Shown here: one piece after another, positions 1-64,000 of the stretch
How positions within the stretch are numbered: the stretch's first letter is position 1
Layout: each line of letters begins with the position of its first letter
Source of the DNA: Promethearchaeota archaeon
Lineage (GTDB): Archaea > Asgardarchaeota > Lokiarchaeia > Sigyniarchaeales > SOKP01
Assembly (NCBI GenBank): GCA_016926735.1
Contig: JAFGOA010000187.1
Location: forward strand, 1-64,000
DNA length: 64,000 nucleotides
Reading direction: 5' to 3'
Notes under the pieces: generated by a model
The model's database searches: none
What the model saw: the letters and a program-made list of their open reading frames with translations, nothing else
Told to the model about the DNA's origin: nothing
Translations under genes and position numbers: made by a program

Positions 1-163
1 ATATTAAAATAAAATAGTCATTGAGATGATACAAGCGTTTAAATACAGTCCAGATTTGTCAAGAAATCCCTCAACTATGAATTTACACTTTATTTTTTTG
101 AATCAATTATATAAATTTTGCTGATAATTATACTATCTATAAAAAAAAGATTATTTAAGAAAC

Positions 164-1297
164 ATGAAAGAAGATCAAGAAAAAAAAAAATATATCAAAG
201 ATCTTATTCCTGATTCTAAATTTGGAAAGATAACATTAAATGAAATTTGGCAAATACCAAAATCAATACGAAAAACACTAGATATAGAGAAAGACAAAAT
301 TTTTTCAATAGCTCAAAAAATAATAGAACTTAATTGTGTTTCTTTTTATATATTAGGAAGTGGAACATCATATCATGCGGGATTAGTCTCAACATATTGG
401 TTTTCACAATTATGTAAAATGCCCGCTCATTGTGAATTAGCTCCTGAATTTTCATATTTAGTTGAGCCTATTATTGCTCCTAAGCATTGTGTTATTTGTA
501 TATCGCAATCCGGTGAATCTAAGCTCACGATTCAAGCTGCTAAAGTGTCAAAAGAACAAAATGCTTTTGTAATTGCTATAACCAATACTGAAAAGAGTCA
601 AATTACCCAATATGCAGATTATACAATATTAATGAAAGCAGGAATTGAAAAAAGTGTGTTAGCAACTAAAACATATATAACAGAATTAGTTGTTTTAACA
701 GCCTTAGCTTTAGATCTTGCATTTTTAAAAAAAAAAATAGGAAAAGACAATTATGAGAATCTATGGAATGAGTTGATTTCAATGCCAAAACTTATTGAAG
801 ACATATTACCTATTTATCAAAAGGATATCCAAAAAATTGCACCTTATTTTAAATTTGCTAAGCATTGTTTTGTTATCTCAGCAGGTCCTGATTATGCAAA
901 TTGTTTAGAAATTGCCCTAAAACTTAAGGAAGGAGCTAGAATTTTTGCCCAAGCATATAGTACAGCGGAATTCCCTCATGGTCCTATTACACTTGCTGAA
1001 AGTCATTCTGCTTTTGTATTAGTTATTATTCCTAGAAAAGAAGCTTTAAATCGGCATAAAGATGTGTTAAAACTTATATCTCGTTTGAAGGAACGTGGAA
1101 TTACAATTTTAGCTATTAAGGAATCAACTGATAATATTGAAGAAATAGATATTAACATTGATATGCCAAAATGTTCAGAATTTTTTCAACCAATTCTTTC
1201 AATAATTCCTGTTCAATTATTAGTTGTCGAAATTGCTATAATTCAAAATATAAATCCAGATAATCCTAAATATCTATCAAAAGTTGCTCAATTATAA
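164..1297 (+). CDS. SIS-domain protein (GlmS isomerase domain only; candidate glucosamine-6-phosphate deaminase/isomerase)
   Basis: GSGTSYHAG, ISQSGES, AGIEKSVLATKTY, EIALKLKE, EFPHGP and NPDNPKYLSK match the GlmS C-terminal SIS-SIS motifs; there is no N-terminal glutaminase (CGI) domain. Confidence 0.85.
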   Translation: MKEDQEKKKYIKDLIPDSKFGKITLNEIWQIPKSIRKTLDIEKDKIFSIAQKIIELNCVSFYILGSGTSYHAGLVSTYWFSQLCKMPAHCELAPEFSYLVEPIIAPKHCVICISQSGESKLTIQAAKVSKEQNAFVIAITNTEKSQITQYADYTILMKAGIEKSVLATKTYITELVVLTALALDLAFLKKKIGKDNYENLWNELISMPKLIEDILPIYQKDIQKIAPYFKFAKHCFVISAGPDYANCLEIALKLKEGARIFAQAYSTAEFPHGPITLAESHSAFVLVIIPRKEALNRHKDVLKLISRLKERGITILAIKESTDNIEEIDINIDMPKCSEFFQPILSIIPVQLLVVEIAIIQNINPDNPKYLSKVAQL

Positions 1298-1362
1298 ATA
1301 CTAAAAAAATTTTTTATATAAAAATGGGTTTAAAAAAGAAAAAGAAAGAGTAAATAAATTTA

Positions 1363-2673
1363 ATGAAATTAAAAATCGTAATAATAGGTGCGGGGAGTAG
1401 TTATACTCCAGAATTAATCGAAGGATTTATTAATAAAAAAAAATCTTTACCAATTGATGAGATTATCTTTGTAGATATTGAATCTGGTAAGGAGAAATTA
1501 AAAATTATTGAAGATCTAACTAGAAGGATGTTAGAAAAAGAAAATTATTCTATTAATCTCTCTTCTTCTTATAATTTAAGAGAATCATTACAAAATACAT
1601 CTTATATTATAAACCAGATCAGAGTAGGAGGACTAAATGCAAGGTCTTTAGATGAAAAAATTCCTATGAAGTACAATCTAATTGGTCAAGAAACAACTGG
1701 TGTGGGGGGGTTTGCAATGGCTCTTCGTTCGATCCCTATTATTTTAGAGATTGCAAAAGACATTGAGGATATTTGTCCAAATGCATGGTTAATTAATTTT
1801 TCAAATCCAACGGGGATAATTACTGAAACCCTTAATAATCACTCTAATGTTAGATGTCTTGGTTTATGTAATGTCCCAATTAATATGCAAATGGCTATTG
1901 CAAATAAATTAAAAATTAATTCTAATAAGCTATACTGTGAATTTATTGGATTAAATCACCTTAGCTGGATAAAGAATGTTTTTATTGATGGAATTAACAA
2001 AATTGATGAATTTTTGAACCAAAATATCTTTGAAGAAGGATTAATGAGTAATATTCCGGAAGTAAAAGGAAATAAGGAATTAATTCAATCTATAAGATTA
2101 ATTCCATCTCCTTATTTGGATTACTATTATTTTGAAAATGAAATGCTTCAGAAAGAATTAATATCATACCAAAATAATAAAACTACAAGAGCAGATGAGG
2201 TTAAAGAAATTGAAAAAAATTTATTTGAAATATATAAAGATAAGGAACTAAAAGAAAAACCAAAACAATTATCTAAACGTGGTGGCTCTTTATACTCAAA
2301 AGTAGCAATTTCAGTTATAGATAATATTCATAATAATTTAGGACGTATTCAAGTTCTAAATGTTCAAAATAATGGTGCTATATCTGATATAGCTAATAGA
2401 TCCGTGATTGAAACTAATTGTATTGTAAATAAGACAGGAGCCCACCCAATCGCAATGGGAAGATGTCCTAAATCAATATTATCATTAATTAGACGAGTTA
2501 AAACATATGAAGAATATACTATTAAAGCAGCAATTAGCGGTAATTATGAAGATGCATTTTTAGCATTATTAAATCATCCTTTAGTTCATGGAGCTAACAA
2601 TGCAAAAATGATATTAGATGAAATTTTATCTGCACATAAACAATATCTACCGCAATTTCGAAGAGGTGGATAA
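1363..2673 (+). CDS. 6-phospho-beta-glucosidase, glycoside hydrolase family 4 (LicH/ChbF-like)
   Basis: IIGAGSSYTPELIEG, GQETTGVGG, PNAWLINFSNP, GLCNVP, GLNHLSW and KRGGSLYS are GH4 signatures. Confidence 0.92.
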   Translation: MKLKIVIIGAGSSYTPELIEGFINKKKSLPIDEIIFVDIESGKEKLKIIEDLTRRMLEKENYSINLSSSYNLRESLQNTSYIINQIRVGGLNARSLDEKIPMKYNLIGQETTGVGGFAMALRSIPIILEIAKDIEDICPNAWLINFSNPTGIITETLNNHSNVRCLGLCNVPINMQMAIANKLKINSNKLYCEFIGLNHLSWIKNVFIDGINKIDEFLNQNIFEEGLMSNIPEVKGNKELIQSIRLIPSPYLDYYYFENEMLQKELISYQNNKTTRADEVKEIEKNLFEIYKDKELKEKPKQLSKRGGSLYSKVAISVIDNIHNNLGRIQVLNVQNNGAISDIANRSVIETNCIVNKTGAHPIAMGRCPKSILSLIRRVKTYEEYTIKAAISGNYEDAFLALLNHPLVHGANNAKMILDEILSAHKQYLPQFRRGG

Positions 2674-3656
2674 TGATTAAAAATTATGTTATGGGTATAG
2701 ATGGTGGTGCTTCGAAAACCCAATGTATTATTGGTAATAAAAAGGGAAATATATTAGCAAATTATGTTGGAAAAGGCTCTTCTCATCAGTTATATGGGAT
2801 CGTAAAGGTTCAACAAATATTGAAAAAGATTATTGAAAGAACATTAAGCATTGCTAATATTACTATGGAGCAACTTGATTTTATTTTGATCGGATTGACA
2901 GGTGTAGATACTCTATATGATTTAGACCTATTAAATTCAAAATTTCATAACATATTTCATCCAATTAAATATAAAATAATAAATGATGTTTGGATCGCTA
3001 TGAGAAGTGGCTTATCTAAATCTTGGGGGGCAGTATCTATATGTGGTACAGGATCAAATGCTGCCGCGCGCCATCCCAATGGAAAATCTTTTCAATTAAG
3101 ATCAATTAATTATGAATTGGGTAATTATGGCGGTGGAACAGATTTAACAATAGAAGCTTTACACTATGCTTTTCGTGCTGATGAGGGAACAGGTCAAAAA
3201 ACTTTATTAGTTGAGTATCTGCCTCCTTTATTTAATTTAAATAATATGGAAGAATTTTTTAATTTCATGTATCCAAAACCTCCAGATCGAAAAGATCTTA
3301 TCTCAAAAATACCTATTTTAATTTTTAATTTAGCTAATAAAGGAGATAGGGTTTGTCAAAAAATCTTAATTAAATTAGGAAATATTTTAGGGAAGATGGT
3401 AGCTGGGGCAATCAAAAATCTTAATATGGAAAAAATGAAGGTTCCAATAGTTATGGGAGGAAGTATTTATAAAGGGAACAATCCATTATTAATTGATGAA
3501 TTTACGAAAATTGTCCATAAAACCGCCCCGAATGCTTTTCTTATATTTCCAGAGTACCCTCCGGTTATAGGTGCTTATTTATATGCTTTAGATGCATTGA
3601 ATATTATTCAAACTAAAGAAATAAATAATAATATGAATAATTCTTTAGCGAAATAA
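2673..3656 (+). CDS. BadF/BadG/BcrA/BcrD-family sugar kinase (N-acetylglucosamine kinase-like)
   Basis: GIDGGASKT, INDVWIA, ICGTGSN, GNYGGG; start overlaps the GH4 stop. Confidence 0.85.
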   Translation: MIKNYVMGIDGGASKTQCIIGNKKGNILANYVGKGSSHQLYGIVKVQQILKKIIERTLSIANITMEQLDFILIGLTGVDTLYDLDLLNSKFHNIFHPIKYKIINDVWIAMRSGLSKSWGAVSICGTGSNAAARHPNGKSFQLRSINYELGNYGGGTDLTIEALHYAFRADEGTGQKTLLVEYLPPLFNLNNMEEFFNFMYPKPPDRKDLISKIPILIFNLANKGDRVCQKILIKLGNILGKMVAGAIKNLNMEKMKVPIVMGGSIYKGNNPLLIDEFTKIVHKTAPNAFLIFPEYPPVIGAYLYALDALNIIQTKEINNNMNNSLAK

Positions 3657-3680
3657 TATATCATGTTATTAAAATTAATT

Positions 3681-3744
3681 TATCAATTACAGCAAAATTC
3701 ATCACCTCTCTAAAAGAGGGTGTTTTCTTTTGCTGTAATTGATA
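3681..3744. repeat. Nested inverted repeat resembling a solo IS200/IS605-type end; may act as a terminator between convergent genes
   Basis: Perfect 17-bp IR TATCAATTACAGCAAAA (3681-3697) / TTTTGCTGTAATTGATA (3728-3744) encloses TTCATCACCTCTCTAAAAGAGGGTGTTTTC; a related core lies at 43731-43760. Confidence 0.7.
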
Positions 3745-3806
3745 GAAATAAGAATATTAGAATTTTTATAGATTTTTATTGGGGGATAAAACCAAATAGA
3801 ATGATA

Positions 3807-4964
3807 TTATTCATTTAATATTTCAAATATGATCTTTTGGTGCTTAAATTTTGAATTTAATAATTCTAATATTTTCTTAGAAAAATCTCTTAAATTTTCT
3901 GCATATTTTTTTCTCTCTTTTTTCTGTTCATTAAGATATTCATGTATCATTTTCCTTACTTTTTCGATATCATGACTCTCACAGAATTTCATCCAATGAA
4001 TTGAAATTTTGCAAATCAATCGTATTTCTTCATCGGAATATTCCTCTTTATCATATATCAATTCATGATATTTGTCAATAGAATTTTGTACTCTTTCCAA
4101 ATGATCTGCAATTGCTGACGAAAAACGACAAAGGCTTATAAAATTTGAAATAGTTCTTGTATTACGTGTATTAGCGGCTTCTTCAAACGCAGTCCAAGAA
4201 GAGGTCCACTCTTTTTTATGGATTGTATCCTCGCTCATATTAACCATAGCAACATTAATAATATCGCTTAAATCTACATTATGACCTCTTTTAATCTTTT
4301 TAGAAAAAATTTGTTTTAAACTTGAACCTTCTAAATAACTTCCTGCTCCAAAATCTAATAATTGATTCGTATCATTTGCCGCATATAATGTCTCTGTCTG
4401 ATCCTTATTGGTTTTTAAATTTGTCCATGATACCTTCTTTTCCCATTCTAAGGTTTTTTTATTCTTTATAAATCCATTTTCTAACAACGCTCTTCTTAAA
4501 ATATTTGTATGAAATGTCCAAAAATCAATATCGTCCGTAAATCTCTTTCTTCTCCAATCTCTGGTTGTATATTTTCCTAAATATAATTTTAATGTTCCTC
4601 TTACTAACGATTTTTTATTATTTTTTAACGCCTTTTTTGCTTCTTCATAACAAATATGATTTGGTTCTTTTGTATATTTTTCTATTGTTGCCAATATTTT
4701 TCTTGTTTCCTTTGCAACTATATCACATGGAATTTGCCCATCTGAAGGATAGCATCTTGCACCCCCATCTAAAAAATATCTAAACAATTTAATATCCGAT
4801 TTCGGAATTGTATACCATGGATTATCAAATAAAATTTTATTAAAGATAAAATGGATTCTTTCATTATCATCTTTTTCTATTTTTACAGGAGATACATCCC
4901 TTAAGTTATCTCCATTTTTTAAAGAGTCTGTTTTATTATCAAAAAATTCGTTTATATACCTCAA
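3807..4964 (-). CDS. Hypothetical protein with a nucleotidyltransferase-like motif
   Basis: 385-aa ORF; LVRGTLKLYL...RFTDDIDF resembles the GG-T-A...R-x-T-x-D-x-D signature of AbiEii/DUF1814-type nucleotidyltransferases. Confidence 0.55.
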   Translation of the reverse strand: MRYINEFFDNKTDSLKNGDNLRDVSPVKIEKDDNERIHFIFNKILFDNPWYTIPKSDIKLFRYFLDGGARCYPSDGQIPCDIVAKETRKILATIEKYTKEPNHICYEEAKKALKNNKKSLVRGTLKLYLGKYTTRDWRRKRFTDDIDFWTFHTNILRRALLENGFIKNKKTLEWEKKVSWTNLKTNKDQTETLYAANDTNQLLDFGAGSYLEGSSLKQIFSKKIKRGHNVDLSDIINVAMVNMSEDTIHKKEWTSSWTAFEEAANTRNTRTISNFISLCRFSSAIADHLERVQNSIDKYHELIYDKEEYSDEEIRLICKISIHWMKFCESHDIEKVRKMIHEYLNEQKKERKKYAENLRDFSKKILELLNSKFKHQKIIFEILNE

Positions 4965-5123
4965 AATTCTCTTCTTATATAATGCTCTATGTAATTTTAC
5001 GAAATTGCTTATTTAATATATAAATTAGAATTATCTAAAGATATATAAAGATAGGGTATATAAATAGATCATAAATATAGATTTATAGTTAAAAAATAAG
5101 TCAATTATTGAAGGTTTTTTATT

Positions 5124-5546
5124 TTGACTGTAGAAAATGAGTTAAAAATTGAACAAGATGGAGAAATCTTAACAAAAAAATTTGAATATCGAAAAATAAA
5201 ATATTTTATTTTAGTAAAGGAGATACCTTCTGGCAATCGATTTATTCTGTTACAATATTTAATAAGAGATGATTTTACATCTAAATGCATTGAACTTTTT
5301 TATACTCTTATGAATGAATTTGATATTGATACTAATATTGAAAAAGGATCATTTTTATGGATATATAGAACTCTCCCTGAAGAAACATATAATTCATTAG
5401 ATGATGTTATAAATTCTTTAGAAGCTATAGCAACAGAACAAATTGATTTCTTTTACTCTATAAAAAATAATATAGATATTCTTTTAAAGGAAAAATTAAA
5501 AAAGCTAAAAAATACTGTTCAAGAGTTTAAAAAAATTTTAAAATAA
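5124..5546 (+). CDS. Hypothetical protein
   Basis: 140-aa ORF with protein-like composition; no recognised motif. Confidence 0.6.
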   Translation: MTVENELKIEQDGEILTKKFEYRKIKYFILVKEIPSGNRFILLQYLIRDDFTSKCIELFYTLMNEFDIDTNIEKGSFLWIYRTLPEETYNSLDDVINSLEAIATEQIDFFYSIKNNIDILLKEKLKKLKNTVQEFKKILK

Positions 5547-5665
5547 GTATTTTAGACTAATAAATATTTAAAATATTATATTTAAACAATTAGACTTAAT
5601 TAGAAGAATTTTTAGCTTTTTATAAATAATATTTTAACAATAAATCATTGAAAATTTGAATAATA

Positions 5666-6346
5666 TTGAGTCGATTTTTTAATATTTTTACTTATACGCC
5701 ATGGGATAATCCTCAAATAAATGAATTATCAGAAGTGAGACTATTATCCATTATGGATATATATAATAAATATCCTGTTATAGAAGCTGAGTTTTTTGAT
5801 GATTTAAAATCAAATATCAAAAATTTTAGTCATTATGAGTCTATTAGTACAATAAAGAGGATTATTGGACCAAATTTAGAGGATTATTCAATTCAAGATT
5901 GGATTTTTATTTGGGTTATTGATCTTGAAAATAGATTTTATCAATTTTTAATTCAAAAAACAAATAAAGATAACGATCTTCAAGGAATTCTTGTTGCTTT
6001 AGCTCCTCCTGAATTGGTTCAATTATTTTCTAAATTTAAGAAAGAAGCCATTCTAAAGACATTCTCTCTAATAAATAATCCTAAAGAGATTAAATTTCTC
6101 AAATTATTGACTTCTCAAGGTAAATCTATTGCAGAAGATAATAAAAAATTCCAGATTAAAAATAAAGATCTTCAAAAAATAAATCTTGTTAATTATTTAA
6201 AAAATACTCCTAATGTTTCAGGGCAATGGTTTCCAAATTATTCTCCTAAATGCCCAATTTGTAATGGTATTTTAACAGAATTAAAAGAATATAAAGTAGG
6301 ATTTGGTAAGTTAGTTTGTCCTCAGTGTGGATATCACAATAAATAG
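5666..6346 (+). CDS. Hypothetical protein with C-terminal zinc ribbon
   Basis: CPIC...CPQCG at the C terminus. Confidence 0.65.
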   Translation: MSRFFNIFTYTPWDNPQINELSEVRLLSIMDIYNKYPVIEAEFFDDLKSNIKNFSHYESISTIKRIIGPNLEDYSIQDWIFIWVIDLENRFYQFLIQKTNKDNDLQGILVALAPPELVQLFSKFKKEAILKTFSLINNPKEIKFLKLLTSQGKSIAEDNKKFQIKNKDLQKINLVNYLKNTPNVSGQWFPNYSPKCPICNGILTELKEYKVGFGKLVCPQCGYHNK

Positions 6347-6443
6347 TATTTTTTTATTTTTTTCAATAATATAATAATGAAATTTATTAGTATTTCATGC
6401 ATAAATATAATTGATTAATTTATAGAGGTATACATTTCCATTT

Positions 6444-7985
6444 ATGTTTGTTATTACTCTTGATTTAAAAGATTTAGGCTGTCATGCTTATATTTTTGAT
6501 AATACTGGATCTATTATTTCTCATGATTTTCAAAAATGGGATAGTTATTCTCCTAGTCCTCTTTATATAGAGCAAGATCCAAATCAATGGTGGAACTCTA
6601 TAAAAATAGCAATAGAAAATACAATAAAGAAAAGTGGGATAGATACCACTCAAATTGTAAGTATATCATTTGCAAATGAGAGAGACATAATAGTACCTGT
6701 AGATAAAGCGGGAAATTCCTTATATAACGCGATTGTATCTGCAGATAGAAGAGCTTGTAAAGAAATTGATTATATAAATGAAAAAATAGGTATTGATCAG
6801 ATCTACAAAGTAACTGGATTAAATACAGAATTATGTTTTTCGCTAGCAAATATCCTATGGATAAAAAAGAATAAACCAAATATCTATAATGAAACTCACA
6901 AATTTTTACTTTTTTCCGATTTTATAATAAATAAATTAACAGGTAAGTTTATCACAGATTTTTCTAATGCAAGTAGAACTATGTTATTTAATATCAATAA
7001 TTTAAGATATTCAGATGAGATTGCTAATGATTTAGATTTAGATTTAGATAAAATGCCAGAACCTGTAGAAAGCGGACTTGATATTGGAGAAATTACTACA
7101 AATGAAACAACTCTTGATAAAAAAACATTAGTAATTACGGGAGCAGGAGATCAACAAGCAGCAGCTTTAGGTGTGGGAGTAATACACCCAGGAGATATAA
7201 AATTAACAACAGGAAAGAAAAGTTATCTTTTGGCCCATCTTGATGAACCTATATTTGATCCAAGAAAAAGAGTATTATGCAGTTGTCATGCAATTCCTGG
7301 AGCGTGGGTGCAAGAAGCAATAGTTCCTTCTACGGGATCCGTTTTAAGATGGTTTAGAAATGAGTTTGGAGCCTATAATATATATGAAATTAAAGATAAT
7401 TATGAGGAGCAAGAAGATCCTTATGATAAAATGACAGCATTAGCTGAAGAATCAACTATTGGAGCTGATGGGTTGTTATTAATACCCCATTTTGAAGGAT
7501 CAATCGGTCCCTATAGAAATCCTCATTCAAAGGGTGTGATATTTGGTTTTAATCTAAATCATACAATTAAGGATGTTTATAGGGCTATCCTTGAAGGTGT
7601 TGCTTTTGAAATTAGAAAAAATATTGAAATTTTTAAAAAAATTGGAATAATTCCAAAAGGACTTAAATTATCTGGGGGTGCTTCTAGATCTAATCTATGG
7701 AATCAAATAACTGCTGATATAATAAATATTACATGTTCACGAAATATAATTGAAGAAGCTTCACCGTTGGGTGCAGCAATTTTAGGGTTTTCAGGAGCAG
7801 GTGTTTTTAAAGATATTACTGAATCTGCTCAGTCTTTAAATAAAATTGATAAAAAGTATATCCCTGATGAAAAAAAAAATAACTTCTATAATCAACTTTA
7901 TGAATTTTCATTAGATCTTTATAATTCTATTAATGAAAATAATCTATATCAAAAATTTGATGAAATAAAAACCATTAATGAATAA
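6444..7985 (+). CDS. FGGY-family carbohydrate kinase (xylulokinase-like) with degenerate motifs
   Basis: EQDPNQWW, TDFSNASRT, GAGDQQAAALGVG, RAILEGVAF, GGASRSNLWNQI. Confidence 0.88.
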   Translation: MFVITLDLKDLGCHAYIFDNTGSIISHDFQKWDSYSPSPLYIEQDPNQWWNSIKIAIENTIKKSGIDTTQIVSISFANERDIIVPVDKAGNSLYNAIVSADRRACKEIDYINEKIGIDQIYKVTGLNTELCFSLANILWIKKNKPNIYNETHKFLLFSDFIINKLTGKFITDFSNASRTMLFNINNLRYSDEIANDLDLDLDKMPEPVESGLDIGEITTNETTLDKKTLVITGAGDQQAAALGVGVIHPGDIKLTTGKKSYLLAHLDEPIFDPRKRVLCSCHAIPGAWVQEAIVPSTGSVLRWFRNEFGAYNIYEIKDNYEEQEDPYDKMTALAEESTIGADGLLLIPHFEGSIGPYRNPHSKGVIFGFNLNHTIKDVYRAILEGVAFEIRKNIEIFKKIGIIPKGLKLSGGASRSNLWNQITADIINITCSRNIIEEASPLGAAILGFSGAGVFKDITESAQSLNKIDKKYIPDEKKNNFYNQLYEFSLDLYNSINENNLYQKFDEIKTINE

Positions 7986-8080
7986 AATATAGAGTTATTA
8001 AATTATTATTTGATAAGATTAAGATTAAATATTTAAAAATTATATTAATATTAAAATTTAAATTATATTGTGAAGAAAGA

Positions 8081-8668
8081 ATGAATGAACAATATTCTAA
8101 TTATTCAAAAACACAAGTAAATGCTGCTAAGGGTTTTTATATTGCAATAGTGATTTCATTGATTATTATTATTGCAGGAACTGTATGGTGGGTTGCTGAT
8201 TTAATAAATCCTTCGGGAAAACTTTCAACGTTCATAGACTTAAATATATTCTACCAAATTGTAATCGTAGCTGGTTTTTTAGCAGGGTTTTTCTTTTTAC
8301 TTGTTATTTTTATAGGGATATCGAAAAGAGGTACAAAATCCTTATTACATGTCTTTTTCAATAAAATTGAAATAGAAGAACAATTAAAAAATAAGATCCA
8401 CATAAAATTAGCTGCTGGAGGATTCTTAATCTGCGTTATCGCTATTTTTGTAAGTATTATTTTGGCAGTGATATACGATATTGTTGATGGAGCTGGAGCA
8501 ACTTCAACATCTATAATTGAATACTTAAGCAACATTTCTGTTGGACTTTTAATTTTAAGTAGCGGTATTGGATTATTGATATGTATCGCAATTTGCCTTT
8601 TTATCATATACTTTTTAAAAAACGGATATTATCTTATTCTCAAGATTTTTGGAGGATTAAATAAATAA
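8081..8668 (+). CDS. Four-transmembrane membrane protein, hypothetical
   Basis: Four long hydrophobic segments arranged as a 2+2 internal repeat. Confidence 0.7.
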   Translation: MNEQYSNYSKTQVNAAKGFYIAIVISLIIIIAGTVWWVADLINPSGKLSTFIDLNIFYQIVIVAGFLAGFFFLLVIFIGISKRGTKSLLHVFFNKIEIEEQLKNKIHIKLAAGGFLICVIAIFVSIILAVIYDIVDGAGATSTSIIEYLSNISVGLLILSSGIGLLICIAICLFIIYFLKNGYYLILKIFGGLNK

Positions 8669-8804
8669 CTAATCTAATTTCTTCTTTTCTTTTATTAAAA
8701 TTTCTTTAAATTAGAAAATCATAACAGTTCCTTTATTTTTATTAAAGATCATTTTCATATAATATTAAGTTAAAAAGCTCATCATCTTTAATAAGAAGAA
8801 GGAT

Positions 8805-10322
8805 ATGGATATTCAAATTGGCACAATTTTTAATTATAATCAATTACCAGATGTGTCTTATTTTCCCTTTATTATTAATAAAAATAAAAAGACTATTGGT
8901 GTAAAAAAAGGTTTATTCGTTTGTACTGAATCTAAAGAAGGATTTTTAATAGGTATAATTGAAAAAATAATTCTTTTAAATGAATATTATTCAGATGCAT
9001 TAACCATTAAGACTTATAATGATGATAAAAATACAGATGTCCTAAAAGGATTATTTCCCAGTGAAGATTTTGAATTTGCATTAGCAATTGTTAAATGTTT
9101 AGGGATAATTGAATTTAATGATTCCACAAACAAAATAAGAAAAATTCATAGAATGACATATCCTGCTAATCCTGGAGGAAGTGTCTATTTTGTTGATGAC
9201 AATATTATAAATGAATTTATTGGTATTGATATTAAAAATGGATTAAATTTAGGTGTTATTAAAGGATCTCATCTAAAAGCAATGGTTAATATTGATCGAT
9301 TATTAAATAAACATTTCGCAATTCTTTCAATATCTGGAGGTGGAAAAAGTTATCTTACTTCTATTTTAATAGAAGAATTATTATCAAAAAAGGATATGGT
9401 TCCATGTACAATATTAATTGATGTTCATGGAGAATATTCTTATTTAAAAAAAATTAAAGATTTTACAAATTATATTGATATTCAAAATATAAGTTACTTT
9501 CAAATTGCTACTTCAAAAATATCTTCTTGGGCTTTTAAAAAATATCAACAACAAATTTCTCATGCTCAAGTAAGAGAATTATCAAAATATATCCAAAAAT
9601 TAAATAAAAATGAGGATAAAAAAGGTAAATTTTCTTTATCAGATATTATTGAGCTTATTGAATCAGATACAGAAGGAAGTAAAAATACAAAACAAGCTCT
9701 AATTGGATGGCTCTCTGAGTTAGAACACTTACATCTTTTTGGTCATATAGAAAATCCTAATTTAAAGAATTTAATAAAAAAAGGGAAATTGATTATATTT
9801 TCACTAGAGAATGAGACAAGTTTAAGAAAGAAGCAAATAATCATCGATTATTTATTTAATCGTTTATTTTCTCTTCGTAGAACAAATAAAATCCCTCCAA
9901 TATTGTTAATTGTTGAAGAAGCTCATCAATTATGCCCTGAAGCTTCTCAATCATCTGCAATTTCAAAAAGAATTATTGAAACAATAGCAAGAGAGGGGAG
10001 AAAATTTATGACCTGTCTTTGTTTAATAAGTCAACGACCAAAAAAATTAAGTACAACAGCCCTATCACAAATGAATTCAAAAATGGTTTTAAATATTAAA
10101 AATCCTTATGATTTAAAACATTTAATGGATAGTTCAGAAGCAATTACAAAAGAAAATGCTAATATGATTTCCAGTTTAGGAGTAGGTGAAATGGTTTTAA
10201 TGGGTAATGCTGTAAATTATCCAATCTTTATTGATGTTAGAGAAAGAAACTTCAAATCAAATAATGAAAATTTATCACTTACAAATATATGTTTAAATTG
10301 GCAAGATAAAGATTTAAGTTGA
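8805..10322 (+). CDS. HerA/FtsK-like ATPase (DUF87) with N-terminal HAS-barrel-like region
   Basis: KHFAILSISGGGKSY, IDVHGEY, IVEEAH, IAREGRKF, SQRP. Confidence 0.88.
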   Translation: MDIQIGTIFNYNQLPDVSYFPFIINKNKKTIGVKKGLFVCTESKEGFLIGIIEKIILLNEYYSDALTIKTYNDDKNTDVLKGLFPSEDFEFALAIVKCLGIIEFNDSTNKIRKIHRMTYPANPGGSVYFVDDNIINEFIGIDIKNGLNLGVIKGSHLKAMVNIDRLLNKHFAILSISGGGKSYLTSILIEELLSKKDMVPCTILIDVHGEYSYLKKIKDFTNYIDIQNISYFQIATSKISSWAFKKYQQQISHAQVRELSKYIQKLNKNEDKKGKFSLSDIIELIESDTEGSKNTKQALIGWLSELEHLHLFGHIENPNLKNLIKKGKLIIFSLENETSLRKKQIIIDYLFNRLFSLRRTNKIPPILLIVEEAHQLCPEASQSSAISKRIIETIAREGRKFMTCLCLISQRPKKLSTTALSQMNSKMVLNIKNPYDLKHLMDSSEAITKENANMISSLGVGEMVLMGNAVNYPIFIDVRERNFKSNNENLSLTNICLNWQDKDLS

Positions 10323-10580
10323 ATCAGAACCTTCTTTTTGATTAATAATTGAATTATCTTTATTAAATACAATCATATTTTTGCTTTTTGATACTCGAAA
10401 AACAGTTATAATATTATTGCTTTCCATCTTCATAAAAATTTCTTCTAGATTATATGAATTAATGTATGGATATTCTTTTCTTAATAATTCTTCTATTCTT
10501 TTATCAAGGGCTTCTCCTTTATTATCAATTAGTATATCTATAATTGAATTGATAATTGGTCTTTTATTCCATCTATCCAA
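10314..10580 (-). CDS. Small winged-helix-like protein
   Basis: 88 aa; helix-helix-helix-beta-hairpin pattern (LEEIFMKMESNNIITV); directly downstream of cdc48. Confidence 0.55.
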   Translation of the reverse strand: MDRWNKRPIINSIIDILIDNKGEALDKRIEELLRKEYPYINSYNLEEIFMKMESNNIITVFRVSKSKNMIVFNKDNSIINQKEGSDST

Positions 10581-10677
10581 GTTTTTTACCTCGATTATAA
10601 TAAATAAATTTTTTTTTTATATTTGAAAAATAAGGGATATTTTAATTCATGTTTGAAAATTAATTAATTTTTTGTAA

Positions 10678-12915
10678 CTAAACAAATAATCCTTCTTGTT
10701 TTTCATCTTTAATTTTTCTACGTTTTAGTTTAGTAGCAAATTCTTCATACCATTTCAAAATTTCTGGTGTTATTGCAGGATGTACTTCTTCTTTTGATTC
10801 TTTAAAATGTTCAATAGAGACTTTACGAGCTCTTACATTCTCCCTAAGTGCTGTCATAGCGGCTTCTCGACACCAAGTTTCTAAATCTGCTCCAGAAAAC
10901 CCTTCTGTCATCTCTACTAATTCTCTTAACTCTACATTCGTAGCTAATGGCATATCTTTACTAAAAATCCTTAAAATTTCTAATCTTTCATCCTTATTTG
11001 GAGGTGGAACAAATAAAATACGATCGATTCTTCCAGGTCTAATTAAGGCAGGATCCAGAATATCTGGTCTATTTGTAGCAGCTATTACTACTATATCTTT
11101 CATAACCTCAAGCCCATCTAATTCTGTTAAAAATTGCGATAATACTTTTTCAGTTACTCCTGAATCAGATGTATATCGTCCTCTGGTTGGAGCAATGGAA
11201 TCAAATTCATCAAAAAATATAATACATGGAGCCGCCATTTTTGCTTTTCTAAATACTTCTCGAATTGCTTTTTCACTTTCTCCAACCCATTTCGATAATA
11301 ATTCTGGTCCTTTTATTGAAATAAAATTTGCTTTACTTTCAGTAGCAATTGCTCTAGCTAATAAGGTTTTACCGCAGCCTGGAGGACCATATAATAGAAC
11401 TCCCTTAGGAGGATCAATTCCCATACGTTTAAAGATATTAGGGTGAGATAATGGCCAATCTACAGCTTCTAATAATTTTTGTTTTAGGTCTTCTAATCCT
11501 CCAACACGAGACCAGTTTACATTTGGTATTTCAACAAACACCTCTCTAATCCCTGAAGGAAGTACTTCTTTAAGAGCTTGTTCGAAATCCTCTCTTGTTA
11601 CTTGAATTTGTTCTAAGAGTTCTGGATCGATAATTTCAGATTCTAAATCTATACTTGGTAAATATCTTCTTAAAGCGGACATCGCAGCTTCCCTGCACAC
11701 AGCAGAAATATCTGCTCCTACAAATCCATGTGTGATTTGTGAAAAGTCTTTTATTAATAATATTTTATTGTCAAGTGGCATATTTCTGGTGTGAATTTGA
11801 AAGATCTCTCTTCTTCCTTTTTCATTTGGAACTTTAATTTCAATTTCTCTATCAAATCTTCCTGGTCTTCTTAAAGCAGAATCTAAGCTATTAGGCCTAT
11901 TTGTAGCTCCAATAACTATAACTCTTCCACGACTATGTAATCCATCCATTAATGCTAATAATTGAGCAACAACTCTTCTTTCTACTTCTCCTGTAACTGT
12001 CTCTCTTTTAGGTGCTATAGCATCGATTTCATCAATAAATATTATAGATGGGCTTTTTTCTTCTGCTTCTATAAATATTTTTCTTAATTTCTTTTCTGAT
12101 TCCCCATAAAATTTGCTCATTATTTCTGGACCATTTATAGAAATAAAATTAGCTTCACTTTCATTTGCAACAACTCTTGCGAGTAGTGTTTTACCGCATC
12201 CTGGTGGACCACGTAGCAAGACACCCTTTGGTGGATCAATTCCTAAGCGCTTAAATAATGATGGATGTCTGAGTGGTAACTCTACCATTTCTCGAACTCT
12301 TTGTATTTCACGATCTAATCCTCCTACATCTTCATAAGTGATATAACTTGCACTTTTTTCTTCCTCCTCAGTTATATGTTCACTAATACTAAGGGTTGTC
12401 TCTTGTTTTATAATACATACTCCTTTAGGTCTAAGATTAATAACCTTGAATGTTATTTCTCTACTAATTCCAATAGAAATTAAAATAATATCATCTAAAG
12501 TTACTGGGTAATTGCTGAGTTTTCTTTTAACAAATGTTTCAAATCGAGGATTACTTCTTATTCTTACACTTGCAGGGGCTAATACCACATTCTGGGCAAT
12601 TATTGCTTCTACTTTCTGTATTTCTACAGTATCATCTATACTTGTTCCAGTATTTTTTCTTAAACGAGAATCTACTCGAACAATTCCTAAACCATTATCT
12701 TGTGGATAACTAGGCCAAGCAATACCTGCACTTTCTTTTTTACCTCTAAGGGCGATAACATCACCTGTCTGAATATTTAATTCTTCCATTGTTTTTGGAT
12801 CTATTCTTATGATATTCCGTCCTATATCTCTTTTCTTCGCTTTTTGAATTCGAAGAGTTACTTTTGGAAGCTCCTCGTTATCTTTCTTATTATCTTTACT
12901 ATCAGAACTAGTCAT
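10678..12915 (-). CDS. cdc48: CDC48/VCP AAA+ ATPase
   Basis: N domain plus two AAA modules (GPPGCGKT twice, FIDEID/FFDEFD, RPGRFD/RPGRID). Confidence 0.97.
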
Positions 12916-13155
12916 AAAAATTCTATTTATAGAAATATTTCTTTATAATTATTTAAAAACAATATTTTTGTAAAAATTTTTGTATTTTAATATAAAAATC
13001 AACCATCATTAAAATTATGATGGTTCTATAAATTGAAAGATAAAACCTATTTTAAAATCTATTTTTATCTTTATTTAATTTAATTCTATTAATTATTGAC
13101 AATTAATAATTTTTAACTTATTTTTTATAAAATTAAATCACTAAAATTATTTAAT

Positions 13156-14205
13156 TTAATGAAAAAATGAATCTAAAGATACTTGTTTTGATTTATCATC
13201 AAATTTCTTCAATCTTTCTAATGCATTTTCTATTCTATTTTTAGAAAAATTATGTTGTTCAATCAGTAATTCTTCTATTTTATCATATAAAATTTTTTCC
13301 CATTTTAAAGCTGGATAATCTTTATTGATTTTTGGATATAGAAATATCTTTTTTACTTGGTCTATTAATTCAAGGTTTAAATTCTCTTTATTTTTAAGGA
13401 TTACGTCCTTATTATTAAGGATATTCTCCAATGAATTATATTTTTTGATTAATTCTAGAGCTTTGTGTTGTCCAATTCCTTTTATACCTGGAAAAAAGTC
13501 ATTCCCTATTAAAATTCCCATTTCAATCATTTGCTCTTTTGAAATACCAAAATGTTCTAAAACTTTTATAAGTGAGATATATTCGATATCTAAGGAAATT
13601 GTAGTATTTTTTATTTTCTTACTTCGACTAACTGCGAAATTTCGTAATAATCTTTTTCCACCAAATAAAAGAGTATCATAATCTTGGGAAGCACACGCCC
13701 AAGCATCACCATTTTGCACCATATATGCAGATTGAGCTTCTCCTTCTGATAATGCATCTATAATTGGAATTCCCATATATTTTATTAATTTTTTACTTTC
13801 TTCAATCATATTAGTATCTAATTTCGAGGTCATCTGAGCAAATTTTTTTGCTTCTCTCATATCCCCTTTTTCCTGTGCTTCGACCATTTTGATTTGAGCT
13901 TCTTTCTTTATTTTTCTCCGTTCTTCTATAGTTTCCATTTTTAATATTGATGGCTTTCCGTCAAATACATAAATAGGTTTGATATTATGTTCTAAGAAAT
14001 TGATAGATCTATAGAACAAGCCTGATAAATGAGAAGTTACATTTCCTTCAAAATCTTTTAGAGGAGTTCCATCTCTTTGTCTAATAATTGCTAAAAATTG
14101 ATATATTGTATTAAATGCGTCAATTGCTATTTTTTTATTCAAAAGATTTTCAAAAGTAATTTTTCTTTTTACATCCTTAACTAAATCATTTATTTTTACT
14201 CCCAT
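13156..14205 (-). CDS. fen1: Flap endonuclease 1
   Basis: IDAFNTIYQFL, TSHLSGLFYR, SEGEAQ, SQDYD, and a C-terminal PIP box QVSLDSFF. Confidence 0.97.
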   Translation of the reverse strand: MGVKINDLVKDVKRKITFENLLNKKIAIDAFNTIYQFLAIIRQRDGTPLKDFEGNVTSHLSGLFYRSINFLEHNIKPIYVFDGKPSILKMETIEERRKIKKEAQIKMVEAQEKGDMREAKKFAQMTSKLDTNMIEESKKLIKYMGIPIIDALSEGEAQSAYMVQNGDAWACASQDYDTLLFGGKRLLRNFAVSRSKKIKNTTISLDIEYISLIKVLEHFGISKEQMIEMGILIGNDFFPGIKGIGQHKALELIKKYNSLENILNNKDVILKNKENLNLELIDQVKKIFLYPKINKDYPALKWEKILYDKIEELLIEQHNFSKNRIENALERLKKFDDKSKQVSLDSFFH

Positions 14206-14272
14206 TTAGAACACTTCAGATTAATATAATAATAATAATAAATTCCTTTCTATTTATTTTAATGGATATCAA

Positions 14273-14830
14273 TTAATTTTTCTTTTCTCTTCTTTCTAAT
14301 TTAGAACCACAAATCTCACAAATAAATTCTTTTGAGTTCACGACATTTCTGCATAGAGGACAAAAAATCTCAAAAATCTTTTTTTTCTTTATACCCTCTT
14401 TTATCAATGAAGAGAACGACAATCCTAATTCCATGCATAAATTCTCCATTGTATAATCGTTAGTATATATGATAACTTTTGAATCAATGGTTTCCTTAAT
14501 TTCTAAGGTTAAAGCTATTAATTTTAGATCTACATCAGATAATGATCTTAAAATATTTGTCTTTAAAGCAAGGTTTTTGATCTGATTAATATATTTTTCA
14601 TTAGGTGTTTTTAATATCAGCTGATTTGAAGCTATTGCACATTTAATTCTCTCAATAATATTTCTATTTTTGATAATATATCTATCCACTTCAATTTCAT
14701 CTAATACTTCTTGAATTGTGTAAATATGACTTTTTATTACACTAAAATCAAACCCAGTTAAGAAAATATTTGTATCAAAAACCATTGAATTTTTTTTATC
14801 CTTCTCTGGGACTTTTATTGATTTATTCAT
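14273..14830 (-). CDS. nob1: Nob1-like PIN endonuclease with zinc ribbon
   Basis: VFDTN, LSDVDLKLIAL, TNDYTMEN, CPLC...CEICGS. Confidence 0.85.
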   Translation of the reverse strand: MNKSIKVPEKDKKNSMVFDTNIFLTGFDFSVIKSHIYTIQEVLDEIEVDRYIIKNRNIIERIKCAIASNQLILKTPNEKYINQIKNLALKTNILRSLSDVDLKLIALTLEIKETIDSKVIIYTNDYTMENLCMELGLSFSSLIKEGIKKKKIFEIFCPLCRNVVNSKEFICEICGSKLERREKKN

Positions 14831-14877
14831 ATTAATTTGGATTAATAACGTTTTATCTATAAGTTTTGATACAAATG

Positions 14878-15792
14878 TTATTCTTCAGGTGAATCATCTA
14901 AAGGGAATCTTAGATTACCAATAATTTTCTTTCTTAATCGCTTATAATAATTCAAAGAAAGTGATGTCGAAAGACGTATAAATTTTGTGTAACATTTTGC
15001 TTCTCTTATTCTAATTTTTGAATTTGGTTGGATTTCCCTAATTGTTGTTTGACCATCAATTACTATTTTTCCATTTAATCTTGGTCTTAATAACCTTATT
15101 TCTACTTCACTATTAATAGGTATAATTATAGGTTTTAATCCCGTACGAGCATATGGATTTAATTCTGTTATTTGCATAATATCTAATTTAGGAGACACAA
15201 TTGATCCCCCAGCACTGAGATTATATGCCGTTGATCCTGTAGACGTTGAAATGATCACTCCATCAAGATAACTTCTACTTATAAAAACACCATCAATTTT
15301 AATTGAAATTTGTAAAACTTTCGAAAATTTGGACGAAATTATTAGGATCTCATTTAAAGCATTACCTAATCTTAATTCCTCCGAATTATTTTTAATTAAA
15401 TAAGCTGTCAACTTAGAAACATTTTCTATTAGATAATCACCTTTTAGTACTTTTTCTAAATCATTATATATCCTTTTTTCGAAAGTTTCATCAAGAAATC
15501 CTATAGATCCTATATTTACTCCTAAAATAGGAGGGGGATTTTTTTGAGATAATCCATTTACAACTCTGAGAACACTACCATCTCCTCCAATAATAATTAT
15601 GAATTCTGAGTTATCTGCTGTTATATCTTCCAAATCAATACTACTATGCGGCATTATTTTGGGAGCAATCCTTGTCTCCAGAAGAACTTCTTTACTTTTC
15701 TTTTTAGTTAAAAAATTAAAGATATTTCTTGCTAAATTCAAGGCACGCTCGGAATCCATCCTACATGCTATTGTGATAGGTTTTTTTTCCAT
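14878..15792 (-). CDS. nadK: NAD kinase
   Basis: GGDGSVL, GVNIGSIGFL, ALNE, DGVIISTSTGSTAYNLSAGG. Confidence 0.95.
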   Translation of the reverse strand: MEKKPITIACRMDSERALNLARNIFNFLTKKKSKEVLLETRIAPKIMPHSSIDLEDITADNSEFIIIIGGDGSVLRVVNGLSQKNPPPILGVNIGSIGFLDETFEKRIYNDLEKVLKGDYLIENVSKLTAYLIKNNSEELRLGNALNEILIISSKFSKVLQISIKIDGVFISRSYLDGVIISTSTGSTAYNLSAGGSIVSPKLDIMQITELNPYARTGLKPIIIPINSEVEIRLLRPRLNGKIVIDGQTTIREIQPNSKIRIREAKCYTKFIRLSTSLSLNYYKRLRKKIIGNLRFPLDDSPEE

Positions 15793-15889
15793 TCATCTCA
15801 AATATTTATTTTTAATCTTCCTTAAAAAATAGTAATTTAAAATAAAAATAAAATTTATGTTTTCGAAAAAACAGAAAAAGAAAATAACT

Positions 15890-16321
15890 CTATTTAGCTG
15901 CAAAAATTCTATTGATTAATGTTTTACCCGCTAGATTCCAATATTCTACTTGAGTTTGTGCCATTTCTGAAGGATTTTGCTGTAAATCTGATAATTTATT
16001 TTTCATTTCTTCATCTTTTGGCCAAGCTACATCAAAAGATTCATATGTTTCTAAATCCATAATATTAATAGTTACATCTTCAATAAAATTAATTTGAGCA
16101 TTTCCTTTTATAATTTCTGGAACTTCTACCATATGACCACTTGGAATGGTTAAAGAACGCTTATTATCATCAAAAACACCGACACATACAACACGAACTT
16201 TAGCATGTCCATGTTTTCCGGATTTACTCCGTTCTGTGCTCTTAATTATGCAAGCCTCATCTTCAACCATAATATAATTTCCAGTTTTTAACTTTTGTAT
16301 TTCTTCTCTTCTGATTGAAAT
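15890..16321 (-). CDS. eif5a: Translation factor aIF5A; true start is probably ATT at 16321 (143 aa)
   Basis: SKSGKHGHAK hypusine loop. The frame extends upstream of ATG 16270 with SIRREEIQKLKTGNYI, is bounded by an in-frame TGA, and has a GGTGA RBS at 16328-16332. Confidence 0.93.
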   Translation of the reverse strand: MSIRREEIQKLKTGNYIMVEDEACIIKSTERSKSGKHGHAKVRVVCVGVFDDNKRSLTIPSGHMVEVPEIIKGNAQINFIEDVTINIMDLETYESFDVAWPKDEEMKNKLSDLQQNPSEMAQTQVEYWNLAGKTLINRIFAAK

Positions 16322-16580
16322 AATAATTCACCTATCTTAAAATAAAAAAATTCCTTGATTTTATTTGAAAAATCCAATATTTTTTCTTTTTATTATAATC
16401 AAAATTAATAGTTATTCATATATTTTTTTAAAAAACATTTGAATTTTTCTCTCTGAAAAAAAATAATCCTTGCTTTTTTTGATTTGAATTTTTTAAAAAT
16501 AATTTAAATAAATCTCCAAAAAAAGATTTATTTTAAAGAATTAATTAAATTAATTTAAAAATTAAATAACGCTGAATTTT

Positions 16581-17945
16581 ATGGTTTTAGAAAATCTTGG
16601 TAAATCATTAGACAATGCTATTCGTAAAATACGTAGATTACCTAAAATAGATAAGGATGCTATTAACGCACTCATTCAAGACTTACAGAGATCACTTCTA
16701 CAAAGTGATGTAAAAGTTGAACTAGTGCTTGAAATGACAGAAAATATAAAAAAAGAAGCAATGAATACAACACTTCAGAAAGCAAGCAGAAAAGAATTCA
16801 TAATAAAGCTTGTTCATGATGAATTAATAAAAGTATTAGGAGGAAAGCCCGCTCCAATTAGAATTAATCCTAAAAAAAAAAATGTGATTTTATTAGTTGG
16901 AATTCAAGGTTCTGGAAAAACTACATCAATTGGTAAATTAGCACAATATTATAAAAGCAAAGGATTTAAAGTAGCAACATTAACGACAGATACGTGGAGA
17001 CCTGGAGCTTATGAACAATTAATGCAATTAACCAAACAAATAGATGTAAAATGTTTTGGAGATCCAAATGAAAAAAATCCTCTAAAAATTGCAGTAAAAG
17101 AAACAAAAAAAGCATTGAATGAAGGTTTTGATGTTTTAATTGTTGATACCGCAGGTAGACATAAACAAGAAACGGAATTAATGGAAGAAATGATAAAAAT
17201 TGAGAAAGTTCTTAAACCAAATGAAGTAATTTTGGTAATTGATGGGACATTAGGACAACAAGCATATTCACAAGCAAAAGAATTTTCAAAAGCAACAAAT
17301 CTTGGAAGTATAATTGTAACTAAACTTGATGGTACTGCAAAAGGAGGAGGAGCGCTTTCTGCATGTGCTGCAACCAACGTACCTATAAGATTTATCGGTG
17401 TTGGAGAAAAGATTGACGAATTAGAACAATTCAATCCAACAACCTTTGTTGGAAGTTTATTAGGAGTTCCAGATATGGAAGGTCTTTTAGAAAGAGTTCA
17501 AGAGGCAGAAATTATGCCCGATTCTGAAGCAGTTAAACGCATGTTGAAAGGAAAATTTACCTTAGATGATCTTTGCACACAACTAAAATCTTTTAAAAAA
17601 ATTGGAAAATTCAAACAAGTTATTGCTATGATGGGTGGGGGCAATATTCCAGATATAATGAAAGAGGATGCTGAGAAAAATATAGAAAAATGGGAAATTG
17701 TTTTAAATTCCATCACTCCTGAAGAAAAATTACAGCCGGAAATTATCAAAAGATCAAGAAAGAAAAGAATTGCTATAGGTTCAGGTCAACCTTATTCTGT
17801 AATAAATAAAATGCTTGATCAATATCGTCAAATGAAAAAAGTAATGAAAAATATGGCTCAAATGAGAAAAAAAGCAGGTAAAGGTAATTTACCTCCTGGA
17901 TTTGATAAAATAATGAAGTCATTTGGTGGATTTGGTGGATTTTAA
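16581..17945 (+). CDS. srp54: Signal recognition particle protein SRP54
   Basis: GIQGSGKTT, DTWRPGAYEQL, DTAGRH, TKLDGTAKGGGALS, Met-rich M domain. Confidence 0.97.
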   Translation: MVLENLGKSLDNAIRKIRRLPKIDKDAINALIQDLQRSLLQSDVKVELVLEMTENIKKEAMNTTLQKASRKEFIIKLVHDELIKVLGGKPAPIRINPKKKNVILLVGIQGSGKTTSIGKLAQYYKSKGFKVATLTTDTWRPGAYEQLMQLTKQIDVKCFGDPNEKNPLKIAVKETKKALNEGFDVLIVDTAGRHKQETELMEEMIKIEKVLKPNEVILVIDGTLGQQAYSQAKEFSKATNLGSIIVTKLDGTAKGGGALSACAATNVPIRFIGVGEKIDELEQFNPTTFVGSLLGVPDMEGLLERVQEAEIMPDSEAVKRMLKGKFTLDDLCTQLKSFKKIGKFKQVIAMMGGGNIPDIMKEDAEKNIEKWEIVLNSITPEEKLQPEIIKRSRKKRIAIGSGQPYSVINKMLDQYRQMKKVMKNMAQMRKKAGKGNLPPGFDKIMKSFGGFGGF

Positions 17946-18020
17946 ATTAAATAGAATTTATGTATAGTAAATTAAAAAAAGAAGATATTTAGAACTATTT
18001 ATTTCATTATATTTTTAAAA

Positions 18021-18356
18021 TTATCTTGGACCGCCACCCATAGAAGTAAAGTATTCAGAAGATTGAAATACATCTGCTGTTATTACATTATCACAATTTT
18101 TGCATGATAATAATGTTACTGGAAAAGCTCCAATTTTATCAAAATACCTATTTGCAAATTTCAAAACCATTTTTGATCCCATTTTTGCAAAACTTTTTCC
18201 AAAAGGCATACATTCTGCTTGAATTTCTAAAAAAGTTCCAATTGCTTGTAATACTTTTTCTTTAAACTCTTGATCAAACTCTACTGGTTTTAAACTCAAT
18301 TTTACATCAAGTTCATTATTACAATAAGGACATAAGGGCATTATTTCTTCATTCAT
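18021..18356 (-). CDS. Hypothetical zinc-binding protein
   Basis: CPYC and CKNC separated by about 70 aa that include an amphipathic stretch. Confidence 0.6.
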   Translation of the reverse strand: MNEEIMPLCPYCNNELDVKLSLKPVEFDQEFKEKVLQAIGTFLEIQAECMPFGKSFAKMGSKMVLKFANRYFDKIGAFPVTLLSCKNCDNVITADVFQSSEYFTSMGGGPR

Positions 18357-18463
18357 TTTATTATTTATTTTAAATATAAATATATCTAATTATACAGAAT
18401 TGAATAAAATACTTATGCAATTATATCTTATTTTTTTAAAACTACTCTTTTTTTTGATGAAAA

Positions 18464-19147
18464 TTGACTGAGTTCTTATTAATAATTAATAAAATCATAA
18501 ATTATACAAAAAAAGATATAGACAATGGAAATACCCCTTCAAAAATCTATAAAATATGTTCTTGTATCCGAGAATCTTTTTGCCTTTCATACGCTATAAG
18601 AAAAAATAACAGATTATGGATATATTTTCATAAAGAAAATTATTTAATTGAATTAAATGGAGAAAAATTAAGATTTCTTGGTTCTGATGAAAGAAGTCAA
18701 GCATTATTGTTAATAAAAGCAATAAATATGAGTAATATTATAGTTTTAGATAAATGGAAACAGTCTACACCGGGTATATTCGTTAGAAAATTTGAAAATG
18801 AAATACAATACTATTCATATCTATGTAATAACATGAATAAAGAGGTAACAATAATTCCTTTTAAAAAATCATTAGATCCTTTTTACTTTGAAGAAAAGAA
18901 AAATAAAATAGAAATTAAATCAAATAATATAATAGACCTAGAGAAATTTGAAGATAAATTGCATATTTTATCTTTTAACAAAAAATCTGATGATATATTG
19001 ATATCATTTATCTCCTATCTCTATTATTTAAATAAAGAACTATTGAATAATATTATTATTCTAAAAACCAATAAAATAGTTGGAATAGTAGATAAAATAT
19101 TATATATAAATTATTTAACTGATACACACAAAAAAAAAAAAGATTAA
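18464..19147 (+). CDS. TrmY-like SPOUT protein (tRNA pseudouridine54-N1-methyltransferase family) with degenerate C terminus
   Basis: CIRESFCLSYAIRKN, NGEKLRFLGSDERS and STPGIFV match the TrmY N-terminal half. Confidence 0.65.
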   Translation: MTEFLLIINKIINYTKKDIDNGNTPSKIYKICSCIRESFCLSYAIRKNNRLWIYFHKENYLIELNGEKLRFLGSDERSQALLLIKAINMSNIIVLDKWKQSTPGIFVRKFENEIQYYSYLCNNMNKEVTIIPFKKSLDPFYFEEKKNKIEIKSNNIIDLEKFEDKLHILSFNKKSDDILISFISYLYYLNKELLNNIIILKTNKIVGIVDKILYINYLTDTHKKKKD

Positions 19148-19148
19148 T

Positions 19149-20528
19149 TTGATATTACAGAATTTAAAAATTTTTTCTGAAGGAATTCTTAGAAAAGGAG
19201 CCCTTGTTATACATAATGGGAAAATCAAATCAATCTATTACAATGAGAGTTCTGATGATCAAAAAGAAAATCATGATAAAATAATTGATTGTAAAGAAAA
19301 ACTTGTAATTCCTGGTATTATTGATATCCATTCTCACTTACGGGATCTTGGTCAAAGTGAGAAAGAAACATTTTTAACAGCAACAAAAGCAGCAGCAGTT
19401 TCTGGTATAACAACTGTTTTTAATATGCCAAATACCATTCCTCCAGCTATTACCGCAGAACAAGTTAAATCGTGGATGTATAAAGCAGAGAAAAAAATCT
19501 TTGTTAATGTTGGATTTATCTCTGGTATTCCAAAAAACATTGATTTAGAGGAAATTTCAAAAATTATTAATTTAGGTGTAATTGGATTTAAAATCTATCC
19601 CCTAGGATCAATAAATGAAATAGATTGGACAAATCCTCTTAATATTCAAAAAATACTCAGAATATCTTCAGATTATCAAATTCCTATCTTTATTCATCCA
19701 GACTTCTCTTTAACTAAGAATGAAAAAGATCTTATTTTAAAAAAGCATCAAAATAAAGAAATAAATATTTTGAAATTGCATAATGAACTTTATCCTCCCA
19801 AAAAAGAAGTAGAATATGTAGAATTCATTTTGAATAATTATTATAATTTTATAAATGATAACAATACTCTTTTAGAAAATTATCCAACAATACATTTCTG
19901 TCATATCAGCTGCAAAGATAGTTACTTAGCTATTAAAAATGCTTTGAAAAAAAATGAGAGATTAAAAATATCTTTTGAAATAACTCCCCATCATTTGTTT
20001 TTAACCAATGATATAAAATTGAAAAATCCTAATTATGGAAAGGTATTACCACCATTAAGAGATAAACATGATTCACAATTCCTTTTTAATGAATTAAAAA
20101 AAGGAAATATCCAATTAATTGGTACGGACCATGCACCTCATACAATAAAGGAAAAAAATCAAAATTATATAAAAGCTCCTTCTGGATTTCCTGGTTTTGA
20201 AACGTATCCATTGATTTTGTTAGACAAGGTGTGTAATTTTGAATTATCACTCGATCTTTTTATCAGTATTACCTCTCAAAACCCTGCAAAAACTTTTAAT
20301 ATTAAAAATAAAGGATTTATAAAAGAAGGTTATGATGCTGATTTGGTGATCATCGATAAAATTCAAGAATATCCTATCAATTCTGAAAAATTTGAATCAA
20401 AAGCTAAATTTTCACCTTTTGAAAATATTTTTTCAAGGATACAAATTTGGAAGGTATTCTTAAAGGGAATTGAAATTAATAAAAATGATTCTCATCCCAA
20501 AGGACAAATCATAAAAAGAAATGAATAA
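19149..20528 (+). CDS. pyrC: Dihydroorotase (amidohydrolase superfamily)
   Basis: PGIIDIHSHLRD, NMPNTIPP, HFCHIS, EITPHHL, KVLPPLR, GTDHAPH. Confidence 0.88.
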   Translation: MILQNLKIFSEGILRKGALVIHNGKIKSIYYNESSDDQKENHDKIIDCKEKLVIPGIIDIHSHLRDLGQSEKETFLTATKAAAVSGITTVFNMPNTIPPAITAEQVKSWMYKAEKKIFVNVGFISGIPKNIDLEEISKIINLGVIGFKIYPLGSINEIDWTNPLNIQKILRISSDYQIPIFIHPDFSLTKNEKDLILKKHQNKEINILKLHNELYPPKKEVEYVEFILNNYYNFINDNNTLLENYPTIHFCHISCKDSYLAIKNALKKNERLKISFEITPHHLFLTNDIKLKNPNYGKVLPPLRDKHDSQFLFNELKKGNIQLIGTDHAPHTIKEKNQNYIKAPSGFPGFETYPLILLDKVCNFELSLDLFISITSQNPAKTFNIKNKGFIKEGYDADLVIIDKIQEYPINSEKFESKAKFSPFENIFSRIQIWKVFLKGIEINKNDSHPKGQIIKRNE

Positions 20529-20585
20529 TATTTATATCTATTAGTATAATGTCTAAATATATAATTAAAAATCATTCATATAAAC

Positions 20586-21215
20586 ATGTCAGAAGAAGAA
20601 CAATTTTCTTTGGAAGATGGGAAGTTGCTTGTGAAATTTGCTAGAGAGAATATTGAATATTATCTTAAAAATGATAGAAAAATCATAATTCCAGATATTG
20701 TAAAAGAAAAATTCAAAGATAAGTATGGATGTTTTGTAACTTTAAATAAAACAACTAACAATGGAAATCCTCTAAGAGGTTGTATTGGGTATATTGAACC
20801 TAAATATTCTCTATATGAAGTAATACATAGAGTATCTATAAGTTCAGCAGTGGAAGATCCAAGATTTCCTTCAGTATCTATTGAAGAAATGGATGAGATT
20901 ACGATTGAAATCTCGATATTAACTCCACCAGTTTTACTGGATGTTAATGATCCTAAAGAATATTTAGATAAAATAGTTATTGGGAGAGATGGACTGATTG
21001 CTGAAAAAGGTTTTCGACGTGGATTGCTTTTACCTCAAGTACCTGTTGATCATGAAAGAAACTGGGATGTTCCTACTTTTCTATCCCATACATGCCAAAA
21101 AGCATGGCTTTCCGCTGATGAGTGGAAAGATAAAACAACAAAAATATTTACATTTCAAGCTATATTATTTGAAGAAAAAATCCCAAGAGGAGATATAGTA
21201 AGAAAATATCTTTAG
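20586..21215 (+). CDS. AMMECR1-domain protein
   Basis: GCFVTL, LRGCIG, DPRF, GRDGL, GLLLPQV. Confidence 0.95.
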   Translation: MSEEEQFSLEDGKLLVKFARENIEYYLKNDRKIIIPDIVKEKFKDKYGCFVTLNKTTNNGNPLRGCIGYIEPKYSLYEVIHRVSISSAVEDPRFPSVSIEEMDEITIEISILTPPVLLDVNDPKEYLDKIVIGRDGLIAEKGFRRGLLLPQVPVDHERNWDVPTFLSHTCQKAWLSADEWKDKTTKIFTFQAILFEEKIPRGDIVRKYL

Positions 21216-21291
21216 GTTTTGGTATTAGAACTAAAAAAAATATTAATAATATTTTATAACATATAAAAAAAAAAATAAAAAAAAAACTATT

Positions 21292-22479
21292 TTACAATTT
21301 CTTTCTCTTATAAATTCCTATCCCAAATATACTAATGCCAATAACCAAAATCATCATGAAGAGATCATATCCTGGAACACTATTTGGACCTTCTGGAGGA
21401 GCAGTTACTTCAACAGTAACCGTATCAGAAACAATATTTCCGGCCTTATCTCTAACTTCAATAACAATAGTATACGTTCCAACTAATAAATGATCTACAT
21501 TGTATGTTATTGGGCCTCCAGATGTCCATTCACCACTATCTACGTTAGAATTTCCTATTTTAACAGTATAAGTATTAGGAAATGAATCAGTAGCCGTCCA
21601 TGTTATTGTATTTCCAGTTTCTCCAAGTTCAAATTTAATGTTAGGGGCATCAGATAGTACTGGATCAATTGATGGTAATACATTAACAGAAACTACGTCA
21701 GAATTACTATTCCCTACATCATCATCTACTTCTAACGAATAAGAATAAGTATTAGTTGATAATCCATCGATATTTATGGATATTGGAGCAGTAGATGTAT
21801 AGAATCCACTATCAACAGGAGTGCCGTCTCTCTTAATTGTATAATTCTTAGGACTAGCATCTATGACGTTCCAAGAGATGCTATTACCGCTCGAACCGAA
21901 TTCATAACTAATAGTACTGGGAGAAGTTATTTCTGGAGCGGCAGATTCAGCAACTATAAATTCACTATCAACACCTTCTGGTGTTCCTATAGTAGTAAGA
22001 TCAGCATTAATTAGAGTCTCCGCTGTAATATCAATAGGACAGTCACCCTCACCAATGCAAATCCAAGATATTATTACTAAATGTAATTCTGGACTAGGAC
22101 CTTTTCCTGTAGCATCAAATCCAGAAATCATTAGATCTCCAATTATGTTATCTACATTTCCAGCAGCAAAGAAACCATCTGGACTCGCTATTACATCAAC
22201 AGAATCATCTTCTTTTAATTTCACTTGCACTATAGTCGGATCAAATAATATATTGATTCCATATGCTGCACATTTCTCATATCCTGTGTTGGTATATACA
22301 TTAGTCGTAAATTCTTCACCGATTTCTAAATCCCCGGGATCATTCATCCAAACATCACCGGGACCATCAGCCGTCATAATCATATTTGAAGAATTAGTGA
22401 TATTTATATTTGGAATTAAAAAAAATATAAAGAAAACTATAAGAGTATTTATAGCTAATAATATATGTTTATTTTTCAT
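21292..22479 (-). CDS. Secreted surface protein: signal peptide, cohesin-like domain, two Ig-like repeats, C-terminal PGY sorting signal (Loki-CTERM-like)
   Basis: Likely start ATG 22479 (MKNKHILL...); GEEFTTNV...AAYGINILFDPTIVQV cohesin-like pattern; repeats GNSISW/GNTITW...VDSG...D.VGN/D.AGN; VPGY + transmembrane helix + KRKK tail. Confidence 0.75.
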   Translation of the reverse strand: MKNKHILLAINTLIVFFIFFLIPNINITNSSNMIMTADGPGDVWMNDPGDLEIGEEFTTNVYTNTGYEKCAAYGINILFDPTIVQVKLKEDDSVDVIASPDGFFAAGNVDNIIGDLMISGFDATGKGPSPELHLVIISWICIGEGDCPIDITAETLINADLTTIGTPEGVDSEFIVAESAAPEITSPSTISYEFGSSGNSISWNVIDASPKNYTIKRDGTPVDSGFYTSTAPISINIDGLSTNTYSYSLEVDDDVGNSNSDVVSVNVLPSIDPVLSDAPNIKFELGETGNTITWTATDSFPNTYTVKIGNSNVDSGEWTSGGPITYNVDHLLVGTYTIVIEVRDKAGNIVSDTVTVEVTAPPEGPNSVPGYDLFMMILVIGISIFGIGIYKRKKL

Positions 22480-22934
22480 TATAATGCGCTCAATGCTATT
22501 TTTTTGAGTTAATATCTTTGAAAAACTCAATAAAGGGGTTTTATTAAGATAAAAAAGGTATTTTAACCTATATTAAAAAAAAAGAAGGTATTATTTAAAA
22601 TAATATGGAGAAATATAGAATCATCTTTTTGTGAAAAACCTGAAAAATTAAAATTTCTTCATAAAATAAAAAAATTGAGATATAATCTCTACAGATATCA
22701 GAAAATTATTCAAGAATTTAATAGAATCTGCATTATACTCGATTTTAATTTAAATGTAATTTTAAACGAAGTGATGGAGGATAAAAAAAACTTGATATTG
22801 TAAAAGTTGTAGTAGTTCACTCAGATATAGGAATTCATATATTAGAAGGGATTATTTAAAAAAAATTCCACAAAAATCTGTTTTTAACAAAATAATCTGT
22901 TTAATTAGGGAAAATATATTTATAAAATTTAACC

Positions 22935-23333
22935 TCAGGATTTGAGATTGTTTTTTTTTAACGAATCTTGAATATCCACTTTAAAATCAGAAAAGGTTGA
23001 GACATCCCCATACCAACAATCTAAAATATCATTGTATTTATCGAAGAATTTTCTGGATATTTTATAAAGTTCATCGAAAATCTTCTTTTCACTTGTCTTT
23101 ATAGAAGTATTAGCTACAAATAAGAAGTTTTTTCGTTTAATTATTCCACATCTTTTTTTTGATAATTCAAAACTTGAAAGACCTTCGTTTGCTAATATTT
23201 CTGCAAATGTGTTAAGAGCACTCATCAATCCTCCAAAAAGTTGAGAATCAAATTCTTTTTGAAAAGTCCTATTAAATAAGACAATACCAGAAGTTGATTC
23301 TAATATCCAAAGATCTTGAAGAATTTTAGCCAA
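22935..23333 (-). CDS. Longin-like domain protein (Asgard eukaryotic signature protein)
   Basis: LWIL...SGIVLF, DSQLFGGLMSALNTFA pattern typical of Loki longin-fold proteins. Confidence 0.75.
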   Translation of the reverse strand: MAKILQDLWILESTSGIVLFNRTFQKEFDSQLFGGLMSALNTFAEILANEGLSSFELSKKRCGIIKRKNFLFVANTSIKTSEKKIFDELYKISRKFFDKYNDILDCWYGDVSTFSDFKVDIQDSLKKNNLKS

Positions 23334-23693
23334 CTTGATTTCCTTTAACCGATTTCTTTTTTTAGATCTAATAAATTAGAAATTTAAAAAATTATACAAT
23401 TTATTTATTTTTAATTCTTAAAAAAATTTTAAGGAAAAATAAGCATACATAATTAGATATTTAGGTTATGATAAAAATAAGAATAAATAATTCATTTTAA
23501 AGAAAAATCTTAGAATTAGAAATATCTCTTAATTATTTTAAAAATTTATAAATATTTTCTAAAATTAGTTAAATTCAGATATATTATATATTCTTGCGAT
23601 TCTAAAATTCAATTAATTTTTTAGAAAAACTTTATATATTGTCCTTAATTTTTACCTAAATAATTTACATCAATAATAAGGTATCCTCTCAAA

Positions 23694-24164
23694 ATGAAGG
23701 ATATAATAATCATAAAACAACCTTGTTGTAAAGAAGAATTTGATGAGATGTATAATTTAAGATGGAGTCTTCTTTATCATCCTTGGAATCAGCCAAAAGG
23801 TTCTGAGAAAGAGTGTGATAAATTTTTTTTCAATGAACGAGTTTTCCAATTCATTACTATTCTTAAAGAGAAAATTATTGGCACCGCACAATTCCATATC
23901 AATAATGAATATGAAGGACAAATTGAATACTTAGCTGTTCATGATGATTATCAATGTCAAGGAATAGGAAAAAAACTAATTGAACATATAGAGTGGTTTG
24001 CTAAAGGATTGGGAATTCCTTATATATCTTTAAATGTTATAAAGAAATCAAAACATCTCTTTGAGAAATTGGATTATCATATTATTGGGGAAGGTCCATT
24101 ATTATTTAATGAAAAAAAACAATATAAAATGGGTAAAAATATCATACCAATCCTTATTTGTTAA
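23694..24164 (+). CDS. GNAT N-acetyltransferase
   Basis: LAVHDDYQCQGIGKKL acetyl-CoA motif A. Confidence 0.9.
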   Translation: MKDIIIIKQPCCKEEFDEMYNLRWSLLYHPWNQPKGSEKECDKFFFNERVFQFITILKEKIIGTAQFHINNEYEGQIEYLAVHDDYQCQGIGKKLIEHIEWFAKGLGIPYISLNVIKKSKHLFEKLDYHIIGEGPLLFNEKKQYKMGKNIIPILIC

Positions 24165-24247
24165 AATTAATAGATAGATTATAACCTTTTGAATACCTTA
24201 TTAAAATAAGAATAATCTATTTTGAAAAATTATAAATTATATAAAAA

Positions 24248-24895
24248 ATGAAAAGGGAAACAGATCTCCGTTTTGAAGTGATTAGCGTTGCAAAAACCAT
24301 CTTCAAGAAAGGATTAGTTGATAATTGGGAAGGAAATGTGAGTATTAGAAGTGATTTAAAACAAGAATTCTATATAACACCAACTTTAAATAATTATCTC
24401 GATTTAACCGAAGAAAAAGTTGTACATATGGATTTTAATGGAAAAATTCTTAGTAATGGAACAAAACCTTCTACAGAAGCAAAAATGCATTCATTACTAT
24501 ATAGCAATAGAAAAAAGGTCCGCTGTATTATTCATACTCATTCTTTATATGCTACAATTCTATCAATTAATCATACAAATATACCAATTATTATGGAAGA
24601 GCAAGTTATTTTGTTAGGGGGGTCTATTGAAATTTCTGAATATAAAGTAGCTCATACGGAAGAAATTGGGAGGGCTGCTCTAATTGCCTTAAATAATAAA
24701 AATGCTGCTTTATTAGCTAATCATGGTGCAATTATTTGCGGAAAAACAGTTGAACATGCTATTAAATTTGCAGAATTTCTAGAAAAACTATCAAAAATAT
24801 ATTGGGGAGCATTACAAATTGGAAATCCACAAATTCTTTCAGATAAAGATTATGGGGGCTTTCTTGGAGATTTCGAAAATATGTTTTCATGTTGA
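24248..24895 (+). CDS. Class II aldolase/adducin family protein (fuculose-phosphate aldolase-like)
   Basis: EGNVS, PSTEAKMH, IIHTHS, LLANHG. Confidence 0.92.
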   Translation: MKRETDLRFEVISVAKTIFKKGLVDNWEGNVSIRSDLKQEFYITPTLNNYLDLTEEKVVHMDFNGKILSNGTKPSTEAKMHSLLYSNRKKVRCIIHTHSLYATILSINHTNIPIIMEEQVILLGGSIEISEYKVAHTEEIGRAALIALNNKNAALLANHGAIICGKTVEHAIKFAEFLEKLSKIYWGALQIGNPQILSDKDYGGFLGDFENMFSC

Positions 24896-24995
24896 GATAA
24901 AATTAAGATATATAATATATAATTATTCTCTCCAGAGCTTTTATTTATTATTTTGAAAATATAATAAAAATTTAGTTAATAAAAAGTTGATATGA

Positions 24996-25826
24996 TTGAA
25001 ATTAGGTATAAGTTCACTTGGTTATATTATTAATTGTGGAAATAACAATTCTTATCCTTCATTAATAGAATTAGTTTTAGATTCAACTCAAAAATGTTTG
25101 ATTGATGCTGAGAAGTATGATTTAGATGTATGTGAAATTGTGTTTGAGCCCTCAATAATGTTATCAGGAGAAAATAAGCTTTCTCTTGTTGATTTATGCA
25201 ATTCTTTCTCGATTGAAAAACAGATTCATGCTCCTTTTATAGATGTATCCTTATGTTCTTTAAACTCGGAAATAAATAATGCTTCTTTAAAACTTTATAT
25301 AGAATCGGGAAGAATAGCTAAAGAGATTAGATCAAAAATAATTACAATTCATCCAGGATTTGGAAATATCCTAATTAAATCCCTTCGTAAAAATAATATT
25401 GAAATTTTGGATAAAAATATAAAATTTCTTTTAGAATCAACAGAAAAAATGGATTTAACATATTGCTTGGAGAATATGCCTAAAATGTTACATATTTTTT
25501 TAGATGTAGATGAAATAGAAAGGTTCTTCTTTATTAATAACAATAATAATCTCTATATGACTTATGATACCTCTCACTTCTGGACTTGTCATGGCGATAT
25601 CTCCAAATTATGGAAAAAACTCTCTAAAAAAATAAAAAATATTCATCTAGTTGATAATTTTGAAAGAGATAGTGATCCTCACCCAGGATTAGGAAATGGT
25701 AAAATCAACTTTAATGAAATTTTTCAATTAATTAAAGAATATCAATATAACGATTCTTTAATAATAGAATTATCCAATTCGGACGATATTCCAAAAAGTA
25801 TTGAATATATCAGACAATATTTTTAG
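24996..25826 (+). CDS. Sugar-phosphate isomerase/epimerase (xylose-isomerase-like TIM barrel)
   Basis: IHAPF, IHPG, LENMP, YDTSH, IHLVDN...D.H...GNG.INF. Confidence 0.85.
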   Translation: MKLGISSLGYIINCGNNNSYPSLIELVLDSTQKCLIDAEKYDLDVCEIVFEPSIMLSGENKLSLVDLCNSFSIEKQIHAPFIDVSLCSLNSEINNASLKLYIESGRIAKEIRSKIITIHPGFGNILIKSLRKNNIEILDKNIKFLLESTEKMDLTYCLENMPKMLHIFLDVDEIERFFFINNNNNLYMTYDTSHFWTCHGDISKLWKKLSKKIKNIHLVDNFERDSDPHPGLGNGKINFNEIFQLIKEYQYNDSLIIELSNSDDIPKSIEYIRQYF

Positions 25827-25889
25827 ATTTTTTGTTCAAATCTTTAAAAAAAAAAAGTTTTATATTTATTTCGGTTTTATTATAACATA

Positions 25890-26285
25890 ATGTCACCTAT
25901 TATATCGCTTCAAATTTCTAATGAATTACTCGAGAAATTTGAAAATATCCGAAAAATAAGTGGGTTTGATTCAAAAAGTCAAGCTTTAAGAGAATCTATA
26001 GTTAATTTTATAGAGAATTATGAAAAATATGAAAATTTAGAAGATTATAAAATAATAACTATAACATTAACTTATCCTTTTCGAGAGATAATAATAAATG
26101 AAATAACAGAAATCTTTTCTCAATTTAGTAATATTATTAAAACCGCTACAGATTGGAGAATTGCTGATAAAAAAATAGAAATCATTGTTGTTGTTAGTAA
26201 ACTAAGTTTGATAAAGGAATTGAAAAATAAATTATCAAATATCAAAGATGTTCTTTGTTCAATGCATAAAGTTATAATTGATTAG
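25890..26285 (+). CDS. Ribbon-helix-helix regulator with NikR-like architecture
   Basis: IISLQISNELL...GFDSKSQALRESI followed by an ACT-like C domain; the nickel-binding HxH is absent. Confidence 0.75.
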   Translation: MSPIISLQISNELLEKFENIRKISGFDSKSQALRESIVNFIENYEKYENLEDYKIITITLTYPFREIIINEITEIFSQFSNIIKTATDWRIADKKIEIIVVVSKLSLIKELKNKLSNIKDVLCSMHKVIID

Positions 26286-26297
26286 TTAATCATTTTT

Positions 26298-27182
26298 TCA
26301 TTCAAAACGAAGAGAAAGATCTACTTTCATTGCAGGAAATGATGTTAAGTCTCCTATACTAATTATATCTGGTTCTGAATCCAAATAATCTGAAATATTA
26401 TCAAGAGTTATACCGCCAGATACTTCTACCAGAATATTTTTATTTTTCCTTAGATTTGATTGGTTTAGCAAATAAATTGCTTTTTTAACATTTTCAGGGC
26501 TCATGTTGTCACACATAATTATATCTGCTCCATTTTTAGCAGCCACAAGAATATCCTCAACCTTTTCTATTTCTATTTCAATTTTTTTTGAATAACTTAC
26601 TTTATTTCTAATTTTTTTCAGTAGATTTTCAATATTACCCATATAATATCTCAAATGTGTGTCTTTTAGAAGAACCATATCATCTAAAGAAAATCTATGA
26701 GTATCTCCTCCTCCTAAATAAACTGCTTTTTTTTGGAAAATTCTGAGTCCTGGAAGAGTTTTTCTTGTACAAGAGAGTATTATCTTTTTTCCTGAGTTAC
26801 GAATAATATTTATAAATTCTTTTGTTGTTGTGGTAATAGAACTCATATTTATAAGTAGATTAAGTGCAATTCTTTCACATAATAAAATATTTCGCGTATT
26901 CCCTTTTAATTTTAAAATATTATCCCCCGATTTAATTGCTTCTCCATCTTTTTTAGAAAGAAATACCTGTATATCCAATAAACCAAATAAAATTTTAATT
27001 TCTTCTAATCCAGCAATGTAACCATTACTTTTAGAAATAATATTTGCAGATGTTACAGAATCTTCTGGAATGATTTCAGAACTTACATCATTAAAATAAC
27101 AATCTTCTTTTAGAAATGCTTTAAATAATTCTTCTACTCGAATTTTATTTAAATTCATAATTCTGTAAAGTGATTTTTTCAA
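26298..27182 (-). CDS. nadC: Quinolinate phosphoribosyltransferase
   Basis: ERIALN, TRKTLPGLR, GGGDTHRFSLDD, LKDTH, EVSGGI. Confidence 0.95.
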   Translation of the reverse strand: MKKSLYRIMNLNKIRVEELFKAFLKEDCYFNDVSSEIIPEDSVTSANIISKSNGYIAGLEEIKILFGLLDIQVFLSKKDGEAIKSGDNILKLKGNTRNILLCERIALNLLINMSSITTTTKEFINIIRNSGKKIILSCTRKTLPGLRIFQKKAVYLGGGDTHRFSLDDMVLLKDTHLRYYMGNIENLLKKIRNKVSYSKKIEIEIEKVEDILVAAKNGADIIMCDNMSPENVKKAIYLLNQSNLRKNKNILVEVSGGITLDNISDYLDSEPDIISIGDLTSFPAMKVDLSLRFE

Positions 27183-27279
27183 ATTAATTCTTTGCTATAA
27201 GAATTTAAAAATTCAGAATTTAGAATGATTAATTTCTAACTTTATTTATTTATTATTAAAATTAAGAAAAGGAATGAAA

Positions 27280-27678
27280 TTAAATAGAAATAATTTTGAT
27301 AAGATCTTCTTTACAATTCTTAATCGCCCAATCAAGTAATTGATCATAATAATGTTCAACATCATCAGAATCAGGAACTTTTGTTAAAATTGCTAAACAA
27401 AAGCTTGTGTCTCCTTCTGGAATAATTATATTTCTCATTATTATGAGATCCTCTCGAAATTTTATTTTGACTGTATCTAGTGTAGATAAATTCAACTCTT
27501 CCCTTGCTTTATCAGCAGCATCGCTTAATAAAGAACTCATAGCAGCAATAGCTTTTTCATCTGTGTCATCAACTTTCTGTGATGCTAACACTAATCCTGT
27601 AGCAGTTGAAAATAAAGAAGCTTTAAAATTTCCATTTTCATTTAGTTCTTTAAGAACTAATTCTAATCTTGATACCAT
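27280..27678 (-). CDS. Roadblock/LC7-domain protein
   Basis: ASLFSTATGLVLAS, DEKAIAAMSSLL; GGTGA RBS upstream. Confidence 0.8.
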   Translation of the reverse strand: MVSRLELVLKELNENGNFKASLFSTATGLVLASQKVDDTDEKAIAAMSSLLSDAADKAREELNLSTLDTVKIKFREDLIIMRNIIIPEGDTSFCLAILTKVPDSDDVEHYYDQLLDWAIKNCKEDLIKIISI

Positions 27679-27772
27679 AAATATTCACCTATTTTGAAAA
27701 ATATTATAGATAGTTATCTCGCATATTTTCTTAGTATTTATAATATATTTTAGATATTTAATTTTAACTTAT

Positions 27773-28303
27773 TTATTTTGAATGGAATTTAAGATTTATA
27801 ATAAAACTTGAAACAATACCCCTTTCGATATTTAGGATCATTACACTCGGTCTTGCAATAGGATTATCAAAACCTTTAATTTGATCTGGAGCTTTAGGTT
27901 TTGTAGGTGAACCTGGATTTAATAATAATGTATTAAAAACTGTTCCTTTGATTAATGGTTTATGTGTATGGCCAAAGACTAGTATTCCACCAATCAAATT
28001 CTTTTTTTTACAAAAAGCCTCTAGATTTTCTGGTAACTTATGAGTAATTCCAATAGTATATTGATCTACTTTTATTTCATTATAATCTTTTTTTTTTTCT
28101 AATTTATCATCATCTCCTGATACATAAATGGTTGGTGCTATCTTAATTAATTCTTTTAATAAATATTCATTATTAATATCTCCAGCATGTATTATTGTAT
28201 CAACATCTTTAAAGATTTGTTGTAATTCATTTAATAATTCGTTAATTTCTTTTTTTTCGAGACTATCAATATGAGTATCAGAAATTAATCCTATTTTTAC
28301 GAT
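27773..28303 (-). CDS. YfcE/Vps29-family metallophosphoesterase (about 176 aa, probable ATC start; the ORF track shows only its 3' part)
   Basis: Manual translation gives an open frame (I)VKIGLISDTH...IIHAGD...VSGDDD...GITH...FGHTH...NPGS; GGGTG RBS upstream and no in-frame ATG/GTG/TTG before the motifs. Confidence 0.85.
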   Translation of the reverse strand: MVKIGLISDTHIDSLEKKEINELLNELQQIFKDVDTIIHAGDINNEYLLKELIKIAPTIYVSGDDDKLEKKKDYNEIKVDQYTIGITHKLPENLEAFCKKKNLIGGILVFGHTHKPLIKGTVFNTLLLNPGSPTKPKAPDQIKGFDNPIARPSVMILNIERGIVSSFIINLKFHSK

Positions 28304-28316
28304 GATGATACACCCT

Positions 28317-29348
28317 TCAAATAGCGATAATTCCTATAATAAATATCATTATAGCTAAAATGAAATCCAAGAATATTCTTAACCACTTATCTTTATTAGA
28401 TTCTTTTATTTTCTTATCGTTTCTAAAATACGTCCCAAAAAATTTTATTCCTGTTTTAATACTTGCTTTAATTCGAGGATATTGCCAAAAGAATAATATA
28501 GTACTAATTATTAATAAAGGACAATAGATATAAAGAGCTATATTTATAAAATCATTTGGATAGTTCCATATTGTATGTGAAGATATAATATTATTAAGAG
28601 CATGAGCAAATATTAAAGGGAATAACCATTTTTTCCTTAATAAAAAGATTCCAAATATAATTCCTACAATAAAAGTTTGCAAAAACCAGAGAATAGGGAT
28701 CCAAGATATAATTCTGAACATATAAGTAAAATGACCGAAACCAAAATATAATGAAGAAATCATGACCGCAGACATTTTATGAAAGTAATCATTACCTCTT
28801 TTTACCAGTAAACCTCTTGCAATCGTTTCTTCATATAAAGCAACAGATATATGTATTATTATCGTTGAAATTAAAAATATTAAATAATCCGAATTGATTA
28901 AATAAGCACTTAATTCCGAATTAGATTGCAGAACATTAGCACTATATTCAATTGTCTCTGGAAATAATCCATAGAATAAAAAATCAAAGGGAATAAAAAC
29001 AAGAAATAGTATCAATATTCCATATAATAATTGATATTTTGCATTTTTTTTTCCTATAGAATATAGTTTTAACTGACTTATTGCTGGATTTTTTTCTTCT
29101 TGGGATCTCCAATTAAAGATTTGATCTGTCAATAGAAGAAATAGAGGGATTATTATTATACTACCTAGGGCTCTTAATAAAAAGAAAAGTGGTGCATAAT
29201 ACTCAGATGTTGTTTCAATTAAATTTGGTAATAATAATTGTGGTATAAAATTGAAAATTAACAATCCTATAAAGATAATTATTATTTCTACGAGGAACCT
29301 TCCTCTTTGGGTCATAATAGTTTCTGAAGCAGTAGGTTGAGAAAACAA
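28317..29348 (-). CDS. CPBP (Abi/Rce1-type) intramembrane metalloprotease
   Basis: EETIARG, FGFGH, AHALNN in a multi-TM protein. Confidence 0.88.
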   Translation of the reverse strand: MFSQPTASETIMTQRGRFLVEIIIIFIGLLIFNFIPQLLLPNLIETTSEYYAPLFFLLRALGSIIIIPLFLLLTDQIFNWRSQEEKNPAISQLKLYSIGKKNAKYQLLYGILILFLVFIPFDFLFYGLFPETIEYSANVLQSNSELSAYLINSDYLIFLISTIIIHISVALYEETIARGLLVKRGNDYFHKMSAVMISSLYFGFGHFTYMFRIISWIPILWFLQTFIVGIIFGIFLLRKKWLFPLIFAHALNNIISSHTIWNYPNDFINIALYIYCPLLIISTILFFWQYPRIKASIKTGIKFFGTYFRNDKKIKESNKDKWLRIFLDFILAIMIFIIGIIAI

Positions 29349-29402
29349 ATTATTTTTCCTTTAAATTTATAATAATTTAAAGTTTATTACAATTTAAAGA
29401 TT

Positions 29403-30374
29403 TTAAACTTTTTTATTTTTATTTCTTAAATAATGGGCAATATCTTCTTTTATAGGAATTCCCTTTCTGGCTCCTAATTCTTGAATACATTTTCCAGCAA
29501 TATAATTTCCTAATCTAACATTATTTACAAGATTATCAAATTCGAAGCTTAAATTTTGAAAAAAGCCATAAATAAAACCAGCAGAAAAAGCATCTCCTGC
29601 ACCAGTTGTATCTTTAACATTTTCGATTATGTTCGATTCTACTAAAGAGGATTTATTTTTTGACACTAATAAAGCACCCTTCTTACCTAAAGTGATAATA
29701 ATAGTTTTAAGACCAAGTTCCCAGAATTTTTCATTTTTTTCAATCAAATAATTTGTATTGTTAGGGATATTTTTAATATGTATTAATTTACAATATTCTT
29801 TTTCTGATAAAATTAAAATATCAATTTTTTCAAGTAAGAGTTCGATATTATCGAATCCTTGATCTATTATCAACATACCGGGGTTTAAAATTACAGGAAT
29901 CTTATTTTTCTTTCCTATTTTCCCTGCTTTAATAAAAGGTTTTAAATTTTTAAGACTACTTAAAAAAAGAACCTTTGATTTAATTAACTCATTTTCAATA
30001 ATATCTTCTTCTGATAAATAATTAGCAGCACCACTATAAGCATAAATTCTTCTGTCTGCATTCTTATCTAGAGCAATATATGTTGAACCTGTTTGATAAT
30101 CATTTGAATATTTAATTAAGTCTGTATTTACACTATTATTTTTAAAATCACTGAGAATCTTATTTCTATATTCATCATCAAATCCTAGTTTTCCAATAAA
30201 AGAGGTATTTAAACCTAATTTACTACATGCTACAGCAGTATTTGCAGCAGCTCCTCCAAATAACATTAGTAATTTGGAAACAAATACTTCATCATCTTCT
30301 AAAGGATGTCTATCTACTTGTGCTACTATATCAATTAATGCGGCACCAATACATATAACATCAAAATTATTCAT
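29403..30374 (-). CDS. PfkB/ribokinase-family carbohydrate kinase
   Basis: GGAAANTA, ITLGKKGA, DTTGAGDAF. Confidence 0.93.
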   Translation of the reverse strand: MNNFDVICIGAALIDIVAQVDRHPLEDDEVFVSKLLMLFGGAAANTAVACSKLGLNTSFIGKLGFDDEYRNKILSDFKNNSVNTDLIKYSNDYQTGSTYIALDKNADRRIYAYSGAANYLSEEDIIENELIKSKVLFLSSLKNLKPFIKAGKIGKKNKIPVILNPGMLIIDQGFDNIELLLEKIDILILSEKEYCKLIHIKNIPNNTNYLIEKNEKFWELGLKTIIITLGKKGALLVSKNKSSLVESNIIENVKDTTGAGDAFSAGFIYGFFQNLSFEFDNLVNNVRLGNYIAGKCIQELGARKGIPIKEDIAHYLRNKNKKV

Positions 30375-30387
30375 ATTCTAAAAACCA

Positions 30388-31572
30388 TTAAATATATGTG
30401 AATTTTCCAAATTCTGACTGAATTTCTAAAGTATTTTTATTTTTCAATGGAGATTTCTCACAAAAACCAATAATTTTAGCTTCAATATCAAATTTACTTG
30501 CAATATTTATTATATCTTTAGAAATTGATCGATCGCAATATAATTCCATTCGATTTCCCATATTAAAAACCCTATACATTTCCTCCCAAACAGCTTTAGA
30601 AGATTCTTGAATAATTTTAAAGATTTTTGGAATTGGAAACAAATCATTTTTTATAAATTTTATATTTTTTCCAAAATTCAAGCATTTTGTCTGACCTCCT
30701 CCTGTATTATGTATGATGGCATTTATTTTTGATCTATATTTTTTTAGGATTTTTAGTAAAACAGGAGCATAAGTTCTTGTGGGAGATAGTAACGCTTTTC
30801 CTATGGTTGTATTTTTTTCATCAATAATATCTGATAATTTATAATTTCCATAGAAAACAAAACTTTCCTGCAACTTGTTATCATAACATTCTGGATATTT
30901 ATCGAAATATTGATGAGAGAGTACACCATGTCTTGCTAAAGTAAGACCATTGCTCCCAATTCCACTATTATATTCTTTTTCATAACTGGCTTTTCCAGTA
31001 CTAGATAACCCGATAATAACATCTTTTTCAGATATATTATCAGCATTTATAACCTCATCTCTTCTCATTGTAGTGAATACAGAGGCGAATACTGAAAGTG
31101 TTTTTATTATATCTCCCATATCTTCTGTTTCACCTCCACTGGTTTTGATATTTAATCCGTATTTTGTTAGAAACTCACAATAAGATTCATATTCATCAAT
31201 AATTTCATTTATTATAAATCCATCTATATAATAAGCATTTCTTGCGATTGTATTTGAAAGAAAAATATTTTCTGTGCAACCCACACACATTATATCATCA
31301 ATATTCATTACAATTGCATCTCTAACTATACCTCTAAAGAGAGATAAATCTCCGGATTCTTTATAATACATATAGGCTAAGGTGGCTTTAGTACCTGCAC
31401 CATCTTCATGAAATATTGAGCAATAGTCTTTTCTTCCTGCAACATCTTCAACAATTTTGCAAAATGCACCTGGAAAGAGACCTCTATCTCTATTCTCAAT
31501 TGCTTTATGTACATCTTCTTTTGTTGAAGAAACACCTAATTTTGAATATATATCATTTTTATTTTCTCTCAT
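30388..31572 (-). CDS. purM: Phosphoribosylformylglycinamidine cyclo-ligase (AIR synthase), long variant
   Basis: YSKLGVSS, GLFPGAFCKI, DGAGTK, GGET, SNGLTLARH, HNTGGG, VFNMG. Confidence 0.9.
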   Translation of the reverse strand: MRENKNDIYSKLGVSSTKEDVHKAIENRDRGLFPGAFCKIVEDVAGRKDYCSIFHEDGAGTKATLAYMYYKESGDLSLFRGIVRDAIVMNIDDIMCVGCTENIFLSNTIARNAYYIDGFIINEIIDEYESYCEFLTKYGLNIKTSGGETEDMGDIIKTLSVFASVFTTMRRDEVINADNISEKDVIIGLSSTGKASYEKEYNSGIGSNGLTLARHGVLSHQYFDKYPECYDNKLQESFVFYGNYKLSDIIDEKNTTIGKALLSPTRTYAPVLLKILKKYRSKINAIIHNTGGGQTKCLNFGKNIKFIKNDLFPIPKIFKIIQESSKAVWEEMYRVFNMGNRMELYCDRSISKDIINIASKFDIEAKIIGFCEKSPLKNKNTLEIQSEFGKFTYI

Positions 31573-31581
31573 AGTAAGACA

Positions 31582-32943
31582 TTATTTTAGGTTATATTTT
31601 GATTTAAAATAAGTTACTAGGTTTTCTATTTGTTCAACTGCTTTACCTATATAATTATATGGATTAAATAACTCATTGATTTCTTCCTTTGTAAATTTGT
31701 GATTAATCTCATCGTTTTTTATGATTATATCTTTCATATAAAGGTTATCATCTCGAGCTTTAATTGCTGTTTGTCGTAATAATTCATGAGCTTCTTGTCG
31801 ACCAATTCCTTTTTCAACTAGCTTAACCATAACTTTTTCCGCTAAACAAGCTCCTTTTGTTAAATTAAGATTTTTTTCAATATTTTCTTTATTAAACTCT
31901 AATCCTGTTAGATTTTGAATAAGTTGCTGAATCATGAAATCTAAAAAAACAAAATTTTCAGAAAAAATAACCCTCTCCGAAGCAGAGTTGGTTAAATCTC
32001 TCTCATCTTCAAGAACAATATTATCCATTGCCACTATCACATTTGATTTGAGAATTCTTGATAAACTACAGATTCTTTCTGATTTATGAGGATTTCTTTT
32101 ATGTGGCATAGTTGAGCTTCCTACTTGGTTCTTTTTAAAAGGTTCAAACATCTCAGCGATTTCATTTCGTTGTAGTATCCTATTTTCTTGAGCTATTTTA
32201 GCTAATGTTTGTCCTATAAGAGATGTGAGAAAGATAACTTCAGCATGACGATCTCTCTGAACAATTTGATTAGCTATAAGAACAGGATTAAGATCTAAAT
32301 CTTTCATGACTTCATTTTGGATAATAATACCTTGATCTCCAAAACTTGCCATTGTACCGACTGCTCCAGACATTTTTCCATAAGATATTCTTTCTTTTAT
32401 TTGATGCAGTCTCTCTATATGACGATCAACTTCATATGCCCATACTCCAAATCGCATACCGAATGTTGTAGGAACTGCTTGTTGTCCATGAGTACGACCA
32501 ATACAAACTAATTCTTTATTTTTTTCCGATAAAACAACTAATTCTTTTAATAGATTTATTAGTGATTTTTCTATAAGCATTAAACCTTCTTTTAACTGTA
32601 AAGCTATAGCAGTATCCTCAATATCATAACTAGTTGCCCCTAAATGGATATATTTTCCAGCATCTCCTTCACATTGTTCTGCTAATCCTTTCACCATTGC
32701 CATTAAATCATGATGAATCTCTCTATCTATTTCATTTACTCTGTCAATTGATACGAATTTTAAATTAGCTTTTTTATTAATTTCTTCAGCAGCTTCTTTT
32801 GGGATATTACCTAATTTAGCGTGAATTTTAGCTAAGACTGCTTCTATTTTTAACCAATTCTCCAATTTTTTTTCTTCGGTAAAAATTTTAGACATTAAAG
32901 TGCGATATCTAGTTTCAATTGGATGTATAAATTTATGACTCAT
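31582..32943 (-). CDS. purB: Adenylosuccinate lyase
   Basis: HLGATSYD, GRTHGQ, GSSTMPHKRNP. Confidence 0.95.
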   Translation of the reverse strand: MSHKFIHPIETRYRTLMSKIFTEEKKLENWLKIEAVLAKIHAKLGNIPKEAAEEINKKANLKFVSIDRVNEIDREIHHDLMAMVKGLAEQCEGDAGKYIHLGATSYDIEDTAIALQLKEGLMLIEKSLINLLKELVVLSEKNKELVCIGRTHGQQAVPTTFGMRFGVWAYEVDRHIERLHQIKERISYGKMSGAVGTMASFGDQGIIIQNEVMKDLDLNPVLIANQIVQRDRHAEVIFLTSLIGQTLAKIAQENRILQRNEIAEMFEPFKKNQVGSSTMPHKRNPHKSERICSLSRILKSNVIVAMDNIVLEDERDLTNSASERVIFSENFVFLDFMIQQLIQNLTGLEFNKENIEKNLNLTKGACLAEKVMVKLVEKGIGRQEAHELLRQTAIKARDDNLYMKDIIIKNDEINHKFTKEEINELFNPYNYIGKAVEQIENLVTYFKSKYNLK

Positions 32944-33160
32944 TTGTTTTCATTCTCTAATAATTAATCCAGAAAATATGAAAATTAAGAAATAAATAAA
33001 TGATACCTATGCTCTTAATCTCTAAGAAATTATAATGAATTGTTTTAAAATATATTTAATTATTATTATATAAACATTTTAAAAAATCAAATTATTTTTA
33101 AAAATTAGAAATCTATTGACCTATACTTTTTTTTGAATAATAGTTAGTATTATTTATAGT

Positions 33161-33379
33161 ATGACTATTATCTTTTTTTATCGATGCATTCATTGTGGGG
33201 AATGGTATTATTGTACCAAACAAATAAAAAGAAAAAAATGTTGGAAATGTAATCATTCTTTTGATTTTGCTCATTCATCTAAATTTAAAAAAAAGTGTTC
33301 CTTAAATGAGGCAATTATGATCATTAAAGAACTTAAGAAGAGAAAGAAAAATGAGGGAATAATACACTTTTTAGAATAA
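33161..33379 (+). CDS. Small zinc-finger protein (DUF1922-like)
   Basis: RCIHCG...KKCWKC. Confidence 0.65.
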   Translation: MTIIFFYRCIHCGEWYYCTKQIKRKKCWKCNHSFDFAHSSKFKKKCSLNEAIMIIKELKKRKKNEGIIHFLE

Positions 33380-33507
33380 TTTTGATAATGTAAGAAAGCT
33401 AATTTTATTTTATAAAAAACAAAGTTATTTAAACTAAGGTTCTAAAAAATCTTTAAAGAGTAGATTAATTCCTCTTCATTTTTAAAAACATTATCTGAAT
33501 ATATAAT

Positions 33508-34953
33508 ATGAAAATTAATGAAGATCTCAAAATATTTGATGATAAACTGATAAATAAATTCAATAATTTATCTAATCATAATATAGATTATTGGGATATT
33601 AGAGCAGGGTATAGTACAGGAAATTCAATCGAATTTACTGATAATAAAAGTAAAGAGATCTCTTCTTATGAGGTTATAAAATGTGGAATAAGAACTTTTA
33701 CACAAGGCGGATGGGGTTTTGTAGTTGTTGAAGATCTTTCCAGAGAATCTCTGATAAATAATTTTAAAAAAGCAATCAAATTAGCTCAATTATCTGGATC
33801 CTTGAATAAATTCAAATTTAATATTAAAGAATCTGATATATTGATAAAAAATTTTGAAATTAAAAATAAAATTCCATTAGAAAACATTGATATAACTGAG
33901 AAAATTAATTTAGTAAGAGATCATGAAAAAATTGCAAAAGAATTTAGTCCAAATATAAAAAATACTCTAACATTATATTTTGATGGAATTGGGAATGATA
34001 TTTTTTTAAATTCATTTGGTTCTAATATTATTCAAAAATTATCACTTCTGAGAATATTTAGTTCTGTTTATGCTAAAAAAAATGGCATAATTCAAAGAGG
34101 AGTAAACTCTGTTGGGGGTATTGGGGGATTTGAAATAGCAAAAACTAAAAAAGCAAAGGAAATAAGTTTACTTTCTGCAAAAGAAGCAGTTGATTTATTA
34201 GATGCCCAGTCTCCAATAGGAGGGACTTTTCCTATAATAATGGACCCTAAACTTACAGGAACATTTATTCATGAAGCATTTGGACATGCATGTGAAGCCG
34301 ATCTTGTACTAAACAAAGAAAGTATATTAGAAGGAAAAATTGGGGAAAAATTAGCTCATGAAAATGTGACTATTATGGATGATCCAAGATTTGGGAGGGG
34401 AGAAGCTTTAGATTTACCTTATGAACTTTATGGAAGTTATTTTATTGACGATGAAGGAATACCTGCACAAAAAACCATCATTATTGAAAATGGCATCTTC
34501 AAAAATTATCTTCATAATAGAGAAACTGCTTCTAGAATGAATTTTAAACCAAATGGTCATGGAAGAGCATCTTCAAATATTAATAATCCACAGGTGAGAA
34601 TGGGAATTACTATCCTTGAACCTAATGATTGGACCTTAGAAGAAATGATTGAAGATACAAAAGATGGAATTTTATGTGAAGATTTTCAATATGGATATAC
34701 AGATCCAACAACAGGAAATTTTCAATTTAAAGCAAGATTATCATATAGGATTGAGAATGGGGAAAAAAAAGAATTAATGAGAGATGTATCTCTTTCTGGG
34801 ATGACATTAGATGTATTAAATAATATTGATGCAATCGGAAATGAAATAGATTTCTCTGATGGAATGTGTGGAAAAGGAGGTCAAAGCGTTAGGGTTTGTG
34901 ATGGAGGACCTCATATTCGTGTTAAAAAAATTACAGTTGGAGGATTAAGGTAA
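33508..34953 (+). CDS. tldD: TldD metalloprotease
   Basis: HEAFGHACEAD, DDEG, NGHGRA, CGKGGQ. Confidence 0.93.
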   Translation: MKINEDLKIFDDKLINKFNNLSNHNIDYWDIRAGYSTGNSIEFTDNKSKEISSYEVIKCGIRTFTQGGWGFVVVEDLSRESLINNFKKAIKLAQLSGSLNKFKFNIKESDILIKNFEIKNKIPLENIDITEKINLVRDHEKIAKEFSPNIKNTLTLYFDGIGNDIFLNSFGSNIIQKLSLLRIFSSVYAKKNGIIQRGVNSVGGIGGFEIAKTKKAKEISLLSAKEAVDLLDAQSPIGGTFPIIMDPKLTGTFIHEAFGHACEADLVLNKESILEGKIGEKLAHENVTIMDDPRFGRGEALDLPYELYGSYFIDDEGIPAQKTIIIENGIFKNYLHNRETASRMNFKPNGHGRASSNINNPQVRMGITILEPNDWTLEEMIEDTKDGILCEDFQYGYTDPTTGNFQFKARLSYRIENGEKKELMRDVSLSGMTLDVLNNIDAIGNEIDFSDGMCGKGGQSVRVCDGGPHIRVKKITVGGLR

Positions 34954-34956
34954 AAA

Positions 34957-36330
34957 ATGTTGCAGGATCATGATATTTATAGTATATCTAATAAAATTCT
35001 CAATTCTCTTAATCAAAATAATGAAATTAAATGTTCTGAAGTTTTTTTTGATAAAACAAGCTATATAAATATTGAAATTGAAGAAAATTCAATTAAATAT
35101 AGTAAATTAGCTTCAGAAAGGGGGCTTTCCATTAGAATAATAGATAAAAGAGGGTCTTTAGGATTTTCATTTACTAATAAACTTGAAAATAAACCTATTG
35201 AATCAATTGTTAAAACGGCCATTTCTATGATGAATTGTGGTACTCCAGATCCGGATTTTAAGAATTTACCCCTTCTTTGCAATTCATATCCTGAAGTAAA
35301 GGGAATATATGATGAAAAAATTAAAGATTTAGATATAGAAGATTCTTCAAAATATATAGATAATTTGATACGAATTTGTGATGAAGATGAAAAAGCAATT
35401 TCACAATCAGCAAAATTTAAATCAAGTTATAATGAAACTTATATTTTTAATTCAAATGGTATTGAACTTTATGGAAAAGATACAATTTGTTCGATTTCTT
35501 CAAATATGATAGTTAAAGATAAGATTTCTAAACAGACCTCATTTGGATTTGATTGGCAATCTGTAAGGAATATTAGGGACTTGGATTCTGAAAGAATAGC
35601 ATCAAATGCATTAGAAAAAGCAAAACAACATTTAAATAGAAAAAATATTAAAAATATGAAAGCTCCAATTATTCTTACTCCAACTGGTACGATTAACTTA
35701 ATTATTAGTCCAATAATTTCTGCTATAAATGCTGAGAATTTTCAATATAAACGAAGTTTTCTTATAGGGAAAAGAGGGGAGAAAATCGGAACAGATATTT
35801 TAAATATTGAAGATAATGCTCTTATAAATGGTGCAACCGGGTCTTCTTGTTTTGATGATGAAGGTGTTCCATGCAAAAACAAAAAAATAATTGAAAAAGG
35901 CATATTTCTTAAACAGGGATTACTTCATAATAGTTATACAGCTGCTAAAGAAGGAATTGATCCTACAGGAAATTCCATACGTACTTCATATAGCTCTCTA
36001 CCTTCAATTGATTGTACTAATTTTATATTAAAATCAGGAAATGAGAACAAAGAGGATATCATAAGTGATATTAATCTGGGCATTCTTTTTGAATATTCAG
36101 GAGACTCTGCAAATTTATCAACAGGAGATTTTTCTGGATTGATCTTACAAGGAAATCTTATAGAAAATGGAGAAATTAAACATTCCTTAAATAATACAAT
36201 GTTTGGAATTAATCTCTTGGATTTATTTCAAAATATATCTCAAATTTCAAAAGAATATCAAATATATGGTCCTTATAGTGCTCCTTATGTATGTGTTGAT
36301 AATGTTCAAATAATAGGAAATAAGAATTAA
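34957..36330 (+). CDS. pmbA: TldE/PmbA family protein
   Basis: GLSIRI...GSLGFSFT, FDDEGVP, TGDFS; no HExxH; follows tldD. Confidence 0.9.
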   Translation: MLQDHDIYSISNKILNSLNQNNEIKCSEVFFDKTSYINIEIEENSIKYSKLASERGLSIRIIDKRGSLGFSFTNKLENKPIESIVKTAISMMNCGTPDPDFKNLPLLCNSYPEVKGIYDEKIKDLDIEDSSKYIDNLIRICDEDEKAISQSAKFKSSYNETYIFNSNGIELYGKDTICSISSNMIVKDKISKQTSFGFDWQSVRNIRDLDSERIASNALEKAKQHLNRKNIKNMKAPIILTPTGTINLIISPIISAINAENFQYKRSFLIGKRGEKIGTDILNIEDNALINGATGSSCFDDEGVPCKNKKIIEKGIFLKQGLLHNSYTAAKEGIDPTGNSIRTSYSSLPSIDCTNFILKSGNENKEDIISDINLGILFEYSGDSANLSTGDFSGLILQGNLIENGEIKHSLNNTMFGINLLDLFQNISQISKEYQIYGPYSAPYVCVDNVQIIGNKN

Positions 36331-36833
36331 GATGTGATATTTAGATGAAGTGTTAGAACATCGTAAAAATTTTCAATACCAAATTGAGGGACTATATATA
36401 ATTCTAATATTATTATCCTTAAACCAATTGAATAAAAGGTAATTTTTAATTGCTCTGATATCCAAAATTGTTTATGATTAAGAGTATAGTTTCCAATTGT
36501 ACTGTTTAATAATGCATCATAACTTCCAGTCTCATTTATAATTGTGTTATTATCCCCTTTTAGAATTTTTACATTAAAAGTAAGATCTTTTCCTAAATGA
36601 TTATCAACAGCAGCATAAAAAGAAATATTTTCTCCTATTGTAGCATTTGTTGGGTAATTTTGCATTTTCTGTTCTTCATTTAATACACTAAAAGTTATAA
36701 ATCCCGGTTCTGGATTTATAATTAGGAATATAAGAAAAGATGAAATTACAATAATTCCTGCTAAAAGAGAGATTGTGACTATTTTATTGAATTGTTTATA
36801 TCTTTTTTTTAAATTATGTTTAGATTCATTCAT
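36327..36833 (-). CDS. DUF1616-like membrane-anchored protein
   Basis: N-terminal TM, then PGFITFSVL...NYPTN...GE...VDNH. Confidence 0.7.
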   Translation of the reverse strand: MNESKHNLKKRYKQFNKIVTISLLAGIIVISSFLIFLIINPEPGFITFSVLNEEQKMQNYPTNATIGENISFYAAVDNHLGKDLTFNVKILKGDNNTIINETGSYDALLNSTIGNYTLNHKQFWISEQLKITFYSIGLRIIILELYIVPQFGIENFYDVLTLHLNITS

Positions 36834-36835
36834 TT

Positions 36836-37906
36836 CTAATTTCCCTTATGTTGTTCTCTGAACCATTGAATCGTCTTTTTCAACCCCTCTTTTAACGGAG
36901 TTTTAGGTTCCCAATTGAGTATATTTCTTGCTTTTTTAATATCAGCACTCCTTCTTTTGGGATCATCAATAGGAAGACCTTTAAATATTACTTTGGAATT
37001 TGAATTAGTTAATTCGATTATAACATTAGCCAACTCTAAAATAGTATATTCTTTATCATTACCTATGTTGATTACTTCGCCAATTGCATTATCATTATAT
37101 ACCATTTTTAGAATTCCTTCTATTTGATCTGATACATATAAAAATGAACGAGTTTGAGAGCCATCTCCAAAAACAGTTATATCTAAATCATTTATTGCTT
37201 GATAAATAAAATTAGGAACAACTCTTCCAAACTCAGGACCATATCTAATTCTTGGCCCTGAAGTATTGAAAATTCTCACAATTTTTGTTTCTAAATTGTG
37301 TTGTAATTCATAAGCTTTAATAAAAGCTTCTCCTGCTCTCTTTGATTCATCATAACAGCTTCTAGGTCCTACAGGATTAACATGCCCAAAATATGATTCT
37401 GGAGTTGGAATTGCATCATCTGGAGGGTCACCATAAACCTCAGAAGTACTTGTATAGAAAAATAATGCATTATGTGTTTTTGCTATACCTAATGCATTCA
37501 TTGTCCCTAAGGTGTTACTTTTTAATATCGAAATTGGAAAATCTTTAAATTCAAAAGGAGAAGCTCTACTTGCCATATGCATTACAATATCAATCTTTTT
37601 GATATTACTCAAGCATATTCCATTTGGATGACTACTGATTCCAAAATATATTGGTTTGGAAATGTCATGGTAAATAAAGCGAAAATTATTTTTATTAATC
37701 AAGTGAATAATATTATCTTTTGATCCAGAGGCATAATTATCTAAACAAATACAGTTTGCTTTTTGTTTAACTAAAACATCACAAACCCATGAACCCAAAA
37801 ATCCTGTACCACCAGTAACAAGAATTGTCTTGTTTTCAAATGATACACCCTCATCTAATAATCTTTTATTAATATCATTGATGTCATTACTGATACTATA
37901 ATCCAT
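36836..37906 (-). CDS. UDP-glucuronate decarboxylase-like NAD-dependent epimerase/dehydratase
   Basis: TGGTGFLG, ASRASP, STSEVYGD, GPRSCYDESKR, DDPKRR. Confidence 0.92.
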   Translation of the reverse strand: MDYSISNDINDINKRLLDEGVSFENKTILVTGGTGFLGSWVCDVLVKQKANCICLDNYASGSKDNIIHLINKNNFRFIYHDISKPIYFGISSHPNGICLSNIKKIDIVMHMASRASPFEFKDFPISILKSNTLGTMNALGIAKTHNALFFYTSTSEVYGDPPDDAIPTPESYFGHVNPVGPRSCYDESKRAGEAFIKAYELQHNLETKIVRIFNTSGPRIRYGPEFGRVVPNFIYQAINDLDITVFGDGSQTRSFLYVSDQIEGILKMVYNDNAIGEVINIGNDKEYTILELANVIIELTNSNSKVIFKGLPIDDPKRRSADIKKARNILNWEPKTPLKEGLKKTIQWFREQHKGN

Positions 37907-38167
37907 TTAATATCTTTTTTTTTTTAAATTCTCTTGTTCTTCTTAAATTTTCTTGATTTTATTAAATTTATGAATTTTCATTGCGAAGGAATATTGAAAT
38001 ACTATAACATTGTTATTAAGTTCCATATATATCTTAATACTATCTTTTCTCTATTCCATTAATAAAGATTTCTCTCTATATTTATGGATTTTCTAATAAT
38101 TAAACTTTTTTTTGAACTTCCTTTTGGAGATAACACATAAAATATTTAAAAATAAGATAATATCTGT

Positions 38168-38779
38168 TTATTGTGTTTTTCTTCCACAATATTGACAAAA
38201 TTTTTGTTCAACAGGATATAAATTGCCACAATTTGGACAATTATTTAAACTATTTTTTAAAATTTCTTTACTTAACATTTCAAAAGCATATTCTACATTT
38301 TCTCCGGTCTTAGCGGAAGTCCTAATTAATTCTCCTTGAAAATTAGCTTTCTTAAAGAATTCTTCACCCTCTTCTTTGCTTACTTCTCTTAAATCATCTA
38401 AATCATATTTTGTTTCTATTATCAATTTGGTTTTTGGACTATTTGGAACAGAAGATATAATCTTTACCCATTCCTCCAAGTCTTCAAGTGAATCTTTATT
38501 TGTACAATCATATAACATCAATGCACCTGATGCTCCAGAGACATATGAAGGTAACAAAATTCTGAATTTTTTTTCACCGGCAAAATCCCATATATTTAAT
38601 AAAATGTCGGTCTCCTCTGTAGATACTTTTTTAGTCTCAAAATCCACTCCTATGGTTGAAAGTAAATCTGCATGGAATTTGCCTGTTGCATAACGACGGA
38701 TTAAACTTGTTTTTCCCGCATCCTTAGCCCCTGCAACAACAACTTTGAATTTTAAAAGTCTTCTTGTATAATTTGACAT
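38168..38779 (-). CDS. Rab-like small GTPase with C-terminal zinc ribbon
   Basis: GAKDAGKTS, TIGVDF, WDFAGE, TKYD, SAKTG; CPNC...CQYC. Confidence 0.9.
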   Translation of the reverse strand: MSNYTRRLLKFKVVVAGAKDAGKTSLIRRYATGKFHADLLSTIGVDFETKKVSTEETDILLNIWDFAGEKKFRILLPSYVSGASGALMLYDCTNKDSLEDLEEWVKIISSVPNSPKTKLIIETKYDLDDLREVSKEEGEEFFKKANFQGELIRTSAKTGENVEYAFEMLSKEILKNSLNNCPNCGNLYPVEQKFCQYCGRKTQ

Positions 38780-38918
38780 GATATATTTTTATATGTTATT
38801 TTTCGAAAATTAAAGTATATATACATAATTAAGTTTATTGGTTAAAAATCTTTTTTTTACAACATTTTTTACAAACAAAAAATTTTTACAAATATTGATT
38901 TTTTCTTCTTTCTGAAAA

Positions 38919-41276
38919 TTATTCATTATTGTATTTAAATCGACTTATTTTATAGATCTCTTGAGCCAATTTTTTCCCAATATTCTCAGTTTTCATAAGT
39001 TCGCCAATATCTGCATTGAAAATATTCTGTATTGTTCGTATTTCTTTTAATAGGCTTTTAGCTCTTAATATATTAATTCCCGGAATACTAGAAACAACAT
39101 ATTCTAATAAATAAGCCATATCAGATGGAGCTTTTTCAAATCTCAATTTGATATTACCTTTTGATGTTGATTGTTCTTTTTTTACCAAATGATATAAGAA
39201 AGTTGTAGTTTCATTGACATCTTTGGTTTTATAAATTGTAACACCTATTTTAAGAATTATGGACGAAATTGCTCCAAATATTGCATTTTCATTTATTGTA
39301 GTGTTCTCTAAAGGATCTCCTTCTAAGACAAGAATTGCATTTTTGAAATTTTTTTTTAATTCAAAAAGCTCTTTAAATAATCTGCCATCTTTTATAGAAT
39401 CCGTAAAGTCTTGAGCACTTTTTCTTTCTATTCCTGTATTTTCAGAAATAATATAATCTGCTATTTCAAGTTGTTCCAACTTTATATTTAAATTCATAAG
39501 AGATAGATTTCTAACAACCGGAGATGCTGTCTCTCTAGTATCACAAATAATTGTATACATTTCTTTATTTTCAGTATCTTCAGAAATAAATTCTGTCTTA
39601 TTATGATTTATATTTCTGTTTTTAGGAATATTTTCTTTTTTTTTCTCTGATAAAAAACTCAAAAGGTCTTTTTGTTCCTTTTTCTGATTATTATTAATAT
39701 CTAGTTCTTTGATTTTTTTTAAATTATTATACATGTTTCTCTCTTTTTTTTTTTCTGCCCAATAATATCCTTCATCTCGAGTATTTTTCCCCATTAAAAT
39801 ATAAACTTTTCCTTCTTTCTTCCTTCCTGTCCGTCCTCTTCTTTGTATTGAGCGAATAGCACTAGGAACAACGTCGTAAAAAATGACCAAATCACATTCA
39901 GCTATATCTAAACCCTCTTCAGCTACACTTGTTCCTATGAGCGTGTTGTAAAAACCGTCTTTAAAATCTTTTAAGATATTTATTTGTTGCTTTTGTGTTA
40001 ATCCTTTATCAGTTCCTTTATTTGCTTGACCAATAAATTTATGAACTTTAATTACAGGATCATTTTTAAAAATTTTAACAATGTTATTTACAGAATCTCT
40101 ATAATGACAGAAAACTAATATTCGAGATTCTGGAATCTGTTTTATTTGTTTATGAATAAGGTCTTTTAGTTTATCAATTTTAGGGTGGACTAAACCTTCT
40201 GATTGAATTTTATTTGTTAAATTTATTGCATTTTGTATGCTTCTATCTAAGAATAATTCTTTGAGAGATTTATTAGCAGTATTTTTTTTCAACTTTTCAT
40301 TATTTTTTCCAAAATAATCTTTTAAAGCATTTATTCCTTGAGTTTCCAATAATTCGATCATATGTGATAATCTTATAGCATTAGCCTGCAATTTTTTTGC
40401 TTTAAATAATTGAAATTTTTCTCCCTCATCATAAGTAGAATTAATTTGACGGCTAATTTGATTATTCAGATCCAATAAATCTTTACGAGTTATTTTATTT
40501 ATATCCACGGAATTTATTAAATCAATATTTTTGAGGAATTTATATATAGATCTTAATTTATCAGTTAAAATCTTTAATATCTCCAAAAATTCTTCTGGAA
40601 GATCAACCTTAATCCACTCTTGTTCAATATTATGAATATATGGCTTAACATCCGCATCCTTTTCTGTTCGAATTTCAATATTTTCAATAAATAAGTTTTC
40701 TTTTATTTCATTAATTTTTTCCTCAGTTGTCCCTGGACTTGCTGTAATACCAAGGATCTGGGAATTTTTTGATATATCTATATATTTTTTTGCAATGAAG
40801 CAATAAGCATAATCTCCTACTGCTCGATGGCATTCATCAAATATAATTAAAGAAACATCTTTCAGAGAGTAGTTATTCGAAATTATATCATTTTGGAGTA
40901 CTTGCGGGGTCATAAAAGATATTTTAATATCCTTCCAAATTTCTCTACGTTCTTCTGGAGAAATAGATCCTGTTATTGATTTTAAAGAATTTAAGTCAAG
41001 GGTAGTCAATTTCTGAAATGATTCATAATGTTGATTTACAAGAGGTTTAGTAGGGGCGAGAAAAATAACTTTTGAATCCGGAAATTCTGCTAATCTATGA
41101 ACTGCAAGCATAAGTGCTATTATTGTTTTACCTAAACCTGTTGGAATTATAACTAAAGAGTTATGATTTAAGCAATTGATAAAAATGTTTTCTTGATATA
41201 ATCTTCTTATAACAAGATCTTTTTGTATTAATGGATGTGAAACATATGGATATTTATTTAAAGTCATACTATTCAA
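38919..41276 (-). CDS. hef: Hef (FANCM-like SF2 helicase fused to an ERCC4/XPF nuclease)
   Basis: PTGLGKT, DECH, TASPG, QRRGRTGR; nuclease motifs DTRE, ERKS. Confidence 0.95.
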   Translation of the reverse strand: MNSMTLNKYPYVSHPLIQKDLVIRRLYQENIFINCLNHNSLVIIPTGLGKTIIALMLAVHRLAEFPDSKVIFLAPTKPLVNQHYESFQKLTTLDLNSLKSITGSISPEERREIWKDIKISFMTPQVLQNDIISNNYSLKDVSLIIFDECHRAVGDYAYCFIAKKYIDISKNSQILGITASPGTTEEKINEIKENLFIENIEIRTEKDADVKPYIHNIEQEWIKVDLPEEFLEILKILTDKLRSIYKFLKNIDLINSVDINKITRKDLLDLNNQISRQINSTYDEGEKFQLFKAKKLQANAIRLSHMIELLETQGINALKDYFGKNNEKLKKNTANKSLKELFLDRSIQNAINLTNKIQSEGLVHPKIDKLKDLIHKQIKQIPESRILVFCHYRDSVNNIVKIFKNDPVIKVHKFIGQANKGTDKGLTQKQQINILKDFKDGFYNTLIGTSVAEEGLDIAECDLVIFYDVVPSAIRSIQRRGRTGRKKEGKVYILMGKNTRDEGYYWAEKKKERNMYNNLKKIKELDINNNQKKEQKDLLSFLSEKKKENIPKNRNINHNKTEFISEDTENKEMYTIICDTRETASPVVRNLSLMNLNIKLEQLEIADYIISENTGIERKSAQDFTDSIKDGRLFKELFELKKNFKNAILVLEGDPLENTTINENAIFGAISSIILKIGVTIYKTKDVNETTTFLYHLVKKEQSTSKGNIKLRFEKAPSDMAYLLEYVVSSIPGINILRAKSLLKEIRTIQNIFNADIGELMKTENIGKKLAQEIYKISRFKYNNE

Positions 41277-41512
41277 GATAAGAAATTATTATTAAATGGA
41301 ATATAGTTATTATACAGGATTAAAAACTATATAAAATATTAGAGTCCTATGGAACACTTAAATCAAATTAATATCTTTTTAATAAATTATTTTTATAATT
41401 TCAAAAAATATTATTTTTCTATCGAGGAAACCTTAAGGTAAAAGTTTATTTCAAATAGGCGATTCTAAATTAATAATATTAAGCGCGGATAGTTTAGCCC
41501 GGTTATAACGAC

Positions 41513-41545
41513 TTATTACTTTGGAGGACCATAGTAAAACGTTAA
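41513..41545 (+). other. tRNA intron 1 (position 28/29, 33 nt)
   Basis: Central helix AACG/CGTT, 3-nt bulges ACT and AAA, inner intron hairpin. Confidence 0.88.
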
Positions 41546-41561
41546 ACGCTCACACCGTGTA

Positions 41562-41590
41562 AATAATTATTCTTTATTAATTATCACGAC
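41562..41590 (+). other. tRNA intron 2 (position 44/45, 29 nt)
   Basis: Canonical BHB: helix CGTG/CACG, bulges TAA and ACG, inner helix ATAATTA/TAATTAT. Confidence 0.92.
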
Positions 41591-41605
41591 GGTCGAGGGT
41601 TCAAC

Positions 41606-41635
41606 TTAGAAGTTCATCTCGAATTTCATTGGAAA
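41606..41635 (+). other. tRNA intron 3 (position 59/60, 30 nt)
   Basis: Relaxed BHB: helix TTCA/TGGA, bulges ACT and AAT, inner hairpin GAAGTTC/GAATTTC. Confidence 0.8.
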
Positions 41636-41776
41636 TCCCTCTCCGCGCATTATTTAATAACATATCAATCTAGAATGAACTTAACTTTAACTGATATATT
41701 CATTATTTTTAATAATAAAAATTAAATGAAATGTTATATTTCATAATATAACTACTCTTTCTAGGTATTATTAAAA

Positions 41777-42079
41777 GTGTCAAGTTTCTTAGAATCTCGA
41801 GAATTAAGAAAGAAATATAAAGAAGTAAGAGAATATGTAAAGATTGGTCCTATCTTCTTAACACGTTATGAAAAAGCCAGAATTGTTGGTGCAAGAGCAC
41901 TTCAAATTAGTTTTGGTGCACCAATTCTTGTTGAAAAACCAAATGATATGATTGATCCAATAAGAATCGCTCAATTAGAACTTAAGTCAGGAATTCTTCC
42001 TCTAACAATCAGAAGAGAAATGCCAAGTGAAGAATTTCAAGATGTTCCAATTAATAAATTAATACTAAAAAAGGATTAA
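41777..42079 (+). CDS. rpoK: DNA-directed RNA polymerase subunit Rpo6 (K)
   Basis: LTRYEKARIVGARALQIS.GAP, LPLTIRR. Confidence 0.96.
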   Translation: MSSFLESRELRKKYKEVREYVKIGPIFLTRYEKARIVGARALQISFGAPILVEKPNDMIDPIRIAQLELKSGILPLTIRREMPSEEFQDVPINKLILKKD

Positions 42080-42257
42080 TTGGATTTTTTCCTTAATTTA
42101 ATATTTTAATATATTCATCATTAATTCTTATGAAATTCTCAATATTTTTTTATTTTAAAAATCACATGGAAATTTATGTAATTATCAGAACTTTAAAAAA
42201 TTACAGAGACCAATAATAAAAATAAAGATATAAAATTACTTTGTTTCTCATATCTTT

Positions 42258-42689
42258 CTATTGAATTCTATATTTTCCTCTTTCAGTAAGATAATAAACC
42301 CTATTCTCACCAACAATCTCAGATGTAACATATCCTTTAGAGATTAAGGTTCCTAATATTTCTTCTAATTCTGCTTTTTTATATGGTTCATTTCCCATTG
42401 GAATTCTACTTTGGTTTGCGATAATTGCAATTCTATTTAGGAACATTCGTTTATTTTGTATTGATTCTATTATTGTCATTTCATCATTACTAAGTTTTTG
42501 AAAACTATCATGAGTAATAATTTGATCTTTTAATGTTTTAGCTAAGTTTAGCGTTTCAGGGCTTGCTTCTTGTTTTTGAGTTTCAACATGAGTTAACTCA
42601 ACCATATCTTTAGCTACTTTTTGTTCTTTCTTTTTAGCGGCTTCTTCAAAATGAGATAATAACTCATTCTTTTTTTCTTCATCATTCAT
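42258..42689 (-). CDS. Hypothetical protein with C-terminal winged helix
   Basis: LEEILGTLISKGYV...YYLTERG wHTH wing pattern. Confidence 0.65.
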   Translation of the reverse strand: MNDEEKKNELLSHFEEAAKKKEQKVAKDMVELTHVETQKQEASPETLNLAKTLKDQIITHDSFQKLSNDEMTIIESIQNKRMFLNRIAIIANQSRIPMGNEPYKKAELEEILGTLISKGYVTSEIVGENRVYYLTERGKYRIQ

Positions 42690-42734
42690 AGTAATACAAT
42701 AAACAAATTAATTATAAAAATTTATTATTCAATA

Positions 42735-43307
42735 ATGAAAGAATATTTCAAATTGAGTAATGGAGAAGAAATTCTAATTAGACATGTCAAAAGAGCAGAT
42801 ATTAATGGAATTTGGAAAAACTTTAATGAAGTAGTGAAAGAAGGTATATTTCTTCCTGTTCTTTTTACAATTGATTCTCAATTTGAAAAACAATCATGGT
42901 TTGACAATATTAAAAAATCAAATGAATTATGTATTGTGGCTGAAAACCTTAATTTACAACCCCCATCCAACAATATTATTGGACAATGTGAAATAACCAA
43001 TATAGAATGGGATGCTGCAATGCATGTTGGAAATCTAGGGATAATCGTAAATAAAAATTATAGAAATATGGGTATTGGAAAAAAATTAATCTTATCTGCA
43101 ATTGAAGAATCTAAAAAAATAAATAAAAAGAAACTAGTTTTAAGCTGTTTTTCAAATAATAGACGAGCTTTAAATTTATATGAAAATCTAGGATTTAAAA
43201 AAATTGGAATCAGAAGAAGACAATTTTTAATTGATTCTACTTATTATGATGAATTACTTATGGAATTGTTTATTAATGAAGATTTTGATGATATAAAAAA
43301 ACTATAA
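42735..43307 (+). CDS. GNAT N-acetyltransferase
   Basis: LGIIVNKNYRNMGIG, NRRALNLYENLGF. Confidence 0.92.
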   Translation: MKEYFKLSNGEEILIRHVKRADINGIWKNFNEVVKEGIFLPVLFTIDSQFEKQSWFDNIKKSNELCIVAENLNLQPPSNNIIGQCEITNIEWDAAMHVGNLGIIVNKNYRNMGIGKKLILSAIEESKKINKKKLVLSCFSNNRRALNLYENLGFKKIGIRRRQFLIDSTYYDELLMELFINEDFDDIKKL

Positions 43308-43342
43308 CCTCCTCTGTAAAAGCAAGTAAATCTGATACTATA

Positions 43343-43768
43343 GGGAACTACTAAAACTAAAGGTTGAAGCTTCTTAGGAATGTACAATCATCTCTACTAT
43401 GGATTGGTCTGTATATTTTAAAAACCTATTCTATTGTGTTAGATATAATTCCTCATTCATAGAGGATTGATACGATAGGAAATCATATGTAATTTACATA
43501 TGCTTTTCTATTGGAAAATTATAATTTTCTTTCCAATTCTTCATTCGCTTAGCTAACGCAAAATTAAAAATAAGACAACATTTTTCAGAGAAAAACCATA
43601 GAAGATATTCTTATTCCTCTGATGAATATAATAGTCTTTTCGGGTTAGCAACATTATTATAAAAAGAATAGGAGAACCACTAAATACAGGAAGACTCCAA
43701 AGATTTACTATTATGAAAAGATACACTCAAATCATTTCCTCTTGAAAAAGAGGTGTCTTCTTGAGTGA
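43343..43768 (-). mobile_element. Probable non-autonomous IS200/IS605-derived element (both ends, no ORF)
   Basis: On the minus strand it begins CACTCAAGAAGACACCTCTTTTTCAAGAGGAAATGAT (left-end-like hairpin) and ends AGAAGCTTCAACCTTTAGTTTTAGTAGTTCCC (resembles tnpB right ends ending GTAGTTCAC); several internal hairpins. Family resemblance is from recalled consensus only. Confidence 0.55.
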
Positions 43769-43792
43769 TAAAATAAAGGATAAAATTTTAGT

Positions 43793-44908
43793 TTAGGTGT
43801 AAATATAATCTTTTACACTATGTTCTTTATCAATAATTTCCGCTAATGCATCATTAAAATCTTTTTGATCTATAAAAGATTTTAGTTGTCTTAATGCTTT
43901 TATACCTGCTTCAGTTACTAAAGCTTTAATATGAGCTCCACTAAATCCATCAGTTTTTTTTGCGATCTCTTCAAAGTTTACATTTTTTAAATTCATTTTT
44001 CTAGAGTGGATTTTTAAAATCATTAATCTTGCTTCTTCATTTGGTAAATTGAATTTAATAATACGATCAAATCGACCAGGACGTAATATTGCAGGATCCA
44101 AAACATCTACTCGATTTGTAGCAGCTAGGAACATAATATTATCCGTATTCGCAAAACCATCTAACTCTGATAATAATTGCATAAAAGTTCTCTGTACTTC
44201 TCTATCTCCTTTATATACTTCACTTGTACGCTTAATAGCAATTGCATCTATCTCATCAATAAAAATAATTGCTGGAGTGTTTTCTTTTGCTAAACTAAAT
44301 ACTTCTCTTACCATACGAGAACCTTCTCCAATGAATTTTTGAACTAAATCTGAACCAACCAAATGAATAAACCTTGCTTTGGTTGAATTAGCAATAGCTT
44401 TTGCTAATAAGGTTTTTCCTGTCCCAGGAGGTCCTGATAACAAAGCTCCAGAGGGAGGATCGATACCAATTTGTTCAAATAATTCTGGATGTAATAATGG
44501 TAATTCTATAACTTCTCTTATTGCTTGTATTTGCGCATCTAATCCTCCAATATCTTGAAATGTAGCATCTGGAATTTCTACTAACTCCATACCTGCTACA
44601 TGACCTCTAATTTTCCTTGATAATATCTCTAAAATTTGATAACTTTGTGGGTGAAGTGAAACTTGATCTCCTGCTTGAGGGTCAATTATTTCATTTGGAG
44701 GCAATATTATACGATTTCCAGGTGCATGAGATATGATGACTCTCTTGTCTTCTAGAACACGTTCAACAGAACCAATTATTAAAGGTCTTTTTTTTAAATT
44801 AGTTAGTAGATCTTTAAAACTCGAAACTTGATTTTTTAACTGTTCATTCTCTTTTTCTAAATAACTAAGTCTTTTCTGATACTTCTTAATATCTATTTCT
44901 GTCATCAT
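43793..44908 (-). CDS. pan: Proteasome-activating nucleotidase
   Basis: N-terminal coiled coil and OB fold, GPPGTGKT, QKFIGEG, DREVQRT, C-terminal HbYX (IYT). Confidence 0.93.
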   Translation of the reverse strand: MMTEIDIKKYQKRLSYLEKENEQLKNQVSSFKDLLTNLKKRPLIIGSVERVLEDKRVIISHAPGNRIILPPNEIIDPQAGDQVSLHPQSYQILEILSRKIRGHVAGMELVEIPDATFQDIGGLDAQIQAIREVIELPLLHPELFEQIGIDPPSGALLSGPPGTGKTLLAKAIANSTKARFIHLVGSDLVQKFIGEGSRMVREVFSLAKENTPAIIFIDEIDAIAIKRTSEVYKGDREVQRTFMQLLSELDGFANTDNIMFLAATNRVDVLDPAILRPGRFDRIIKFNLPNEEARLMILKIHSRKMNLKNVNFEEIAKKTDGFSGAHIKALVTEAGIKALRQLKSFIDQKDFNDALAEIIDKEHSVKDYIYT

Positions 44909-45328
44909 TTACAATATATATAAATTAAAAGTCCCAAAAATAATTATTTATTTTATTTCTATTTTTATTTACAATAATTATAATTAATTTTGTAATTATT
45001 CGGTTAAATTTTCCAAAATAGAAATAAATCTTTAGACATAATGAATTTAAGGTATTTATGGGAATTTGCTAATAGATAATTCTTAAATATCTTAAAATGA
45101 TTATTTTATCTCATGTATTTATAAAGGTTTAAGTTTTGTATTAAAAAAATTTATAAAGATCAAATATTATTATACATTTAATTTTAATTTATAACGATTT
45201 CAAAAATGAGTTATAAAGATAAAAATATATAAATGATATAAACTATATTATAAGGAGTAATACCAATTATTCCTAATTAAAACATAAATTAAATTAAAAA
45301 AAATCTTAAAAAACAAGGCTGAAAAAAA

Positions 45329-46474
45329 ATGGCAGAAGAAGAAAGTTTTTTAAACGCAAAGGCCTTAGTTGTTGATAATGGTACTGGTATTTCTAAGAAT
45401 GGATTTGCAGGTGAAGATCAACCTAGATCTGTATTTCCTACTCTAATTGGGTATCCTAAATATGAATCCATCATGACTGATGTTGAACACTATACCCGTG
45501 AGTATTATATTGGGGAAGAGGCTATGCAACTAAAAGGTGTTCTTAAATTAATGTTCCCAGTCGAACATGGTATTATTGAGGATTGGACCGCTATGGAAAA
45601 GATATGGCATTATACATTCTATACAGATCTAAGAATTGATCCTTCCGAACATCCTGTACTCTTAACTGAAGCACCATTAAATCCAAGACCAAATAGAGAG
45701 AAAATGGCAGAAATAATGTTTGAAACATTTAACACTCCTGCTCTCTATGTAGCAATGCAAGCTGTATTATCTTTGTATGCTTCTGGTCGTACAACTGGGT
45801 GTGTTATTGATATTGGTGATGGTGTATCACACGTTGTCCCTATATTTGAAGGATTTGCTTTAAGTCATGCAATTCAAAGAATAGATTTAGCTGGAAGAGA
45901 TATTACAACCTATCTACAAAGATTACTTAGACAAAAAGGGTATTCTTTTACGACATCCGCAGAAAAGGAAATTGTACGCGATATTAAAGAGAAATTATGT
46001 TATGTAGCTATTGATCCTGAGAAAGAAATGATGCTTTCCAAGAAAGTTGCAGGAATGGAAAAGAGCTATATGTTACCTGATGGGGAAACGATTAATGTTG
46101 GTGTTGAACGATTCTTAGCACCAGAATGCTTCTTTAATCCATCTGTTATTGGAAAAGAATTAGAGCCTTTGGATGATGTAATTGTAAATGCTATATCCGA
46201 ATGTGATGTTGATCTTAGACGTGATTTATACAGCAACATAGTCTTATCTGGTGGATCTACAATGTTCCCAGGTATAAAAGAACGATTAACTAAAGAAATT
46301 AAAGAGCAAATTCCTGAATCAGTCGATGTTAAAATCATTGCTCCACCAGAAAGAATGTATTCTGTCTGGATTGGTGGATCAATTCTAAGTTCTCTTAAAA
46401 CATTCCATAGAATGTGGGTAACTAGGCGCGAATATAAAGAGATGGGGCCTCAAGTAATTCATAGATGCTTCTAA
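45329..46474 (+). CDS. Lokiactin (Asgard actin)
   Basis: [65 protein letters not shown], ...HRCF. Confidence 0.98.
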
Positions 46475-46540
46475 TTTCGCTTTAAGCGAAAAATTAAAAT
46501 TTTTGAATTTTTTTATTTTCTCTTTTTTTTATTATTTTTA
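46475..46540 (+). terminator. Hairpin and T-tracts after the actin stop
   Basis: TTTCGCTT-T-AAGCGAAA (46475-46491) followed by oligo-T runs. Confidence 0.5.
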
Positions 46541-46621
46541 AAAATTTGTAATATTTTTTACGATTATCAGATAAATTCTTGATATATCTATTAATTTCAA
46601 GAAATTTTGATTATTTATGAA

Positions 46622-47152
46622 TTAGTCCAATTCTAATGTATGTTCTTGAATTAATATTTTTATAACATTATTAAATATTTCTTCAATATTGTCTCCAGTC
46701 AAAGAGGATATTTCATAAAATCCATTCAGATTATAGGATTCTTGAATATCATTTCCCCTGTTGGAAGGAACTTCTCTATATTTCTCAAGATCCTTTTTTG
46801 TGCCAATTAATAGAATAGGTATATTATTTGTGTTCTCTTTTACAATATTGATCCATATAGGAAGATGATCATAAGAGTTATTATTTTTAATATCATATAG
46901 TATAAGTGCAACATCTGCTCCTGTACAATATTTTGGAAGAATTGATCTAAAACGCTCTTCCCCTCCAAAATCCCAAATTTGGAATTTAAATAATTTATCA
47001 CCGTATTCTATAAATTTTGAAAATATATCTATACCTATCGTCTGTTTTAGATTATCTCTAAATAACCCAGTAACATAACGATATGTTAAAGTAGTTTTTC
47101 CTACTCCCTTATCTCCTAAAATTATTAATTTAAAAACAAACTCTTGATTCAT
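46622..47152 (-). CDS. Rab-like small GTPase
   Basis: GDKGVGKTT, TIGID, WDFGGEERF, TKKD, SSLTG. Confidence 0.92.
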   Translation of the reverse strand: MNQEFVFKLIILGDKGVGKTTLTYRYVTGLFRDNLKQTIGIDIFSKFIEYGDKLFKFQIWDFGGEERFRSILPKYCTGADVALILYDIKNNNSYDHLPIWINIVKENTNNIPILLIGTKKDLEKYREVPSNRGNDIQESYNLNGFYEISSLTGDNIEEIFNNVIKILIQEHTLELD

Positions 47153-47567
47153 TTTTTTTTTTTAATTTTTAATCTCTAATATCATATATTTTTTATGTAT
47201 TAGTATTTAATATTTACGTCTATTTAAATTATAAAAATTATATATTGTAAATATATCACGTATATATTATACCGCAAAATTAATGTTAAGATAACTATAA
47301 ATTTAACCTATCAACCAGTTTTATCATCCTATTCAATATATAGAAATTATTTTGTCGAAACCATATGGAGATGATTATTTTAGATTTTATCTTCTGAAAG
47401 AGTACTTTTTAGGTCTATTGAATAAAGATTTTTTTAAATACTCCCTTTCAATTAACCTATCTACATCATATTATATTAAATTACAAATTATAAAAGAAAA
47501 TAAAAAAATTTTTTTGTTATTTGAATTTAGAAATATCAACAATAAAAATATTATCAGATGATTTAAT

Positions 47568-49508
47568 TTGCCTACTATGGATAGACGATTCATTGATGAG
47601 GAAGGTAAAGTATTAATGTTAGGAAATGAAGCAATTATAAGGGGATGTTTAGAAGTAGGTGTAAGCTTTGTTTCCCAATATCCTGGAACACCAACAAGTG
47701 ATATAGGTGAGACCTTTCAGAAATTACTGAGAGAACAACCGGAATTACAAAATTATTTAGTACATCATTGGGGTATCAATGAAGCTGTAGCCTCCTCTGA
47801 ATGTGCGGGAGCCGCCTGGACAGGTTGTAAATCATTAAATCCAATGAAACATGTAGGATTAAATGTTGCAAGTGATCCTTTAAGTGTTATTGCTCTTAAT
47901 GGACCCAACCCTGGGGCAATGGTAATATTAGTTGGTTCTGATCCTGGGAGTTTGGGATCTCATCAAGAACAAAATGAACGATTTTATACTTGGATGTTTC
48001 ATTTTCCTTGCTTTGAGCCTCATACACCTCAAGATTGTAAAGATTATATCAAACTAGCTTTCAAATTATCTGAACAATATGATACTGTTTTTGAAATAAG
48101 AACTTCAACAAGAAGTGCCCACTCTAGAGGTTTTGTTAATTTAGAGCCTATAATAAAAGGAAAGAAAAAAGGAGAATTTATAAGAAATATTCCAAAATAT
48201 AATTCTCTCCCTCCTCATGCAATTAATAATCACATAAGACTTTACGAAAGAATTGAAAAGCTAAGAGAAATTATACCAAAATTAGGAGTAAATAAAGTAA
48301 TAGAAGGAAATAATAAAATAGGGATTATAACTAGTGGAATGCCTTATGGATATACTTTGGAAGCATTAGATCAATTAGGATTAAATGATGTACCTATATT
48401 AAAATTAGGACTAATCTATCCATTAAATTATAATGAAATTTCAGATTTTCTTAAAGATTTAGATAAAGTTATAATAATAGAAGAATTAGAACCCTTTTTA
48501 GAAGTAAAAATATCAGAAATTGCACATAAAAAGGCAATTAATGTTGAAATAATCGGTGAAAAATATTTTCCTAAATCAAATGAATTTTCTACGGGATTAG
48601 TTGCATCATGTTTAGCAAAAATATTTAAAAAAGAACCAAGTAATCAAATGATAAAAGCTATTGATTATTTTAATTCATATAAAAACATAATTCCAAGTAG
48701 GTTTCCCTCTTTTTGTGCTGGATGTCCAGAAAGAGCAACGCTCTATACAATTCTTAAAGCAACTAATCAGTTAGAAAATACAGTAGTATGTGGTGATATT
48801 GGATGTTTTGTAATGAGTTTTTTTCCTCCTCAACAATGCAGTGATTTAGTAATTTGTATGTCAGGTGGACTAAGTGCGGCAATCGGTATGTCTACAAAAA
48901 CAGATCAAAAAGTTATTGCCTATATGGGAGACTCAACTTTTTTACACACTGGAATGAGTCCATTAGCTGAAGCGGCAAGTTATGATTCAAATATACTATT
49001 ATTTATCTTTGAAAATAGTTGGACAGCTATGACTGGCCATCAACCAGTACTAGGATTGATTGAAAAAAGAATATCTATTGAAAAAATCTGTAAAGCAATT
49101 GGAGTACAATGGCTCAGAGTTGAAGATTCTTATAACCCAAAAAAATTAATCTCAAGTATAGAGAAAGCATTTGAGACTAAGGGGCTTAAAGTAATTATAG
49201 TAAAAAGAGAATGTGCTCTACAGGCTCATAGATGGAGAATGAAACAAAGAAGAGAATTAAATAATCAAGGCAAAAGAACACAAGAGGTTATGTATCATAT
49301 TACGGGGTGTCAGATGTGTTATGAATGCGCTCGTATATTGAGTTGTCCTGCAATAAGAAAAATTGAAAAAGATGGATATGAAACCATGCAAATTGACGAT
49401 GATAGATGTGTAAAATGTGGTGTCTGTTATGAAGTTTGTCCTAATGGAGCCATTCATAAATCTATTATTAATGCTTTAGATGAAGAAGTTCCCTTTCGAG
49501 AACTCTGA
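47568..49508 (+). CDS. iorA: Indolepyruvate:ferredoxin oxidoreductase subunit alpha
   Basis: LGNEAIIRG, YPGTP, MKHVGLNVA, FCAGCP, GDIGC, GDSTFLH, TAMTGHQ, C-terminal ferredoxin Cys motifs. Confidence 0.95.
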   Translation: MPTMDRRFIDEEGKVLMLGNEAIIRGCLEVGVSFVSQYPGTPTSDIGETFQKLLREQPELQNYLVHHWGINEAVASSECAGAAWTGCKSLNPMKHVGLNVASDPLSVIALNGPNPGAMVILVGSDPGSLGSHQEQNERFYTWMFHFPCFEPHTPQDCKDYIKLAFKLSEQYDTVFEIRTSTRSAHSRGFVNLEPIIKGKKKGEFIRNIPKYNSLPPHAINNHIRLYERIEKLREIIPKLGVNKVIEGNNKIGIITSGMPYGYTLEALDQLGLNDVPILKLGLIYPLNYNEISDFLKDLDKVIIIEELEPFLEVKISEIAHKKAINVEIIGEKYFPKSNEFSTGLVASCLAKIFKKEPSNQMIKAIDYFNSYKNIIPSRFPSFCAGCPERATLYTILKATNQLENTVVCGDIGCFVMSFFPPQQCSDLVICMSGGLSAAIGMSTKTDQKVIAYMGDSTFLHTGMSPLAEAASYDSNILLFIFENSWTAMTGHQPVLGLIEKRISIEKICKAIGVQWLRVEDSYNPKKLISSIEKAFETKGLKVIIVKRECALQAHRWRMKQRRELNNQGKRTQEVMYHITGCQMCYECARILSCPAIRKIEKDGYETMQIDDDRCVKCGVCYEVCPNGAIHKSIINALDEEVPFREL

Positions 49509-49697
49509 ATTCATTTTAGAGGTAATATTATTTTTAATATCTATTTCATTTTTTGATAAGAACTACAAGTCTAAAATATTATTTGATATAATAAATCAAT
49601 GATTTCTAAATATCTAAAATTTGAAATCAAATATCCTAAAATTTTTATGAAATATCATATATAATTAATTTAAAAATTGATTAATTAGGATGTAATA

Positions 49698-50612
49698 ATG
49701 GATATACCGAATAAAAAACCTTCAAAAAAAATATGCTATTTCCTTGATACTGATGAAACTGCTTCTCCTTTTGACATCAATATGGCTTATGATGCGGGAT
49801 TTGATGTGGTTGTCCCGTTTAATAATATGACAGCCGATAAAGTCCCAAGACTGATACAAGACGCTATTTTTTCCAGAAAACCAAATGCTTCTACTGCCTT
49901 TTTTATTGGGGGAGAGGATACAAAAGAAGCAGATAAAATTGTTAATAAAGTCTTGGAATCATTTGTTCCTCCTTTTGAATGCCCTGTGATTGTTGATCCA
50001 CGAGGATCACATACTACTGCTTCAGCAATAATTGCTAAAATTATAAAGATAGCTAAAGAACACGGAATTGAAAATTTATCTGGGAAAAAAATGGTAATTT
50101 TAGGAGCAACTGGTCCAGTAGGAAAGATTGGAGCTCTTCTTTCGGCTAATCTTAATTGCAATACAGTCATTACCTCTAGAAGAGAACAATATATAATGAC
50201 ATTAGCGAAAGAACTTAATGAGAACACAAATAATGGTGCGTCTGAAATAATTGGAGCTGTTGGAGCTACAGATGATGATAAATATAATGTTTTAAAAGAT
50301 GCAGATTTAATTTGCTCAGTTGCGAAAGCTGGTATTGAAATGATCTCAAAAGAACTACTAGAAAAATTACCTCCTAAAAAAATAGTCGTAGATATTAATT
50401 TAGTCCCTCCCTATGGTATCTATGGTCTAAAACCTAATTATGATAATGAGGAACTAATATCAGGAATTTTTGGGATAGGTGCTCTAGCAATTGGGAATCT
50501 CAAATCTAAAATTGAAAAGGCTATGTTAATAGAAGCATCTAATACAACAGGGAGAAAAATATTTGATTATAAAAATGCATTTAATTCAGCTAAATTGTTA
50601 CTTAATATTTGA
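49698..50612 (+). CDS. Methylene-H4MPT/H4F dehydrogenase, MtdA/MtdB-like, paralog 1
   Basis: SPFDINMAYDAG, QDAIFSR, FIGG, DPRGSHTTA, LGATGPVG, DINLVPPYGI, GIGALAIGNLK. Confidence 0.88.
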   Translation: MDIPNKKPSKKICYFLDTDETASPFDINMAYDAGFDVVVPFNNMTADKVPRLIQDAIFSRKPNASTAFFIGGEDTKEADKIVNKVLESFVPPFECPVIVDPRGSHTTASAIIAKIIKIAKEHGIENLSGKKMVILGATGPVGKIGALLSANLNCNTVITSRREQYIMTLAKELNENTNNGASEIIGAVGATDDDKYNVLKDADLICSVAKAGIEMISKELLEKLPPKKIVVDINLVPPYGIYGLKPNYDNEELISGIFGIGALAIGNLKSKIEKAMLIEASNTTGRKIFDYKNAFNSAKLLLNI

Positions 50613-50908
50613 TTAATTTCATTTTCTTATATATTTCTTTGCCAGCAATTTTTACTTTGTTGTCTATATATTACTTTTAAGATTAGTTTTTCCGTATGGT
50701 ATTAAATTTAGATACTTCTGTTTTAGGTGGAGATAATTTTTTTAATTGGTGTTTATTTTATAGAATATTTACTTTTTTAAAAAGTATATATTATATTTCA
50801 TAATCACTAAGAATTGTTACATTATACAAATATAATGCTAGATTTTAATATTAATAAGATTGATTTCCAAATAGTATAAGACTAAAAGAGAATATTAGAT
50901 GATCTATT

Positions 50909-50928
50909 ATGATCAAAAGATTAATATA
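50909..50928 (+). promoter_or_regulatory. Conserved promoter-like motif upstream of mtd paralog 2
   Basis: ATGATCAAAAGATTAATATA; a near-identical ATGATCAAAACATTTATATA lies at 52143. Confidence 0.5.
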
Positions 50929-51000
50929 CCCAAACATTATATTATAACTTGTGATAGTTACTTTTTTCTTTTTTTTCTCAAAATGAGGTAGATCATTAGG

Positions 51001-51951
51001 ATGGAACTATTAAAATTAAAATCAAATGAAAAGACTATTAATATGATTAAAAAAGATAAAACAGCTAATATATGCTATTTTTTTGATACTGATGAATATG
51101 CTTCTCCTTTTGATATCAATATGGCTTATGATTCAGGTTATGATATTGTCATTCCTTTCAATCATATGAGTAGTAAAAAAGTTCCTAAGCTGGTTCAAGA
51201 TGCTATTTTTTCCAGACGGAAATATAATTCTTCAATTTTCTTTATCGGGGGAAGTGATACGCAGGAAGCAGATTTAATCGCTAAAAATATTTTTAATTCT
51301 CTGGTACCACCATTTGAATATCCTATTGTCTTAGATCCCCGAGGATCTCATTCTACAGCCTCGGCCATAGCTGCTAAAACTCTTAGTATTTTAGGAAATA
51401 TTAATAACAAAAAGATTGTAATTTTAGGAACGGGTCCAGTTGCTAGAATGGCTGCTTTATTAGGTGCTAAACTTAATGCTAAAATTAATATCGTGGAAAC
51501 ATGGAATAAAGTGGATTTAAAACAATTTAATGAAATTATAAAAAATCTAAAAAAGGAGTGTAAACAAGAAGAGAATAACCGAATTAATGGAAATTGTGCT
51601 TTTTCTGAAGAAGATCGTTTGGTAATAATAAAAGATGCAGATATTATTTGGTCACTGGCGGCACCTGGAATACAGATCCTTTCAGAGGAAATTATGAGTA
51701 ATTTAAACAACAGTCAATTAGTAATTGATGCAAATTTAGTACCTCCCTATGGAATTTATGGATTAAAACCTAAAGATGATAATAAAGAAATATATCCTGG
51801 AATTTTTGGAGTTGGAGCATTAGTAATTGGAAAATTAAAATATAAGATTGAGTCTTTGATATTAAAAAAAGCAATGAATTCTGCAACAAAAACACTTTAT
51901 GATTATAATTATGGATTTGAAATAGCATTGAAATTATTAAATTTAAATTAA
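51001..51951 (+). CDS. MtdA/MtdB-like dehydrogenase, paralog 2
   Basis: Same motifs as paralog 1; ILGTGPVA. Confidence 0.88.
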   Translation: MELLKLKSNEKTINMIKKDKTANICYFFDTDEYASPFDINMAYDSGYDIVIPFNHMSSKKVPKLVQDAIFSRRKYNSSIFFIGGSDTQEADLIAKNIFNSLVPPFEYPIVLDPRGSHSTASAIAAKTLSILGNINNKKIVILGTGPVARMAALLGAKLNAKINIVETWNKVDLKQFNEIIKNLKKECKQEENNRINGNCAFSEEDRLVIIKDADIIWSLAAPGIQILSEEIMSNLNNSQLVIDANLVPPYGIYGLKPKDDNKEIYPGIFGVGALVIGKLKYKIESLILKKAMNSATKTLYDYNYGFEIALKLLNLN

Positions 51952-52142
51952 TTTTTTTTTAACCTTTTTAGTATATTATTTTTTATTATCTAATTATATA
52001 CAAATAATTGTATAATAATCAAAAATGAATTTTGAAATTAACAAATTATTACCTATTATAAATATATCCATGTTTGTTTATCAGCTTGATATGATTGATA
52101 ATAATAATAAAAAGCACATATCAGATCATAAAATATATGATA

Positions 52143-52162
52143 ATGATCAAAACATTTATATA
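52143..52162 (+). promoter_or_regulatory. Conserved promoter-like motif upstream of mtd paralog 3 (BRE/TATA-like)
   Basis: ATGATCAAAACATTTATATA, about 80 nt before the ATG. Confidence 0.5.
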
Positions 52163-52241
52163 TTAAAATCATTTCTACATCTTTTGGGGAATATATTTTA
52201 AAGAATTTAGCCTGTATTTTAAAAAGAGGTGAGCTTATAAA

Positions 52242-53195
52242 ATGGAATTATTGGAAATAAAACCTGATAAAAGATTAATTAAAGTTATAGAAAAAGAAAA
52301 ACAAACTGATATTATATGCTATTTTTTTGATACAGATGAATATGCCTCTCCATTTGACATAAATATGGCTTATGATGCTGGAATAGATAATGTTTTACCT
52401 TATAGTAATGTGAAAGCTAATTATGTTCCAAAATTAATAAATCAACTTATTTTTTCTAGAAAAATATGTTCTAGAACAATCTTTTTTGTTGGAGGAAGCA
52501 AAACAAATGAAGCTGATTTGATTGCTAAAAATATTTATCATTCATTAGTAGCTCCTTTCAATTTTCCTATCATAATTGATCCTAGAGGGTCTCATACAAC
52601 TGCCTCAGCGATTATAGCAACAATGATTAAAGCTATAAAAAATTTAAAGAATAAAAATATTGTAATATTAGGAACCGGTCCTACAGCAAGAATATTAGCA
52701 ATATTAGCAGCCAGATTAAAAGCAAAAATAGTTATGTTCGAAACATTGAAAAACGTTAATCAAAATTATATAAACGATCTCAATTTTGAATTAAGTGAAA
52801 AATTAGCTCAAGATTTTAAAAATCTAACTATTTATTGCAATTCTAACGATATTATTGACCGATTTGACCTAATCAAAAATGCAGATATAATTTGTTCTCT
52901 TGTGGCACCTGGAGTAGAGATTTTACCTGTTCATATAATTAAAAAATTAAAGAGCCCAAAATTAATTATTGATGGAAATATGGTACCTCCTTATGGTGTG
53001 TGGGGATTAAATCCAAATGATAATAATAAAGAAATTTATCCAGGGATTTTTGGTATTGGCGCATTAATCATAGGTAATTTAAAGTATAAAATAGAATCTC
53101 TTATTTTGAAAGAAGCCATGAAATCTAGTATAAAAAGAATTTTTAATTATAATTACGCATTTAATATCGCTTTAAAATTACTTAATTTAAAATAA
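52242..53195 (+). CDS. MtdA/MtdB-like dehydrogenase, paralog 3
   Basis: Same motifs; ILGTGPTA; GAGGTGA RBS. Confidence 0.88.
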   Translation: MELLEIKPDKRLIKVIEKEKQTDIICYFFDTDEYASPFDINMAYDAGIDNVLPYSNVKANYVPKLINQLIFSRKICSRTIFFVGGSKTNEADLIAKNIYHSLVAPFNFPIIIDPRGSHTTASAIIATMIKAIKNLKNKNIVILGTGPTARILAILAARLKAKIVMFETLKNVNQNYINDLNFELSEKLAQDFKNLTIYCNSNDIIDRFDLIKNADIICSLVAPGVEILPVHIIKKLKSPKLIIDGNMVPPYGVWGLNPNDNNKEIYPGIFGIGALIIGNLKYKIESLILKEAMKSSIKRIFNYNYAFNIALKLLNLK

Positions 53196-53312
53196 TTTTT
53201 TTTTCTTTTTTTTTTTTAAATAATTATCAATAATAATTATTATTAGTAGGAACAATAGTTATTTTCATCTGAAATAAATTATTCTTCTTTTTCTGTAAAA
53301 AAAAATAAAATA

Positions 53313-54101
53313 TTATATAAATAATTTTATAATTAAAAAGATTCCAATTCCTATACCATAAATAGGAATAACATATTTCCAGAATTTATTTGGTATAACT
53401 CTTACAAGATATGGAGATATTAAGGCAGCAAAAAACCCTCCTGTGAAAAGTGAAGGTAAAAGAATGAGATCAACAATTATTCCAAAATTTTGAATCAAAT
53501 AGAAACAAAAAATACCAACTATTGAAACAATACTTTCTGAAAAAGAAACAATAGCTGTAGCGCTTTTTTCATAAATACCTGAATGAATTTGTCCTAATGT
53601 AATTATTGGACCATAACCTCCTCCTCCAATTCCTTTATTAAAACCTGCTATTGCTGAAAAACCGATTAATAATTTACGATTTAATTTATTTTGTTGATCT
53701 TTTTTAATTATTAATTTTAGAATTGCAACTCCTCCCATAATAACTACTAAAATAGCTACATATGCTTTAATAAAAATGGTTGGCAAATGAAATGCAAGAT
53801 ATGTAATTATAATTGAAGCAAATATTGCAATACATCCACAAAATGCAAAAATTAATCCGAATTTTGTAGCCTCATTTAATGGTTTGAATGAATAACGAAC
53901 ATTTCCTAATTCATGATCAAAAAATGTATCAATTATTCCTGTTATTGTTTCAGAAATAAGTATTGTTGGTACTACTTGAAGAGGAGAAAATCCATATAAT
54001 AACAATAATGGGGATAATGCAGTTCCAAAACCCATACCTGCCATTGAGTCCATAGATTCAAAAATAAAAGCTAAAATTATAATATCCCAAAATAAATCCA
54101 T
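53313..54101 (-). CDS. TauE/SafE (TSUP) family permease
   Basis: DSMAGMGFGTALSPLLL, GFNKGIGGGGYGP; multi-TM. Confidence 0.88.
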   Translation of the reverse strand: MDLFWDIIILAFIFESMDSMAGMGFGTALSPLLLLYGFSPLQVVPTILISETITGIIDTFFDHELGNVRYSFKPLNEATKFGLIFAFCGCIAIFASIIITYLAFHLPTIFIKAYVAILVVIMGGVAILKLIIKKDQQNKLNRKLLIGFSAIAGFNKGIGGGGYGPIITLGQIHSGIYEKSATAIVSFSESIVSIVGIFCFYLIQNFGIIVDLILLPSLFTGGFFAALISPYLVRVIPNKFWKYVIPIYGIGIGIFLIIKLFI

Positions 54102-54114
54102 TCTTATATTACCT

Positions 54115-54255
54115 CTAAATGGTAAAATGAAATATAAGCATTATTAGAATATAGAATAAAATAGCAAAAAGAATTTTCTTAATCGTATTTCTTTCTAATT
54201 TCATTCTTTCTCTAATATGGCGTTCATCCAATCTTTTAGCTTCTGATCCAATCAT
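54115..54255 (-). CDS. 46-aa tail-anchored membrane peptide (not in the ORF track)
   Basis: MIGSEAKRLDERHIRERMKLERNTIKKILFAILFYILIMLIFHFTI*; its stop abuts the GAGGT RBS of the TauE gene. Confidence 0.55.
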   Translation of the reverse strand: MIGSEAKRLDERHIRERMKLERNTIKKILFAILFYILIMLIFHFTI

Positions 54256-54693
54256 AACTTTAAATATTTTATTAATTAGTAATCTAAATTTAATTTGAAA
54301 ATTATTATTTTAGATATAGTATTTAGGAGATTATCACTATTTAAGGTTTTTTACTTAATTGATCATCGAGATGATCAAAACCAATAAATTTAAATATAAT
54401 TCCATTGAAATAAAGAAAAATTACATAATTTTTACAGATTAAAAAAAATTAAAATTTGAATTGATTTTAAACATATTTATTTGTATTTTCTTTAACTTGC
54501 TTGGAACTTTTATTTCATAATTCTAAATCTTTTTAGATTAATTTTGTATAAACAAAAATAATGATATTAAAATATCCATTTCTTTCTTTTAGGGGGACAA
54601 AAAATAGAAGAATTTTTATATTTAAAATGATAAAATCTTTAATCATTTCTAAATTTTTTAATATAATCAAAGTATTTGTTGATATATTCAAAG

Positions 54694-55398
54694 ATGAGCT
54701 TTAAAGAAACTGATATTATTAATATTGTTGTAGCAGGAACTGCCGGACAGGGAGTTATTTCAGTTAAACGATTAATTGAATTTGCAGCTCAAAAAGCAGG
54801 CGCAGAGCGAATTCTTGGAAGTGAAATCTTTATTTAGTTAGAATAAAGACATTTAATGCATGGACTCGCTCAGAGAGAAGGTGCTATAACAAGTCATACA
54901 CGATATCAAAAGAAATTGTTCAATAATCCTCGTAAAGATTTGCAATCTTCATTAATCTGCTATGGAGATGCGGATATTTATATTTGTCTCGAACCAGTTG
55001 AAGCTTTGAGAAGAGGTATTTTTGCTTCGGAAAAGACAACTTTTGTAATAAATTCAAGAACAATTCCTGGTGTAATGATAACTGCTGGTCTGGAAAAATA
55101 CCCATCATTAGATAAAATTAAAGAAACTTTGATAGGTAATGCTAAAGATGTTTATTTTATAAATGCTACTGAAATATCTTTAGAATATTTCAAACAAAAT
55201 CAGCAAGTAAATATAATAATGTTAGGTTTTGCTATATCAACTAATAAATTACCTTTTATCGAAATAGATCATTATGAAGATGTAATTAAAGAATGGCTAA
55301 AAGATCCTGAAATAAATATTAAAGCATTGCATTTAGGTATCGAAAAAGGTAAAGAAATAATCGAAAAAATGAATTTAAATCCAGACAAGATAGAATAA
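54694..55398 (+). CDS. iorB: Indolepyruvate:ferredoxin oxidoreductase subunit beta, split by a 30-nt intron (exons 54694-54825 and 54856-55398; 224 aa spliced)
   Basis: Exon 1 MSFKETDIINIVVAGTAGQGVISV...ILGSE joins exon 2 MHGLAQREGAITSH...ADIYICLEPVEALR...NIIMLG, restoring the IorB GxxGQG and SExHGxxQRxG motifs. Confidence 0.9.
54826..54855 (+). other. Candidate BHB mRNA intron in iorB
   Basis: Helix AGTG/CATT, bulges AAA and TAA, 8-bp inner stem TCTTTATT/AATAAAGA; carries in-frame TAG and TAA. Confidence 0.85.
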
Positions 55399-55440
55399 AT
55401 GATTGATAAAGAGAATGTCTAATAAAATTTAAAAAAATAA

Positions 55441-56361
55441 TTAGCTTATAGACACTATAATTGTTCCAATAATTATTATAATAATTCCTAGTATTTGATA
55501 CTTATTCAGATTTTCTTTTAGGATAATAATCCCTAAAATAACAGTAATTAAAGGATTTATGGCAGTAATTGGGCTTGCTCGAGAGATACCAATCAGACGA
55601 ATTGCTTCAAAATAAGCAACGCTTCCTATACCCCAAGCCATTATTCCTGCATATACTAAGAATATGAAATTTCGTTTTGAAATTGATTTTCTTTCTCTCT
55701 TTATTTTATTATTATTAGTATTTCCAATTGAAAATATCAACCATACTATTGTTGTGAATATAGTAGATACAAAAAATCTAAAAGCTGTTACTGAATATGT
55801 GTTAATATTAGGAAATTCAAAAACGAAATTTAACATAACCAAGGATATTGACCATGATAAAGCACCCAAAATAGCTAATAATATACTTGTATAATATAAT
55901 TTAGTATTAATCTCTTCTTTACTATCATTATATCCATTTTTCTGGGATACAAATCCTACTCCAATAACCGTTGTAATAGTTCCTATAATAGTCAAAATAG
56001 ATATGTTCTCAATATCACCTATAATTAATATAGTTGCTATAAAGATTGGTGTAATTGAAGACGCAACTTGAACAATTGATGCTTTTCCCATTTTGAGTGC
56101 TTTAAAATAAAGAATTTCACCCAAAGAGTTTAATAGACCTCCAATTATTAAAAGAAAAGATATATTCATTTGAAATAAAGATCTAAAAGAATATATTAGA
56201 CCAGAAGCTAATATAAATATGAGAAGAAAACAAACAGCTGAAAACCCACGAATAATTACTGAGACCAATGGAGATTGTTCTTTTAAAACTACTTTAACAA
56301 CAATAACTGTTGATCCCCAGCAGAATGCTGCCAATATTGATAGTATTATTCCTAAGAACAA
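55441..56361 (-). CDS. DMT/EamA family transporter
   Basis: About 10 TMs in two EamA repeats (AAFCWG, YFKALK, YFEAIR...P...LG...LKE). Confidence 0.9.
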   Translation of the reverse strand: MFLGIILSILAAFCWGSTVIVVKVVLKEQSPLVSVIIRGFSAVCFLLIFILASGLIYSFRSLFQMNISFLLIIGGLLNSLGEILYFKALKMGKASIVQVASSITPIFIATILIIGDIENISILTIIGTITTVIGVGFVSQKNGYNDSKEEINTKLYYTSILLAILGALSWSISLVMLNFVFEFPNINTYSVTAFRFFVSTIFTTIVWLIFSIGNTNNNKIKRERKSISKRNFIFLVYAGIMAWGIGSVAYFEAIRLIGISRASPITAINPLITVILGIIILKENLNKYQILGIIIIIIGTIIVSIS

Positions 56362-56827
56362 TGCCTTTCACTAAATTCTTTTTTTTAATTTTTACAATTT
56401 ATTTGATTTTCCTTATTTTTTATTATATGCTCAAATAGAAAGATCTTGAGAAGATATAAAAAGAAGGATAATATATTTTTAGTTTTAAAACAACAAAATT
56501 AAGTAGTCTTAATACTATAAAAGATGGAATGTTAAAAATTATATAAACTTTGCGCTAATCTAATGGGAAAGATTTCCCTTATATTATTTTGGAGGATAAT
56601 TTAAAGGATATTCAATCTAGATACAATATAATTTAAGAAAACCTTTTTATCTTCGATTTTAGGAACTTAACTAAAATATAAATACCTCAAAATCTAAAAA
56701 TTAGAACACCATATAAAGATATTATTGCTTATGTTGCAATGATATTACCATCAAAAAAAATATTCTATTGCTTTGGGAATGATTTTTTTTTCAATTTAAG
56801 GTGATTCTTAGGATTATTAAAGATGAT

Positions 56828-57298
56828 TTATTTTAATTCTTTTTTTAACATTATCATATGCTTTAAAAGTATTCCATTCTCATAGATAGGTTCAGGGTAA
56901 TTATCACTGATAAAATTCTTTTTAATATCATAAATTTCAAAGCCTACTTTTTGATATAAATATAATTGTTTAATTCCTCCATTCGCGGTACCGATAATAA
57001 TTGTTTTAAAATTTTTTTCTCGTGCTCTTCTTATAGCGTCTAATAACAATGTTCTTCCTATTCCATGTCCTTGATATTCTTCATCCACAGCAATATTTTT
57101 AATTTCAACAATATTATTCCTTAAATCTTGAAGAACATAGACTGCTATAATTTTTTCATTATTTACTAAAATATAAATTTCTGAATCATTTATATATTTA
57201 TTAATCGCTTCTGTCGTCTCATCTGCTAAAAGTAATAAATCATAAGGTATATCCTCATTTCTCTGCAATTGTCTGATTTTACTATTTTCAAAATTCAT
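56828..57298 (-). CDS. GNAT N-acetyltransferase
   Basis: LLLLADE, EIKNIAVDEEYQGHGIG, LYQKVGF. Confidence 0.92.
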   Translation of the reverse strand: MNFENSKIRQLQRNEDIPYDLLLLADETTEAINKYINDSEIYILVNNEKIIAVYVLQDLRNNIVEIKNIAVDEEYQGHGIGRTLLLDAIRRAREKNFKTIIIGTANGGIKQLYLYQKVGFEIYDIKKNFISDNYPEPIYENGILLKHMIMLKKELK

Positions 57299-57679
57299 AT
57301 TTCAATCTATGTTATCAAATTATTTGTTATTTTTTATATTTTCTAACAATTTCTAGCTAAAAAATAAATTGTAAATCATATTATTAATTTGTAAAAATAA
57401 TTGGATAAAAAATATAATAAATAAAATTAAAGATTCTATTTAATCCAATGGTTATAGAGATAATATTAAACGTAAATAATTTAAAGAAAATCTAAAATTT
57501 CATTGGTTCTTGTTATTTATTTTGCTTTTTTTTTCTAAAAAATCAATAATTCTCAAGTATGCATCTTTTCTGAGAATATACAATTAGAAGTAGATAATAA
57601 AAAAATATAATAGATGATTTTTTCAATTGACCGATGAATTACTGTAAAAATTACCAATTTTTTATAGATAGTTGTAAAG

Positions 57680-58699
57680 CTATTGCTTATCAGTATATAA
57701 AAAATTTCTCTCCCCAAGTATTTCATCTATTTCATCCATTTGATATTTATTTAATGGCCCAAATTCCAATGTTTTCACATTTTCCTCAACTTGATTTTTG
57801 GTTTTAAAACCAGGAATTGGAATTGTGTTATTACTGCGAGCTAAGATCCAAGAAAGAGCTCCTTGTACCATCGAACGCCCATCACTCATTAATATATCTT
57901 TTATGGAATCTAGTTTTCCTAACCACTCTGGATCAGGTCTTCCCCCTTTAAAATATTTTAACCATTCGGGGGCATTTTTTCCTCGAACATCATTTTCAGG
58001 AAGTAGTGATTTTGATGAATATTTACCCGTAAGTAACCCCATAGCTAGTACAGTTCTATTGATACTTGCTAAATTATTTTTTTCACATAACCCGATAATT
58101 TCTTTCATATCATGCAAAACATTAAGTTCATGCTGGATAGAAACACAATTTGAATTTTTTACAAAATATTCACTCAAATCAAATAAATCTGTACTCCATC
58201 CATATGCATTTATTTGTCCACTTGATTTTAAATCATCTAATGTATGTATTATTGGAATTAGATCATCTTTTGAGACATACCATAAATGTATCTGATATAA
58301 ATCGATATAATCTGTGCCTAATCTATTTAATGAAGCTTTACAAGCTTCTTTAATATATTCAGGAGTGATGTTTGTTCCTGTTCTTATTTTATTCTTTGAA
58401 TCAAAAGTATTGCCAAACTTGGTTGCAATTATAATATCATCTCTATAACCTTTAATTGCTTTACCTAAAATTTCTTCGCTATGACCTGCTCCATACACAT
58501 CTGCTGTATCAAAAAAATTAATTCCTAAATCAATAGCACATTGTATTGCTTTAATTGATTCCGCATCATCTATATTACCATAACCCGATGGAATTCCATT
58601 TTCATCCATAGTTACTCCTCCTATAGCCCAACAACCCATTCCCAAGGGACTCACTTTTATTTTTGATTTACCTAACGTTCTTTTTTCCAGTTTTACCAT
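57680..58699 (-). CDS. Aldo/keto reductase
   Basis: LGMGCWAIGG, FFDTADVYG, ATKFG, SLNRLGTDYIDLYQIH, PIPG. Confidence 0.95.
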   Translation of the reverse strand: MVKLEKRTLGKSKIKVSPLGMGCWAIGGVTMDENGIPSGYGNIDDAESIKAIQCAIDLGINFFDTADVYGAGHSEEILGKAIKGYRDDIIIATKFGNTFDSKNKIRTGTNITPEYIKEACKASLNRLGTDYIDLYQIHLWYVSKDDLIPIIHTLDDLKSSGQINAYGWSTDLFDLSEYFVKNSNCVSIQHELNVLHDMKEIIGLCEKNNLASINRTVLAMGLLTGKYSSKSLLPENDVRGKNAPEWLKYFKGGRPDPEWLGKLDSIKDILMSDGRSMVQGALSWILARSNNTIPIPGFKTKNQVEENVKTLEFGPLNKYQMDEIDEILGERNFLYTDKQ

Positions 58700-59015
58700 G
58701 AGAATACACTAATATTTTTTAAACAACGATATAAGATTAATTAGAAAGAATAAATCTTAAATCTGTCTATTTTAAGTTACAAAATATTTTTCTAATTGTT
58801 AACTAAAACTCTATAAAAATCATTAACTTCTTTTCTAATTATATTCTTTTTAAAATAAAAAGCTAGTCCCTAAAAATATTAGGATATTTGCTTACTATGG
58901 GGACTAAAACATAACTCATTGATAAAAATTTAAGAGTAAGCAAAAGATTTTTTGAGTTTATTAAAGTATTTTATTAAATTGTGATCTTTTGTAAAAATAA
59001 AAATGAGAATTTTGA

Positions 59016-59540
59016 CTAAGTTCTTTTAATTATTCTAATTAATCCTTTTTTACGTAATTTCTCCATGATTATTTCAACGTTTTCTAAAGATATACTTGCG
59101 ATTTGAGCAACCTTTTCTACTGTATTCATTCCATCACAAATTTTCATTACTTTATATTCTTCAGCGGTTACCATACCAAGAGAGACACTCATTTTTGGTA
59201 CTTCTTTTACAATTATAGGAATGCGAACATCTCCTGTTTGTGTTCCCATTCTTAATTCAGGGAGACTTGGACTTGCACCAAAAAATGATTTTACTTCAGT
59301 AACACTATATTGATCATTAATATAAACGTAAATTGTATGTTCATTTATAGATGGATCATCCAGATCATCTGGGTCAGGACTGGGATTGGTATGCTTATAT
59401 TCTTTTGTATAGGGTCCCATAGATAAACCTTTCGCAATTTCATCCTTATCTACTTTAAGATCAATCATCTCTTTACAGATATCACACCATGCCCATATCT
59501 CGATAAAGGTAAAATATTTCTTGACTTTATTTTGAGCCAT
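59016..59540 (-). CDS. Hypothetical protein: CxxC/His metal-binding region plus C-terminal winged helix
   Basis: WCDIC...YKH...EHTIYVYI; CDGMNTVEKVAQ...EKLRKKGLI. Confidence 0.65.
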   Translation of the reverse strand: MAQNKVKKYFTFIEIWAWCDICKEMIDLKVDKDEIAKGLSMGPYTKEYKHTNPSPDPDDLDDPSINEHTIYVYINDQYSVTEVKSFFGASPSLPELRMGTQTGDVRIPIIVKEVPKMSVSLGMVTAEEYKVMKICDGMNTVEKVAQIASISLENVEIIMEKLRKKGLIRIIKRT

Positions 59541-59729
59541 TATTCTTCACAATTATAGTTTGATATAATTACTAATATAAGTTAGAATAAATAAAAGAAT
59601 TTAGCTTTAAATATATATAGATCAAAAAAAAAGTCACTATTTTCACAAGGATGAATAATAAAATAAAAAAAAATTAAAGTTATAGTTAATTTTCATTCCT
59701 AAGACTAATTATAATAAATATTCGAAACT

Positions 59730-59903
59730 ATGTCTATAAAACGTAATATATGTTCTTGTTGCGGACGTCCTATTACCCCTTATGAACCAGCAATCCATTT
59801 TCCATGTCCAAACTGTGGAGATGTAACCATCTGGAGATGTGAAGCGTGTCGAGATAGAGGAAAATCATATCGATGCTTAAAATGTGATTTTGTTGGACCA
59901 TAA
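59730..59903 (+). CDS. DUF1610 (HVO_2753-like) zinc-finger protein, 57 aa (not in the ORF track)
   Basis: MSIKRNICSCCG...FPCPNCG...WRCEACR...YRCLKCDFVGP; sits in its usual archaeal position upstream of EF-1beta. Confidence 0.9.
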   Translation: MSIKRNICSCCGRPITPYEPAIHFPCPNCGDVTIWRCEACRDRGKSYRCLKCDFVGP

Positions 59904-59975
59904 TTTTTATGTATATATTAGGATTAAAGAACCAACTTAAAAATAAGATTATTCGAAATTATGAGTGATTAAAAA

Positions 59976-60242
59976 ATGGGAGAATTTATTGCTTTAATAG
60001 ATATCATACCAGAAGATACAAATACAAATTTTGATGAACTCCTAGGAAAATTAGGTAGTGTTCTTCCTGAAACATGTACAATTGAACGACATGATATCAT
60101 GCCCGTAGCTTTTGGATTAAAAAAAGCTAGATTAAGAGTTAGATATCCAGAAGAATGGGGTGGTACTGATAAACTTGAGGAATTATTCGCTCAAGTTGAA
60201 GGAGTTCAAGGTATTGAAGGAATAGCATTTTCTAAAGCCTAA
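59976..60242 (+). CDS. ef1b: Elongation factor 1-beta
   Basis: IIPED, PVAFGLK, GGTDKLEE. Confidence 0.93.
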   Translation: MGEFIALIDIIPEDTNTNFDELLGKLGSVLPETCTIERHDIMPVAFGLKKARLRVRYPEEWGGTDKLEELFAQVEGVQGIEGIAFSKA

Positions 60243-60357
60243 TTCTGAAAATATAGATTTTTTGAATTCTGTTACTTTTTATTATTTTATTAAAACCAGA
60301 ATTAAATAATCTCAAATTTTTTTTATAACATATTAAATACTTAATTTCTTGGATATT

Positions 60358-62361
60358 TCATGCTGTTCTCCTAAAAAATTTATCCATCTCTTTAAATGAT
60401 ATAAATTTTAGAGTAGGACGTCCATGAGCACAATGAAAGGGATTTTCACAAGCCGCTAAATCTTCAATTAATTTTCTTATATCTTTTAAAGATAAATTAT
60501 CACCACCTCTAATACTTCTATGACATGATAGATAATTTATAATTTCCTCTTTAGCGTCTGAAAAACTTTTATCCCTTCCTATCTCCGCAATATCAGAGAT
60601 AATATCTCTTATTATTTCAGAGCTAATTGTTTTATGAAAAATTATAGGGATTTCTCGTAATAAATAAGTATTACCACCAAAATTTTCAAATTTGAATCCT
60701 AATTTTTCTATTTTTTTCAGGTTATTTTCTAAAAAGATTTTTTCAGTTGGAGATATTTCAATTTTTAATGGAGATATAAGTTTTTGAACCATTTTTTTTG
60801 TTCTATTATACATATTGTAGTAAAATTCTTTTGTAATTCGTTCAGAAGCAGCATGTTGATCTAAAATGAATAATCCCTCCTCATTATCCTTGCTTTTACC
60901 TTCTAAAACAATATAAATCTTGTTATTTAATTGTCCAGTATAAGACATTAAACGTATTTTTGGGAAATTCTTTTTGATGATATATTTATTTCTGATGATA
61001 GAATCTGAGGAATATGAATCTTCTTTTTTTAAATAATTATCATCTAAATCTAATTGAATTATTCTTAAGTCTTCATCTTTTCTGTCTTGTAAAGTATCAT
61101 AATTTAAGTTTTGATCTTCTAATTTCTTTATATTTGATTTTATCTCACAAGGATTACCGATTATCGGGATATCTTTAATTTTTTCACCAATATTTTTAGA
61201 TGTTATTTTTAATTCTTCTTTCTCTTTTTTATTATTCTGAATTGTTTTTTCCTTTATTTTTAGTTCTTTTTGAAAAGAATATCCATTGATTTTTTCATCA
61301 ATCTTAGAATATTTTTCAGTATATTTATTCAAATCTGTTAAAATATGTTCTTCTTCTGATTTTAAAAAATAGGAATTTATGAACCCTCTTAATATATTAT
61401 ATACTTTATTATAGATGAATATATCATCCTCAAATCTTATCTCAAGTTTTTTAGGATGGATATTAAAGTCAATAATCGAAGGATTTACCTCTAAATTTAA
61501 AATAAAAAAAGGATTTTTATTAATCATTAAGATTCCTTCATAAGCTTCTTTAATAGCTCTAAATAGCAAATCACTTTTAATATATCGCTGGTTTATAAAA
61601 ATACTTGATTGATCTCTACTTTTTCTAGATATTCGGGGATGACCAATAAGACCCGTTATTTTAAAAAGATATCCTTTTTCTTCATATTCTATTTCTTTCA
61701 TTTGGTTTATAATATTCTTCCCATAAATATGAAATACAGTTGTTTTAAGATCATTTTCTGAGGGACAATTCAGAATTTGTAATTCATTATGAGTATAAAT
61801 AAAATGTATATTTGGATAAGCTAAAGAATATCTTTGTATAATATCTGTAATATGGCCTAATTCTGTTGGATCAGATTTAAGGAATTTTTGACGAGCAGGA
61901 ATATTGTAGAATAGATCTTTAACCTGAATATTAACACCAACCGGAACAGATATTTTATTTTTTTTTTTTATTATTCCTCCTTCTATTATAAGTTGAAGTC
62001 CAATTTCCTCATCAGAAGTTCTTGATATAATCTCAACTTTACTAACAGCTATTATACTTGCTAGGGCTTCTCCTCGGAACCCAAGTGTAGAAAGCTTTTG
62101 TAGATCTTCAATACGTCTTATTTTACTACTTGTATGTCTTTTTAATGCAATTTCTAGTTCTTCTGAAGGAATACCAAATCCATTATCGATTACTTGAATT
62201 AATCTTTTACCAGCTTTTCTAATATTTACTTTAATCTCTGTTGAACCTGCATCAATACTATTTTCAATAAGTTCTTTTATAACATTTGCAGGTCGTTCAA
62301 CAACTTCTCCCGCAGCAATTTGTTCTGCATTCTGAATTTTTTGTATTTTCTTTCTAATCAT
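60358..62361 (-). CDS. mutL: DNA mismatch repair protein MutL
   Basis: IAAGEVVERP, KELIENSIDAG, TLGFRGEAL, DQHAASER, CAHGRP. Confidence 0.97.
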   Translation of the reverse strand: MIRKKIQKIQNAEQIAAGEVVERPANVIKELIENSIDAGSTEIKVNIRKAGKRLIQVIDNGFGIPSEELEIALKRHTSSKIRRIEDLQKLSTLGFRGEALASIIAVSKVEIISRTSDEEIGLQLIIEGGIIKKKNKISVPVGVNIQVKDLFYNIPARQKFLKSDPTELGHITDIIQRYSLAYPNIHFIYTHNELQILNCPSENDLKTTVFHIYGKNIINQMKEIEYEEKGYLFKITGLIGHPRISRKSRDQSSIFINQRYIKSDLLFRAIKEAYEGILMINKNPFFILNLEVNPSIIDFNIHPKKLEIRFEDDIFIYNKVYNILRGFINSYFLKSEEEHILTDLNKYTEKYSKIDEKINGYSFQKELKIKEKTIQNNKKEKEELKITSKNIGEKIKDIPIIGNPCEIKSNIKKLEDQNLNYDTLQDRKDEDLRIIQLDLDDNYLKKEDSYSSDSIIRNKYIIKKNFPKIRLMSYTGQLNNKIYIVLEGKSKDNEEGLFILDQHAASERITKEFYYNMYNRTKKMVQKLISPLKIEISPTEKIFLENNLKKIEKLGFKFENFGGNTYLLREIPIIFHKTISSEIIRDIISDIAEIGRDKSFSDAKEEIINYLSCHRSIRGGDNLSLKDIRKLIEDLAACENPFHCAHGRPTLKFISFKEMDKFFRRTA

Positions 62362-62390
62362 AAAATTTAGTAGTTTCTATTTAATTAAAA

Positions 62391-64000
62391 TCAATACTCT
62401 TTATATTTCTCTAATTTCTCTTTTAATTCAATCAATTTTTTCATAGCATCTAAAGGTGTTAGATTCTCGATATTAAGTTGATTGATATCGTTTATTATTA
62501 TATTAAGATTTTTATCATAGCTCAATTCTTTTTTGACTATTGGTTTAAAAAAAGATGTCTGAACTGTTTTCTTTTTATTCGATTCTGAAATAGTTTTTTT
62601 TTTTCCTAAAATTTTTGGAAGTTCTTTATTAGTTTTTAAGTTAATATCTGTTAATTTAGAAATAAGATTTTGAAGATCCTTTCTTTTAATTTCTATTTCA
62701 TTATTAAGATTTTCAAGTTGCTTATTTTTATTATGAATTAATTTATCATGATATTTTGTGGTTCCATTACCCAGTTCATTATTATTTTTAATTGTTGTTT
62801 TTAAAGGATCATCTTTCTCGAGTTGCTCTAATATTTTAAATGCCTCTATTATAACATCATCAGGAATTCCTGCTAATTTGGCTATATGTATACCATAGGA
62901 TTTATCAGTACTCCCCTTTTTCAGTTTTCTTATAAAATTTATTGACCCATCATCATTTTCAATAATATCAAGATGATAATTCTTTACTCTTGGTAAATTA
63001 ATTTCAGTTAATTGATGATAGTGAGTACTAAATAAAGTTTTAACACTCATATCATGCAATTTTTCCAAAGTAGCAATTGCAATACTTTGACCATCACTTG
63101 TGCTTGTTCCTCTCCCAAGCTCATCTATAATAACCAAACTGTTTTTTGTAGCATAATTTAAGATTTTTGCAGTTTCTGTCATCTCGATCATAAAAGTTGA
63201 TAATTTTCTTGCTAAATCATCAGAAGCCCCAATTCGTGTAAATATTTGGTCAATTATTCCTATTTTAGCTGAACTTGCTGGAACGAAACAACCCATTTGA
63301 CCAATTAAACATATTAAAGCAACTTGACGTAAAAAAGTGGATTTTCCTGCCATGTTTGGACCAGTTATAATCAGGATTTGTTCATTATCTGTATCAATAT
63401 AACAATCATTAGGTATAAAGCTTTCACTAGTATTCATCTGTTCTATTACAGGATGTCGACCATCTTTAATTTCTATTTTTTTTTTCTTAGTTAATATTGG
63501 TCTACAATAATTATTTTTTTCAGCTAAATCAGCAAAACTACTATAAACATCAATATATGCTAAATTTTTCGAAGTTTCTAATATATCTAATGTATCGTTA
63601 ACGATTTTATCTCTAATCTTACAAAAGAGATTATATTCTAATTCATTTATCTTTTCTTGAGCCGATAATATTTTTTCTTCTAAAATTTTCAAATCTTTTG
63701 TTGTATATCTTTTTGCATTTTTAAGAGTTTGACGTTCTACATAATTTTCGGGAATATTTTTAATCAGTTCAAGGGTTCTATTTGTTATTTGTATGTAATA
63801 TCCTAAAATATTGTTATAACCGACTTTTAATCCTGAATTTAGATTGAAAATCTTTTTTTCTTTTTCCTCATATTCAAGAAGATATTTTTTTCCGTTATTG
63901 AGAATATCTCTAAGATTATCAACTTCCGAATTATATCCCTGTTTAATTATATTTCCATCCTTTATAGTTATTGGAGGATCATCCTTTATTGTATTTTCAA
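62391..64000 (-). CDS. mutS: DNA mismatch repair protein MutS (5' end lies beyond the window)
   Basis: GRHPV, TGPNMAGKST, STFMIEM, DELGRGT, STHY, SYGI; the frame continues upstream of 63692 (ERQTLKNAKRY). Confidence 0.96.
   Translation of the reverse strand, partial: ENTIKDDPPITIKDGNIIKQGYNSEVDNLRDILNNGKKYLLEYEEKEKKIFNLNSGLKVGYNNILGYYIQITNRTLELIKNIPENYVERQTLKNAKRYTTKDLKILEEKILSAQEKINELEYNLFCKIRDKIVNDTLDILETSKNLAYIDVYSSFADLAEKNNYCRPILTKKKKIEIKDGRHPVIEQMNTSESFIPNDCYIDTDNEQILIITGPNMAGKSTFLRQVALICLIGQMGCFVPASSAKIGIIDQIFTRIGASDDLARKLSTFMIEMTETAKILNYATKNSLVIIDELGRGTSTSDGQSIAIATLEKLHDMSVKTLFSTHYHQLTEINLPRVKNYHLDIIENDDGSINFIRKLKKGSTDKSYGIHIAKLAGIPDDVIIEAFKILEQLEKDDPLKTTIKNNNELGNGTTKYHDKLIHNKNKQLENLNNEIEIKRKDLQNLISKLTDINLKTNKELPKILGKKKTISESNKKKTVQTSFFKPIVKKELSYDKNLNIIINDINQLNIENLTPLDAMKKLIELKEKLEKYKEY

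Follow-up and report, generated by a model that had tools for sequence, protein, structure and literature searches.

The segment at positions 41483-41649 (+) of the window, the 64,000-nt stretch of DNA analyzed here, is a real tRNA-Val(CAC) gene interrupted by three short introns of the tRNA type, an identification that our analysis of its sequence confirms. The host is a Loki-type Asgard archaeon (Promethearchaeota) and the tRNA reads GUG. Very probably the locus is a single, functional gene whose transcript is spliced by an (alpha-beta)2-type endonuclease (EndA), and whose introns are independent insertions. Multi-intron tRNAs and this type of EndA have already been published for Asgard archaea; the locus is a new, well-supported example of such genes rather than a new kind. 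The preliminary description of this DNA had placed introns of 33, 29 and 30 nt at 28/29, 44/45 and 59/60, and both the coordinates and the sizes proved to be exact.

The region consists of four G+C-rich pieces alternating with three AT-rich inserts, all read on the + strand. Exon 1 (41483-41512, +) holds tRNA positions 1-28, that is, the 5' strand of the acceptor stem, the D arm, G26, A27 and C28. Exon 2 (41546-41561, +; positions 29-44) supplies the rest of the anticodon arm with the anticodon CAC, followed by A44, and exon 3 (41591-41605, +; positions 45-59) contains the variable loop, the 5' strand of the T stem and the T loop up to C59. Exon 4 (41636-41649, +; positions 60-73) begins with T60 and comprises the 3' strands of the T and acceptor stems and the discriminator A73; CCA is absent from the encoded 3' end. 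Intron positions are given in Sprinzl numbering, and the D loop carries two extra bases. Removal of the introns leaves a 75-nt product that ARAGORN identifies as tRNA-Val(cac) with a full cloverleaf, in agreement with the perfect 75-nt cloverleaf originally predicted. This product has a 7-bp acceptor stem, 5-bp anticodon and T stems, and a D stem made up of three Watson-Crick pairs and a U13-U22 mismatch; U33, a T loop containing TTC and discriminator A73 are also present. Its G+C content is 59%, versus 26% for the genome. ARAGORN found no tRNA in the unspliced window and Rfam nothing at gathering thresholds, a silence that is expected because of the three introns. A metagenome scan with the spliced sequence gave 0 matches, an uninformative outcome.

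The gene lies between two conserved neighbours. Upstream is a gene for a Hef-type helicase/nuclease (38919-41276, -) with DEAD, Helicase_C, ERCC4 and HhH domains, which was used for the assignment of orthology, and downstream is the gene for RNA polymerase subunit Rpb6/RpoK (41777-42079, +). A TATA-like box, TTTATTT (41445-41451, +), is located 38 nt upstream of the mature 5' end. The pattern TTTA[TA][AT] starts at -38 in 40 of 74 distinct orthologue upstream sequences and at -37 to -35 in 12 more, and we infer that the box at -38 is the promoter. Further along the window is a 143-aa ORF (42258-42689, -) with no Pfam match; it adjoins RpoK in most orthologous loci across genera, with 52-99% identity.

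The three introns were examined for the BHB motif in the register of the canonical 37/38 case, in which intron bases n-5 to n-2 form pairs with four bases of the exon. The rule applied was a 4-bp central helix with two 3-nt bulges on opposite strands and a cut after the second bulge base. Intron 1 (41513-41545, +; 33 nt, at 28/29) is of the HBh' type: its central helix pairs 41507-41510 (AACG, positions 23-26) with 41540-41543 (CGTT), an outer helix is missing, and in the inner hairpin five of the first six positions are paired, the exception being one A-A mismatch. The central helix of intron 2 (41562-41590, +; 29 nt, at 44/45) joins 41556-41559 (CGTG, positions 39-42) to 41585-41588 (CACG), and is accompanied by a 2-bp outer helix and by an inner hairpin of a perfect 7 bp. 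Intron 3 (41606-41635, +; 30 nt, at 59/60) pairs 41600-41603 (TTCA, positions 54-57) with 41630-41633 (TGGA), including one G-U; its outer helix is the 5-bp T stem and its inner helix is weak. All three introns have the 4-bp central helix and two 3-nt bulges that define archaeal BHB (EndA-spliced) tRNA introns, together with a flanking helix, be it outer (h), inner (h') or both, and their excision restores a canonical tRNA as judged by the ARAGORN call and by intronless syntenic orthologues. A BHB or relaxed BHB had been claimed for each intron, and indeed 4/4 central pairs form at each of the three exact boundaries, which are fixed by the exons. Among introns shuffled with preservation of dinucleotides (5000 trials per intron), 4/4 central pairs were reached by 1.0%, 1.3% and 2.0% for introns 1, 2 and 3, respectively.

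A BHB-like shape by itself is not significant in an AT-rich gene. Inside this gene there are 34 candidates with four central pairs and a 2-bp flanking helix; under a relaxed BHB rule there are 333 candidates in 167 nt, and combinatorial peeling ranked a wrong four-intron solution first. The same point about the chance frequency of such shapes is made in a 2026 preprint (10.64898/2026.10.13.758758). BHB-driven peeling was dropped, as AT-rich sequence offers too many BHB-like shapes, and the weight for the introns is carried by the cloverleaf, the intronless orthologues and the conserved pairing. A motif-free parse, whose score has no BHB term and considers only cloverleaf pairing and the base composition of exons and introns, reproduced the boundaries of introns 1 and 3 exactly and missed that of intron 2, which lies in the structureless variable loop, by no more than 1 nt. 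Without the composition term this parse gave a two-intron solution, which is wrong and was corrected by adding the term. Other placements were tried and rejected. Cut sites taken from the ACCGU/ACGGU helix of the minimum-energy fold would delete the variable loop. An intron 3 at 58/59 in this genome (G000) would leave GTTC and TTGG unpaired, and the best alternative placement gives 3/4 pairs. An intron 2 at 48/49, with the variable loop AAATC as in genus g11, has no central helix, and the intronless orthologues have AGGTC.

By BLAST and an anticodon-arm pattern, the gene was found in 99 of the 151 genomes of the order, all within the window's own family. We retrieved 79 distinct orthologues and tested the flanks at 20 loci; all 20, intronless loci included, adjoin Hef and/or RpoK. 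Since automated spliced alignment of the orthologues is unreliable where D-loop lengths differ, anchored parsing was used instead. Twenty of the 79 orthologues carry introns 1, 2 and 3, another 20 carry introns 2 and 3, and 14 have intron 1 only. No intron is present in 9; introns 1 and 2 occur together in 6, intron 3 alone in 6 (one of them with an extra anticodon-loop intron) and intron 2 alone in 3, and a single orthologue combines introns 1 and 3 with an anticodon-loop intron. Within several single genera there are four or five different states of intron content. The three introns would be independent and dispensable insertions, any subset of which can be seen in related species. The intronless orthologues run uninterrupted through the predicted junctions (GAC-ACG, GTA-GGTC or GTA-GATC, and a 7-nt T loop) and differ from the spliced product at only a few bases.

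The splice motifs are conserved through sequence change in these relatives. Over 39-40 distinct orthologous copies per intron, the central helix is paired at 98% for intron 1, 83% for intron 2 and 92% for intron 3, and the inner helix at 71%, 81% and 80%, respectively; after a slide of the 3' partner by 1-3 nt, pairing is 12-70%. Compensatory changes in intron 1 affect central pair 1 (A-T, G-T or G-C) and central pair 4 (G-C or A-T). In introns 2 and 3 the inner helix covaries among A-T, T-A, C-G and G-C, and in intron 2 all four combinations are found at the same pair. The site of the T-loop intron depends on the genus: it is 59/60 in g1, g5 and g6, and 58/59 in g2, g10, g11 and g13, the outer helix in these last four being a T stem displaced by one base.

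Some orthologues show further peculiarities. Two loci from two other genera, L019:1501-1622 (G012) and L022:1501-1653 (G015), have an extra anticodon-loop intron of 18-19 nt. In L019 the best BHB register for this intron is 36/37, not the canonical 37/38, and a 2-nt slide of the boundary leaves the product unchanged. Two genomes of genus g2 have two tRNA-Val(CAC) copies each, G029 (L011 and L030) and G035 (L009 and L101), and the G035 copies differ in their introns (1 and 2 in one, 3 only in the other). These double copies may represent a mixture of strains in the assembly or a true duplication.

The preliminary description had postulated a relaxed EndA, and the enzyme found in the genome fits this expectation. 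There are two matches to PF01974. EndA alpha (L001:1456-2067:-, 203 aa) keeps the catalytic Tyr, His and Lys and matches the catalytic subunit of Aeropyrum pernix (3P1Z_B) from end to end (E 7e-36); its GISKPR aligns with DVEKPR of A. pernix, the SKPR lysine falling on K44 of the Crenarchaea-specific loop. The beta paralogue (L002:1210-1818:+, 202 aa) has both Pfam domains, with Phe and Ser in place of Tyr and His. The genome therefore encodes one catalytic paralogue, with the conserved lysine of the loop insert in its N-terminal part, and one structural paralogue that lacks catalytic residues. On these features the organism's EndA would be an (alpha-beta)2 enzyme of broad specificity that carries the L1 loop. 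Such an L1-loop (alpha-beta)2 EndA has been reported for Asgard archaea, and the conserved lysine (K44) has been tied to cleavage of relaxed motifs (PMC5829648). The likeness to the (alpha-beta)2 EndA of A. pernix (PDB 3P1Z, 3AJV; PMC5829648) extends to the whole-length match of alpha, the catalytic triad, the loop lysine and a second paralogue without Tyr and His. Unlike the A. pernix enzyme, the predicted beta subunit here is full-length (202 aa, both Pfam domains); it matches chains of Methanopyrus and Methanocaldococcus best, not the crenarchaeal beta subunits.

Neither a profile search nor tblastn detected the ligase RtcB in this assembly, whose completeness judged from marker genes is 99%; RtcB is present in 3 of 3 congeners. 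We read the apparent loss as an assembly break because the contig bearing RtcB in the closest relative overlaps contig C232 of this genome by no more than the latter's final 150 bases (5896-6045), and the gene is probably located in an assembly gap at the end of C232.

Transcription from the gene's own TATA-type promoter would produce a precursor in which a leader and a trailer flank the ~167 nt of the gene. The (alpha-beta)2 endonuclease, with the loop lysine in alpha, would cut the six 3-nt bulges after the second base, the four exons would be joined by an RtcB-type ligase, and CCA would be added later. The three BHB motifs use separate bases and can form simultaneously in the precursor; because no bases are shared, the sequence requires no order of splicing. 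The motif of intron 1 takes up the 3' strand of the D stem and G26 (positions 23-26), and that of intron 2 the 3' strand of the anticodon stem (positions 39-42). As had been pointed out from the letters alone, the pre-tRNA must then fold differently from the mature tRNA: with motifs 1 and 2 formed it cannot hold the mature D and anticodon stems, since the helices use those exon bases, and these stems would form only once introns 1 and 2 are out.

Thermodynamic folding of the naked precursor does not favour this arrangement. Enforcing all three motifs raises the energy by 7.6 kcal/mol relative to the minimum-energy fold; in the ensemble the central helices of introns 1, 2 and 3 have probabilities of 0.52, 0.01 and 0.23, and a competing 5-bp helix, ACCGU/ACGGU, is more stable than the central helix of intron 2. 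This disfavoured triple-BHB fold is a caveat of the model and points to a dependence on the enzyme. Intron 1, with its missing outer helix, and intron 3, with its weak inner helix, would in any case rely on the tolerance of the enzyme for relaxed motifs.

These figures also bear on the reading in which the gene is real and at least one intron is processed otherwise, by shifted cuts, by ordered splicing or with a helper factor for intron 1 or 2, needed on account of a relaxed or thermodynamically disfavoured motif. The lack of an outer helix in intron 1 and the 1% ensemble probability of the intron 2 helix, with its stronger competitor, lend this reading some weight, as do two features of the orthologues: the central helix of intron 2 has only 3/4 pairs in 27 of 39 distinct copies, and the site of the T-loop intron varies by genus between 58/59 and 59/60. 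We nevertheless consider it improbable, as placements shifted by one base or more lose the central helix (58/59 fails by hand, and the best alternative reaches 3/4) and yield products that depart from the intronless orthologues with their variable loop AGGTC or AGATC; the separate bases of the three motifs also argue against a forced order of splicing.

It must also be asked whether the locus could instead be a decaying or unprocessed pseudogene, with GUG read by tRNA-Val(UAC) or by a gene missing from the assembly. In favour of this, the assembly is fragmented (238 contigs), two Val(UAC) genes are present, and GTG is rare, at 7.8% of the valine codons in long ORFs. As tRNA-Val(UAC) could read GUG by wobble, the gene may not be essential. 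A separate intronless Val(CAC) gene, named at the outset as an observation that would speak against a functional locus, was looked for in the assembly and not found: the exon-2 pattern ACGYTCACACCGTGT has one occurrence in the genome, and neither ARAGORN nor the search with this pattern detected another CAC anticodon there. Selection on the mature product is visible in the congeners. Within the genus the exons are 96-99% identical and the introns 67-98%, the values for the introns falling to 78% and 67% in the two more distant of the three congeners. Every stem is intact in the spliced product, pairing in the splice motifs is kept by compensatory change across genera, and the syntenic orthologues examined have kept the locus together with its TATA-like box and neighbours. 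A pseudogene is in our judgement highly improbable. It is scarcely credible that faulty assembly or a chimera in a metagenome-assembled genome created the inserts: the source is a draft with 4.84% estimated contamination, but the same three inserts, with diverged sequence, recur at the same sites in 3 further assemblies of the genus and in a second genus, where 16 genomes have them.

The three-intron gene can be compared with the other tRNA genes of this genome. In a rough census of 40 dispersed tRNA genes, 7 were without intron, 22 had one, 6 had two and 5 had three, counts that are lower bounds, as the acceptor and T-arm anchors and the motif-free parse used here allow a maximum of one intron per arm. 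Val(CAC) is therefore typical of this genome and not exceptional. The commonest intron length in the tRNA genes is 30 nt, in agreement with the pool of roughly 30-nt introns that had been suggested. From the similar size of the intron in iorB (54828-54857), the preliminary description had gone on to propose that introns spread from tRNAs into mRNAs; this proposal is not supported. Introns 1 and 2 have no significant copies in the genome, where BLAST returned only short AT-rich chance matches (E >= 0.01), and none of the three introns resembles the iorB intron. The size and shape shared with the iorB intron are uninformative about spread, because a shared enzyme would impose both anyway. The finding alone says nothing on the origin of the mRNA mini-introns in this genome.

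The genome-wide comparison of introns, advised as a check for recent transposition, succeeded for intron 3 and gave nothing for introns 1 and 2 or the iorB intron, none of which takes part in a pair with z > 2.5. Intron 3 scores z = 5.8 against the T-loop intron of tRNA-Phe(GAA) (G000:C192:30660-30826), and 0 of 300 shuffles scored as high. It thus behaves as a member of a transposed intron family of the Thermoproteales type, as introns 1 and 2 and the iorB intron do not. The Phe gene is 167 nt long, has several introns, including a T-loop intron of 30 nt, and is missed by ARAGORN and Rfam. The alignment between the two introns is ungapped through T arm and intron. Identity is 65-83% over their inner 23 nt, a stretch on which the splice motif places no constraint; in a comparison with 33 Val T-loop introns from other genera it averages 31% and reaches at most 48%. 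On this evidence intron 3 and the T-loop intron of tRNA-Phe(GAA) are homologous.

Four genera of this family, and one belonging to a different family, have the Phe T-loop intron; the Phe-like Val intron turned up in this genus only. Because the Phe intron has the wider range, the distribution suggests copying from Phe to Val, and intron 3 of this genus would be a copy from the Phe T-loop intron family. We regard it as about as likely as not, or slightly less, that BHB introns of ~30 nt are still moving in this Loki-type family, the Val intron having been copied from the older Phe intron by way of the near-identical T arms, and that the intron combinations reflect ongoing gain, loss or allele exchange rather than ancient inheritance. 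If true, this would document a route of arrival for Asgard tRNA introns, a matter left open in the 2026 preprint.

Thermoproteales had been taken as the reference for tRNAs with multiple introns. Several non-canonical BHB introns in one tRNA gene are indeed classic there (PMC4090602), but as a sole reference this group is outdated, Asgard cases having been published (PMC11291895; PMC5829648; 10.64898/2026.10.13.758758). With the genes of Thermoproteales (Sugahara 2008; Fujishima 2010; PMC4090602) the present system shares a number of BHB introns that goes up to three in one gene, motifs of the relaxed HBh' kind, an EndA predicted to be (alpha-beta)2, and related introns in tRNA genes of different specificity. 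Among the sites known from that group, 59/60 is the same as here and 29/30 and 45/46 are near those of this gene. The host, unlike Thermoproteales, belongs to another phylum and has an AT-rich genome (26% G+C) with stereotyped introns of ~30 nt; 28/29 and 44/45 are not among the positions in PMC4090602, and a paralogous copy exists for only one of the three introns.

tRNA genes with multiple non-canonical BHB introns have been described for Asgard archaea since 2024 (PMC11291895). The 2026 preprint, which covers 90 Asgard genomes, reports two EndA paralogues in most of them and repeated gains of introns with no general route of arrival; copying between tRNA types is almost nil, accounting for 1.5% of introns (10.64898/2026.10.13.758758). 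The present gene agrees with the Asgard introns of these studies (PMC11291895; 10.64898/2026.10.13.758758) in its several short non-canonical introns with BHB boundaries and in their sites in the D/anticodon stem, variable region and T arm. The two EndA paralogues, the repeated changes of presence and absence at a fixed position and the failure of standard finders are also held in common. The "other Asgard families" of the preprint, which include Loki-type ones, have ~0.9 insertions per gene, compared with ~1.2 per dispersed gene in our rough census, in which five genes of this Loki-type genome have three introns. In contrast to the rarity of cross-tRNA copying in the preprint, intron 3 belongs to the T-loop intron family of tRNA-Phe.

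The locus extends three-intron tRNA genes and a broad-specificity EndA to a Loki-type lineage, beyond Atabeyarchaeia and Freyarchaeia. That the gene is wholly missed by standard finders bears on the annotation of Asgard genomes, which otherwise seem short of decoders. The 79 orthologues, with every combination of introns, two T-loop sites one base apart and the Val/Phe intron, form a data set for the study of intron arrival and loss.

Two further observations concern the tRNA genes of this genome. A second family of introns shared between different tRNAs has the core GAAAATTATT and occurs in the T-loop introns of tRNA-Lys(CTT), tRNA-Arg(GCG) and tRNA-Arg(CCT) (G000:C8:2830-2933, C153:44277-44440 and C227:832-936). 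The Lys intron scores z above 6 with each Arg intron, and the two Arg introns z 2.6 with each other; by eye, the core is also similar to the T-loop introns that tRNA-Val has at 58/59 in genus g2. The genome also contains packed tRNA arrays, with 21 genes at G000:C157:7086-13605 (L110) and 5 at G000:C42:7266-7742 (L111). Nearly all array genes are intronless; jointly they cover all 20 amino acids, Val(CAC) being absent, and they are only 35-60% identical to the dispersed, intron-rich genes with the same anticodon. The arrays look like a second tRNA set, possibly an acquired one. Contigs C157 and C42 are at the G+C content of the genome (26%), and C157 has Asgard-type genes, among them those for Arf/Roc GTPases, LRR proteins and WD40 proteins.

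Follow-up and report, generated by a model that had tools for sequence, protein, structure and literature searches.

A probable tRNA-type (BHB) mini-intron in the coding sequence of iorB of an Asgard archaeon

Results

The iorB locus

The window, i.e., the whole stretch of 64,000 nucleotides of a Loki-type Asgard archaeon that was analyzed, contains a gene for an IorB-like protein that is interrupted by a short insert (Table 1). IorB is the beta subunit of indolepyruvate:ferredoxin oxidoreductase, an enzyme of amino-acid breakdown. The first part of the gene ends with the codons GGA AGT GAA, which encode G-S-E, and the second part opens with ATG CAT GGA, which encode MHG, and then stays in frame up to its stop codon. 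The insert between them contains the in-frame stop codons TAG (54835-37) and TAA (54844-46). When the protein was aligned to 11 intact orthologues with a length of about 216 aa, the insert turned out to add 10 extra codons exactly between the invariant GSE and the invariant MHGLAQREG. An earlier note on this DNA, made from the letters alone, had described a 30-nt insert with a TAG and a TAA that follows ILGSE and precedes MHGLAQREG, and this description holds, positions included.

Table 1. Features of the interrupted iorB gene, of its predicted RNA fold, and of other interrupted genes in the genome. A slash marks the restored junction in a protein motif.
Feature	Position or contig	Strand	Details
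iorA, alpha-subunit partner of IorB, intact	47568..49508	+	sole copy in the genome
iorB, interrupted gene	54694-55398	+	insert at 54826-54855
iorB exon 1, 44 codons, MSFKE...ILGSE, GTAGQG motif	54694..54825	+	ORF reading and alignment; dN/dS about 0.08 (intron-bearing orthologues)
Putative BHB mini-intron, 30 nt, in-frame TAG and TAA	54826..54855	+	protein alignment, fold and comparison
iorB exon 2, 180 codons and stop, start MHGLAQREG	54856..55398	+	domain match and alignment
Outer exon-exon helix h, 5' strand	54805..54819	+	pairs with 54857-54871
Central 4-bp helix H, 5' strand, exon AGUG	54820..54823	+	pairs with 54850-54853
5' bulge AAA	54824..54826	+	predicted cut after 54825
Inner intron hairpin h'	54827..54849	+	54827-35 with 54841-49, 9 pairs; 5-nt loop 54836-40
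Central helix H, 3' strand, intron CAUU	54850..54853	+	pairs with 54820-54823
3' bulge UAA	54854..54856	+	predicted cut after 54855; the exon 2 ATG begins with A54856
Outer exon-exon helix h, 3' strand	54857..54871	+	pairs with 54805-54819
AMP phosphorylase gene	C50		insert of 30 nt with three stops; removal restores DKHST/GGVPGNK
Aldolase gene	C50		two inserts; removal of one restores AVDHG/YFG, removal of the other mends a frameshift before GRNIFQ
NadE gene	C143		insert of 30 nt; removal restores KYGD/GGVD
aEF-2-family gene	C188		insert of 31 nt; removal restores GHIDHG-K-TTLSD

The product of the interrupted gene matches the POR gamma-type domain PF01558 with an E-value of 9.6e-15 over profile positions 2-173 of 173, and this full coverage needs both exons and is not reached otherwise. 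The best matches were the NCBIfam IOR_beta models (1e-29, 102-104 bits). Their equivalog cut-offs (206-238 bits) were not reached by the query, which still contained the 10 extra codons, and by this test the gene is best called IorB-like. A protein search with IorB retrieved 466 relatives. Among those of full length, the best are 72-79% identical and have about 216 aa, and their source names are Promethearchaeota, Lokiarchaeota, and Hodarchaeota. The sole 100% match in the protein database is a truncated call of 180 aa (P0002), which is the fragment that gene callers had been expected to report.

The single iorA homologue of the genome is located 5.2 kb upstream of iorB in the window. In most relatives, intron-bearing or intron-less, iorA ends a few bases 5' of iorB, and in the window's genus the two are separated by three Mpt_N-domain genes and one TauE gene. 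In two relatives (L015 and L004), an aaRS-like gene and a gene for an Fe-S protein were noted as neighbors of iorB.

Predicted fold of the junction

The RNA of the iorB junction folds as a canonical hBHBh' motif, the central helix of which includes one G.U pair. The bulge-helix-bulge pairing proposed in the earlier note was recovered with its helix AGTG/CATT and its bulges AAA and TAA, while the inner stem turned out to be one pair longer than had been counted. The outer helix, in which exon 1 pairs with exon 2, had been regarded as weak, and this view had to be revised: it comprises 12 pairs over 15 positions, including GAGCGA/UCGCUC, and 12 of the 13 tested pairs form in this sequence.

If each bulge is cut behind its second base, exactly the insert is removed and GSE-MHG is restored, as had been claimed, and the cut sites derived from the BHB motif coincide with the insert borders derived independently of the fold from the protein alignment. 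Because AAT is present at both borders in this genome (54825-27 and 54855-57), four predicted cut registers, i.e., the one given above and those shifted by -1, +1, and +2 nt, would yield the same product. When 30-nt inserts were shuffled at the site fixed by the protein alignment, 0.8% of the trials produced a BHB core in any of the four sequence-equivalent registers, and 0.06% produced one together with an inner stem of at least 7 pairs; the real stem has 9. The same cut rule exactly reproduces the ARAGORN intron of tRNA-Leu(CAG) of this genome, which is the only clean comparison, the ARAGORN intron calls in this genome being mostly unreliable as controls. For tRNA-Ala(UGC), the length of the ARAGORN intron was matched with an offset of 2 nt. 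An Rfam search yielded chance-level matches only, far below the gathering scores, and did not connect the insert with a known RNA family in a meaningful way.

Distribution among relatives

When 151 genomes from the order of the window's genome were searched in six frames, about 65 iorB orthologues were uncovered. Nine of these matches contained internal stops and 12 started only at residue 43-45, and all 21 loci carry an insert exactly between GSE and MHG, which is 30 nt long in nine cases and 31 nt in 12. The 31-nt inserts shift the frame, and yet the exons remain stop-free. Another 24 inspected orthologues are without insert. The resulting fraction of 21/45 is biased, because interrupted loci were fetched on purpose, and 21 of about 65, or about one third, is the fairer value. 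The insert-bearing orthologues are distributed over nine genera, which all belong to one family, and the four genomes of the window's genus are all among them. The insert was absent from all six orthologues of the order's other three families (0/6).

With an exact, gap-permitting pattern that matches the junction of the genus in its spliced or its unspliced form, three JGI metagenome contigs with insert were retrieved, all with the 30-nt gap, and the insert sequence is identical in two of them. Since three independent metagenome contigs carry the insert, the assembly error that the earlier note had considered as a possible cause is excluded as an explanation. The two in-frame stops, as read, might also have resulted from a recent disabling insertion in a pseudogene. 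However, the insert occurs in 21 genomes in addition to the metagenome contigs, the partner gene iorA is intact, and, judged by the substitution pattern, both exons of iorB are under strong purifying selection. In the intron-bearing orthologues exon 1 and exon 2 each yield a dN/dS of about 0.08, synonymous differences approach saturation (pS 0.59 and 0.73), and the exons contain neither stops nor frameshifts. Therefore, a dead gene or an artefact has a negligible probability.

The protein database yielded no sequence that resembles the spliced product of an intron-bearing gene, which counts against splicing: database proteins were at most 92% identical for intron-bearing genes, compared to matches of 99-100% for intron-less genomes. 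A stop codon inside a paralogue of one genome (G096) proved to be the normal stop codon of that paralogue.

The resolution of the IorB protein tree is low, too low for counting gains and losses; the intron-bearing genes are dispersed over the tree, and its well-supported branches force at least three changes. Since intron sequences of different genera are alignable, the simplest reading is a single old gain followed by repeated precise losses, according to which the intron would have been inherited with the gene and lost precisely in many lineages. The inverted repeat of the insert and the 3-nt border repeat in this genome are features that would also be expected of a mobile DNA, e.g., a miniature inverted-repeat or homing-associated element that sits in iorB. 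But a second copy was not found in the genome with 6 mismatches allowed, the border repeat lacks conservation among relatives, and a LAGLIDADG_3 match was not found on contig C4, to which the window belongs, or in the flanks inspected. Furthermore, the insert occupies the same codon in nine genera, the sequences of which can be aligned at the insert. A mobile element thus seems very unlikely, and an origin by mobility would still leave splicing needed.

Conservation of the RNA structure

The structure was tested with an alignment of the 21 junctions (A2), and 3' partners slid by 1-3 columns as well as 500 shuffles served as controls. In the alignment 92.1% of the base-pair cells are kept, versus 20-46% with slid partners. 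Compensatory changes occur in 11 of the 26 pairs, and the observed covariation score was reached by none of the 500 shuffles. The outer helix forms in 93% of the cells and the inner hairpin in 91%, and eight of the nine pairs of the hairpin covary among relatives. RNAalifold recovers the inner and the outer helices unguided. The size of the 4-bp helix and of the 3-nt bulges is constant in all 21 sequences, and the one nucleotide by which 30-nt and 31-nt inserts differ is accommodated by the hairpin, outside of the BHB core. The earlier note had suggested an alignment of iorB across relatives for insert presence and stem covariation, and it had allowed for an insert that decays in relatives without structure; the opposite was observed, the structure has been kept.

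Two of the covarying positions connect codons to the fold. In the central helix (columns 22/52), the third base of the exon's Ser codon (AGU/AGC) pairs with an intron base, with U-A in 12 and C-G in six distinct sequences and not a single broken pair. The outer helix also contains a covarying pair, formed by position 2 of an Ile/Val/Ala codon and position 3 of a Gly codon (U-A 11, C-G 5). On average 12.1 of the 13 outer-helix pairs form in intron-bearing genes, compared to 8.0 in intron-less genes (Mann-Whitney p = 3e-8, the relatives being non-independent). By this comparison only intron-bearing genes have retained the exon-exon helix, which intron-less orthologues have lost, and it is apparently carried by synonymous and conservative codon choices.

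Translational bypass is known from phage T4 gene 60, and ribosomes could in principle hop over the 30 nt of an uncut iorB mRNA. A hairpin and a nearby stop that follow the last sense codon would be in line with this, as would the AAT repeat at both borders in this genome. However, relatives do not share the border repeat, and matching take-off and landing codons are absent. The features that are conserved are the BHB bulges and helices, and bypass would not need the distal exon-exon helix. Hopping ribosomes can hence be given hardly any weight.

The only serious rival is a split gene, in which the 30-31 nt are a structured spacer and a peptide of about 47 aa assembles with a protein of 172-180 aa without splicing. 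Exon 2 begins with ATG in 21/21 interrupted genes, compared to Met at this position 45 in 15 of the 24 intron-less orthologues and Q, D, H or S in the other 9/24; in the sequences inspected a stop follows 0-4 codons after exon 1; and purifying selection on both parts is equally predicted by two separately translated proteins. But separate translation leaves the constant 4-bp helix with its two 3-nt bulges, the covariation between exon and intron, and the long exon-exon helix unexplained, and the break would lie inside the invariant GSE-MHG motif. An SD-like 4-mer precedes the ATG in 0/21 spacers, which is a weak argument, as only 15% of the long ORFs of the genome have one. Two further interrupted genes, described below, add to these objections, and the assembly of two separate iorB products is regarded as unlikely.

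Other interrupted genes in the genome

The restored protein motifs indicate that the iorB insert is one of several such mini-introns in the genome, with at least four other genes concerned, in each of which the cut rule used for iorB recreates a conserved motif (Table 1). The suspicion of the earlier note that introns of this kind have been overlooked elsewhere is borne out by the common architecture of these genes. In the NadE gene and the aEF-2-family gene, the stretches of the profile that are matched by the two exons adjoin each other, with positions 4-155 and 156-262 for the former and positions 2-31 and 33-718 for the latter. In the AMP phosphorylase and aEF-2-family genes, the inserts interrupt a codon, so that a second start is impossible there and separate translation cannot explain these two cases. 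A paralogue of the aEF-2-family gene, 34% identical, is encoded on contig C138.

A genome scan for BHB motifs had also been recommended. In two scans that required BHB geometry flanked by open frames, the mirror-image topology was about as frequent as the real one (390 vs. 340, and 331 vs. 312 after filtering). Because BHB-like folds are common in this genome with its GC content of 26%, such scans cannot count introns here, and real introns can be separated from scan hits only via restored protein motifs, by which the four genes were confirmed. As the scans match the mirror topology equally well, a single fold is insufficient, and the case of iorB rests on the comparative data.

Splicing machinery

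Two proteins of the genome match PF01974 (EndA) above the cut-off, one of 203 aa encoded on contig C33 and one of 202 aa encoded on contig C100. The motifs were read by eye: the former has the Tyr..His..Lys pattern, and the latter is devoid of the His. One paralogue thus looks catalytic and the other structural, and the splicing endonuclease is probably a heteromer of the two. Two EndA paralogues have been found in 44 of 60 Asgard genomes (bioRxiv 10.64898/2026.10.13.758758). A further study lists the two-subunit EndA as one of two types that cut non-canonical introns (PMC5829648), and the two paralogues of this genome fit that type.

The ligase RtcB was not found in the assembly (238 contigs, 99.3% complete by marker genes) with the PF01139 profile or with tblastn, which counts against splicing. 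The three remaining genomes of the genus all encode it, and in a set of 21 searched genomes that includes the one studied here it was present in 19. The gene may be missing due to an assembly gap, which is an unproven reading. Of the proposed combination of EndA and RtcB, the endonuclease is represented in this genome, with two paralogues, while RtcB as the ligase of this genome is unsupported and is represented in its three congeners.

Discussion

Proposed processing of the iorB mRNA

We regard it as likely, with a probability of about 87%, that the interruption of the iorB coding sequence is an archaeal BHB intron of the tRNA type, i.e., one processed by an EndA-type endonuclease. The iorB mRNA very probably must be spliced. 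That full-length IorB should depend on an EndA-type mRNA intron had been proposed in the earlier note, and the inserts in 21 orthologues, the covariation, the exon-exon helix, the low dN/dS values, the two EndA proteins, and the inserts in four other genes of the genome all argue for this proposal.

The following pathway is envisaged. In the pre-mRNA, the exon 1 codons at 54805-19 would pair with the exon 2 codons at 54857-71, and this pairing would bring together the 4-bp helix, the two 3-nt bulges, and the 9-bp intron hairpin. The endonuclease would cut after the second base of each bulge, and an RNA ligase, which in the relatives would be RtcB, would join ...GGA AGU GAA to AUG CAU GGA. The predicted junction of the spliced mRNA is GGAAGTGAA joined to ATGCATGGA, and the predicted junction peptide of the spliced IorB is ILGSEMHGLAQR. 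The products would be an IorB of 224 aa with the invariant GSE-MHG motif and a released intron of 30 nt, while the unspliced RNA would yield only an N-terminal peptide of 47 aa and possibly a piece of 180 aa from an internal ATG.

As iorB seems to contain one of several mini-introns in the genome, a constitutive, tolerated element is more likely than a switch. Constitutive removal is also indicated by the two thirds of the orthologues that are intron-less and by the occurrence of inserts in housekeeping genes. The intron of iorB is thus most likely constitutive and tolerated.

The earlier note had gone further and had suggested a regulatory switch reminiscent of HAC1/XBP1. The splicing of HAC1/XBP1 by Ire1 and tRNA ligase or RtcB is non-spliceosomal and stress-regulated, and Ire1 recognizes paired stem-loops. 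In an archaeal counterpart, which would belong to the nearest relatives of eukaryotes, splicing would be conditional: EndA would compete with helix-unwinding ribosomes and thereby gate the formation of full-length IorB, and the unspliced mRNA would give rise to an N-terminally truncated protein of 180 aa from the ATG that is conserved in 21/21 intron-bearing genes. This suggestion is unsupported, about two thirds of the orthologues being without the intron, and we consider such a switch unlikely. What the two systems would have in common is a non-spliceosomal processing of an mRNA by an endonuclease together with a ligase of the tRNA type, by which the translated product is changed. They differ in that a BHB motif is present in iorB instead of paired stem-loops, regulation is not indicated, and most iorB orthologues are intron-less. 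The resemblance would concern the mechanism and not the family. The role of RtcB in splicing of the HAC1/XBP1 type is noted in a further article (PMC8718801).

Comparison with other archaeal BHB introns

The best known intron of this kind in an archaeal pre-mRNA is that of cbf5. It was reportedly described by Watanabe in 2002 and Yoshinari in 2006, and the latter work is said to have tied it to a hetero-oligomeric endonuclease. Like in cbf5, the BHB intron of iorB lies inside a protein-coding sequence, its presence is patchy, and it would make use of the tRNA-splicing machinery. In contrast to cbf5, which encodes an RNA-modification enzyme of Crenarchaeota, iorB encodes a subunit of a metabolic oxidoreductase of Asgard archaea (Promethearchaeota), and it is one of several genes that appear to be interrupted in the same genome. 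Moreover, splicing has been shown experimentally for cbf5, whereas it is predicted for iorB. According to Yokobori 2009 (PMC2738675), the cbf5 intron of Crenarchaeota occurs in part of the lineages, while others have lost it secondarily.

In the searchable full-text literature, BHB introns in archaeal coding sequences were essentially confined to cbf5, and a published iorB intron was not found. Measured against this literature, iorB would be a new gene, and its phylum a new phylum, for BHB introns in mRNAs. Here, the mechanism is suggested for an Asgard archaeon and its metabolic gene iorB, the intron of which has been kept over nine genera, and a translation factor of the aEF-2 family is among the other genes concerned. 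If analyses of RNA confirm the splicing, relatives of the eukaryotic ancestor would routinely possess interrupted protein genes that need cutting and rejoining of RNA. Gene callers would then systematically truncate or split such genes, and iorB is already stored as a fragment of 180 aa.

The BHB introns of archaeal tRNAs and rRNAs are reportedly the subject of work by Marck and Grosjean from 2003. With these the intron of iorB shares the hBHBh' geometry and, as predicted, the cut positions and the enzyme. The difference is that the host RNA of iorB is an mRNA and that the exon halves of the motif are codons. If the splicing is confirmed with RNA, half of each splicing signal would reside in codons, and these genes would be a clean system for the interplay of coding and RNA-structure constraints. 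The tRNA genes of Asgard archaea have been found to be heavily interrupted in a study in which mRNA is not mentioned (bioRxiv 10.64898/2026.10.13.758758).

An mRNA has also been described as substrate for the splicing endonuclease of Haloferax volcanii: the report states that the HVO_1309 mRNA is cut by EndA in vivo as well as in vitro, and that one case of a BHB motif in an mRNA, cbf5, had been published earlier (PMC7714728). The iorB mRNA would likewise be a substrate of an archaeal splicing endonuclease, and its probable intron interrupts a conserved protein motif.

First codon past the iorB junction

In an alignment of 45 junctions, the first codon past the junction was ATG in all 21 intron-bearing iorB genes. 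The same codon specifies Met in 15 of the 24 intron-less genes, and Gln, Asp, His or Ser in the remainder. The Met excess past the intron-bearing junction may stem from constraints of the bulge-helix-bulge (BHB) fold, from internal start use or from ancestry.

Other interrupted genes, RtcB and tRNA calls in the same genome

Sequence reading of contig C50 of the same assembly (G000) revealed inserts in an AMP phosphorylase gene and an aldolase gene (see table). One aldolase insert is of the in-frame type, with the junction AVDHG/YFG, and the other shifts the frame and lies 5' of GRNIFQ.

BHB-shaped inserts were also seen on two further contigs of G000. One of 30 nt splits the gene for NAD+ synthase, NadE (C143:3049-3080, minus strand, locus L065), between KYGD on one side and GGVD on the other, and the two exons match positions 4-155 and 156-262 of the profile NF010587. 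Another of 31 nt splits an aEF-2-family gene (C188:20430-20462, positions 231-263 of locus L066) within the GTP-binding motif GHIDHG-K-TTLSD. Its two exons match positions 2-31 and 33-718 of TIGR00490, and a paralogue with 34% identity is encoded on contig C138.

An RtcB gene was not found in the whole G000 assembly, either with the Pfam profile or by tblastn with the RtcB of a relative. The completeness of this assembly is 99.3% based on marker genes, and each of the other three genomes from the genus does encode RtcB. ARAGORN found no tRNA within the window. Some of its calls in G000 are odd, e.g., introns of 245 nt in a tRNA-Pyl and of 736 nt in a tRNA-Lys, and most of the introns it predicts in this genome are untrustworthy.

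Gene neighborhood of iorA and iorB

In most relatives iorA directly abuts iorB; in the genus of the window, three Mpt_N genes and a TauE gene lie in between. The region also encodes a Ras-family small GTPase, and eukaryote-like small GTPases are typical of Asgard archaea.

Features of contig C50 and of the iorA/iorB region
Feature	Location	Strand	Remarks
AMP phosphorylase insert	G000:C50, about 76346-76377	+	Sequence reading; 30 nt, three stops, DKHST/GGVPGNK; loci of C50 inserts L062, L063
Aldolase, two inserts	G000:C50, about 42800 and 42170	-	Sequence reading; loci of C50 inserts L062, L063
Three tandem paralogous genes, methylene-tetrahydromethanopterin dehydrogenase N-terminal domain (Mpt_N)	Window 49698-53195	+	
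TauE exporter gene	Window 53313-54101	-	
Ras-family small GTPase	Window 46622-47152	-	176 aa; PF00071, E = 4.9e-45

In the relative G062, a cysteine-rich Fe-S-type gene of 357 aa (locus L004, 2238-3311, minus strand) is situated between iorA and an intron-less iorB. Contig C7 of another relative, G131, carries an intact intron-less iorB, followed by an aminoacyl-tRNA-synthetase-like gene. Downstream of the latter lies a relic copy of the iorB 3' tail (locus L061, 371-559, minus strand), which spans 63 aa with 70% identity and contains a single in-frame stop.
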